A stretch of 64,000 nucleotides of DNA from Phaeosaccion multiseriatum (taxonomy: Eukaryota > Protista > Ochrophyta, other classes). Below the pieces are notes generated by a model. That model was not told the DNA's origin. It searched no databases and worked only from the letters and a program-made list of their open reading frames with translations. A program made the position numbers and the translations under genes. Where the stretch lies: the NCBI GenBank assembly GCA_965112735.1, contig OZ218955.1, forward strand, positions 2,666,001-2,730,000, written 5' to 3'. Shown piece after piece: positions 1 through 64,000 of this stretch (the stretch's first letter is position 1; every line of letters starts with the position of its first letter).

Positions 1-328
1 AAGTCAGCGTGCTTCCTTCCACCTTGCAGAGAGACTGCTCAACCCCGTATCGAGCAGGCTCGTCGAGAACGTGAGACACTCTCATTTGCATGCGCTTTGC
101 CAAGACAACGAGGTGCTGTACAATCCCCTGTTCTTTATCCACCACATCTCGCCCCCCGCCCAGCACGCTCAAGCCAACAGCAATGGGCGTCTTTTCGCTC
201 GGGGCAAGCTTCAATCAACTGCCGTGCATGCAACCAACTCCTGATGCTGCACTGCACTGCACTGCACTGCACTGCACTGCACCACATCGCTGGCCCCCTC
301 AGCAAAGCCGGCACCCCCCTCCCCCTCC

Positions 329-452
329 AAGGGCCAAGCAGGCCTCACAACTCTGACTCTGCTTGCTCTGAGGGCCAAGCAGGCCTCACAACTCTGACTC
401 TGCTTGCTCTGAGGGCCAAGCAGGCCTCACAACTCTGACTCTGCTTGCTCTG
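329..452. repeat. 41-bp tandem repeat, about 3 copies
   Basis: agggccaagcaggcctcacaactctgactctgcttgctctg is repeated head-to-tail with no spacers, downstream of the transporter stop. Confidence 0.9.
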
Positions 453-596
453 CTTCTTCTTCCCTTGGGGGGGGGGCACGCCACCGAGGCGAGGCGCATA
501 GCCATCAGTCTATCAGTCTATCAGTCTGTCAGTCTGTCAGCCCGCTCGTCAGTCCAAGGAAGGGCGTCAATCACCAGTCAGTCCGTCAGCCGCCCG

Positions 597-3500
597 TCAG
601 CCCACTGGGTTCGAGGACCCCCTTCCCCACTGCTGGACGCTGACCCCTGAGGAGGCCAGCATGGCGAAGATGCCCGCTGCCATGAGCCCGACATCGAGGG
701 CGTAGCGCCATTTGCCAAGCCGCTTCACGCCGAACAGCTGTACACACACATGGAGATGGAGAGAGGGAGGGAGAGGAGAAGACAAGAGAGAGGGAGAGAG
801 AGGGTAGAGAGGGGGGAGAGAGGTGGATACATATGAATGAGCACACGTCCCCCTCAAGGTAGTTCCTCCTGCGAGCAGGCAGCCCCTTCCCCTATGAAGA
901 GCATGACCTGATGGCCCACTCGCCCTCTCTCTTCCATCCCCACCCACCACCATCGACTGCCATCCCTCCACCACCCCCTTGACCCCTTTGTCTCGTCTTT
1001 CGCCTTTGACCAACCTGCAGATGGAAGGCGACAGGGAAGACGAGTGCGAGAGGCACCGCACACAACCCGCACACGAGCCCCACAAACGCGTCAAAGGATT
1101 GGCGAGCAAACACCGCCACAAGGGCCGACAGACCCACCATTACAGTGCGCAGGGCTGGGAGGAAGGGGGGGGAGGCAGGGAGGGATGGGAGGGAGGGAGG
1201 GACGGGAGGGAGGGAGGGACGGGAGGGAGGGAGGGACGGGAGGGAGGGAGCGAGGGGTCAGTGGTGGTGGTGGCCGTGTGTGTGCGTGTGTGTGTTATGT
1301 GTGTTTCGATGCCCCTCCTCACCGTTCTTCCCCCACTTGCGGCGCACACTGGGCAGCTTGCCGTGCTCCCTCCAAATGAGCCTCTCCAGCACCTTTGTAG
1401 GTGTGGCAGAGGACGAGGGAGGGGGAGGGGGGAGGAGGAGAGAGGAGAGAGGAGGGCGGACAGAGGAACGGAGCGGAGACACACCACAGCGGCTCAGGCC
1501 AGGCCATACGTCAGGTTATGCATTAGGACAGGAGAAGGGCCAGGAGAAGACATGAGGGCCGCATGAGGGAACATGCACACACGCGCACGCACGCACCCAC
1601 GCACGCACGCACCCACGCGAGAGAGACTGAAGATAGAGGGAGGGAGGGAGGCGAATCCTGACCTTGACGGCAGGGAAGAGCTGCAGGGGGAAGGTGAGGA
1701 TGACGGCTACGCAGTACGCAAGCTTGGCCACGTTGCCGAGAGCGTTCCCGGGGGGGATCTCCATGGTCACAAACTCGGCTGTCTGGGGATGGGATGGGGG
1801 GGGGGGGGGGATGGCAGTGGATGGATGGGGAGGGGACGGCAATGGATGGGGAGGGGAGGGGTAAGAGGAAGAGGATGCAAAGAAGAGAAGAAGGGCACAA
1901 CGCATGGGGGTTTGTCCATGTGCATTCATTCAGCCCATCCACTGCCATCCTCGCTCCGGGAGTGGGAAGGAAGGAAGGAAGGAAGGAAGGAAGGAAAAAA
2001 GCAAACAAAATAAAGGGGCAGTGGGGAGGCCGTCACCGCAAGTCGGGGCAAGAACAGCAGCCAGTAAGGTGCCAGTTTCAATTTCGATGCAGTTGATTGC
2101 GCCCATTCACTGCCATCCCCCCGCTGACCTTGGCCCCATAGGCGAGGTACCCCGCAGCACCGAATCCCCCATAGAAAAGCGTGATGCAGAACATCATTCC
2201 GCACACGAGGCGGGGGAAGGACGAGCGCCGGGAGGGATGCATCGAGTCCTGGATGGGGATCACCTAAGGATGCATGGCAGTGGATGGCAGTGGATGACGA
2301 AGGGGAGATGACAGTGGATGGCAGAGTATGGCAGTGGATGGCTCGTTCGCTCGCTCACTCACTCACCACAACCACTCTCTGTCTTGACACCCACCCACCC
2401 ACCCACCCACTGTCCTGACACCCACCCACCCACCCACTGTCCTGACACCCACGCATCCACCCACTCACCAGCCCCACGGCCTCGAAGCAGGCCACCACAG
2501 AGCCCATGAAGATGAAGCACTTGTCAGGATTGATGAGCTGCACAGCGTAGTGCGACACCCCAGCCGCGTCCTCCTCCCTCGCCACCCCGTCTTGGGAGAG
2601 CTTCAGCGCCACAAAGTACTGTGGAGGGAGGAAGGGAGGGAGAGAGGGAGGGGAGGGGAGGGGAGGGAGAGAGGGGGGGAGGAGAGGGATGTCAGTCCTA
2701 TGCCTTGTTCGTGTTCTCTTTCCCTCACTTGACTTACGCACCAACCAAGCCCCCCTTCTTTCCCCTCCCCCTGACTTTCTGCCCCCGACTGAAGTCTTTC
2801 TTTCCTTGACTTACTGTTTCCTTGACTTACTCAACGTACAAAGCACTCGTGTCCTGTCCTTTCCTTTTCCAGTGTCTGACTTACTGACTTACTGACTCAC
2901 TGACTTACTGTCTCCCCCTTACCATGAGGATGACGAGGCCCACAAGCATGCACACGTTCGCCAAGAACATGCCCAGGCCCAGGTACTTGACACGACGCAC
3001 CCACGCCAGCGGTACGTAGGCCATGAGCTGCCATCCGATGAAGGCGTTGGGCGAGGTCCAGCGGGGGTGCATGGCGGCCCCTGAGCTCAAGTGTCGCACT
3101 GTGCGAGACACGTTGCCGCTCACAAAGATAAAGTACGTGATGCAGTAACCTACCTGGGTGCGTGTGTGTGAGTGTGAGTGAGTGTGTGGGTGTGTGCGTG
3201 TTCGTGCAGAAGTATGTGTGAGAGAAGTGTATGTGTGTGTGTGTGTGCGCGCCTATCCCTCCCTCCCGTCTTGTCCTCCCCCCCCCCCCTCACAACACTC
3301 ACCTGACTGAGCAGCAGCGACACATCCACGACCATCCTCCCCCAAGGCCCCGCAGCGGCATCACCGATATCCCCGAATGACGTCACCACCTGCCCTCCCC
3401 CCCGGGGTGTTCCCCCACCCCGGGAATTGCCCCCACCTGGCTTGCCCCTGACCTCCCCCCTTACGAGAGCACTCTTGCACTTGAGCAGGAGTATCATGTT

Positions 3501-4430
3501 GTACGTGCTTATGGAGGCAACGATCACGAGCGCCACCACCGAGAAGGCCAGCCCGCTGCATTGGAAAGGGGGTGGAGGGGAGAGGGAGGGAGGGAGGGAG
3601 GAGGGAGGGGAGGGAGAAGAGGTGAGGGGATGAGGAAAGGAGGAGGGGCTGCCTCGCTGGCATGAGCTGAGCTCGGGGCAAGTCAACTAAGCTCAAGTCA
3701 AGTCAAGTCAAGTCAAGGTAGGATAAGATAAAAGATACGACAAGAAAAAAGTAAGGCAGGTAAGGGGGAAGAGAAAGCAAAGGAAAGGAACGTAAAAACT
3801 CAAGTGGCTCACTCACCCCTCGGCGAAGAGGTGCGGCATGTAGAGAATGTAAGTGCCGATCATTCCCTTGACGAATGTGAGTACGGTGCGACTCACAGAC
3901 GCGGCCTTATCAGATGCGTCGGGGTGGAAGGGCGTGTTCGGCGGTGACAAGGCCGGTAGGGGTGGTGTCTGTGTCGGTGTCGGTGGTAGTGTTGTCGTTG
4001 ATGGTGTCAAGGAGCGGCCGATATCACCAACTGCTGCGTCTGAGGGGGTGCGCATCTGGAGAGAGGGACAGAGAGAGTGACAGAGCGAGAGCGAGCGAGA
4101 GAGAGAAGAGAGGGAGAGAGAGAGAGAAGAGAGGAAGAGAGGGAGAGAGAGAAGAGAGAGAGAGAGGGAGAGAGGGAGAGAGGGAGAGAGAGAAGAGAGG
4201 AAGAGAGGGAGAGAGGGAGAGCAGCACAGAGGAGAGCGGCGCAGGGCAGAGCAGGACAGGGCAGCGGGATCGTGTAGGGAAAGGGGAAGGAGGGAGGAAC
4301 GGGACGGGTGGCGGAGAAGAGGGGGGAGGAGAGAGGATGATAATGGATGGCAGTGCATGGACGGACAGACGGACCGGGCGGGGGGAAGGGGGGAGGTGAG
4401 TAGAGCAGAGCAGAGCACGACTCTCACACC

Positions 4431-4461
<31 letters not shown>

Positions 4462-4513
4462 ACTCACACTCTCACACCTACCTCTCTGACACGCACACAC
4501 ACTCACACTCACA

Positions 4514-4563
<50 letters not shown>

Positions 4564-4615
4564 ACACTCACACTCTCACACCTACCTCTCTGACACACAC
4601 ACACACTCACACACA

Positions 4616-4656
<41 letters not shown>

Positions 4657-6385
4657 CACACACATACACTCACACTCACACACACTCACACACTCACATC
4701 ACACACACACACACACACTCACACTCACACTCACATCACACACACACACGCCCCCCCCCCCACGAGCCTTCTTCTGTAACGCACCTCGAGCCCCCCATCC
4801 CTGGGGCCTAGACCCTCGTCACTGCTACTACTCGTCGTCCATCTGCTGCCATCCCCTCCCCCTCCTCCCTCCCCTCCCGAGGAGCCGGACAGGTCCAGGG
4901 AGAGCGCCACGTCTGCCAACAGGGGGGTATTGAGGGTGCTGGAGCGGTTCAGCTGCTGCAGACCATACGGGTCATAATGATCACCACCATCATTTCCTCC
5001 TGCTCCTTCACCCTCCCCCCCACCTCGCCCTTTCTTGCCACCCCACCCCCCCCACCAGCCCCTTCCTCCTCCCCCCCCTCCCTCTGCAGCAGTATCGCTG
5101 TACCGACGACTGCCGCGCCGCCCCCCTCCCCCTCCCGCGGCCCAAGTAAAGTTGAGCCACCTTCCCCCCTTTCCCCTCCTGCCGGTGCCTCCCACCGCCA
5201 CGCCGTCGGTGCTACGCCTTCGCCGGCCCTCCCTTTCCCCCTCTCCCTCCTCCTCCTCGTCCTCCTCCTCCCACTGCTCCGACCCCCCACGGGACTCTCC
5301 TACTCCCCAAATTCCGGAGCCTATGCGTGCTGTTCCGTTGTCTCCTCCTCCTCCTCCTCCTCCTCCTCCTCCTCCTTCTCCTTCTCCTTCTCCTCCTCCT
5401 CCTCCTCCGCGTGCTCCGGCCCCCTCCATCAGCAGTAGAGCAGCGACAGAAGATTCGTCGCTACTGCCGCTCTGTGTTTGTTCGTCCGCCGTGCCGCCAT
5501 CGGAGATGGGAGGAGAGGAGAGCAAAGGAGCGGGGGGCGAAGTGCAAAGAGCACACACACACATATAACACAAGCAGAAAGTCGGGAGCGGTGAGAGAAG
5601 TAGAGAGAGAGGACAGAGAGAGAGAGACAGACAGAGAAAAAAAGAGAGAGACAGAACGAGAGAGACAGAGAGACGGAGAACGAGAGAGACAGACAGACAG
5701 AGAGAGAGAGAGACAGAGAGAGACACTGGCCTCCAACTCCACCCTTTGGGGTTGCCCCTCCTATGTCGCCGTCCGCCCTCCTCACCTCCTCTCTCGCCTC
5801 TCTCGCCTCTCTCCCCACTTCCCCTTCGTAAGCTTCGTGACTGCCGCCGCTGCCGCCCCTGATTCTCTTCCGCCTCCTCAAAGTCCTGCTGCTGCCAAGG
5901 TCACTTCGAGTCCTTCGCACCCTCTGCCCGGAAAAGTCGGAGTCCAATACACCTCCCGGCGCCGTGCCTTCACAGCGTCACAGTGTCACAGATGGACAGA
6001 TAGAGAGAGAGAGAGAGAAAGAAATCAAATACAAACAGCAAACCGGCACATAGATAAAAGAGAGAAACAGACAGACAGACAGAGAGACAGACAGAGAGAA
6101 CACATCAACCCAACCAGACCCAAAGCAGCCAGAGAGTAAGTTCATGATCATCACCCCCACCCGCCCCAGGGTCTCCCCCCCCCCCCCCACCTGCCCACCT
6201 GGGTAGCCGCCCCTTGCCAGCACCTCCTCCACATCGAACACGAGTTCCTCCATGAAGCGGGCCACGCGGCTGGGACCAGGGGGTTGGTGATACAGAGGGA
6301 GGGAGGGAGAGAGGGAGGGAGAGAGAAACGGTGTGACGGAGAGAGAGAATTGGGTGAGTGCGTGTGTGTGTGATGTGTGTGTGTG

Positions 6386-6430
<45 letters not shown>

Positions 6431-6655
6431 GGGGGGGACTGACCTGGGCCGTCTGCGTAGCGCGCTGGATGACGATCGAGAGGCGCCTCCCACCCCCCTG
6501 GGGCTTCCCCCTCCCCCCCTGGGGCTATGACCTCCGTGGTGGCTCTGAGCCGTCCCGACCCTTGCCAAGGAGGGGGCACTCGCTCTCCGCCCTTGGACAG
6601 AGCTGTGGCGGCAGAGAGAGAGAGAGAGAGGGAGAGAGATGGAGACGGAGAGGGA

Positions 6656-6692
<37 letters not shown>

Positions 6693-8852
6693 GGAGTGAG
6701 AGAGATGGAGAGAGAGAGCCAGAGAGAGGGAGAGAGGCAGACGGAGAGAGAGAGCGAGAGAGGCAGACGGAGAGACAGTGAGACAGTGAGACAAAGGGAG
6801 AGAGTGAGAGGTTTCGTGTGTTTTAAACGAGACGAGGCATAGGTACCCTCCTCAGAGACGAGGCACGTTATAACATAATAATAATAATAATAATAATATA
6901 ATATAAATAGATATATATTATATATATATATAATATATATATACACCCAAACGCAGAGCTCTCTCAGAGGCGCACACGTACTCCACCCCAAGGGGGCAGA
7001 GCTGTGCAGTACTCCACCCCAGCGCCCCACGGCCCCACACACATACATGCACACATACATACATACACACGTACATACACACGTACATACACACATACAT
7101 ACACACATACATACACACATACATACACACGTACATACACACATACATACACACATACATACACACGTACATACACACATACATACACACGTACATACAC
7201 ACGTACATACACGCATACATACACACGTACATACACACGTACATACACACGTACATACACACGTACATACACACGTACATACACGCATACATACACACGT
7301 ACACGCCCTGACTGACCTGTGCCCCTTGAGGCCCTGCGTGGCCGCGAGAGAGAACTCGTCCTCCTGGAAGGGCATGGCCACACCCTCCGAGCTAGATGGG
7401 GCAAGCACAGCAGTTGGTGATACACACACAAGGACAGCCGTGTGGGGTGGGAGGGCGGCAGAGAGGCGGAGCATGGAGGGGAGGGGGAGGAGGGGCGACG
7501 CGACGAGGTTACAGCAGAGTACGTAAGGGTACGAAATAAAGGGCACGGCGAAGGGCATGCCGAGACAGAGAAGAGTTACTGCTGAGGGTAGGAGAGAGGA
7601 GAGGACAGGAGAGCTTCAACACTTCCTTCCCCCTTCCCCCTTTCCCCTGTCCGTCAAATATAACCAAGAGGATGGCAACCTATGCCAGCGAGACGCAGCT
7701 GCTTCTTCCAGCGTACCTGGCCCTGCGCACCCCGCTGCTGCTGTCGCCGGCCAGCCCAGACACCATATCGTGTATCTGTGGCACCGCTGCAGCTCCGTCC
7801 CTTTCATCAGGAGGGGCTGGCCCCGATAGCTGGGACGACATCGAGAGTCGGAGGCCCTTTAGTAGCCCTTCCCCTTCAGTGGTGCCGGCCTGTCCTACCC
7901 TCCTTCGGCCTGTCCTTTGGCTGCCTCCTGCCTCCAAAGGTACGTCCAGCCCGCTCTCTGCCATCGAGAGAGCAATATCTGTCGGCGAGGGGGACGGTGC
8001 GTCGCTGCGCCGTGCGACGGGTCGATACACCTGGCTCGGGCCTCTCCCTGTTGCTGGTGCTGCTGGTGCTGCTGGTGCTACTGGTGCTGCAACTTCGACC
8101 CCTACTGGGGACGACGCGCCTGAGATCGCAGCTACGCTGGAAGCGGAGAGCTCCCCAGTTTCTCCTTCTTCTTCTCCTTCTTCCTCTTCTTCTCCTCCTC
8201 CTCCTCCTCCTCCTCCTCCTCCTCCTCCTCCTCCTCCTCCTGCTCCTCCTCCTCTTCTTCCTCCTCCTTCTCCTCCTGCTCCTGCTCCTCCTCCTCCTGC
8301 TGCTGCTGCTGCTTCGTTTTGTCCATCTCCTTCTCCTTCAGAGCCTCTGGCGTCTACTTGTGACAACTCTCCGTCTCTGCCCCCTTCCTCTCCTTGTCTT
8401 TCTCCCTCTCCATCTCCTCCAGAGTCTACATCTACTTCTACCTCTGACACCTCCTTTGCCCCACCTTCTCCTGTGTCCCCCTCCCCTCCTCCTCCTCCTC
8501 CTCCTCCTCCTCCTCCTCCTCCTCCTCCTCCTCCTCCTCCTCCTCCTCCTCCTCCTCCTCCTCCTCCTCCTCCTCCTCCTCCTCCTCCTCCTCCTCCTCC
8601 TCCTCCTCCTCCTCCTCCTCCTCCTCCTCCTCCTCCTCCTCCTCCTCCTCCTCCTCCTCCTCCTCCTCCTCCTCCTCCTCCTCCTCCTCCTCCTCCTCCT
8701 CCTCCTCCTCCTCCTCCTCCTCCTCCTCCTCCTCCTCCTCCTCCTCCTCCTCCTCCTCGTCCGCCTCCTCCCCCCGGAGAGGCTCCGTTAACTTCTTGGG
8801 GTGCGGCTCCTATTTGCTCCTCCATAGCAGGTCCTTCTTCCGTTCTTTGCAT
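597..8852 (-). CDS. Amino-acid transporter, AAAP/Aa_trans family (SLC36/yeast Avt3-4-like), about 15 exons, long disordered N-terminus
   Basis: GT-AG exons encode LTFVKGMIGTYILYMPHLF (~3817-4057), YNMILLLKCK...SFGDIG...VVDVSLLLSQ (~3304-3558), PLAWVRRVKYLG (~2921-3150), FIFMGSVVACFE, IPIQDSM...FGAAGYLAYG, AYCVAVILTFPLQLFP, FDAFVGLVCGLCAVPLALVFP and stop at 597. The 5' exons (7717-8852, 7317-7392, 6445-6602 etc.) are linked by splice sites only, so the start is less certain. Confidence 0.85.
6921..7304. repeat. Intronic AT-rich and (ACATACACACGT/AT)n microsatellite/minisatellite
   Basis: 12-bp units atacacacatac/atacacacgtac repeated from about 7040 to 7304, preceded by (TA)n. Confidence 0.9.
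8485..8757. repeat. (CCT)n trinucleotide tract, read as poly-Gly on the minus strand
   Basis: About 270 bp of uninterrupted CCT inside the predicted first exon of the transporter. Confidence 0.95.
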
Positions 8853-8978
8853 ACTCCTACCTCCTCCTCCTGATCCTCTCTAAGACCTCATTTTAATCCC
8901 CCTTTTTTTTTGGCCCGGCTCACCTCACCTGATACAAAAGGATGGCACTGGATGTCGCTTCCGGTTCCCCCCCCCCAT

Positions 8979-9041
8979 TAGGTTTCTCCCACATAACAAC
9001 TCACGGCCTAAAAATAATAACACGAATGGCGAGTTGTTATC
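8979..9041 (+). repeat. Left 63-bp direct repeat with internal 10-bp inverted arms
   Basis: TAGGTTTCTCCCACATAACAACTCACGGCCTAAAAATAATAACACGAATGGCGAGTTGTTATC; arms ATAACAACTC (8993-9002) and GAGTTGTTAT (9031-9040). Confidence 0.97.
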
Positions 9042-9355
9042 CAATAGTTCTCTGTAGTCCGTATGTCTAATAGTACCGTGAAGTGGGGCACCTGCCCCAC
9101 GAAATAATTGTTTTGGATATTTTATGGGCCATAAATGCTCGTTTTTCAAGTTTTTTATCCAATATTTTTTGGTTGTGGGGCATTCTCCCCCCCCTCCCCA
9201 CGTGGAGTTTATTTCATTCACAGCATCAGCATATTTGCACAGTGCAGCTATGTAAGAGGAGCAGCGGCTGCGCGGACGATACCCGGCTGTAACAGCTGAT
9301 GCCAGTGGTGGGAGGGGCATCTCCCACGTGAATTTGCAGGAGAACAGAGTATACC

Positions 9356-12300
9356 ATGGCTGACGTCGCTGTTGCTACGGTTCCGGAAGCACCAGCAGCA
9401 GAGGGGGAAGAAGCACCGCTTACTGCAGAGCAGCAGCAGATTCAGAACCCCCGAAACAACACCATCGCCCCACGCTCGAGAAGTGGATATGCATGCGCCT
9501 CCACGATGCTGATCCGATACCTCTTCCGCAAGCACCCGGAGCTTCTGGACCCTGACTTCAGGACAGCATTTGCTCCACCGGAGGGGGAAGAGGAGGAAGA
9601 CGGGGAAGATGGGGAAGAGGAGGAAGCACAGAGGAGAGCAGCAGCAGCCGCAGCAGCCGCCGCACCTGGCGGAGCGGGTGGTGCCACTGCAGCGGCACAG
9701 CAGACGCCGGCTGAGGTGTCGAGAGCAGCGAAAGCCCAAGCAAAGGCCAAGAAGAAGGCTGAGGCGCAGTGGACGAAGCGGGTGAAGGCACACTTGATCC
9801 AAGCACCTCGGGCGCCGCACCCTTTGCTGTTCCATCTGCTGACAGCCGACGCGTTCTTCGGGTGGCTGCTTGAAGTCAAGAAGGGGCCGAAGGGCTTATC
9901 CAAGGCCGGTGCACAGTCGAAACGCTCTGCACTCTTCAATCTGTACAGAGACTACCATCAGGAGGAGCAGCACCGCAAATTGCAAAGCGACCTTGCGACG
10001 CTCACCAAGGGGCTGAAGAGGACGATCGCAGGAGAGAAGCAGGAGGGAAATGTCGAAGTCAGAGAAGGGAAGGCTCCCATGCCGTTCGCTCTCTACCGCG
10101 CTCTTGCCAAAGGTAAATTCCCAGCTGTGTGGAGTCAGTGGACAGTGGAAACTAGTGGAGTGGGTGGAGACAAGTGGCTGATGCATTGACTGCCCCCCAC
10201 TCACTTCCTAGCCCTGACGCCGTCTTTGGTTGCCACTGTTTCCTTCGCTTGTGTACATCGCAGCAATGCTGAGCTCGGCAGTCTGTGAGAACGGGCACAG
10301 ACAGGGCGCCTTTGGCCACCCCTTCCTCGTTCTCTCCTGGAATCTGATGTGCCGCGCCACCAACTGTGTGGAGATTTGTCTCGATCATCTCGAGTGGAAG
10401 GGGGACGCGCTCTGCGTCTATTTTGGGAAGCAAAAGGGCGACCAGCTGGGAGAGAAGGCCCGACATCCTCGCCACGTCTACGCGAATCCAATCATGCCGG
10501 AGATCTGCCCCGTCCTCGCGCTTGGTGTTTACCTCCTGAGCTTTGGTTTTGAGAAGAACGCGCTGTTCGCTGGCAACAATCAGTACGATAGGTATTGCGG
10601 CTTCCTCAGACGTACGGCGGCGGCGAACTCGTCCATTTTGGAAGGCATGGGGCTGACTCCAGAGGACCTCGGCACTCATTCTGGGCGCAAGGGCGCTGCC
10701 TCGCACGTCACAAGCGGCTCGTCCGCTGCTCCCAACCCAATTGCTGTGCAACTTCGAATGGGATGGTCTCTTCCCGGCGTCCAGGGCATCTACTTCAACC
10801 CCATCAATGCAGCAGATCAGTATGTGGGCCGGGCTGCCTCCGGGGCGAACATCTCAGCGAAGGAGTTTGCATTGCTTCCTCCCTTTTTCAGCGCCTCAAG
10901 GTGGACGGCACAGCGAAGGAGGGCATTGAAGACGTGCTCGCGGGAGCCATTGTGAGCTGCTTCAGGGACGTGCCGCTGAGATTGAGGAAGGTGGCTGAAT
11001 TCTGTCTTGCCAGTGTGGTGTACCACGCCGGCTTTCTGCGCAGCACTCTTCAGGAGAATCACCCTCTTTTCACGACACAGCTCTTCCGAGATCAAAGGTT
11101 GCTGGCGGACCTTTCAGAGCATGTCGTGCTGAAGTATCCGGACGAGACGGACGAGATTTCTGCAACCGGGATTCCTCCCCACGTCGTGCAGCTGAGGCAA
11201 TTCCAAGTCGTGGCGGACAGCGTGGCCTCTCTAGGCGGCAAGCTTGAGGTGTTGGGCCAGACGATCAAGGTCGACTTGGAGACGCTGATCCGTGACGTTC
11301 TGGAGGAGAATGCACAGGCCTCTGGCACTGTCACCAGTCTGGGTGTGAGCAGGGCCCTGCAGACGACCCTCGACGCAGCCTTTTCTAAGAGTGGGCTCAG
11401 CGACCTTCTCGCGGCTCACCAGGCAGGCACTCTGGGCCTTGGTGAGGGTTCGAGCAGCGCCCCGCCCTCTTCTTCTTCTTGTGCAGGTGCAGATCAGCCA
11501 CCTCTGTATCTCTACAACGGCCGGTGGCATACCCTTCCCGAGCACTTTGAGGTCCCTAGCTTCACTGTGCGCGCTGCTTGGGATGCTTGGATGACAGGCA
11601 CTCCTCGCCTTCGAGAATTCACGACAGCAGACGTGCAGGGGAGGGCGGAGAAGCGAAGGATGTCAAAATTTTGCTGTTTGATGGGTGCGATTGAATCCGC
11701 GGCGAAAGAAAAGGGGCTCTGGAAGGACAAGCCGACGCTTGAAGAAGCGCGAAGCATGTTTGACGCAGTCAAAGACGCCTTTGACATCAAGTCTCGTTCT
11801 GATTCTCACAAGCGCCGCTTCAATCAGCTGGTGTGGACCACCGTGTATATTTTATGGAGCGCGCAGCAGGCGGACGCGAAAAAACGGGCGAAGCGGGCGA
11901 GGGCGAAGGAAAGTGGCACTGGTGCAGACGAGTCGAAGGAGGGGGATGGAGGTGATAGCGGTGCAGAGGACGACGAGGAGGAGGTGGCAGCAGCAATGCT
12001 GCTGCTGCTGCTGCTGCTGCAACAGGAGGAGGCGGAGCCGGAGGAGGACGAGGAGGAAGGGGTGGGGGAAGGGGGGCCCAAAAAAAACAGCGTACTGGTA
12101 CTGGTACTGCTTCTGATGCTGCTTCTGCTGCTGCCTCTGATGCGGCCGCTGCGGCCGCTACTGCCGCTGCTGCCGCGTCAGCAGCGCCGTCGTTGGGCGG
12201 CTTGAGAGAGGGAGACATGGCCTTCACATGCTCGTATGGCTGTACTAAGCCCTCGCAAGTCAAGCTGTTCCTCTGCCCATCCGAAAGAGCGTGTGGAAAC

Positions 12301-12405
12301 CTCGTGCACCACATGTGCACCGTCGAGTTTTGCGACAGCAAGGGTTTTGTGGAAGGCGATTTTGACTACTACTGTAAGCCATGCATGATTGAGGACGGAC
12401 ACTAA
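9356..12405 (+). CDS. Crypton tyrosine recombinase (YR + GCR1_C-like region + C-terminal PHD-type finger); one intron and two apparent single-base frameshifts
   Basis: ATG 9356; intron 10113-10263 (GT..CAG) joins ...YRALAK|AMLSS in frame. YR motifs WNLMCR, RHVYANP..PEICPVLALG, GTHSGRKG, RMGWSLPGVQGIY (catalytic R, HxxR, Y). Frame breaks near 10885 (T5 run) and near 11975. C4HC3 finger at 12217-12405. Confidence 0.8.
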
Positions 12406-12652
12406 GTGTGTCTGTAAATATGAATACCATTGTTATCGTGGTAATACCATTATATCGTCATATCATAGCGTAGTATATTTTCCCCTGTAGCAGGGGCAGA
12501 CACACACACAAAAAAAGGAGGGGGGGGGGAAGGGGCGCTACTGGTCCATATTGGGTACTGTACTAAAAATACCCACTTTTAAAAAAATTGGGTACTAAAA
12601 ATACCCACTTTCACCGAGTGGGGCATCTCGCCCCACCAAAACCGGTCATCAA

Positions 12653-12715
12653 TAGGTTTCTCCCACATAACAACTCACGGCCTAAAAATAATAACACGAA
12701 TGGCGAGTTGTTATC
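12653..12715 (+). repeat. Right 63-bp direct repeat, identical to 8979-9041
   Basis: Base-for-base identical to the left copy; arms at 12667-12676 and 12705-12714. Confidence 0.97.
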
Positions 12716-12949
12716 GTAGACGGTAAAAGAAGGAGTTTAATCTTCCCCTTCGAAGCATTTCGGTTCCCCATTCCTCACAGCACGCCTTCGTCGAGAAGAA
12801 TAAAGAAACAGGGGCCAAGCGGAGGGACAAAAAGCCCTCAGCCTCACAAGAGGGAAGGGAAGGTCAAGGTCAAGAGGACAAGGAGGAGGCGGGGGAGGAG
12901 GAGGAGGGGGGGGGGAGGGGCGAGCAAACTTCACTTTTTCCCGGAGGCC

Positions 12950-14722
12950 ATGGCACCGGAAATGGCGGCCATCAACGAGAGGGAAGAGGCTAACCTCCTG
13001 GGCCCGCGAAAGGACGAGCAGAGGATGCGCGACGCCCGCGCAGCGTCACTCAAGCTCAAACGAGCGGTGGTGTTCGTGCTGATCTTCTTTGTGGTGGAGT
13101 GCGTGGGTGAGTGAGAGGGAGGGAGTGAGGGGTAAGGGAGGGTGGGAGAGAATCTTTAAGGGAGGGAGGGAGTGAGTGAGGGCGAGGGGCTTGGTGGTTG
13201 AGTGAATGAGGGAGTAAAAGTGAACGGGGTGAGTGGTATGTGAAGGAGTGAAAGAGAGAGGGAGTAAGTCTTACGAATCTCTCTACTGCTCTGTGTGGCA
13301 GGGATCGTCTTTTTGACTCTCTGCTTGATCCTTCCCCCTCCCCGCTGCAGGAAGAAGCGCCGCCTGTCCCCTGTTGCACCCCCCCCCCCCCCCCACCCAC
13401 CCTGCCCAACATTGACACTGATTGCACCCCTCAGTACTCTCCCCTCCACCCTCACCCCCGCCCCTTCCACCTCATTGCACCACTCAACACACCCACGCAC
13501 CCACACAGGCGGCATTTGGTCTGGCAGTCTTGCCATCCTCACCGACGCGGCGCACCTTCTCACCGATGTCTCGGGCTTCATCTTAGCCATCCTGGCGAGT
13601 GAGATTGCCATTGCGCCTTCGTCGGACCGTTTCACCTTTGGGTTCGCTCGGGCAGAGGTGCTCTCAGCCTTCGCCTCCACCTCCTTCATCCTCGTACTGT
13701 CTGCCTTCCTTATTTATTCTGCGGTAGGCCGAATCATCGCGTACGCCAGGGGTGGAGGGGAGGAGATTGACGGCAGGATGATGACCATTATTGCCTTCAT
13801 GGGCCTGCTTGTCAACTTGGCTCTCATCCTCATCCTGGGCCACGGGGACGGCGACCACGGGGGGGCCGGGGGCGGGCACAGCCACGGACACAGTCACGGC
13901 CACTGGGGGGGGGGGGAGGGTCATGGCCAGGCGGGGCACGGGGTTACTGAAAGGCATAGCAACCCGCGAGTAGTAGAGAGGAAGCAGGTGGGGCTAGCAG
14001 TTGGTGGTACAGTAGGCGGGGGGGGGCTCGGGGAGAGGACGCCATTAGTAGGCGGTGGGCAGTCTACAGCAGCAGCAGCAGCAGTAGCAGGAGGAGGAGG
14101 AGGAGGAGGAGGAGGAGTTGGTGACATCGCAGCAGCAGGGAACGGGGACACCTACAATGCCATTATTAGCGCGGCCGAGGAGGGCGGCGGGGGGCACGCT
14201 CACACAGAGCACGGGGAAGAGGACGCGCACGCACACACGCACGACCACGGCCACGACCACGGCCATGGCACAGGCACAGCTTCATTCTTAGGCTCAAGGT
14301 CAGAGGAAAGGACAGAGTCAGGGTCAGGGTCAGGGTCAGGGTCAGGGTCGGAGTCAGGGTCAGGGGCGGTGGAACATGGACATGCTTCGGCGCGCAACAT
14401 CAACGTGGAGGCCGCGGCTCTGCACGCCGTGACGGACATGTTGCAGTCTCTCGGGGTGCTCATCGCTGGCGTGCTCATTTGGTACAAGCCGGAGTGGAAG
14501 ATGGCGGATCCGGTGGTCACCATTTTGTTTGCGCTGTTTGTGTGCTATAGCACCAGGACGATTTTGGATGAGGCCTTGCACATGTTGCTGCAGGGGGCGC
14601 CCAAGGTGGGTGCGGTGTTTACGTCAATGGGTGGGTGGTGAATAAGTCAGTGGTTGGGGTGTGAGAAGAGGCGAGGCAGGTAGTCAGAGAGATGGACGGA
14701 CAGACGGACAGACGGACAGATC

Positions 14723-14759
<37 letters not shown>

Positions 14760-15271
14760 CTCTTCGCCTCACCCCGCTCCTCTCTCCCTCCCTCTCCCCT
14801 TACCCCCTCCCTCCCTCCCTCCCTCCCCTCCCCACCTTGCCTGCTCGGTGTCAGGACCTGGACACGAACCATCTCAAGGCGCAGATCCGCCAAGTGGAGG
14901 GCGTGCTGGACGTGCACTGTCTTCACGTGTGGAGCCTCACAGTTGGCAGGACGGTTTGCACCATGCACGTCAAGGTGAGTGAGTGAGCTCAACATGTCAC
15001 CGAAAGCGCATCGATATCTCTTGGTCACCAACCTGCAACTGAAACTGAAACAACAACCGAAACTCAAACTGAAAGAAACCTTCCCATATCACCACCATCA
15101 CAACAGGCCGGGGCGCAGAACAGCCCGCAGGACGACAACCGCGTGCTGGTGTCGGTGCATCGGCTGTGCGAGAAGGCAGGCATAGGCCACACCACAGTGC
15201 AGATCCAGAGGGTCAACTGCGTCGAGGCTTGCCAGGACCCCTGCGTCTCCAGCAGGTGCTCGGGTTGTTGA
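12950..15271 (+). CDS. Cation diffusion facilitator zinc transporter (ZnT2/MTP1-like), 4 exons
   Basis: FFVVECVG|GIWSGSLAILTDAAHLLTD, FTFGFARAEVL, His-rich loop, NINVEAAALHAVTDMLQSLGV, ADPVVT, HCLHVWSLTVG, GHTTVQIQ; stop TGA at 15269-15271. Confidence 0.92.
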
Positions 15272-15973
15272 TGTTGATGCTGACGCTGACACCGCTGAGC
15301 TACTGACAAGGAGGAGTGATGGACTGAGGGCCAGGGGAGGGCTTGAGAACTGCTGAGGAGGAAGGAGGACTGAGGAACTGAGGGGCAGGGGAGTGCAGAG
15401 CTAGCAAGCCACAGGGGTTACTGAGAGCTGAGGGCTGCTGACACACTGCTGAGCTGCTGAGAAGGAGGACTGGTTGAGCAAGTGCCAGGGGAGAGCTTAG
15501 GAACACTGCTGCTGGCTGAGTGCCAGGAAGTGCTGCGCACTGCTGCTGACTGCTGTCTAGGTAGGCCCTCCTCGTGTCTGTGTGCGGCGTCTGCAGGGAG
15601 GAAGGGAGGCAGGGAGGCGGGAAGGGCGGAGAGGCAGAGAGACAGGAAGCGCGGAGGGGTAGGGAGGCCGCGAGAAGGCCTCTCTCTCTCGCAGCCGCCG
15701 AAAGGGAAGACAAGGGTCAATAAGGAGAGAGGCAAGGAGGGAGACTCTTGGTTGCTGTGCTGGTAGGAGACAAGGAGACAGACACTTTGGTTGCTCTGCT
15801 GGCAAGCATCGATTTACGACCATCTATCAAATATATGTACTTACGCATATATCATAACACGAAGGAAGAGTGCGAACGTACGAAGGGACGAAGGGAGAAA
15901 TGTGCGGGCAGCAGCCTCGACCTCCTTCCCTGCCCCTCCCTTCCTTTCCCTTAGAAGAAGGTCTCTAATGACT

Positions 15974-18885
15974 TCAGAAGAAGGTCTCAATGGGTTTGAC
16001 ACCCAATCTCTTGGCCATGATGTTACTGACTCTCTTGAGCGCCCCGTGCTCCGTTGCCACTTGAGCATAGCTCAGCTTCACGGCGATGAGCTGCGTGGTG
16101 AGAGAGGCAATCTCTTCTCGGGCGGCCTTGATTTGTTGCGCAGGTGTCAGCGGCGGGTCGGCAGCACCACCACCGCCCTCACTGTTGCTGTTGTTGCGCG
16201 GCGAGGTTAGGGGACTGCTAATGTCTCGCACTATATCCGTGATTCCCTCCTTCATGTTGCTCACCGAGAACCGCCGTCGAACCCCCCTGCCCGCCGGACC
16301 ACCAACCCCACCACCACCACCACCACCACCACCACCACCACTACCGCCACCATTCGTCGGAGTCGAGGCCTCGTCCTCCTCCCCCTCTGTGTCACCGTCT
16401 ACCGTACCACCAACTGCTGAACCACCACCACCACCTGCTGCTGCTGCTGCTGCTGCTACCCCCTCTGCATTGTCCCCCCCAGAGCTGATGCCTCTGAGTC
16501 CATCTGAGACGATGGACCATCTTCTCCGACTCGCTGAGCGCACTTTCTTGACGGGCTCTCTCCCCTCTTCCCCCACCCCTCCTCCTCCTTCACCCCCATC
16601 AACGGAATCTTCGCCATCTGTTGCACTCCCCCCGGGGGGCTGTAGAGAGAGAAAGCGCGAGTGACAGAGAGAGAGAGTGTGTGTGTGAGACAGAGAGAGA
16701 GTGTGAGACAGACTGATAAGTGAGAGAGCGAGAATGAGAAAGAGGGGGAGAGAGAGAGAGCGAGAGAGCTGAGATGTTGAGACACAGTCAGCAGTTGAAA
16801 TCACACAAACAGCGGCCCTGTGCAAGTCTTTGCCAATTAAGACGGGAAGGACTTGCACGTAACATTACTAATGCCGGACCGCCTCACTCTACTCACCTTC
16901 GTGCTCGTCCGTTGAAATGGGTTGTCAAGGCCCAAGTCGTCTGCCCCTCCTCGCGAGCCCCGAGCACCTCGCCTACACACACACACACAGAGAGAGAGAG
17001 AAAGAGATGGTAGCAGACGGCCACAAGGGGGCGATGGATAGAGAGGCAGCGCGTGCGCGTGAGCGGGGAGGAGGAGGGAGGTACACACACACACACCATT
17101 TCCCACACCATTTCCCGTGCCTCTGGTCCCTTTCTTCCCTCTCTTGTTCGGAAGCTCTATCCCTCCTCTGAGAAGGGCAACAGAAGCAGGGAAAAGGAAG
17201 GCAGGCCGGCCGCGGAAGAAATGGAGCTTCCCCACCCCCTTATGACTCACCGGAAGATGGACGATCTACCCGAGGGGGAACGTGCTAGTCCACCTGGGCT
17301 TGTTGGAGCCCCCTCCTCCTCCCCACCGTCCGCTCCATCAGCAAGAGCAGCAGCAGAACTAGCAGTTGGTGATACGGGGGGCATGCCCGCCATCACCCCC
17401 CTCGGCGAGGGAGGGGGAAGCCCCTTCCCCCCCCCCTGCCCCTGCGCCTGCAAGCCCAGCAGCTGCCTTGGGCTGTTGACGGAGCGGGAGTACTGATGGC
17501 CTCTGCCCGAGGGGGACGTCTGCGGCTCCGACGGCGATGGTCCGACGGTGGAGGAGAGCTGTCCAGAAGACAGCACCCCACGGCGGTGAGAAGGCCGCCC
17601 CTCTGACAGCCCATATGACTGCCGCTGCTGCGGAGAGAAAGCGCCAACGACAGTGGCCGAGGGGGAGGACGGGGAAGAGGCAGTGGAGGAGAAGGAAGAC
17701 AACCCTGCCGGGGGGGTACTCGCCCTGCCGCTGGTTCCACCGTTGGCTCCGGCTATGTCATGTTCCAGCTGCGCGATGTTGTCGCTGAGGCCGCTGCATA
17801 CGCTGTAATCCTGATCGTCGTCGCCAAGCAGCATGCACGAGATTTTGAAGGAGACCGCGGCGTCGGGCACCAGGAAGCGTTGGAGGGGGAGCTCGACCTA
17901 GGGTTTCGGTGTGTTCGATATGTGGATTCGAGAGATGGAGAGGTGTGGGGCTTTAGCTAAGATGGAAGCGGTCACGACGGTTATAGAGGGCGGGGTGATA
18001 GGCCCAAAAGCGAGGAAAGAAGGCAGGAAGGAATGGGGAGAACTGAGAGAAACAGAGGGGTGCCGAGGAGGAGGAGAAGAAGAAGTCGACGGGGCTGGAG
18101 GAGAGGCGACTGACTCACGCTGACGGGCTCGAAAGACACATATTTGTCCAGCCTGAGGGGGATGAAGCCCACGGCCTTGAGTTGACTGGAGGAGGCGGTC
18201 TTGCGGTGCATCACAGTTAGCTTGGCGTCCTGCACCGTGCAAGAGAGAGAGAGAGAGAGAGAGACAGAAGCACGACAGTAAGAGCGTGAGGAGAGCAAGA
18301 AGAATAGCAAACACGAAGAGGAGCAAGAGCAATAACCAGAAAAAGGGGCGTGGTGCGAAAAGGCAAGTTGAGTTCAGACCAGCCGCGTGCTCACGTCGAC
18401 GGGCCTGCTGCTGCCCGCTGCTACTGCTGGTGTTGATGCTGCTGGTGCTGCTAGTGCCACTGTTGCTGCTCTCCTACCTTACCTTTCTGAGGAAGGTGTT
18501 GTCCCTGCTGTCCTGATAGAGCGTGGCGTGTACTTCCAGGCTTTCTCCATTGAAGTCCACCCGTCCGTGCCGAGAGATGGCGTCGGTGGAGAGCACTCGT
18601 CGGGTGCCTCGCTCCAGCTCCAGCGCCAGGAAGCTGCCTTCAGGGAGGCTGGGAAGGGGGCGAGTAGTGTAAGGAGGAAGGTGAAGGGAAAGGAGTGAGA
18701 GGTGGAGTGAGCAGGCAAGTCTCGTGGGGTGATGCCAGCTGATTGAGGGAAGAGGAAGTACATTATTCTGCAGAGCAAGGTCTTGGACGGGCCACTGACC
18801 TTGGAGTGGACGGGTACGACACGTGGCTGAGCTCGACCACAAACCTGGCCTTCTGCTTGCCCACCTTCTTCCCAACCCGACGCAT
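15974..18885 (-). CDS. NT-C2 (EEIG1/EHBP1-type C2) domain protein with disordered middle and C-terminal coiled coil
   Basis: MRRVGKKVGKQKARFVVELSHV, LELERGTRR...VDFNGESLEVHATLYQD..FLRK|DAKLTV...VGFIPLRLDKYV; C-terminal helix AQQIKAAREEIASLTTQLIAVKLSYAQ. Confidence 0.7.
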
Positions 18886-19667
18886 GCTGCTTCCGCCCCT
18901 CTCCAGCCGCGATCGACCACACCTGCCTGCGGGTCTGTAGCTGTTAACTCTTTACTCAGCCCTTCTTCTGCTGCTAACCATGGTCTTTTCAGTGCTGGGG
19001 CTTGGGTGCATGCATGTTGCTCTCGCGCACAATGTCCAGGGTTTCGAGTTGAAGCGTCCTCTTCTCCTCTTCTCAGACGCTGAACAGACCGCCTGCGAGA
19101 AACCCGAGGCAGTACCTGCGGCTCACTTCAGCTGTGGAGCTATGGTCTCGGTATGCTCTTGCGCCCACGTTCCTCTCGTTTTGTGTCATCTCGGGTTAAT
19201 TTCTTTCGAGAAGAGTCTCCCTCCTGCTCCTTCCCTGTAACAGCCCAGATGAAGATCAGCACCAGGCTATACAGCTATTTTTTCTTCTGATGCTGGTACT
19301 GCTGCTGGGGCGGCCTTCCGTCAGCTGAGATGATGAAATTCAGAGCAACAGATCGCGCGCGCCCCGCGCCCGCGTGCAACAGTAACAGCAACGCTCACAG
19401 ATGGCACAATCGAACAACTTTTTTTTTTTTTTTTTTCTTGGGCGCGCTTCCACTTTATAAGCTCTTGAGCGTAACAGAGCAGGGAGCAGACAATGTAGGC
19501 CCTGACAACCCTGACGGACAAGTTGAATCAGCCGTGCCTGTTTTGTCGGAGCCCTATCGTTCGCCGTTAATCGCTCCTCCTCCTTTTCTCTCCCTCTCTC
19601 TCCCTCCCCACCCCCCTCGCTGACTCACTGACTCAGCATTTAGTTTATGCGCCTGGCGGCCTTCAGC

Positions 19668-22600
19668 ATGGTCGCTACCACCACTTCTGTCGTGTGGTTT
19701 AGGAAGGCTTTGCGCCTCCACGACAACGCGGCTCTCCTGAAGGCTGTTGGCGACTGCAAAGCCGACCATGTGTTGCCCGTCTTCTTCTGTGATCCTCGCT
19801 TCCTCGATGGAGACAGGTGCGCGTAGGGGAAGAGGGCCCCGGAGAAGCGGGAGAAGAGAGGTGAAGAGAGGCATGGTGTGGTGTATGAGATGATATACGT
19901 ACGTTTGGGTCAAACGGATGGAGGCTCAGCGACCAAGCGAACTCCTCACACCTGCCTCCCATACGCCTGACCATATGCATGCCTGCAGATTCGCCCCTCA
20001 CCGCCTGCAGTTCTTGCTGGAGTGTCTACAAGACGTGCACGAGCAGCTCAGGGACTTAGGCTCTGGCCTTATCTTGCTGCCTGTGAGTGAGTAGTGAGAG
20101 AAGCAAGTCAGCCGGGGTCTCCAAGCTGGGGTGAATGCAGGGGCATGTTGACATCGCGGACTAGCAGCCAACCGCGAATAACGTGTTGGACGAGCAAGAG
20201 GAACAAGAACACTCTCGACCGTGATGCCTCTCCTGCTGTGAAGCTGCCCTCTGACGGTGTTGTGTTTGTTCTGTGCATCCCTCGGCCGCACGCCTCACCC
20301 CACACTGTCCCGTCTATAATCAACAACAGGGGGAGCCGGAGAACGGCGGGATGGAGGCTGTTTTCCGGCCCGAGGGGGTGGAGAGTGACAAGATATGCGC
20401 CGTTTGTTACGAGAAAGATACTGTGTCTCCCTTCGGCAAGGAGCGAGACGCGGCAGTGGATGCGTTAGCCAAGAGTCTCGACATTGCAACTCACCGCTGC
20501 CACGGTCACACTCTGTACGACCCGGACGTGCTCTTAAAGGGCGGTGTGCAGGCGCCAAAAACTTACGTATCCTTTCGTAAGATGATCGAGAAGCAGAAGG
20601 AGTGCCCGAGGCCGAAGGACGCCCCAACGTCCATGCCCCCCCTGCCCCCCTGGGTTGAGCAAGTGCGCGTGGAGATGCCCAGGACCGTGGAGGAGATGAT
20701 CGCCCTCAGCAAGGGCAACGGGAGGAGGAGGCAGGAGGGCAAGGTGAGCAAGGAAGGAAGGCGTATATGCTGGGAAGCAGGAAGAAGGGAAAGGAGGGGG
20801 GGTGAGACACGTGGCATGAATGGGCATCTATTGAGTTCCCTTGGCGGCGAGGTGGGATGGGACTCGTCGTCGGAGGCTTGACTGTTGTGAGATAAAGATG
20901 ACGTAGGCGAGCTGACTTTGTCTGCGTGTTTGTGAGTGTGCTGCGAAGTCGGTATGACACGGTCTTCACTAACTGCGAGGAAGGTCCAAGACAGCACCGC
21001 CTTTTGCATCCTCTTCGACGATGCGCTTGACGCCTTCCCTATCTCCCTCCCTCCCTCCCTCCCTCCCTCCCTCCCTCCCTCCCTCCCTCCCTCCCTCCCT
21101 CCCTCCCTCCCTCCCTCCCTCCCTCTCTCACACTCATTCCTCTCCCTACTGCTCTACGAAAGGATGGCGGAGGAGGGGCAAGCGAAGGCATCAAGGCTGA
21201 AGAGAGTGAAGAGAGCAGCAGCACCGCTATCGTGAGGGGCGGAGAGAGAAGGGCCCTTAAGCGGCTCAAAGCCTTTGTAGAGGACCGCCCCAAGTGGGTA
21301 GTGAAGTTCGCCAAACCCGATTCGAACCCGCAGACTCAACCGAAGCCAGGTGCGTACACAAGGTCCTACTTGAGAAGCGAGCACCTCCTCTCTCCACTCC
21401 GCGCGTCACAGCCCGTTATTAGCCGGTTATTAGCCGATATTTTGTTGCGCCTTGCTTCGCGCACGCCCCCCTCTCTCTGTGTGTCTCTTCGACCTCGTCT
21501 GCATGTCTCTCTCCATACTCATCTCTCTGACTCTCTCTCTCGCACACACCTCTCCCCCCCCCCCCCCTCCCTCCCTCCCTCCCTCCCTCCCTCCCTCCCT
21601 CCCCGCTCTTCCGCTCATGCAGGCGCAGACGGAACGACGGCTTTGTCCCCGTACATGAGCCACGGAGCTTTGTCGGCTCGCACCTTCTTCCACGCTGTCG
21701 TGGACGCTCAGAAGAACGCCAAGGGAATCGGTGCGTGTGGGGCGGGTAGGCGGGGAGGGAGGGCGGTAGGTGGGCAAGCTTTACTATCTGATGCCTGGGG
21801 CCATCCAGTGCCGTCTTGTGCCACTTGATGCCATCCGACCATCTCATCTGATTTGTGACTGACTCTCTCTCTCTCGCCGTCCTCTGTCCTGACACCTTGC
21901 ATGTTGCAGCCCCCACGGAGCCCCCTGTGTCTCTGATTGGACAGCTCCTATTTAGAGACTTCTTCTACACGGTGGCCTCGGACTGCCCCAACTTCAACAG
22001 GATGGAGGGAAACCCTATCTGTAAGCAGGTAAGAAGAGTAAGAGTAGCAAGAGTAAGGGGGTGAGTGGTATGGTATGAGTCCATCACCCCCCCTCCCCCA
22101 CCAGCAAGGAGGTGTAACGGCCAGTGCCCTTGGGCCCATGAAAGTGTTCCGTGTTTTTTCTCTGCCTGCCTCCTCTGGCCTATAGTTGTTCCCTACCCTG
22201 TCCTGTTTTCTGACCTGCACTCTTTCTTGCCTGCTCAGCTGGACTGGGGGGCGCGGCATGGAGATGAGGAGGAGCAGCTCAAGGCGTGGCAGGAGGGGAG
22301 GTAAGGCAACCCCGAGAAGTGAAGTGAAACTTTTTTTTCTGATGCCCATTTATTATTGCCCTCTCAGTGGCTTTGAATGCTCCAGAGGCAAAAGGCAGTG
22401 CACGCACGCACTTCATCACATGCTTGCCCCCCTCCTCTTCCAGAGAATTTCAGTTTTAGGGCCTACCTTGGGAACGAACGCTGACCGCACACACCCGCAC
22501 GCCCTGCCCCACTCTCTATGTACTGTGCCCCAATTGCTATGATCGTTACTATGCACCTAACGCTGCCTTCTATATGCCTATATGCTTCTCATCTAGGGTA

Positions 22601-24364
22601 TCTTGATGATGCTCTTACAGCATGTATGCTCTGACGTATGTGCATGTTACGTATGTATGACGTATGCTTCTCATCTATGTGCTTGTTGCATCAGGACGGG
22701 CTACCCTTGGATTGACGCAGCCATGACTCAGCTCAGGCAGGAGGGATGGATGCACCACCTCGCCAGGCACAGCGTGGCCTGCTTCCTCACAAGGGGGGAC
22801 CTCTGGATCAGCTGGGAGAAGGGCGCACAGCACTTCGAGGTGTGTGTGTGTGTGTGTGTGTGTGCATCAATTGGGAGGAGGAGAAGAGGGATGGCAGTGG
22901 ATGGAGGAGAAGAGGGATGGTAGTGGATGGAGGAGAAGAGGGATGGCAGTGGATGGAGAAGAAGAGGGATGGCAGTGCATGGAGGAGAAGAGGGATGGCA
23001 GTGGATGGAGGAGAAGAGGGATGGCAGAGGGTTTCGGCGGATAAAATGAGGAGCATGGCAGCGGAGTAAGGAGAAGGAAGCGGGGGCCTCGTATGTCGAT
23101 ACGTGCCGCATGTGTCCGTCTCTGTCTCTGTCTGTGTCTGTGTCTGTGTCTGGCGAGAATTGCCCCCTCCCCTCCCCTCCCCATCCCTCCGTTCACTCAT
23201 ATGTTGGCGCCGCCCCGCTGCCTCCCCCCCCCCCCCACCCTCCTTCTCCTCCTCCTTCAGCGCTACCTGCTGGACGGAGACTGGGTGCTGAACTCCGCCA
23301 ACTGGATGTGGCTGTCAGCCTCAGCCTTCTTCCATAAGGTGGGCCCCTTGCTCTCTCTCACACTCTCACCCCCTCACTCCCACCCTCTCCCCCCTCACCC
23401 ACCCACCCACCCACCTACCCACCTACCCGCCTACCCATCGACCCACCCATCCACCCACCCACCCACGTGCGTGTGCATGATGCACGAGTGTGCCTGACTC
23501 TCTCTCTTCTCTCTCTCTGGCCCAATCCGCCCCTCTCCCCTTCTGATCACACAGTACTGGCATGTGTACTCACCCCTGACGTTTGGCAAGAAGTACGACA
23601 AGAGCGGTGCCTACATCCGGCGCTACCTCCCCGCCCTCAAGAACATGCCCGACAAGTACATTTACGAGCCGTGGAAGGCCCCCGAGGGCGTGCAGAAGAA
23701 GGTGAGGGTAGGGGGAGGGAGGGGAGGAGGGAGAGAGGAGGGAAGGGTGGGAGGGAGACTTAGGCAGAGGGAAGGGGGAGGGGTGGAGGGAAGGAGGAAG
23801 GGAGCGAGCGAGGTTGATCGTTCGTGTTTAGGGAGAGTGACTCTCTCGTGGACGGCAAGCGGTCTGGTCGCCCTGCTCGCAGCTTTGTCTCTGTCGGTCT
23901 CTCCCTCTCCCTCTCCGTCTCCCTCTCCCTCTTCCTCTCCCTCTTCCTCTCCCTCTTCCTCTCACTCTCCCTTTCCCTCTCACTCTCCCTCTCACTCTCC
24001 GTCTCCCTCTCCCTGTCCCTCTCCTTTCCTCCCTCTCCCTGTCCCTCTCCCTCTCCCTCTCTCCCTTCTCTCTATACACCCATCCTTTGTAATCAAACAA
24101 GTCCCCCCCCCCCCCCGCCCCGTGCCCTTCCTCCCCCCTCCCCCCCCCCAGGCGGGCTGCATCATCGGCCGGGACTACCCTCACCCCATTGTGGATCACA
24201 GCGAGGCCTCCAAGGACAATCAGGCCCACTTCAAGAGCCTAAACCAAACGGGGGAGGGGGGGGGGGAGAAGCCATCCAATGCGACCAGTGGGAAGAGAAG
24301 CAGCAGCAGCGGTGGCAGTAGCAGCAGCAACAGGGGGGGCGCTAAGCGAAGCAAAGAAGCGTAA
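19668..24364 (+). CDS. Cryptochrome/photolyase family protein, (6-4) photolyase/animal-like CRY (CPF1-type), multi-exon
   Basis: [130 protein letters not shown]. Confidence 0.95.
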
Positions 24365-24868
24365 GCCGAGCGGCGGCAGGGAGGCAGGGAGGCAGGGAGT
24401 CAATGAGAGAAGCACACGCTCACTTGCCGTCAACCGTGTCTCCAACCATCGCTTGCCGTCGAGCTTCGCTCCGCCGTCTGTCCTGTTGTGCGCCCCCTCC
24501 ATTGCCCTCTGTGGCGCAACGTGTGAGCCCCTCTCTCTGGGTGTGTCTCGAGGCTTCCCTCGCTTACTCTTTTTCGACCTCTTCGAAGCGGCGTGGGTCT
24601 AACACTGCCAAAGAGGCGGGTCACCGCGGAGGCCTCCTCGAAATCGGAGGCCTTCCCAAACTTTGTAAGCACACCGCAGCCACACAAAACGCAGCCACCC
24701 ACACACACACCGCAGCCACACATCGCAGCACGCCTGCCTGCCAGTACCTCCTATCTCATCTTGATCAGCAAGATACGCTGTAGCACCTCTGTTGCAGTGA
24801 CTCAAGCGTCGGGATGGACTGCTGTCGTGCTTGAGCCGTCCTCCCGCCCCAAGCCATCTTTAGGCGCC

Positions 24869-27800
24869 ATGTCCATGGAGCATCTATTCGAATCTCCGCC
24901 TGCGACGATTCATCTGTCCATCCAGCAGCTTGAGCAGCGCATTGAGGAGAATCTACAGCATGTGGACTTGGCCGACCTCCTGCCACCCGTTCGACCTCCT
25001 CTTCGAGGCGGCATTCGACCGTGCCCCCCCCCCCCACGTACACCCAAGCAGCACCCCCGGCCTCTGCGGCCCCTTTCCACGGTGAGCAGGCTCAGCGCCC
25101 ATGCACGGGGGCGACGCTGAGCTGGAGCACTTTCGAGCAAGCCGCTGCGCAGAGCTGTAGGCACGAGGGGGTGAGTGTGCCTTCTGCGGCAGTGTGAAGC
25201 CATGGTTGCATGTCTTTGGCTCAATTCCTTGGGTCATCGCTCTGCCTCTTGCTCCTAGGCTTAGCGGGGAGCGTAGAGCTCGAACGGGCCGATCACATGA
25301 GGTCGACGGGCACGGCGGACTGCCCATGACTGCTAAGATTGCTTACCTTCATGGTGGGGGCGGGCGTAGGTGCCGCTGTCCAGACGGGCTTGGTCGTAGG
25401 AGCGGGGGTAGGTGCGTCCGTAGGAGCCCTCGTGGGCTGTGAGTGAAGGAGCGAGCACGGGAATGCATGTGGGGTAGCAGGAGAGCGAGGCTTAGTAGAG
25501 AGTGTAGGAAAGAGACGCCTCGTACACACCAGCTCGACGGGCACAGCACCCGGCCCCTGACTGCTGAGATGGCTTACCTTCATCGTCGGGGCGGGGGTAG
25601 GTGCATCCGTAGGAGCCCTCGTGGGCTGTGGGTGGGGAAGCGAGCAAGGGAAAGAAGGACGGACACGAGAGGGAGCAAGGGGTAAGAGACGCGTGACAGC
25701 CCACGAGGGCTCCTACGGATGCACCTACCCCCGCCCCGACGATGAAGGTAAGCAATCTCAGCAGTCATGGGCAGTCCGCCGTGCCCGTCGACCTCATGTG
25801 ATCGGCCCGTTTGAGCTCTACCCTCCCCGCTAGTCCTCTTACCCCTTGCTCCATTTCATTTCGATCCTTCCTTCCCTTGCTCGCTTCCCCACCCACAGCC
25901 CACGAGGGCTCCTACGGACGCACCTACCCCCGCTCCTACGACCAAGCCAGTCTGGACAGCCGCACCTACGCCCGCCCCCACCATGAAGGTAAGCAATCTC
26001 AGCAATCATGGGCAGTCTGCTTTGCCCGTTGAGCTCATGTGATCGTCCCGTTTGAGCTCTACGCTCCCCGCTGAGGCTCACGCGTCTCGTCCCCCTTGCT
26101 CCACTTCATGTCCGTCCTTCCTTCCCGTGCTCGCTTCCCCACCCACAGCCCACGAGGGCTCCTACGGATGCACCTACCCCCGCCCCGACGATGAAGGTGA
26201 GCCATCTCAGCAGTCAGGGGCCGTGTGCTGTGCCCGTCGAGCTGGTGTGTACGAGCCGTCTCTTTCCTACACTCTCTACTAAGCCTCGCTCTCCTGCTAC
26301 CCCACATGCATTCCCGTGCTCGCTCCTTCACTCACAGCCCACGAGAGCTCCTACAGACGCTCCTACCCCCGCTCCTACGACCAAGCCCGTCTGGACAGCC
26401 GCACCTACGCCCGCCCCCACCATGAAGGTAAGCAATCTTAGCAGTCATGGGCAGTCCGCCGTGCCCGTCGACCTCATGTGATCGGCCCGTTTGAGCTCTA
26501 CGCTTAGGCTTAGCGGGGAGCGTAGAGCTCAAACGGGCCGATCACATGAGGTCGACGGGCACGGCGGACTGCCCATGACTGCTAAGATTGCGTACCTTCA
26601 TGGTGGGGGCGGGCGTAGGTGCTGCTGTCCAGACGGGCTTAGTCGTAGGAGCGGGGGTAGGGGCGTCTGTAGGAGCCCTCGTGGGCTGTGAGTGAAGGAG
26701 CGAGCACGGGAATGCATGTGGGGTAGCAGGAGAGCGAGGCTTAGTAGAGAGTGTAGGAAAGAGACGGCTCGTACACACCAGCTCGACGGGCACAGCACAC
26801 GGCCCCTGACTGCTGAGATGGCTCACCTTCATCGTCGGGGCGGGGGTAGGTGCATCCGTAGGAGCCCTCGTGGGCTGTGGGTGGGGAAGCGAGCAAGGGA
26901 AGGAAGGACCGAAATGAAGTGGAGCAAGGGGTAAGGGAAACGCGAGGCTTAGCGGGAAGCGTAGAGCTCAAACGGGCCGATCACACGAGGTCGACGGGCA
27001 CGGCGGACTGCCCATGACTGCTAAGATTGCGTACCTTCATGGTGGGGGCGGGCGTAGGTGCGGCTGTCCAGACGGGCTTGGTCGTAGGAGCGGGGGTAGG
27101 AGCGTCTGTAGGAGCTCTCGTGGGCTGTGAGTGAAGGAGCGAGCACGGGAATGCATGTGGGGTAGCAGGAGAGCGACGCTTAGTAGAGTGTGTAGGAAAG
27201 AGACGGCTCGTACACACCAGCTCGACGGGTACAGCACACGGCCCCTGACTGCTGAGATGGCTTACCTTCATCGTCGGGGCGGGGGTAGGTGCATCCGTAG
27301 GAGCCCTCGTTGGCTGTGGGTGGGGAAGCGAGCAAGGGAAGGAAGGACGGACACGAAAGGGAGCAAGGGGTAAGAGACGCGTGAGCCTCAGCGGGGAGCG
27401 TAGAGCTCAAACGGGACGATCACATGAGGTCGACGGGCAAAGCAGACTTCCCATGACTGCTGAGATTGCTCACCTTCATCGTCGGGGCGGGGGTAGGTGC
27501 ATCCGTAGGAGCCCTCGTCGGCTGTGGGTGGGGAAGGAAGGACGGACATGAAGTGGAGCAAGGGGTAAGAGACGCGTGCCACAGCTGCCGCCACCCCCCT
27601 TCTTTCTTCTTTACCACCTCTACCTTCCATTTTTCCCTTCTCCTCCATTCACTGCCATCCTCTCCTATGTCGTCCGACTCACTCGTCCGCGGTCCTCCTT
27701 CAGGCGGTGCCTTCGAGCCCGTGCCCTTGACATACACAGAGGAGCAGCCCCAACAGGAGCAGCCACCACAGCAGCAGGCTGGCAGGCCCATTGGGGGAGG

Positions 27801-30800
27801 CGCCACCGACACAGCTGCGGCGCAATAGGTATGACTCAAGCGGTGAATTGCCTAGCTAGCTGAACCCGTTGCAGATGAAGCAAGGGTAGTAGTACCTTCT
27901 TTTTCCCCTCCGTCGCTGACGACCCTCGTTCCCTCAGCTCCCTCAACTCACTCGTCTCTCTCGACTCACTCGACTCACTCGCCCCCTGGGTATCCTCGTG
28001 CCGATCCTCATGCAGGGGAGGGGAGAAGGCGCCATTCGGGGCGACGCTAGCACAGGCTTCATCGTCTAGCGTGCACACCGTATACATTTTGCTCGGTATA
28101 GAACTGGCCTTGACACTCGGATCACCCCCAGCTCCACGTACAGAAACGGAAAAGGGAGAGTTGAAGCAGAGGCGAGAAATCACAGATGGTAGCTACGGGG
28201 TTTTCTCTGCCCTGCTCGCTTCCCTCGTGACTGCGAGTCCTCCGAGTCATGTGTACCACACCCAACTCCGATTCGAAGATGACTGCACGCAAGGTATCAA
28301 TGACTATTAGATATTGCGCTTCGCCGATTGCGCCCCGTAATGGCTCGATGAGTGACACCTTTCTTCTCCTCGCCTGCTTGCTTCCCTCGTGGCTGTACAG
28401 CCTCCATTCGCTCTGTGGGTACTTTACCTGATTGGCGTCCCGAGGACAAATGCGTGCTTTCCGGTCATGGACATTACCGAGTACGAGGTCTCCGACTTCA
28501 AGCCGTACGCTATGCACGTACTGAAGGCGACGGCATTTGTAGGTCTTGCACTCGCGCTCGCTATTGGGGTGGTCATGTGCATTGGGCTATTCCTCTTCCA
28601 CCGCCGCGACCACCGAAGGAAGCGCCGCCAGGCGGAGTATGTGGAAGAGGAGGAGGAGGAGGAGGGGGGGGAGGGTGAAGAGGAGGAGGGAAAGGAAGAG
28701 AAGAAGGAAGAGAAGTACAAGGACGGAAATGCGCTAGCCGCAGCGGAGCAGATGAGAACATCGCGCTCACGAGCGCTCTCTAAGAGTGCTCTCCTGAGTC
28801 CGAACAAGGAGCAGGAGGTTGGGTCGGCGCGCCGGGTGGCGGTTCGAGAGAGACGCATCTTCCTGTGCACATCCGTGCTGCTCTTTGTGGGATATCTCGC
28901 TGCCGCTTCGGTGGCATACTATAACGTCCACGCTTCGCACGCAGCCATCGTAAGGAATGACGTGAGGCTGTACTCGTCGCTACTATTGGCTGGAGTTCGC
29001 TCAGAGGATGGTCGAGGGTGTGATGAGGGGCGCACACATCTCTCCCGCTCTCACAACCGTCACCCCCCTTGTGTGCCCTCTCTGCCCACTGTGCCGCCTC
29101 AACCGTGCCCAATGCGCTCCCCAGACCAAGGCTTACCGAGGTACGGACGAACTATTGCAGAACGTCAACTCTATGCTGTGCAGCAATGACCGCGGCAACA
29201 GCAGCAACAACAAGCAAGAGGGGCACCATGAGCGGACATGCGATGGAGCAAGTGTTGGGGAGTGGGTGTATTCTCTAAGCGACATTGCCGGCTCTGCAAT
29301 TGGCGAGATAGTGATCTTCTTGGATGACACGGACGCCAGCCTTGATTGGGCGGCAGGCAACCTGAGCCACACCGCTGACACCCTGAAGCAGGCCAAGACA
29401 ACGTCTCGCAGTCTGAGCAGCAGTGCGACCCGCATCTCCTCCATCGCCGAAGAGGCGTCTCTGCCCAACGTGACTGCCTCATCAGGAGCAGCAGCAGGAG
29501 GCGTGGGCATTGCCACCGGCCTCAACGTCACTGCCGAATCCTTTGCCGAGGCTGAACGCTCCATCACGAAGGTATCGCGCCGTGTGGGCGATGCGAGTCT
29601 AGGCGTCGAGCTCGGGCTGCTGGCAGTTAGGCTTGTGCTTGACATGGACGAGATTGAAGCCCAGCTGGAGCGCATCACGGCCTTTCTGGACGGCGTTGTG
29701 GAGGACGATCTGGGGCCCTTCACCGACAAAGTCACGCACTTCCGCGAGACGGAGCTGCGCGATGGATACGAGACTGGCCAAGACTACTGGTCCCTCGTGG
29801 CGGCCGTCACCGGGGTGGTAGTCTTTCTGCCGTCCCTCGTACTCTTTCTGAGTGGGGTGGTGTTTCTCTGCCGCGGAAGGGCCAGCAGCAGCGAGGAGCG
29901 GCGTCTCGGGAAGCCGCAGAGGGAACCACAGGCCGGCATCGACATCAGACAAGAGGAAGAACAACAGCAAGGTGGAGAAGAAGAAGAACAACAACAACAA
30001 CTACAAGAAGAACGAAAAGAAAAAGAAGGGCGACCGTCGCTGTCCCACAGGGGGTGCTGGCGCTGCCCCTGCCAGGCCGGCGGTATGGCCTACCTCTTCG
30101 CGTTCCAGGGGCTCAACGCGCTCCTGGGGGGCCTATTTCTGGGGGCCTACAAGGTCATTGGCGACGTATGTGCGGTCAACCAACAAGTCGTGCTGGCCAC
30201 CTTCCAAGGGCAGGTGCGTGGGTGAGTGTGAGCGACTGGGTTTTATTGGAGAACCTTTTTCTCGCGCTAGCATGATTTGAACTGATCAAGATGCCTTCGC
30301 CCCTCCTGCCGATCCATCAAACTCGCTCCACACCCCCTGCCATCCTTGCCCCCACCCCCAGACCTACACGCTGAACGGCGTCGTCTCCAACGACCTCGGA
30401 GAGTCAATCATCGCCATCTTGGAGTGCCCGGTCGGCACAAGCCCCAACTCCACCAACAACTTTGGTGCGTTACTCACGTGTACAGCTTGCTCCCTTGCCT
30501 CTCTCACTGACGCACTCACGCACTCACGCACTCACGCACGCCACCCTCCCTCATTCCTCTGGTGCATGCCCCTCCTGTACTCCTCCGCCTTCTCCTACTC
30601 ACCCCCTCGTGGGCCGACCACGCACTCACGCGGACCCCCCCACCCCTGCCACGCGACGATGCAAGCAGTGGGCATCCTGGGGCTGGAGCAGGCCCTCAAT
30701 CTGACGTCCTTTATCCTCCCCATCGACGACATCTTACGAGGTGTCGGTGGAGCCCTCGCTGACAACCTGGAAAATGTGACAGACGCGATGAACACACTCA

Positions 30801-31477
30801 CCGGACTCGACCACTTCCTGGCACTAGACACCGAGGGATTCAGCCTCAACACCTCGCTGTCGGCGGTTTCGGCCTACCAAAACCAGACTCGGCCCTCGGA
30901 ACCGGCTCTCAACGCGTCACAGGTCGAGGCGTTGGATGCCATCCGGGATGAGCTCGTGCTCTTCCATGGCAACTTGAGTCGGTTTGAGGAGGAGCAGGAA
31001 GAGGTGGCACAGCAGCGACACAACTCGCGTGCCTCATTGGCCTTCCTCGCGGCCTCGACGGAGAGCACTGTGACCGATCTGAGCGCTTCGCTGTGGAGGG
31101 TGAACGACCGTGCCCTCGACGCCCCGGCCTACACCATGTGCGGCTTTGTGGGGACCTTCTACGCAGACCTCACGCGCGACGTATGCTTCCAAATGCATGA
31201 CGAAGTGAGAGATGTGGGGGTGGCGGGGTGGACGCTGCTGGCGCTCATGCTGATGAACTTTATCTTGTTTGGGGTGTACACGGAGGAGGAGTGGCGCTTC
31301 AAGGGGGAGGAGAGCGACGCGGTGGAGGAGGAAGGCCGTCAAGGCTGGGCGGGAGGGGAGGAAGGCGAGCATCGAAGTGAGGCAGCAGGAGGGGTAGAGA
31401 TGACAACGATGGAGGAATGCAAAGAGAGCAAAGAGGGTGGCATGCGGGTTCCACAGCAGAGCGAAATGATGTGGTAA
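24869..31477 (+). CDS. Multi-pass membrane protein with two long N-glycosylated helical loops (prominin/tweety-like topology)
   Basis: Hydrophobic segments FVGLALALAIGVVMCIGLFLF, IFLCTSVLLFVGYLAAA, WSLVAAVTGVVVFLPSLVLFL, MAYLFAFQGLNALLGGLFLG..DVC, WTLLALMLMNFILF; many NxS/T sites; Cys motif CWRCPC. The 5' model (exon 24869-25081 spliced in phase 0 to 27740-27828, then 28016) is inferred. Confidence 0.5.
25257..27578. repeat. Array of ~439-bp exon-intron units containing 11 phase-0 exons (48 and 90 bp) encoding PTRAPTDAPTPAPT(TKPVWTAAPTPAPT)MK; central block inverted
   Basis: Minus-oriented exons: 25347-25436, 25578-25625, 26596-26685, 26827-26874, 27035-27124, 27266-27313, 27474-27521. Plus-oriented exons: 25700-25747, 25899-25988, 26149-26196, 26338-26427. 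Each is bounded by CAG| and |GT. Confidence 0.9.
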
Positions 31478-31636
31478 GAGTGCACAAGCGATCGGCCATT
31501 CCTTTTTTACGATGACTTTTAATTTTAATTTTATATTTCGTACTTCAAGTACTTCGTAGTAGTATATATATAAAGAAAAGAGAAAAGAAGTAATAATGAT
31601 CATGATGATAAATGATGAGAATGATGATTCTGTTGC

Positions 31637-32180
31637 TCATAGGTACGGTGTGTCACTATAGAAGTCGCGCTTGGCCTTCCTGCACTTGGTCTTGAAAAGG
31701 TCATACAGCGCGATGCTGCCACAGAAGTCTGCTGCCCCGTGGTACGTAGGCAGGGCAGAGAGAAGGGAGAGGAGCGGCGGCCCGGATTCGCGAGAGGAGA
31801 GGGCGGGGGGGAGGGGGAAGGAAAGGGAATGAGGGAGCCCTCCGGGAGGGAGGGAGGGACGGAAGAAAGGGGGCGTGTGTCTGACAGCCATACAAATGTC
31901 GAACAAGGCATTCCAACGGCCTGGTGCGCCAGAGCGACAGAACGACCACACTTCTGACGCGTGCGTGCGTGCGTTCGTGCCATATGGCTCGTGCCTTCCC
32001 TCCCCCGCACTCACATATCTCCGTCGAGGGGTCGCTCTCGATAAGCACGTCGTTGATCTCAAACCTGCCCACCTCCAGAGTGGTCTCATAGGCGGCTTTC
32101 TCCTGTGCGTGGTGCGTGTGTGCATGCGTGCGTGAGCAAGAGTGGCGCAAAAAATTTCGAAACCGACGATGTATGTACGC

Positions 32181-32228
<48 letters not shown>

Positions 32229-35200
32229 CGACAGACAGACAGAAGGAGGAAAGAGAGAGAGAGGGAGAGTGGGGTGGAGAGAGAGGCACTGTACACAAGG
32301 CGCGACGTAGAAGAAGGAGAAAAAGGCCAGGCGAGTATGCAAGCAGGCAAGCAAGCAAGTTGGTGATACAGCAGTACGCCACGTTCTACACGGCACTCAC
32401 TGACCGCAGCGTCGGACGTGTTGACCGTGGTGAGGCCTTCCTGCCTGCGGATGTGGAGGTGCTCTGGGGCGAAGATGAACACCTGACTGCTTCTTGCTCC
32501 CACCAGTCCCTTCTTGGACCTGGGGCGGGTCACGCCTGCCCAGCGGAGCCCCTCGGCCGCGACCCCGTGGGATGAGGCGTCGTTGTCGTCGTCCAGGTCC
32601 TCGTCAGCCGCCTCCACGTCCTGAGGAGTAGGGAGCGAGGAAGGGAGGCAGGAAGCAAGGAAGGAAGGAAAAAGGATAAAAGCATTGGGGAGGAGCGAGA
32701 GGCCAGACAGTGCGAAGAGGCCCACAGGGGGACAGACTGTAAGCCCCCCCCCCCCCCCCTCCGTGCTAGCTCACTCACTCACTCACTCACTCACTCACTC
32801 ACTCACTCACTCACTCACTCACTCACTTGCTCACTCACTCACTCACTCACTTACTCACTCACTCACACACTCTCTCCCTCTCTCACCATCTTCTGGTCCT
32901 GCACTGCGGCCGGAGGGAGGTTCCTGAGGCGTCTCTTTGACACCATGTACCCCATGACGTCTCCCTTGGCACCGTACATGACCCGGCTGGGGTCGATGGC
33001 TGTGGTGAGCGCTCGGTCGGTTTCCAGAACGGCCTTGCCTGTGGTGTTCAGACGTGAGGGTGTGTGTGTGTGTGTGTGTGTGTGGTACAAAGAGGGGGGG
33101 GAGAGAACGCGAGAAGGTAGGGAGGGAAGGAGGAAATGTAATCATAATGAAATTGAGACAACAAGACGCTCTCTCAGGAAGAGGGCGGGGGAGGGGGAGG
33201 GGGTGGACGTCCACCTTACAATTCCCCGGCCGCAATCAAAGGCAGCAAGTAGAGGGAGCAGCTCTTCCCTGCAGTACATCCACACAAAAAGACTCCGTAT
33301 AACCCACCTGCCTCTTCAAAGTCCTTGGAGGTGAGGTGAATGGCGCAGGTGAGAAGCGGCACCTGACTCGCCACCTTGAACAGAACGTCACTCACGAAGA
33401 GGAGCAGGGCTCTGCTTGAAGTGGTGAACACGACGTGCACGGGGAAGCGGAGGCGATCGTTCTTGTCGTTGCTTTCGTGCTGATCGCGCACCTGTGTACA
33501 CGTACGCACACATGGACAGATGCGTCATGCATGCACACACACGGCCGGGCATATACGGACATCGAGAGGAGATGGATGGATGGGTGAGTGAGAGGGGGAG
33601 AGTGGGGAGGCGACAAGGGAGAAAGCGAGAGAGAGAGGGAGAGAGAGAGAGACAGAGAGCAGAGAGAGAGAGAGCAGGGAAAAAGAGAGCGGGGAAAGAG
33701 AGAGGAGAAAGAGAAAGAGTCGACAGCCTATTGTGAGCTCTTACCCAATATACAAAGTCCAACAGAAGGGAGCAACCCGAGCCCGAGCCGATGACAATGT
33801 AGGGGCAGGGCTGATTGGGACGCATGAGGCGACGGTACACGCGGCGGTAGGGGCCCAGCACGCTCACCCAGCCTGCAGGCAGCCAGCCAGTACGGCAGTT
33901 GGTGATACAACAGGGGGGGGCGGGCGGAAGGCGACAGAGCTGAGAGACAAGGCCGACTTCCTCTCTCCACAGAGGAGCAGAGAATCGGCTTCTGTGCGGC
34001 GCGCTTCCCCGCCGTGCGTACAACAACGCCAAGAGACAAACGTGGATGACTGGGTGAGTGGGTGGGTGGGTGGGTGGGATGGACGCTCTAACGACGATCG
34101 TTCGACCTGCACCTCCATCTAACCTACCCGGAGTGTCGTCATCCAGCAGGGTCTCAGTGAAGGATCTGTTTCCCCAGCAGCCCATGTGCCTCGACTCGCC
34201 CTCCTTGAAGATCTGTGAGCATCGTAAGTCCAGTGAGTGAGTAGAGAGTCGAGTCGAGTCAATCGAGTCAGTCGAATGAGTCGAGCAACTCCAGGGAAAC
34301 GGTGGGGGGGGCGATCAGAGCCGTCAGTTTCCTACTAGAGCACCACACACAGTGATGATTCCGAGGGCGCGAGGAGTGAGCACACAGCAAGCAAGACGGT
34401 TTCACCTCCGTTCCTCTTTCGACGAGCGCGCGTGAGGTAACGCACACACACACACACACACCTACACACACCTGTACCACTGTGCCGAGCAGCTCTCGGT
34501 CGTTGGGGACTCCCGTGCCCCGTGTCCATGACTTTATCTTCTTGATCTGAGGGAGTGGAGAAAGGGAGGGGGTGGGTCATGCATTGGGAAGAGAGGCAGG
34601 GGGCGAGGAAGCGGTCAGAAAAGTAGGCTAGCAGGGAGGGAAGATATCGAAAACGCAGAGACACGCACGCACACACGCGCACACGCACAAACGCACAAAC
34701 GCACACCCACATGCCGTGCTCGCCCACCTTGTCGATCCCTCCGAGCTCTACGGTGCCCTTGTGCCCCCCTCGCATGCCCTCCGTGATCTTGACAGCGTGG
34801 GTAGACTCCACTCTGCGGCAGGGTCTCGCCTGGATTTCGTCTTCTTCCGGCCCCTCGTATTCCTGTCAAGTGGTAGGCATAAGGAGCACGCATATGGGCA
34901 GGCATATGGGCAGGCATATGGGCAGGCATATGGGCAGGCATATGGGCAGGCATATGGGCAGGCATATGGGTAGGCATATGGGCAGGCATATGGGCAGGCG
35001 CATGAGCAGGCGTATGGGCAGGCGTATGGGCACGATTAGGGGCAAGCAGAGCGACAGGGCGGTGGTTCGTCGAGCGAGAGAGAGAGCGCTGGAAAGGGAC
35101 AGAGGGAGAGAGGGAAGGAGAAGGACAGCGAGAGACAGAGAGCGAGAGAGAGAGAGAGAGACAATATAGACTGAGACGGTGGTGACTTGGGCAGAGCGGC

Positions 35201-38200
35201 TGTGAGCGGAAGCCACTTACCTCTCTGGCAGTGGGGGGAAAGACGGCTCTACTTTGAAAGCGGTTAATGTCATCTCCCTTGGTGGGGCGGTAGCGGAAGT
35301 GGGTGAAGGGGTGTTTGAACGGCTCTCTCTTCATGACGCTGTGGGCCAGATAGTATACATCGCCCACCTGTCCATCCCGCCCATCGATTGAGTGAGTGAG
35401 TCGGTGAGGTCCATCACAAACAAGGCCGTGGCGATAGAGAGTGAGTCAGTGAGTCAGTGAGTCAGTGAGTCAGTGAGTCAGTGAGTCTGTAAGTCAGTGC
35501 GTCAGTGAATAAGTGAGAGAGAGCCATGACAAAGAAGGGCAAAAGTATGATGCTTCTCCTCGAAGGCTGTGAGCTCGGACTGACTCGCCCTGACGGCACT
35601 GACTGCACTGATACGTACATTGGACGGCACGAAGTGCGACTCGGACTTCCTTAGGAGGGGGAAGAAGCTCACAGCGTAGTCTTCGTCAAGGTGCAGCGTG
35701 AAGTACTCGGTCTGGCGGTCGAAGATCTGGAGGGCATCAGCAGAGTACGACAGACCGAAGGAGGGATGGAGGGAGGAAGAGAAGGGATGACGAAGGAACG
35801 AGGGCGGGGAGAGGGGAGAGGAAGTCAATGAAGCATGAGCCCCCACCTGGTGTCCCCAAAGGCACGCTGTAGAGTCGTGCTCTACACCTCCTGCCCCAAG
35901 CCTATGCAAGGTTTTCATGGACTGCTGTATAACCCCATGTATCGGCTTCTCTCTCTCTCTCTTCTCATCACAGCAACCGCCACCGTCGCTACAGCACAAA
36001 CATCCACGCCAAGCAACAACGCAATCATTGCTCAGTGTCCGTCCGCCAATCGATCAGTCAACCCGCCAACCACCCAGCCAGTCACCCCGCTTGGCACCAT
36101 TCTATCAGCCTGCACCTTTGCACGATAGAACCACGAGTGGACGATGCGGTCGAAGGCGTACAGCACGAGGAAGGGCGTGTTGATGGCGAACACGCGGAGG
36201 TGCTCGGGCACGCGGTAGAAGAGCCAGATCACCCCCACAGCTCCTCCGATGTGCAGGCCCTTCCAAGAGAAGGGGGGAGGGGTGGGTGGGATTGAGTGGC
36301 AGGCAGATTTGGGAGAGGTGGAACTCGGTGCTTGCGTTGACGTGGGAGGAGCTCGGTGGAGGTGAGTGTGCGTGCGTGCGTGCATGCGTGGGTGCGTGCG
36401 TGCGTGCGTGCGTGCATGGGTGCGTGCGTGCGTGGGCCGTGCATGCGTTTGTTCGTGGCTTTAGTACGGTACCTGTGTGAAGTTGAAGTAGCGCTTGCGG
36501 TACTTGCGCCACACGATGGTGAGGGGCTGTATGATGAGCACGAAGAGAGTGCCGAAGGCAAGTTGGATGAAGTCGTCCGTGCGGATTGTCCACATGCCTG
36601 GAAGGGGGGAGGAGGGGAGGGAGGGAGGTAGGTAGGGAGGAAGGAAGGGAGGGTGGGAGGGAGGGAGGGAGGGAGGGAGGGAGGAAGGAAGGAAGGAAGG
36701 GAGGGAGGGAGGGAGGAAGAAAGGAAGGAAGGAAGGAAGGAAGGAAGGAAGGAAGGGAAGGAGGAAGGGAGGAAGGGAGGAAGGGTGGGAGAGGGAGAGG
36801 GAGAGGAAGAGGGAGAGAAAGTAAGAAGTAAGAAATGTTTCCCCTACCACGTGGGTCTTTCTCAGGCCAAGGCACCTTCCATCTCACTCACCCTCAACAG
36901 CAGCGAAGGAGATGTGGCGCTCGATGGGAGACAGAATAAACCAGACAGGCTGTGGGTGGTTGGGGTAGGCGGAGCGAGGCAACATCGAGAGCAGAGGCAA
37001 GGAAATCAGTTAGTGACGAGGCAGGTGTACGGTAGAGTAGGTGAGTGGGTGGGTGGGTGATCGGGAGCAGCAGCGGCATGGCATAACAGGGCAAGAGTGT
37101 GAGAAGCGAGGGGACAAGCTAGGGGCAAGATGCAGAGGCGGATGGACGGGGGGAGAGCTTTTCTCTGGCCCGTGTGGCTGTGCTGCTCCTCTTCTCTTCC
37201 CTGCCTGCTCTCCGGCCCGTGCCATTGTCCATTGATTGCCCTGGTGTGCTCCTTTCCTCTTCCTTCTGTGCTGCTCTTACATCTTCCTTGTCGAGGTTAA
37301 AGTCAAGCTCCGCGATGGGTACAAACACGCTGATGAGGTGCACGATGAGCACACCCATGAAGACAAAGCCGAGGTACTTGTGGCCAATGTAGATGGCGCT
37401 GGCCGCGTCACTGAAGTCGAAGAAACGGGACAGGAAGGGGCTACGGTCAACTACCTCCAACAGCCAGTTGTGAGTCACCCTGTCGTGTGTGTGGGGGGGA
37501 GAGTTGGGGGGAGGTGGGGGGTCGAGGCGAAAGAGGCTGAGTGAGCCTGCTGGGTGTGGGAGGGGGGCACATTTGGCGGGGCTGGGCATAGCGACGGACG
37601 GTAGGGGTGAGTGAATGCGGAGCATGGGAGAGAGAAGAGTGGAATACCACCCTTTTTACAGCACCTCTGGTCCTCGCCTCTCCTCTATTGGCCGGCGTAA
37701 GTCGCACGCACCTGCACATGGTGAAGAAGAAGAAGCAGAAGGCGACCACCAGGATACGCGCTGTGGCCGGAATGACGATGTTGAAGTAGAACACATAGGG
37801 CTGACATTCAATGGCGTCATCCCCTCCACCGATGCAGTTGTCCCTCAGCTCGTCAAAGTCTTCCTGCTCCAGCAGGCCCTACACAAAAGAGGCGCATGCC
37901 CAGAGAGAGATGCGAGAGTGTATGACTGATTGAGTGAGTGAGCTGCGGGCTGGAGGAGACTAGGTCGCTCTGCTGCTACCACCATGGGGCGGCGCTTCCC
38001 TCCCCCAGAGAGAGAGAGAGAGATGGCGAGAGAGAGCGAGAGAGCCAAAGAGAAGCCGAGAAAGAGGGACGTAAGGGGAAGGAAAACCAATGAGGGAGAG
38101 GTGGAGAAAAAGGGACAGATGCGGAGAGTATCAGCGGGAGCCGTGCTGGCCTCACTCTTCTCACCCCTGTGATGGAGTTTGATGTGAAGCGGTCAACAAC

Positions 38201-38398
38201 GGCGATGACACACGACACGAAGAAGGCGATGTTCAGCAGCGCCCAGTAGGACATGCGATAGCCGCCGAGCCTCCCGCCGGCGGGCGGCAGCGCCACATCC
38301 TTGAGCTCCTTGCCCCGATGCAAGTGCGCATCAAACCCGGCATGCCTCCGAGGATCTCGCGTTGGCACGGGACACCTCGGTCCCTCCTTCCGCGACAT
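31637..38398 (-). CDS. Ferric reductase/NADPH oxidase-like flavocytochrome, multi-exon
   Basis: TM His motifs HKYLGFVFMGVLIVH and LHIGGAVGVIW; FAD-binding region GDVYYL...KHPFT; VLGPYR; NADPH motif IVIGSGSGCSLLLDF; VHVVFTT; C-terminal DFCGSIAL; start uncertain. Confidence 0.75.
34890..35031. repeat. (GCATATGGGCAG)n intronic minisatellite
   Basis: About 11 copies of a 12-bp unit; related to the GGCATATG array at 48057-48265. Confidence 0.9.
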
Positions 38399-39046
38399 GC
38401 ACGGCTGTTGCTGGATCGTCTCGCTACAGTTTTCCTCGTAGAGAGGAGGTGGTCCTCCAGACAAATCACAAATAAGGGTTCCAAGAAGAGAGCCATCAAA
38501 CTACCATCCAAACTCTCCTCTACCTCTCGAAGACCGCGACACGCCCCCACAATAAAACGCCCCTGGCTTAACATCCCTCTCATCATTAAGTTTTATAATT
38601 ACTCCCTCGTGTCTCCCTCCTCTCCTCTCATCTGGCAGCTCTTGTCGGCTTTGCACACACCTTGCACAGCCTCGTGCATTGAAATTCCTCCATGTACCTA
38701 AAAGGCGCTGCTCTTGGTCAACAGCTGCCCCACCACATACCCCATCCCACAAGCGACGATTTCTACACTCTAAATCGCGTGTGCAATTCAGAGATCCGCG
38801 TGACCTCCCCTACTTACTCAGGCACCCGACCCATGTCGCCCGTTTGCTGCCGAGGGTGGGGGGCGCCCCCACGAACACCCCAAGGCCCTTCTGTGGCAGC
38901 TCGGGCAGCTCCGACGGCGGGGGCGGGATTCCGAGTCGGTGCATCCACCCTCGACCTTCCGCTGTTCCTGCTGCCCCGCCCCAGGCTCGGGTTCTTGAGA
39001 GGCAGGCGCAGGCACTCCTGGTGTGTGCGTTTGCAGATCAGTAGGA

Positions 39047-40026
39047 TCAGATACGCTGCTCGCAACAGGATACGCATGAAGGAATCAGATTATAAAGTGG
39101 GCGCGAGGAAAAGAGGGCATTCACCTGGAAGTGGCGGAAGTTGTCGCGCAGCATCTTGCCGTAGACTGCCTTCCAGCCCTCCCTCGTGCGCTTGTCTAGG
39201 AAGAGCTTCCGATCCTTCCCGCGCTGCTTCCACAGGGTCTGCAGCACCGTCAGCTGCTTCGTCCTCACGCCGCCGCCTGTGTTGTCCTTGTCTTTGTCCT
39301 TGTCGATCTCCTCGTCGTCGCAGTGGTTGGCTCTCCAAGCCGAGAGGGCGGCCTGCCACAGCCCCAGGAGGGCGTCAAGGTACAGCGGCAGAGACACCGT
39401 CACGAGGAAGATGATCTGCAGACAGGGGAAGGGAAGGGGGTGTTCGGGGATGCATTCATTCATTCATTTGAGTCAGTCATTGGGGTGGCGAGGGCCGGCA
39501 GAGGCGAGGCGCGGGCATCAGAGGCCACGAGGAGGCGGGGCGAGGGGAGGGGAGGAAGCTGGCTTCTCGCCATTGAGCTGCGCCACCCATCTTCCGCGCT
39601 GCTCTGCCCTTCTTCCCTGACTGACACCAGGTACTGACTGACCTGCATAATGTAGATGGCGTTGGTGGCCCTCCTCTCGAACTCCCCCCCGGCGTACGTG
39701 CCGAATTGCATGGTGAGCAGCAGCGCCAGCATCACCACATTCACGCCCGCGCCCACACCGGCCACCCAATTCAGCTCCGAGTTGCAGAAGGGCCGAAGCA
39801 CCAACACGAAGAGCAAGCTCACACCTGTGAAGGCCAGGAAGATAGCGAGCTGCGTCGTCGCGGTGGACACGAAGGCCGCCACCGCCGCCAGGGCCAGGAT
39901 CTGGGCGAAGGTGAAGAGTGCGTAATATAGGCCGACATCTGTGAAGTCAGCATACACGGGCTCGTTTCCGATGCGCAGCAGCTCCGCCTCGGCCACCCTT
40001 TTCCTCAGCTTCAGGGCCTCGACCTG

Positions 40027-40072
<46 letters not shown>

Positions 40073-42053
40073 GCCGAAGACGACGGCTGATGCCGGAAGC
40101 CTTCGCCCCCGGCCCCCCTCCGCCTGTGCTGCGTTGGATCCGGGGTGGTGGTGAGGAGATCCGGTTCGCTGCAGTAGACTGTCATCCACGCTCCTGAAGG
40201 GGTTGTTGTCATGTTAGCATGTACATGTCCTCTTCTTCCTTGTCAACGCCCTGCATCGATCGACGCACAGGTACATTAAGCTCTCTGGGCACCCCACACG
40301 CAGACACACACTCACCGGTGTCGAAGCAGGACAGGAAGCGCTCCTCTCCGAAGAGCGTGCCCCACAACGAACGTTTCACCTTGGCCCACACCCCGAGGGA
40401 CTCCGAGTCGTCGGGGCCTTCCTCCTCCTTCTCCTTTTTTCCATAGTGTGCAAAGACGAGCTGCTGCGCCGAGTCACTCCTCTGCCTGAGCAGCTTCACA
40501 ATAAACCCGCCGCAGTACGCCACGATGAGGCAGGGGAGAAGGAGGAAGGCGAGCACCCCGGTCGCCACCGCCCAGTCGCAGTCAGAGGTCATTACTCCCA
40601 ACTCCGCCAGAGAGGTGCCCTCCAATATAAAGACCATCACCACGAGCAGCACGTGCGGGTAGTATGTCCAGAACTTGGGCCTCTCGATTGGATCCGCCAT
40701 CGCTCTGTCCCGGTCAGAATCCTCTTCCTCCTTCTTCCCTTCCCCCTTCTCCTCCACTGTTGCCAAGCCCACGCCTCCTCCGTGGGAGGGTGCCACCGCC
40801 ACCGCCGCCGCCGCCTCCTCACTCTCACTCACAAGGCCCCAATGCTGCTGCTCCTGCACCGCCGAGGCGTCGCTTCTTCTCGCCCCTGGACGAGCATGGG
40901 CGTCTGCCTCTGCGAGGACGTTGCTGACGCGATACAAGCTCGGTACCTGGGCAGGCAGGGCCCGATGGGCCTTGTCGTCCTCCCACATCGCCTTGTGCCA
41001 CGCCTCTGCCGCCTGAAGCTCTCCTAGGTACGCCGCCCCCAGCACCGGGGACACATACTCCCTCGTCATTGTGTTCTCCCTCCTCCCACTCCTCCTCTTG
41101 GGACTGTTCGTGTGGAGGAGCACGCGTATGTCACTCCCGTGTGTAATGCCCACCCCCTGCGCCACTCGCCACTCCAGCTTGGCCCTCTCGCGGGCGTGCC
41201 ATCTCGCCTCCACGTAGCTGCCCAACCCGATGCTGAGCAGCACGAACGCAAGCACCAGCCCACACACAAGAATGAGGTTCCCAACGAAGCGCCGCACCGC
41301 CTCGGAGCCGTTACACGAGCCCTGCCCCCCTGCCCCCCCTTCCTCCCCCTTCTCTGCCAAGAAGCCCACCTTCCACCACAAGTTGGTCCAGGAGAGGGCC
41401 TCGGCGAAGTCTGCGAAGTTCCTCTCGGTGGGTAACACAAAGGCGAGAAGAGCGAGGAACTGCACATGCTGTATCAGCACGCGCGCACTGGGGGTGTGGG
41501 GGGCACGTATAGGCAGGTGGGTGGGTAGGTGGGTGGGTGGGTGTCGGGACAGAGAGCGGGTGTCAGGACAAGAAAAAGAGGTCCTGCATATGCTCCACCA
41601 GTCATCACACACTTGCTCATGAGTGAGGAGGAGACTGAGTCAAGCAACTGAACTGACAGACGTGTTTCTAACCTACCTCGTCGCGCTTGGGCTTCGAGAG
41701 GACGGCTGAGGCCCTCTTCCCGTAGTGGAGGCGCCCACGAGGCCCAAGATGGACACGACCCCAATGAGTCCCACCGCCACAGCCACAAAGATGCTGAGAC
41801 ACAACGCCGAGGCCTCGCCAGACAGGTAGCGGCTGTCCCCCACCCGAACGCGCTCCTGCCCAATGCCTTGCTCCGCCACACACTGAACACACGCGCCTTC
41901 GTCGAACATGTCCTCCTCGTCAGGGGACTGGGGAAAGGAGGGAGCAACAGGATTCAACCCTTCCACCCAAGGCAGCTTCGAAGTAGATCGAGTTTACGTG
42001 GTAAGAGCGGGTTTTCGTCGAGCGTAGATAGCTCAGCGGGCGGCGCAAGCAGC
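39047..42053 (-). CDS. TRP/FLC-like (fungal flavin-carrier/PKD2-type) multi-pass membrane protein; 5' end unresolved
   Basis: LIQHVQFLALLAFV..NFADFAEALSWTNL, EPVYADFTDVGLYY, VLVLRPFCNSELN; about 8 hydrophobic segments over exons ~41675-41928, 40317-41490, 39644-40196, 39124-39416. Confidence 0.6.
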
Positions 42054-42302
42054 TGTAGGCAGGATGGGAGTGTCCCGGCTCTTCAATGCATGGTCGTTTT
42101 GCTTATGCTCATCTTCCTTCAAGGATGGGTCGATTTTTCTGACCCCAGGGGGGAGAATGAAAAAAAATGCCTCATTTTTCCAGAGGCCTCCACCTTCAGA
42201 GGGTGGGGCTGTAAGCCCCTCCTCCCCTCCTTCCAACATATCCCGAGACTATCGAGATACAGGAGCCTCGGATCGTGTCGCCATAGGGGCGGAGGAGATG
42301 GT

Positions 42303-42361
42303 GAGCCAACTCTCTGCAGATGCTGAGCCAACTCTCTGCAGATGCCGAGCCAACTCTCTGC
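42303..42361. repeat. 22-bp tandem repeat, about 3 copies
   Basis: gagccaactctctgcagatgc(t/c) repeated. Confidence 0.85.
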
Positions 42362-43372
42362 ACGTCTCGGGAAGCGCGAGGCAGGGGCGGAGCGAGTCGA
42401 GGAGGGCTGGCGGAGCGACGGGTGGCATAGAGAAGTGCATCTGGCTGAGTGAGGCAAGAGGGAAGGCACGGCTGATGGCGAGCGAGCGTGCGCATTGTCA
42501 TTCATCATGAAATATTGAATCCCGATCGTCACGAGGGCAGCAACAGAGGCCTCAATCTCTTTTGCCCTCTTCCTTCGCCGCCTTGTGTGTGTGTGTGTGG
42601 CAGTGCCATTTCTACTCCTCCTCCCTTCTCAAGGCCATCAATCCGTGTAGTCTTCCTTCTCCCCCTCTCCACACCCCCCCAGATTCATGCAGACTATTGC
42701 TGCTCGGCATTGTGCCCATACAGAGGTGCCCACACGCTCCCCGAAACCGAACGTCGTTCCAGCCCCCTGAGCCCAGTAAAGAAGCAGCACACGACTGTGT
42801 GCTCCATGGAGCCTGCGGAATCGCTTGGGCAGCTGCACCTCGTCCCCTTCATGGAGCGCCTTCGCAGGACGACGGGTGGCAGAGGTACTCCTCCCCGCAC
42901 CATCTCCCCCCTTAGCTCTCTCCTCTCGACGAACAGCGTGCAGGGCATTGGGATCCCCTCTCTGCCCGTTGGGTGTGGCGATTCCCGCCTCTCAGGCTCG
43001 GCGCCCTCTCCCTCACAACCACCTGCAGCCACAGCGAAGGGAGGCATGTACTGGAAACCCGTAGGCCTGGGGCAGCCCCACTGCGTCGACATGACCCCTA
43101 TTTTTGTAGTGAGTCGAATGCGGAGTGCGAGAGACGCCAAAGGGGTCTCTAAGCGTGTGAGGCGTGTGAGGGGCAGTAACTCTCCACCGCGCCTCGAACA
43201 GCAGAGCGGCAGTGACATCACCACTGCACTCAGCAAGGCCACCATCCATTGCAATCGCCGCTCGACAAGGCCACCATCCACTGCCACCGCCGCTCGACAA
43301 AACGCCCACTCCTCTGCTCATCATCGCCATTGCATCGCCTGTACCGGGCTCCGATGTCTGGACATGGGACTT

Positions 43373-43472
43373 GTCCCCTAGTTTGGGTCCCCTTGATTGG
43401 GTCCCCTTGATCGGGTCCCCTAGATTGGGTCCCCTTGATTGGGTCCCCTGATTGAGTCCCCTTGATTGGGTC
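43373..43472. repeat. 14-bp tandem repeat (GGGTCCCCTTGATT)n
   Basis: About 7 slightly degenerate copies. Confidence 0.9.
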
Positions 43473-43858
43473 GTCCCTCTCCCACACTGGCATCTCAGCT
43501 GCGCTCTCGAAGTTGCCACGTGGCGTAGGCAGGGAGCTCGTCCTTTGCTCCTTGTTCCTCCCGCTTTCTCCCCCGCCACCCCCTCCCTCCCGAAAGGAAG
43601 GAAGGAAGGAAGGAAGGAAGCGCAGGCCCAGTACCCCCCCAGCGCATGAATACGAAGGGCAATACTCCGGCCCCGTGTGCTGTGTGTGCGTGTGAATGCC
43701 TGCCCCCCCCCCGCGCCACGCCCGCCCTGCCCCACTGTACTGCTGCGCCCCATCAGAGCCGCGAAGGTCGATGCATCGTGCACACTCAAGGGCAATAAGG
43801 AGAGTGGTCATGACCCTCGGTACCACTAGGAAGGGTGCCTCCCGACACTCAGTAGTGC

Positions 43859-44464
43859 TCAGTACCATGAGGAGGTGGGTACGCTGGCTCGCACGAAGCT
43901 GTAGCGCACTCGGCGGTGCACAGCCCACGCCAGCGGAATCAGCGCCGCGTCCAGCAGGAATCTGCGGGTACATCGTGTGGTGATGGGGGTGTATGGGGCG
44001 GGACATCAAAATGCAAAACTCAGCGAAGAAGGAGACAGGGGCGCACGAGGGCATGTACTCTTCGATGCAGAGCCAACACACCACACCACGACACACCACA
44101 CCACGACACACCACACCACACCCACCCATTCCACCACTTTCCCGCTCACCTGGTAGCGACTGCGAGATTGGGAGTGTGTAGGCTGCCGATCATCACGTTG
44201 ACCACCGTCGCCAAGACGAACAGCCGGATGCCCAGCTCGCTGCGGGCGAAAACGCTTACCGCGCCCAGGCAGCCGATCACGAGCACCAACACGTACGCTA
44301 TCTGCGCATCAGACCTGCGCCACACACACACACATACACACACAGCAGCAACAGCAGCAGTACAGAAGGGGGGGCGGGGAGGGGGTGGAAAGGCACGTGA
44401 GCACCTATTCGTTGTTGAATACCGCACAGGCATGCAAGCACCTTTATGAGGGCCCTTCCCGCTC

Positions 44465-44505
<41 letters not shown>

Positions 44506-45624
44506 CTCGCTCCCACACTCTCACTCACTTGTGATCTTGGGCGAAGTCGAAAGGCTGAGGGATGCCGTTGGGGTTGGTGGGCTCATGTACCCCGCTGTCG
44601 AGAATGTCGCTTCGAGCCAGTACCCTGCCGAGCAAGGGAGAAGGACGGGGACGAGGGCGAAGGGTGGGGCTGTTGAGAGAGGCCTGAGGAGAGAAAGAAG
44701 GCTCAATGCACAGCAATGCACAGCCTCTCCCTCCGTCTATGGCGACTAACACAGAGTGACCTGAAGGGACGTACAACCTGGCGACAACTTACAGTGAGGC
44801 GTATGTGATGTTAAAGGCCATGGCCACGAAGAAGAGCAGCTGTGCACGGCGGAACTCGAAATGGTCCAACTGGGAGTTTTCTGGCCAAGAGATAATGGCG
44901 TAGTCCGGCGCGCTGCTCACCGGTTCCGGTCTGCTCGAGGGCGCATCCTCCTGCAGGCCCAGGTAGGTTCGGCCGCCGAACTCGACCTTTGTGAGGTGAA
45001 GGGGAGGGGTTGCGGGTGAGTGGGGTGCCTTCGGACGGAGAGAAGAGAGAGGAGGTGAGGACATGGGATAGCCTGACCGATACACATGAGAGCGCGAAGT
45101 GGGTACAGTTTTTCGGGTAGCAGAGGAAGGAAAGAGACGGATGAAGGGGGCGGGGGGGGGGAACGAGCCACCACTCTACAACCCGACCCCCCGACACACA
45201 CGCCCTTGTCCGGTAGCCATCCGAGCATCGCGTCTCGTGGGGGTCGCCGGCGCTCATAAGCCACCGCAGCACAACACAAAGCGCGGCTTGGCAAGAAACC
45301 AATCGGAGCCATATGGACATTGAGAAGAGCCAGAATTAGAAAAGCGAAAAAAACACCTCACGCCGCGCAGAGCTTTCTCCCTAAATACTGGTACCAGTAG
45401 CGCGCCACAGCACACACCTGGATCGGCCCGACGTTATTCTCCTCCCTCACACCCACACCCCTCCCCCGCCCCGCAATGCTGGGCTTGTGATAGTAAAGCC
45501 AGCGAGAGTCCAGGTCTCCAGGTGCACCGGCGGCAGCTCGGGCGGGACCGGACCCGGACCCTGAGCCTGGGCCTGGGTCCGAGTCTGCGGACGTGCCGCT
45601 TGCGACAGCGGCAGGCGACGGCAT
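43859..45624 (-). CDS. Hypothetical membrane protein, multi-exon
   Basis: Spliceable exons encode FRRAQLLFFVAMAFNITYASL, IAYVLVLVIGCLGAVSVFARSELGIRLFVLATVVNVMIG, FLLDAALIPLAWAVHRRVRYSFV..WY*; start uncertain. Confidence 0.55.
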
Positions 45625-46072
45625 CCTCTCTGGCTGAGTAGGGGAGAGCAGTTCTGCTGTGTCGGGGAGTTGACGGAGTGGCTGGTGTCAGGATATGCTT
45701 CAGGTTTTGGAGCTTGGGGTGCCGCCAGCCGTTACTTTCTGGCCCCCAACTAACTCCACCAAGTGAGTAGAGCGCCCCAAGACGCATTTCAGAGCAGCAG
45801 CAGAAGCTTTAGAAAGAAAGCAGTGGCAGCCGGTAGAGAGGAGCAGTAGGAGGAGGGCCAGGGAGGGAGGAGGAACTGTTCAGTCGGAGCGTTGTTGAGA
45901 GAAAGGAGTCAAAGGCGGTCGAAGGGGGGCGGTGTGGGATGCCAGCCATGGAGCGCAGGAAAGACACGTAACACGCAATCGGTCGGCTTAGCGGAGGAGG
46001 TAAAGCCTTGGTCCTTCTGGGGTGAAGGGTTGCATAGAAGCAATTGGCCCATAACTTGAAAGAAGAGGAGAG

Positions 46073-49976
<3,904 letters not shown>

Positions 49977-50284
49977 ATAGCGGCTGGATGGATGGATGAC
50001 CTAAATACCTGTATTGAAAATACCGAAGAAGCTCATTCTGTTGTTATTCTCTATAATAAATGACCAAGCAACTATGTAACCCAATCCCCCCCCCCCCCCC
50101 CCACCACCTCCTTTGATGCCACCATTACACACACCCCTCTCTCTGTACACCTGCCACTACATCCCGCCCCCCCTCCCGGCCGTGCTCCTCCTCCTCCTCC
50201 TCCTCCTCCTCCTCCTCCTTCTTCTTCTTCTTCTAACCCTACCCTCCTCCTCCCCCTCCCCTGCCCTAACCCCAACCATAAGCC

Positions 50285-50321
<37 letters not shown>

Positions 50322-50322
50322 C

Positions 50323-51621
50323 TCAAAGCTCCTTTGGAAGGTCCTCCCGTGCGCCTGTACAGCGCAGAGGGGGACAGAAAGGAGGGGGCCAAGGCAAGGC
50401 AAAGGCAACAAGCAAAGCAAGCACAACCAAAGCCAAGTCCAAGTGACAATACCAAAGATGAAAGAGAGCGTTAGTGAAGAGGAGAGACAGACTAGAGAGA
50501 ATCCGGCGGCTCCCACCTCAGGAGAAGCTCAGGCCCAGCTCAGGCACACACTCACGCACTCACCCACTCACCCACTCACTCACCCACCCACTCACCCACT
50601 CACCCACTCACTCACCCACCCACTCACTCACTCATTCACCCACTCACCCACTCACTCACTCACCAACTCACTCACTCCCTCCCTCCCTCCCTCCCTCACT
50701 CATTCACTCACTCACCACCCACACCCACGCACTCACTCTCTCACTCACTCACTCACCCCATTCGCTCCAGGAGCCGTCGTACAAAGGAGTGCGAGAGGCG
50801 TCCCTCCCCTGTGGCGGCCGTACAGAGACACCAGAGCACAGCACGGGGAAAGCAAGGGGAGGCAGGGGGGGGGGGGGGGTAGAGGAGGGGAGGGGACGGG
50901 AGGAGAGAAGGAATGTAGAGGAGGGGAGGGGACGGGCATCAGATGGTACAGGTGCAGCAGATCGCTTGTATACAAGCCAGCAAAGGGGCGTCCTTTCCAC
51001 CTCCCTCCCTCCCACCCTCACTCGCTCTCACTCACTCACTCTCTCTCACTCCCTCCCTCCCTCCCTCCCTCCCTCCCTCCCTCCCTCCCTCCCTCCCTCC
51101 CTCACTCACTCACTCACTCACTCACCGCGAGCTGCAGAGCCAGCGTGAGCACCGCCCCTGTGACGCCTGAGCCGCACATGGTCACGAGCGGTGCCGGGTT
51201 GTCCACGTCCACACCGGCAGCCTCGAACACCTGGTGGTGCCCCGGGGGGGAGGGGGGAGGTCGATTTGGCATGAACGTGTGTGTGTGTGTGGTGTGCGTG
51301 TGTGTGAGACAGTGAGAATCAAGTCCAGTCCAGTGCGCAAGAGCAACCGCAGCCTCCGCCCTCGTCCCTCCTGGCTTCCTCCCTCCCTCCCTCCCTCCCT
51401 CGCTCGCTCGCTCCCTTCCCTCCCTCGCTACGGACCTCTCTGATCTCCTGTGCCCCTTTGAAGGAAGTCCAATCCCCCTCCTGCAGCACCCCCTGGAAGG
51501 GCACACACACGGACCCCGGCACGTGTCCACCCTCCAGACCGGCCCGAGGCTCAGGCACTCTCCCGTGGAAGCGGTCTAGAGACCTTGCATCCACGAGACG
51601 AGGGCTGCTGCCGCTCCTGCT

Positions 51622-51677
<56 letters not shown>

Positions 51678-53541
51678 CCCGGTGAGGCGCTGAGGGGTGA
51701 ATGGAAGGAGAGGCATACGAAGCGCAGAGAGAGAGAGAGAGAGAGAGAGAGACCCCCGCATACATCCATACACGTCACTGTCCTGTCCTGTATCCATGAA
51801 TCCAAGTGCCCCGTCAGGCATGGACTTACCTGCTCCCACCGGCGTCGTCGTCGGCCCCTGCAGTATCACCAACTTCTGGTGCTGCTGCTCTTTCCTGCTT
51901 CGCCGCCTCGGCTATCTCCAGCACCCTCCTCCACCCCTTCACCATGCTGGGCTGGAGCGTTGCTTGGAAGCCTTGCTTGTCAATGAGCCATGCGTTACCC
52001 TTGACCTCTACCAGAGCGCGGGGCGGCCGGGAGGGGGGCTTGCTCTGATGAGGTAAGTCGTACAGGAAGTCAGTGACAAGGGCATGGATGCACGTATGCA
52101 AGGTGAGTGGGGCAGCCGTTGGTGGTACAGCAGCGGCACAGGGTTGCGCACGAGGGAGTCAGGATCGTACGCACTCATTCCGATATGTAACGAGTGTTTA
52201 GTGGTTGGCACCGCACGAGTACCTGAGAGGAAAGTGAGTTAACTGAGTATGTGGGTGAGTCGCCCGCCGCGATACAGGGCCCAGGCAGGAGAGCCTAGCT
52301 AGCCAGGAGAAGATAGACAGCCCTCCCTACCCCTCCCGCCCTGTCCCCCCCTCCCTCCTCCTCCCCGTCCCCTGCCCTCACATCACCCCCACCTCCGCAT
52401 CCCCAACCCCCCCCTCCCTCAGAAGAGATGCGCCGAGGAGAAGAGAAGACAAGACGACCCACCTTGGCGGCTCCGCTCTCAATGTTTCCGCCAATTGCCT
52501 TCCACGCGTTCAGCCCTCCCTGCAACACCTGTCTCCCAGGTCAGTCCAGTCCAGTTCCAGAGCGCCGGGGCGAGGCAAACAGAGCGCAGGAACCGGAGAC
52601 GGGGGGGTGTGAGCGACAGAGAGGGAAGAAGGGAGAGAGGGAGGGGGGGGGGGATTTGGCGTTGACTCTCGCAGTACTCTCACGTACGTGCACGTTGTTG
52701 TGGCCAAAGCACCTAAACGTCCACCACACCCGAGCGGCGCTGAAGCAGTCGGGCGCGGTGTAGACGAACACACTGTCCTGGTTGGTGATGCCTAGAGACG
52801 AGACCGCTATGGATACGAGTGTTGATGAAGCAGCAGTAGCAGCCAGAGTGAGGGCATCGCACACTCGGTCAGAGAGCAGTCGCAGAGACACAAAGGAACT
52901 CCACGCGTGTGGCCCTAAATTACGTCTCACTCCGTGCAGGGAGGCGAGAGAGCGCACACACGCACACATACACACACACACACACACCTGCTGCGAAGGC
53001 GTCTTCCGACGGCAGCATGTGCGGCAAGGAGCTGCGCTGCTCGCTGACCGCGTCGATGTCGAAGAAGGCCGCCCCCTCAATATGAGCCTCCTCAAACTCA
53101 GCCTTGGCGTCGCGGCTCCCTCCCAGGTGCCAAGAGCCGTCCAGCACGGTCACTGTAAGAAGGAGGGGGAACCAATCGAACAACTTTGTGTGAGAAACAA
53201 CGGGATGGTCCAGAGAGCAAAGAGAGGAAGAATAACCAATAGCCCTGGGGATGCGGCCCACCTTTCTCTCCTCCGTCCTTGCTGGCATTGCGTAAGACCA
53301 TCTGCAGCTCCTTGGCCGAGATGAGGGGAGGTATGACCGCCATGGTGGCCATCGCACGCACGGCTTTGTGCTGTACTTGCCCCCGGACGCCCCCCAAGGC
53401 CGAGAGCCCTCTCGTGCGCGGTGGCGCAGCAGAGACGAGCGCAGCAGCTCGGCCCAGAGCGGCGCAGGAGGACGGCGGGCACGAGGAGGATATGGCCCCT
53501 CCCCAGAACACGGCCCTTACCGCTCTCCCCACGCGAAGCAT
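50323..53541 (-). CDS. MPST: 3-mercaptopyruvate/thiosulfate sulfurtransferase (tandem rhodanese), with a probable mitochondrial presequence
   Basis: VLDGSWHL, HIEGAAFFDID..LPHMLPS, SAARVWWTFRCFGH, VLQGGLNAWK, LVDARSLDRFHGRVPEPRAGLEGGHVPGS, active-site loop CGSGVTG, LYDGSWSEW|GAREDLPKEL*; Arg/Ala/Ser-rich N-terminus. Confidence 0.92.
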
Positions 53542-53690
53542 GTTTAAGACAGAGAGAAGAGAAACCCGAGAAGCAAATCAAGTTGGTCACACCCAGAAAG
53601 TCACAGATGGGTTGACCCATATGCTTGTGTCGTCACTCTTGCAGTTTGTACGGTGAAAAATGTTCTAAAAATTTGCAGGACATTCGATCT

Positions 53691-53752
53691 TCGAACAAGA
53701 TATTTGGTGCCATTCTAATCGAACATAAGATATTTGGTGCCATTCTATTCGA
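53691..53752. promoter_or_regulatory. Tandem duplicated ~29-bp AT-rich element in the divergent promoter between MPST and the secreted protein
   Basis: tcgaaca(t)aagatatttggtgccattcta occurs twice in tandem; regulatory role is inferred from position only. Confidence 0.4.
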
Positions 53753-53949
53753 CCTTAATGGGACCCGGGATTTACGGCTACACACAGAGATTAGATTAGA
53801 TTGCGGCAGTTAGGGACTTTGGAACGACGAGAGTACCAAAAAATCAAATTGTTGATGACGCCGAGTCACAACCAGACTCTAAAAGAGAGTGTTGCAGTGT
53901 TACTGACACAACAAGGTATAGCCAAAGTACCTAAACAAACTAGACGAGG

Positions 53950-55841
53950 ATGAAGCTCACCAGTAGCACCACCACCCTGGTGGTCACCATGGCCGTGGCT
54001 GCTCTGGCCCCCAGCAGCGCCACCGGTGTCTTTGAGTGCTGTTCCGAGAGGTACAATGGCGACACGCCCATGTCGTGCTTCGTCGACCCTACTTGCAGCA
54101 TGGGTGGGGGACAGTTCGGTGGGCTCGGGTGCATGGCGGCGGGCGTGAAGGACTGCCGCTTTTGCGAGGTGCGATATAGCTATATTGGTTGAGGTTTTGC
54201 GCGCGGATACCATCCATGCGAAAATTTGGTGTATGTGTGGTATCTAGGATGGGATGGGATGGGATAATCGCCTCGATGGCGCGTCTCCCTCTGTATCCTT
54301 CCTCCCTCTCTCTCTCCTCCCTTCTGCCCTCCCCCCCCCGAAGCGCGGCGCCTCGCACTCATCTCTTCCCTCTCTTTCTTGTCTCAACAGTTCGGCGAGT
54401 TTGTAAATATTGCGTGCCCCAGCACTGGATCCGCACCTACCCCTACGCCTGTGGCCCCGGACACAACCCCCGTACCCGCCGCCACGGAGGCTCCCACGCC
54501 GGCGCCCACCATGGCACCAGTTGACCCCACACCTGCGCCCGTCGCTCCTGTGACGACTGCGCCCGTGGCTCCTGTGACGACTGCGCCCGTGGCCCCCGTC
54601 ACGACTGCGCCCGTCGCCCCCGTCACGACTGCGCCCGTGGCCCCCGTCACGACTGCGCCCGTGGCCCCCGTCACGACTGCGCCTGTGGTGCCGGATACCA
54701 CTGACCCTATCTTCGAGTGCTGTGACAGGGGCTACAACGGCGATCAGCCCATGCAATGCTTCATCGATCCTACTTGCAGCAACACCACTCCCCCTCCTTA
54801 CGGGGGACTCGGATGCAACGCTCAGGGAGTCAGGGACTGCCGCTTCTGCGAGGTACGCAACAGCTCTTAAATTGGTTTCGGGAAGCAAGCCTTTCTTCCT
54901 GCTCACGCTTCCCTTCTTTCTGTCCCTCATTTGTCACATCCCTTTTGCGTCACCAGTTCGGACTCTTCAAGGACATTCCCTGCCCGGGCGCTCCCTCTCC
55001 CACCCCCGTCCCTGTGGCTCCTGTCACGACTGCGCCCGTGGCCCCCGTCACGACTGCGCCTGTGGTGCCGGATACCACTGACCCTATCTTCGAGTGCTGT
55101 GACCGGGGCTACAACGGCGACCAGCCCATGCAATGCTTCATCGATCCTACTTGCAGCAACACCACTCCCCCTCCTTACGGGGGACTCGGATGCAACGCTC
55201 AGGGAGTCACGGACTGCCGCTTCTGCGAGGTACGCAACAGCTCTTAAATTGGTTTCGGGAAGCAAGCCTTCCGACATGCGTCACACACACAATGGTGACA
55301 GTGCCCTCTGACGCTTCGTCTCTCTTTTGCCTTCCCTTCGTCTCTTCTTTTCCCTCCCCTGTCTCTCGTCTGCCGGCCACACGCGCTCTTGCATCACCAG
55401 TTCGGAATCTTCAAGGACATTCCCTGCCCGGGCGCTCCCTCTCCCACCCCCGTCCCCGTGGCTCCCGTGACCCCCGTCCCTGTGGCGCCGGTGACCCCGC
55501 CCCCAGTGGCGCCCGACTCCCCCTCGTTCGAGTGCTGCGATGAGGCATACCTGGTGAGTTGGGCGAAGGGTGGTGGCTGGTGGCTGGAGAGTGCCTCTTT
55601 TGCTGCTGCTGCTGCTGCTACTACCTCTGCTACTCTCACTGCCACATACTACCCCTGTTGCTAACGCTTCACCGTCCCTTGTGTATCCCCCACCCACCAG
55701 GCCGACGGAACCGCCAAGCAGTGCTTTGTGGACCCTTCATGCGCCCGAGGCGGCCTGGGCTGCAACGCCGGCGGAGTCCAAAATTGCCGCCTCTGTGAGC
55801 ACAAGCAATACTCCGAGGTTGTGTGCGGCGGGGGTTATTAA
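53950..55841 (+). CDS. Secreted protein with four 8-Cys domains (CC..CFxDPTC..GGLGC..CRFC..C) separated by Pro/Thr-rich (APVTT)n linkers
   Basis: Signal peptide MKLTSS..VAALAPSSATG; phase-0 intron after CRFCE in each of the first three domains; stop TAA at 55839-55841. Confidence 0.85.
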
Positions 55842-57135
55842 GTAAGCATTAGATATGGCTTACATACATGCCTTCGGTTAGGAACCCTTGTCGCTTCCCT
55901 CTTTGCCCACAAGTAGAGTGAATCAAATAGAGAGCGAGAGCGACAAATTTTGTTGTGCGATGTGTGGCGGACTTTCCTGTTGAAAATCCTTTTGTTCTGG
56001 TGTTTGTTATGTGTGATGACGTGCGCGGACTTTGACTGTTGAAGATCCCTTCTGTTCTATATGTACCTAAAAAAGAAACTCTTGTGCATAGGGGGGCGTT
56101 CATTTGATGAGGCGGGGGGCGGGGGCATTTTCAAGACTCCACAGGCCTTGCTGCCTGCCTCCTGTGTGAGGGGCGGTGCGGCAGCAGGCGTCCGAGTTAA
56201 ACTAATTAATGAAGTTACATACACCTTGTGTGTGTGTTGTTCAATGGCGAGTCAGCTCCATTCCGTCAGTTTTTGGCGAGAGCCATCTGTTTTAGGTAGG
56301 GCTGCCTCCAAGCATAGCATCCCAAATGTCCTCTGTTGAAAAAGGGATGTAAGATCTTATATTATAAAATAATTATTAGTAGAAACATAGAAGAAGAAAG
56401 GAGGAAACTCATCGCTCCTCTTCTTTCTGTGAGACATTGCCCTCTGTGAGCCAGTGCCCCACAAGTGCCCCACTGCCATGGCGCCTACAATTGGTCGGCC
56501 TCCCCAGCAGCGGGCAGCGCTCCGAGGGTGCTGTGCTGCCTCACGTACTTGTCCGTCTCTCGAGGCAGGGGACATGCCATAGCACTGGCACTGTCCATAG
56601 CACTGGCACTGGTGCTGAGGGAGTCCCACATAAGCCGTCGCCCTGCGCGTGTCTGCGCATTCTCGAGTGAAGCGGTGGACCCTCTGCGGTGGAAGGATGG
56701 AGAGGGCGGGCCACGCACAGAGAGAAGACAGGGGGTGGGTAGGGGGGGGGGGGGGGGCAGCAACGGTTTAAGACGACGAAAAGGGGCAGGGGTGTGCGGC
56801 TAAGGCAAAGTCAAGTACGTAGGAGAGGGAGAGGAGAGAAGGGGAGAAGAGAGAGGAGAGGAGAGGAGGGGAAAGAGAAGAGAGGAAAGGAGGGGAAAGA
56901 GGAGAGAGGAGAGGGGAGGAGAGGAGGGGAAAGAGAAGAGAGGAGAGGCAAGGAGAGGAAAGGCCGGTGCTCGCTTGTCGCCCCTCGCAACGAACGAGCA
57001 CGAGTCAGGTACCCACTAGAATGCTGCCGCTGCCGCTACGCTCACGCCCGTCCGTCCTTTCGAAGCGACCCAAGTCAAAACAACAGAAACCCCTTCGTCA
57101 AGCCTTCCTCCCCCCTCCCCCCTCTCTCCGCACAC

Positions 57136-57663
57136 TTACACGCCTTCTCCTCCCACTAGGACGTGCGTGACAAAGGCTTGGCTGGGCCGCACTCCGTGTG
57201 TGCGCACGTAGTGTGCAAGGCCCTCCGGCCACACAAAGACACCGTCCGTCTGCGAGCAGCACCCCAGCTCCCTCGCCTCCGCGCCGCACTGGCCAAAGCG
57301 GCAGAAGGAATAGCCCAACTCCACCGACTCCACCAAACCCCAGCGGATATGCCGCAGCACGCGCCGCCCCTCCTCCCCTCGGGCCCACTCCCAATCCACA
57401 CAAGCCGTGGGGTGAGGGAGTCGCCCGTCTTCTTGTGAAGCAGGAGGAGGAGCAGGTCGACCTCCGTCCGTCCCCGAGCCTTCCCTCCCTTGCTCTGCTC
57501 CGCTGGCGCCCGCCTTCTTGTCTCCGATGTCGTGGTCCTTCTCCTTGCGCCAGAACCCGACTTCTATGAGAGGCCTGCGTGCTCCTGTTGCTGCCTGCGC
57601 AGCACTTGCTGATGCTGAAGTTTTCGCTGCTGGCACTTCCTCCCCGGCCTCCTCGATCGCCAT
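57136..57663 (-). CDS. Intronless 175-aa conserved hypothetical protein (LPHP..VD.EW / GYSFCRF..CG / TDGxFVWPEGLAHYV..H.VRP family)
   Basis: Single ORF with a non-repetitive globular C-terminal half; I recall this motif pattern from bacterial and giant-virus hypothetical proteins but could not verify it here. Confidence 0.75.
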   Translation of the reverse strand: MAIEEAGEEVPAAKTSASASAAQAATGARRPLIEVGFWRKEKDHDIGDKKAGASGAEQGREGSGTDGGRPAPPPASQEDGRLPHPTACVDWEWARGEEGRRVLRHIRWGLVESVELGYSFCRFGQCGAEARELGCCSQTDGVFVWPEGLAHYVRTHGVRPSQAFVTHVLVGGEGV

Positions 57664-57708
57664 ACGAGCTACTGATCAGCTCGACTCAAAGACCAATTAG
57701 AAGAAAAC

Positions 57709-57960
57709 TCAGAGGCCGATCCTGTCTTGCTGCTCCGCCTTCCGAACTTTCCTGGCCTTCGCCCGCGCCGCTTCGGTCAAGGCCTCTTCTTCGCCTTCGC
57801 CTTCTTCGCCCGAGGCACCACCCTGCAGCTGCAGGCGCTGCTTCGCTTGCTGCCGCAGCTGCTCTTTCTTTTTGAGGAGCGCCGCGTCCTTGACGAATCG
57901 CTCGTACTCCTCCACGTCCTCCGGCTTGAGCTCAATGCGGGTAGGGGCCTTGCGCAACAT
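57709..57960 (-). CDS. CDC26: Anaphase-promoting complex subunit CDC26 (APC12), 83 aa, intronless
   Basis: N-terminus MLRKAPTRIELKPEDVEEYE matches the CDC26 signature [20 protein letters not shown]; followed by a charged helical tail. Confidence 0.88.
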   Translation of the reverse strand: MLRKAPTRIELKPEDVEEYERFVKDAALLKKKEQLRQQAKQRLQLQGGASGEEGEGEEEALTEAARAKARKVRKAEQQDRIGL

Positions 57961-58186
57961 AATATCAACTTCGATGGGGATGGCGCCCTCTCCCTCTCCC
58001 TTCTTCTCCTTTCCTCTTTCCCTCTCTCCCTTTGCGCGGTGCAAGCTCAGACCGACAAACGGAAACTCGCACTTCCCGCCGTCGGACTTTCCGTTGTTGG
58101 CCTTATCGGTGGATGGATTCATAGACGCATCGGAAGCAGCAATAGAAAAAACAGAAGAGGCTGGGGCAAGTGATCGCTGCTGAGAC

Positions 58187-61100
58187 ATGAGCGACGCTCG
58201 GCAGCAGCACCTGGGCAACAGAAGAAAGAAGAGGCTCGCCCTAACGGGTGGTGGGAATCGAAGGGGCCTGGAGGAAAGTCTGCTTCCTTCGCCCTCGGGA
58301 GGAGGGTCTACCGCAACAGGGTCCAACAGGAGAAGCTTGCCACGGCGGTGCGGCAGTGTGCTCTTCAAGATCCTCGCTATCGTAGGCCTCATTGCAGTTC
58401 TTCGGGCTGTGGGTGAGACTCCTCCCAATGGTGAAGAAGGGAGAGCAGAGGGAGCTTCTTCAGCACCAGGGAGCGCCGCAGCTGTTGATGAAGGGCTCGT
58501 GGCTGGATTTTATGGTGTGAGTCAGAGACGCAGACGAGAGGGTTGCTTATTACAGGCGCCAGGGGGGCTTTGCTGAGGCTGAAGCAGCGGGAAAACTCTC
58601 TTCCTGACGAGCGAGATGCTCCCCACACCACGAGTGCAAGCCCCCCCCTCCCACCCTGCTACGCCATCCCTTCCTCTCCACACCGCCTTGCTCACTGTCA
58701 CCTTGCCTCTTTGCCTTCTTGCCTCTCCGTCCCCGTCCAAAGGCCATAGAGGGTGCAGGGCGCTTCCTCTCCGAGCTTGGCGGCCGCGGGCGGGAAAAGG
58801 CAGCCGCGGCAGCAGCGGCAGCAGCAGCAGGTGGCCCCGCACCTGCTGCGCGAGCGTCCACTTCTTCAAGCCGCGCAAAGCGCACAGGGAATTTAAGAGG
58901 CGCCATGGATAGAGACTCTTCCCCATTACCACCACCACAACCACCACCACAACCACCACCACAACCAGAGCAGACTGCGACAAGCACGATCGCCGCTCAG
59001 GCACCCACTCAGGCACCCAATCTGCTCATCGGCATGGCACAGGGGCTCACAGCTGATGAGCTGACAGTCTTCGCCGCCTCCTTTCGAGAGCGTGAGTACA
59101 GAGGAGTAGGCAGAGAAGTAGAGCGGCGCATCGGCCATTGCACGAGTGCTGAAATGGCACCGCCCTCCCTCTCTCCTCCTTTGCCCTCCTCCCCACGAGA
59201 CTCTGCGGACTCATCAACTCACGCACTCACTCACGCACTCACTCACGCACTCACTCACTCATTCACTCACTCACTCACTCACTTACTCACTCACTCACTC
59301 ACTCACTCACTCACTCACTCACTCACTCACTTACTCACTCACTCACTCACTCACTCACTCACTCACTCACTCACTCACTCACTCACTCACTCACTCACTC
59401 ACTCACTCACTCACTCACTCACTCACTCACTCACTCACTCACTCACTCACTTACTCACTCGCTCTTAGTGACCCACGTACAGTCACACACTCACCCACTA
59501 ACTCACTAGCTCACTCGCTCCTCCTCCTCCTCCTCCTCCTCCTCCTCCTCCTCCTCCTCCTCCTCCTCCTCCTCCTCCTCCTCCTCCTCCTCCTCCTCCT
59601 CCTCCTCCTCCTCCTCCTCCTCCTCCTCCTCCTCCTCCTCCTCCTCCTCCTCCTCCTCCTCCTCCTCCTCCTCCTCCTCCTCCTCCTCCTCCTCCTCCTC
59701 CTCCTCCTCCTCCTCCTCCTCCTCCTCCTCCTCCTCCTCCTCCTCCTCCTCCTCCTCCTCCTCCTCCTCCTCCTCCTCCTCCTCCTCCTCCTCCTCCTCC
59801 TCCTCCTCCTCCTCCTCCTCCTCCTCCTCCTCCTCCTCCTCCTCCTGCTCCTGCTCCTCCTCCTCCTCCTCCTCCTCTTCCAACCCCCCCTCCTCCTCCT
59901 CCTCCTCCTCCTCCTCCTCCTCCTCCTCCTCCTCCTCCTCCTCATCCTCCTTTTCCATGCAGACTCCCCCCTGAGTGAGTCCGACATAGTCCTCTTCCTG
60001 GACCACCCCATCTCCCCTCCGCACCAGGCCATTGTGTCGCGCTTTGGCGTCACGGCCCTCTCCATTGATCTTGCTGACTTAGAGCCGGCCTTCCTTAGGA
60101 GGTATAGCCCCGCCAGCACTCGTTGGGTCCTCATCCATCGCTTCCTTGAGCAGAGGGGCTCTCGCTACAGCAAGGTGAGGCGACGGATGGCAATGGATGG
60201 GGCAGGGGTGGTGGTGGAGAGGCGGGGGGGTGAGGGACAGGGGGAGAGGGGGGGATGAGGAGGGGGGCGCGCGCGCACGCACGTACACACGCACGCGGCA
60301 CGCACACAAACAAACAAACACACACACACACACACACACATACATACATACACACACACGTACATACACACACACACACATACACACACACATACACACA
60401 CATATACACCCACATACACACATACCTGGGTGAGGACGTAAGGTGCGAAGCATTGCTTCAGCTTACGTACCTACCTGCCTATATGCCTGCCCAATTCATA
60501 AACCTGCTCCTCTGCTACCCATAATACACGTGCCTGCCCATACACCTGCCTGCCCATACACCTTAGGTGCTGACTGTGGAGGTGCGCCACACGTACTTCC
60601 AGGCGGATCCCTTCGCCACCGTGGACCTTCTGCATCCCTCAGTGCACGCCTTCCTACACACAGGCACCATAGGTAGGGCTATGGCAGTGGATGGATGGCA
60701 GGGGATGGATGGCAGTGAACGGATGGCAGTGAACGGATGGCAGTGGATGGATGGCAGTGGATGGATGGCAGTGAACGGATGGCAGTGGATGGATGGCAGG
60801 GGATGGATGGAGGGCGATTGGCACTGGAGGGTGCCCCCCTCGAGGTCGATGGTGACGTGTTTGAGAGCGAAGGATCGAACACACACACACATGCAAACGC
60901 TCACACTCACTCACGTCCTTCCTCCCCTCCCTCCCTCCCCCCCATAGGCAAGAGTGCCGCAGCATCTGACTGGGTGGGGGATTGCTTCGGATCTGAGGTG
61001 CTCGCTTCGGTGTCCTCCAAGACGCTGAGCAGCCCTTCTGTGGTGATGGGCACTTCCCGCCTTATGGGGGGGTACGTTAGTGCCATGGCCGCCTTCCTAC

Positions 61101-62922
61101 TCTCAGAACAGTTTCAGAACTGTGAGAGACACGGCGTGGACCAGGTAAGGGTAACAGGAGTTGTAGCGGACCATTTATCGAGAAACCGTACCTTCATTCT
61201 ACATTCTACAGACATAAATAGCTCCCCTCCCCTCCCTTCTGCTTATGGCCTTACTCAGGGCCTGCACAACGTCCTTGTGCACACAGACACACTCGATGGG
61301 GTGGTGCTTGGCAGCCTCCAGGAGGGAATCGTCAACACCATGCAGGTCAGTAAGGCAGTGAGTTGGTGCCGCTCCGCTCACCAGACTGAACTGCCTGCCA
61401 ACTTGCCGATCTGCTTGCTTCACTCCCCGCGGGCCTTCTCTTCTCTGCTCTGCTCTCCTCTCCTCTCCTCCTCCTCCTCCTCCTCCTCCTCCTCCTCCTC
61501 CTCCTCCTCCTCCTCCTCCTCCTCCTCCTCCTCCTCCTCCTCCTCCTCCTCCTCCTCCTCCTCCTCCTCCTCCTCCTCCTCCTCCTCCTCCTCCTCCTCC
61601 TCCTCCTCCTCCTCCTCCTCCTCCTCCTCCTCCTCCTCCTCCTCCTCCTCCTCCTCCTCCTCCTCCTCCTCCTCCTCCTCCTCCTCCTCCTCCTCCTCCT
61701 CCTCCTCCTCCTCCTCCTCCTCCTCCTTCTCCTCACCTCACCTCCCCTCCCCCTCCCTTCCCGCCCCCTCCCCTCCCCTCCCACTCCCTGGTGACTACAA
61801 TTTGCTGTACATGTACTCGTACATAGGCCGGACAGTACAGCGTCAGTGGCACCACAGTGCTGAGCAAGCTTGACAGCAGTGGGGGCAGTGGTAAGCTGGT
61901 GATAGTAGCGCAGCAGTACGCTCGCGACGGGCCCCTCAGAGACAAACTCTTCACCAAGTACAAGGTGCGGCAGGAGGGGACGGGATAGTGTGACGCAGGG
62001 GTCAGGCATTGAACCCACGAGACGCGTGTGTCACTGCTGCGGCTTCTTCTTTCTACTCATCATCCTCTTGTTGTTCTTTCCCTCCTTCCTTCCTTCCTTC
62101 CTTCATTCCTTCCTTCCTTCCTTCCTTCTTTCCTTCCTTCCTTCCTTCCTTCCTTCCTTCCTTCCTTCCTTCCTTCCTTCCGCCCGCCCGTCCGTCCGTC
62201 CTTCGTTCCTCCCCATCTTGACCTGCTCAGGATGCACAGTACCGAACGGGGCCGCTCCTCCTCAAGGACCTCAACCAAGATCCGCTCAGGCGCCGCCCAC
62301 AAGGGCAGCAGCAGGGGGGGCAGTTGGTGATACAGCAGGGGCCGCTGAAGGGGTGCTCATCCGAATATGAGGTGGTGGAGGGCCACGATATCTTCAAAGG
62401 CCGCTGCGATATGGGAGTGGCCAGGTAGGGGGGGGGGAGGGGGGAGAGGGCAGTGGATGGAGGGAGGGAAGCACGAGAGTCACGCCCGTTACACCCTGTC
62501 CCTCTCTTTCTCGCTCGCTCGGTTGCTTTCCTTGGCTTTGCTGCGCGTCCTCTTGTTGTACTGCGCTGTGCTGTGCTGTGCTGTGCTTGCTTCGCCCCCC
62601 CCCCCCCCCCTGCCCTGCCTTACCCTTACCCTTGCCCTCACCCTCACCCTCACCTCTTCTTCTATCCCCTCCCCTCCCCCTCCCCCCCCCCAGTACGGCC
62701 TCTGCCTCAGAATGCTGCTCGAGCTGTGACTCCCAAGCTGCTTGCGCGGCCTTCACCTTCGCCCCGAGCCGCAAGGGTTCGGGTGGCACCTGCTACTTCA
62801 AAGACTGCGCCGATCCCGGCCCCAATGGCCTCAACCGTTTCAGCGGTTTCGATGCCCTTCCCGGTGGTGTATCGGCTTACAAGAGCAAGAGGGGCCCTGA
62901 TATCATGGCAGTGGCGTCCTGA
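58187..62922 (+). CDS. Type II membrane glycosyltransferase-like protein with C-terminal PAN/apple domain, multi-exon
   Basis: TM anchor [14 protein letters not shown]; [32 protein letters not shown]|[20 protein letters not shown]|GLHNVLVH; PAN motif [23 protein letters not shown]. Confidence 0.65.
59215..59520. repeat. (ACTC)n tetranucleotide tract
   Basis: Long TCAC array in an intron; same motif at 32770-32866, 50550-50757, 47219-47270. Confidence 0.95.
59519..59950. repeat. (CCT)n tract, intronic
   Basis: About 430 bp of near-pure CCT ending just before a CAG acceptor. Confidence 0.95.
60681..60811. repeat. (ATGGCAGTGG/ATGG)n intronic minisatellite
   Basis: Repeated atggcagtg(g/a)a(t/c)gg units; related arrays at 2274-2341 and 22891-23027. 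Confidence 0.85.
61465..61726. repeat. (CCT)n tract, intronic
   Basis: About 260 bp of pure CCT. Confidence 0.95.
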
Positions 62923-63798
62923 CACCAATTGTTGGGTGGAGGCCTCACAAGGGGTATGATGATAACACATTCGAAGGAGCCACTCGCGGTCAGGTGACGG
63001 AACACACACACACACACACGCGCACACACGCACACACACACACACACACACACACGCATATATATACACATACACACATACACCTCAAGTCATGAGCAGG
63101 GAAGGAAGGCTTCAAGTAAGGCTGGGTGATGTGGCCGTGGTCGATGAGTGATAAGTCAGCGAGTCCCTCCCCCGGTGCACCCCTCCCCCGTCGGTCCGTT
63201 CGGCGGGCCCATGCCCCCCTCGCTCTCTGCTCTCTGCTCTCTCTCTCTCTCTCTCTCTTGCTCTGTGGGGGGGGTGGAGGGAACTCCTGCCGGCGAGGCA
63301 ACGAACCCGTGGTGCGACTGACTGTATGCACGTGTTGGTGATATGTTACCTTACGTCAACCTTGCGATCTCTTTCGTACCGGTAGCAGCCTACTCAAGGA
63401 GTAGGGGAGGGGGGTTTCCGCATGCTGCAGGCCATAGAACTGGACTTGATGACTTGATGAGGGTTGCAGGAGCCAACGAGGCCGGCGTTCGACTTGTCTT
63501 AACGAGGACAACGCGATGAGCATGTCCAAACTCGCCAAACGTTTGGGGTCGTCTGTTAGGTCGGTGATTACTGTGAAGTGAGTATTATAACAAGAGTAAA
63601 CTATTTGAGTCTAGTTGTGTACCAAAGAAAGAAAGAAAGAAAGAAAGAAGGATGTCTTCCTTTTAAGGCGACAACCCTAAGTTACTTGAGAGAGCACAGG
63701 GATCGGAGAGAGACTGCAACGAATAAGGCAACGAATTAGAGTACATAAGGCATTATGAGCAGTGTCGTCCGTCTCTGGACAGCCCCGCCACGCTTATC

Positions 63799-63846
63799 TC
63801 AATGAAGCATCTCATGTCAATGAAGCATCTCATGTCAATGAAGCAC
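63799..63846. repeat. 18-bp tandem repeat (TCAATGAAGCATCTCATG), about 2.6 copies
   Basis: Seen directly in AT-rich intergenic sequence. Confidence 0.8.
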
Positions 63847-64000
63847 ATAGGCCCCTCTTTCGCCTCTTTCGCAGAGGAGAGGAGAGGAGAGGCGCTTCTA
63901 AGCCTGCTCTACATAGTGAAAAAGACAATACTCCACACTGGGATGCTAATCACAACTGCTGTATGCAACTGTGTATCACCAACTGCTGTAAGAAGTACCC

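Follow-up and report, generated by a model that had tools for sequence, protein, structure and literature searches.

Nuclear bicistronic mRNAs have long been regarded as rarities, and the best-studied plant case is that of CDC26-TTM3. As described in PMC11291117 with reference to Lorenzo-Orts et al. 2019, CDC26 and TTM3 share a bicistronic transcript in land plants and green algae, and the Arabidopsis transcript is a reported target of nonsense-mediated decay. Bicistronic loci read by leaky scanning are also known in green algae (Gallaher et al. 2021, PMC7896298; PMC11291117), where ATG is depleted upstream of the second ORF and the stop and start codons of the two ORFs may overlap (PMC11291117). 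That paper considers substantial reinitiation improbable at inter-ORF gaps >100 bp, and it relays the doubt of other authors that ribosomes reinitiate after a large first ORF (as reported in PMC11291117). Within the literature searched, we came across neither a CDC26 bicistron from any lineage other than plants and green algae nor a nuclear bicistron from brown algae, and saw no mention of the DUF7919 family, which the second protein described below resembles.

The locus considered here lies in a 64,000-nt stretch of DNA from Phaeosaccion multiseriatum (contig OZ218955.1, positions 2,666,001 to 2,730,000), referred to as the window. On its minus strand, an ORF for CDC26 is followed at close range by a second ORF (ORF2) for a DUF7919-like protein, and the pair is a probable stramenopile CDC26 bicistron with a partner other than TTM3. 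As in CDC26-TTM3, the 5′ position belongs to the short CDC26 ORF (83 aa in the window, against 65 aa in Arabidopsis), a larger unrelated ORF comes next on the same strand, and the arrangement is conserved across a wide clade. The downstream ORF of the window also has an exon junction past the CDC26 stop, which would make its transcript a candidate for nonsense-mediated decay. The two systems differ in that the window partner is DUF7919-like and not the triphosphate tunnel metalloenzyme TTM3 (CYTH), in that the host is a stramenopile and not of the plant lineage, and in that the window case is known from DNA sequence. Because the downstream ORF is not TTM3, the window pair falls outside the CDC26-TTM3 system; it is probably a parallel to the plant and green-algal bicistron, built with a different partner. 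The green-algal leaky-scanning loci likewise have a short first ORF, a short distance between the ORFs (here 45 nt in the window and an overlapping TAATG in a protist contig, L012), few or no ATGs before the start of ORF 2 and no conserved structure in the spacer. They belong to another lineage, however, and our own comparison covers one ochrophyte locus type.

The upstream ORF runs on the minus strand from an ATG at 57960 to a TGA at 57711-57709 and encodes MLRKAPTRIELKPEDVEEYE...QQDRIGL (Table 1). It matches Pfam family PF10471 with 44.4 bits (E = 3.2e-11), exceeding the curated cut-off of 24.5 bits, and its product aligns to human CDC26 from residue 1 (PDB entries 5khu, 4ui9 and 3hym), with MLRKAPTRIEL matching human residues 1-11 one-to-one in these entries. 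The N-terminal segment of CDC26 docks into APC6/CDC16, as is established from APC/C structures such as 3hym and 4ui9. The conserved CDC26 N-terminus from Met1 ([9 protein letters not shown]/L-EL) is present in the window ORF, and the C-terminal RIGL motif is kept in six of six lineages. Judged by this homology, the ORF is a real CDC26, as the original prediction had held for the ORF with its stop at 57709.

The CDC26 reading frame is open further upstream, to 58428, and contains in-frame ATGs there. We nevertheless take 57960 as the start because the N-terminus conserved across the family opens precisely with the Met of MLRK. The closest ATGs upstream of this start lie at -162, -170 and -228, and within the CDC26 ORF there is no internal ATG in any frame. 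The start codon stands in the context gatattAUGu, with A at -3 and U at +4; given the A at -3, this context is not obviously weak.

Table 1. Features of the CDC26-ORF2 locus in the window and in other lineages, with the zones between the two start codons used in the ATG test (P from dinucleotide shuffles).
Locus	Feature	Position	Strand	Basis or result
Window	Probable 5′ leader, 161 nt without ATG	57961..58121	-	Inferred from ATG scan
Window	CDC26 ORF, 83 aa + TGA	57709..57960	-	ORF read, Pfam, structure alignment
Window	Inter-ORF spacer, 45 nt	57664..57708	-	Sequence read
Window	Small hairpin CGAGCTG-ATCAG-TAGCTCG	57665..57683	-	Minimum-energy fold
Window	ORF2 exon 1, codons 1-174 + two bases of codon 175	57140..57663	-	Sequence/homologues
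Window	ORF2 intron, 456 nt, GTAAGT...pyrimidine tract...CAG	56684..57139	-	Sequence/homologues
Window	ORF2 exon 2 including stop	56485..56683	-	Homology to C-terminal motif
L012	Leader, 66 nt
L012	CDC26, 58 codons	67-243		Pfam 41.4 bits
L012	Partner	243-821
Window	Start-to-start zone, 297 nt			0 internal ATGs; P 0.18
Ascophyllum (L001)	Start-to-start zone, 557 nt			0 internal ATGs; P 0.0007
L006	Start-to-start zone, 426 nt			0 internal ATGs; P 0.04
L005	Start-to-start zone, 481 nt			1 internal ATG; P 0.09
L007	Start-to-start zone, 511 nt			1 internal ATG; P 0.13
L012	Start-to-start zone, 176 nt			1 internal ATG; P 0.30

The ORF2 ATG, at 57663, lies on the same strand exactly 45 nt past the CDC26 stop, the distance given in the original prediction. 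No ATG or AATAAA was found in this 45-nt spacer, and because the gap is so short there is no room in it for a poly(A) site or terminator together with a promoter and a leader; the earlier argument had been that the gap leaves little room for a 3′ UTR plus promoter. CDC26 and ORF2 share one frame in the window, and three in-frame stops stand between them: TGA at 57711-57709, TAA at 57699-57697 and TGA at 57678-57676. The TAA is the stop on which a read-through fusion had been ruled out. It is real, an additional TGA accompanies it in the spacer, and the exclusion holds with all three stops. The small hairpin that had been pointed out directly before the second ATG is likewise present in the minimum-energy fold, as a 7-bp stem including one G-U pair and a 5-nt loop, but it carries no functional weight. 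The region folds at chance level (z = +0.73; 154 of 200 shuffles fold as well), the hairpin sequence was not shared by the brown-algal spacers in which we sought it, and we rejected it as a functional element.

ORF2 had been described as a 175-aa ORF, intronless like CDC26. Its ATG stands, but its apparent end does not: the TAA at 57138-57136 sits within a GTAAGT splice donor (57139-57134), which is matched by an acceptor AG at 56685-56684 after a pyrimidine tract. When 57140 is joined to 56683, the frame is preserved (GT+A = Val) and runs to a stop at 56487-56485, giving a spliced product of 240 aa in which exon 2 encodes (V)GSTASLENAQTRAGRRLMWD...PLPRETDKYVRQHSTLGAL...DQL*, with the ending read as PLPRETDKYVRQHSTLGALPAAGEADQL. 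Exon 2 aligns collinearly to the uninterrupted C-terminal part of brown-algal homologues (E = 4e-4 in a single comparison). The 240-aa product aligns to many homologues across the junction, up to residue 228-240, and in tblastn seven independent homologues each produce an additional collinear match, in the same place and frame, within 56721-56488. Because of the donor, the collinear exon 2 and the homologues aligned through the junction, the claim of an intronless gene fails for ORF2, which on this reading has two exons and a 456-nt intron. The intron contains a CT-rich microsatellite. The ORF2 start has the context gctcguAUGg, with C at -3 and G at +4, and exon 1, like the CDC26 ORF, is free of internal ATGs.

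The only Pfam match of the ORF2 product, and a weak one, is to DUF7919 (PF25535), at 24 bits against a curated cut-off of 27 bits; no other family matched. All ten proteins of an alignment of the family (A1) match PF25535 at E <=0.1 (best E 2e-06) over the C-terminal half of the domain, and a profile of the eukaryotic ORF2 homologues retrieves 2610 relatives. A core motif, C-x3/4-C ... TDG-x2-VWPEG-x2-HY-x3-H, forms invariant or near-invariant columns in A1 and in two further alignments (A2 and A3), and the window protein carries its conserved residues as C121, C126, WPEG (145-148), H151 and H156; the conserved Cys and His residues make up a putative zinc site. The relatives of the window protein thus have in common with DUF7919 the C-terminal half of the domain and the core motif. 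They differ in that the window protein itself scores below the cut-off and in that the eukaryotic members carry an added C-terminal motif, L-W-D ... P-x-P-x-G-T ... Y-L-R ... S-T-L. We therefore class the partner as DUF7919-like, within an uncharacterised family known from phages, giant viruses, bacteria and protists, and the expectation that it would not be TTM3 is confirmed. The family is widespread, with members in many oomycetes, in other protists and in brown algae, among them Ectocarpus (CBN76468.1).

Many of the brown-algal, oomycete and L012 partner proteins end in a CaaX-like C-x-x-x (CVLL, CIAS, CTAS, CALS), which suggests prenylation. The window product ends in ...GEADQL, which is not CaaX-like, and no further CaaX-bearing exon was found within about 1.2 kb downstream of exon 2. 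For a close homologue (P0044), structure prediction from a 135-sequence alignment gave a high-confidence model with pLDDT 94 and pTM 0.88; the model of the window protein itself, from a shallow alignment, was poor (pLDDT 60). The P0044 model superposes on an ESM Atlas cluster labelled DUF7919 (TM 0.58/0.64) and on unlabelled clusters with TM up to 0.80 by target, and the proteins structurally closest to it are uncharacterised ones from jumbo phages, giant viruses and Actinomycetota. One cluster among these neighbours consists of large proteins that also bear a TNT toxin domain. No solved structure resembling the model was found by Foldseek against the PDB or by exhaustive structural alignment with VIA-align (best Z 2.0). 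Searching PDB sequences with a profile of the ORF2 family gave no match, and a search for its function in PHROGs and NCBIfam returned none either. Sequences and models together describe a partner that is probably zinc-binding, probably prenylated in many species, and probably of a fold absent from solved structures.

To place the pair in a wider context, ORF2 homologues were found by word-based protein search and the surrounding DNA was then read for CDC26. In four brown-algal lineages (L001/L003, L005, L006 and L007, with L001 and L003 counted as one lineage since they are two contigs of one Ascophyllum nodosum assembly), CDC26 immediately precedes the ORF2 homologue on the same strand, at gaps of 198-336 nt. 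The upstream ORFs read MLRRKPTR[IV]ELTTDDV... and are confirmed as CDC26 by Pfam. The original prediction had pointed to synteny in related algae as a check, and the same CDC26-then-partner order is what these four lineages display. The EukProt gene models of Nemacystus decipiens (P0005) and Cladosiphon okamuranus (P0162), two additional brown algae, fuse CDC26 to the partner. The joins of the two models differ and are non-homologous, and both discard the RIGL end of CDC26, so they look like a gene-caller's bridge; the caller appears to have linked two ORFs for which the evidence at its disposal indicated a single unit. The host itself is an ochrophyte close to the yellow-green and brown algae: a cation-efflux gene elsewhere in the window (13268-14638) has its first matches in Tribonema minus, Pylaiella, Ectocarpus and Laminaria, with oomycetes following.

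Outside the brown algae, both ORFs are carried on the 902-nt contig L012, from an AT-rich protist, which is the most direct evidence obtained. Its partner is listed by MMETSP, a transcriptome-only project, as 'Transcript_34034 ... type:complete', and the CDC26 stop and partner start overlap by 1 nt as TAATG. As an assembled contig, L012 may merge overlapping neighbouring transcripts.

The link between CDC26 and the partner is not universal in the ORF2 family. The DNA surrounding the homologues in Aphanomyces stellatus (L009), in two eukaryote-like contigs (L010 and L011) and in L093, which carries one of the window protein's nearest relatives, holds no CDC26, and none lies beside the homologue in a third eukaryote-like contig, L008, for which 165 nt of upstream sequence were available. 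A metagenome scan with the ORF2 profile yielded 80 loci, none with CDC26 nearby; judged by contig names and short matches, these are apparently mostly prokaryotic or viral and serve as a negative control only. In a tree of ORF2, the three CDC26-linked groups (window, brown algae and L012) do not form one clade, with weak deep nodes. We also considered dating the linkage by this tree and set the attempt aside, its deep nodes being too weak to separate one origin with losses from several origins.

To reach ORF2 by scanning, a ribosome must not encounter another AUG first. For each locus, we therefore compared the number of internal ATGs between the two start codons with that in dinucleotide shuffles (Table 1). 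The single ATGs of L005 and L007 lie <=24 nt from the ORF2 start. Across the four brown-algal spacers, 1024 nt in all, there are 2 ATGs against about 12 expected, by simple arithmetic, from a flank density of about 1.2 per 100 nt. Because these spacers cannot be aligned between genera, the avoidance of ATG is maintained rather than inherited as sequence. The ATG-free zone of the window taken alone is not significant (P 0.18). We gave up using the absence of ATGs from the CDC26 coding sequence to argue for leaky scanning, as synonymous-codon shuffles also give zero. With exon 1 of ORF2 ATG-free as well and the CDC26 coding part uninformative, the signal of ATG avoidance comes from the brown-algal spacers and not from the window.

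Together, these observations are best explained, in our view quite probably, by a single minus-strand transcription unit that carries CDC26 and then the DUF7919-like partner, with ORF2 reached by scanning ribosomes. This is the most economical reading of a 45-nt gap within a pair flanked on both sides by gene-like ORFs of the opposite (+) strand, for which Pfam named no family. One RNA polymerase II unit would carry both cistrons, the 83-codon CDC26 ORF near its 5′ end and, 45 nt on, the two-exon ORF for the 240-aa DUF7919-like protein. Scanning ribosomes would initiate at the CDC26 AUG; some would bypass it by leaky scanning, or rescan after termination and reinitiate, and would then initiate at the ORF2 start, the first AUG that follows on the RNA. 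Such an arrangement would be old in ochrophyte algae and preserved in brown algae and in one or more other protists. From DNA sequence and its comparison we infer that the pair is co-transcribed in Phaeosaccion multiseriatum, that both ORFs are translated, and how ribosomes initiate on them. The bicistron with a non-TTM3 partner that had been predicted is carried by the comparative evidence (four brown-algal lineages, two fused models and L012), whereas two of the arguments originally brought for it, the absence of introns and the hairpin, have fallen away.

Alternatively, the pair could represent two separate, overlapping monocistronic genes, with an ORF2 start site within or just upstream of the CDC26 ORF and a CDC26 mRNA that ends in ORF2 or in its intron, such that adjacency reflects a shared promoter region or synteny. 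The brown-algal spacers are long enough to house a core promoter, transcript assemblers can fuse overlapping transcripts, and, because many ORF2 homologues stand without an adjoining CDC26, ORF2 can be expressed alone. The public sequencing runs found for the stretch, four runs of one sample examined over 55600-59100, behave as genomic DNA, with even depth and contig breaks only at repeats, and say nothing about transcripts. Against it, the 45-nt gap in the window and the 1-nt overlap in L012 offer no space for separate ends, and the avoidance of ATG in the brown-algal spacers is unexpected for a plain intergenic promoter. The gene models of two brown-algal genomes, moreover, join both ORFs, and L012 is unbroken across the two. 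On balance we consider overlapping genes unlikely, though the strongest of the alternatives.

It is also conceivable that the CDC26-like ORF is a conserved-peptide regulatory upstream ORF that throttles ORF2, with the working CDC26 encoded elsewhere. Its position and size would suit an upstream ORF, but it keeps the full CDC26 signature from Met1 (MLR[RK]xPTRIEL), which is the APC6-docking part, as well as the C-terminal RIGL in all six lineages. The equivalent ORF of plants makes functional CDC26, as stated in PMC11291117 with reference to Lorenzo-Orts et al. 2019. We regard this explanation as very improbable. Least credible of all is a CDC26-partner fusion protein made by splicing or stop-codon read-through, which the two fused EukProt models and the common frame of the window ORFs might suggest but which we rejected for the window on its three in-frame stops and the lack of a plausible intron in the 45-nt gap, and which is further contradicted by the non-homologous joins of the two models, their missing RIGL end and the different frames of the ORFs in L001, L005 and L007.

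Returning to a single mRNA, and taking it as given, leaky scanning appears about twice as likely as reinitiation. We favor it because of the arguments made in PMC11291117, set against brown-algal gaps of 198-336 nt. Reinitiation is nonetheless a possibility, because the CDC26 AUG has A at -3 and the two L012 ORFs overlap as TAATG. With an exon junction 569 nt downstream of the CDC26 stop, the predicted mRNA would qualify as a candidate for nonsense-mediated decay whenever ORF2 went untranslated. That the window mRNA is subject to such decay is speculation on our part, drawn by analogy.

If the single-mRNA interpretation is correct, the bicistron design recurs for CDC26 with an unrelated partner in a distant lineage. 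More tentatively, CDC26 may have become a 5′ cistron on two or more occasions, ahead of TTM3 in the plant lineage and ahead of a DUF7919-like protein in ochrophyte stramenopiles, which would point to a general rule; we see this as a possibility somewhat short of an even chance. Under such a rule, an APC/C subunit as small as CDC26 would be expressed best when it shares its transcript with a larger 'carrier' ORF that, by being translated, shields the mRNA from decay. A functional tie of the partner to APC/C or to cell-cycle control is a possibility to which its position alone points.

Several consequences would follow for algal genomes and for translation research, to both of which the locus is of interest. 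Annotation stands to be corrected, with several brown-algal gene sets overlooking CDC26 or fusing it wrongly, and the compact natural inter-ORF element could serve two-gene expression in stramenopile algae. The linkage to CDC26 would give the DUF7919 family its first biological handle, and the ochrophyte pair would offer a natural second system in which to ask why CDC26 is bicistronic.

In two EukProt gene models, from Nemacystus decipiens (P0005) and Cladosiphon okamuranus (P0162), CDC26 is fused to the partner protein, the DUF7919-like homologue of the ORF2 product. The predicted joins differ between these models, and the conserved RIGL end of CDC26 is missing from both. Misannotation of a bicistronic locus probably accounts for these fusions. 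In L012, the MMETSP transcript contig carrying both coding sequences, a single extra ATG lies 5′ of the partner ORF; it starts an out-of-frame ORF of 37 codons (L012:122-235), which stops 8 nt upstream of the partner start codon.

Flanking the pair in the window (table below), each copy of a Pro/Thr/Ala/Val-rich repeat precedes a module rich in cysteine, CCDRGYNGDQPMQCFIDPTCSNTTPPPYGGLGCNAQGV-R/T-DCRFCEVRNSS. This region has no Pfam match; it probably arose by tandem duplication of an exon or gene and is oriented towards the 3′ end of ORF2. On the other side, the microsatellites consist of (THSL)n and then a very long triplet run coding Leu/Glu/Arg. The plus-strand neighbour here contains two conserved-looking protein segments, of 15 and 23 letters, and likewise has no Pfam match. 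Farther away, the top matches of the cation-efflux transporter, apparently encoded by a single exon, come from Tribonema minus and brown algae.

Features in the window around and beyond the CDC26-ORF2 pair
Feature	Position	Strand	Remark
Cation-efflux (CDF) transporter ORF	13268-14638	+	
Photolyase/cryptochrome FAD-binding domain (PF03441) ORF	23498-24361	+	
Pro/Thr/Ala/Val-rich repeat	54379-55247	+	two near-identical copies
DUF7919-type domain	57140-57663	-	ORF2 exon 1
Long in-frame microsatellites	59146-60258		in or beside + strand ORFs upstream of CDC26

For P0044, a close homologue of the partner, the DUF7919-type domain fold was predicted with very high confidence (pLDDT 94), and comparison of this model with solved structures found no neighbour (best Z 2.0). 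A conserved C-x3/4-C ... H-x4-H residue set within the domain resembles a zinc site. The family occurs in jumbo phages, giant viruses, oomycetes, ochrophyte algae and Actinomycetota, whose members include proteins carrying a TNT toxin domain. One close, prokaryote-type member, P0009 (L004:4001-4417), lies on a phage-like contig of densely packed, single-strand genes, among genes for HNH endonuclease, Macro domain and SNF2 helicase proteins.

The window ORF2 product has no CaaX-like end. Many eukaryotic family members terminate in a CaaX-like C-x-x-x (CVLL, CTAS, CIAS, CALS or CVIS), among them brown-algal, oomycete and L012 homologues (P0004, P0013, P0028, P0160, P0165, P0167, P0176 and others). 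These termini suggest that such homologues are prenylated and attached to membranes.
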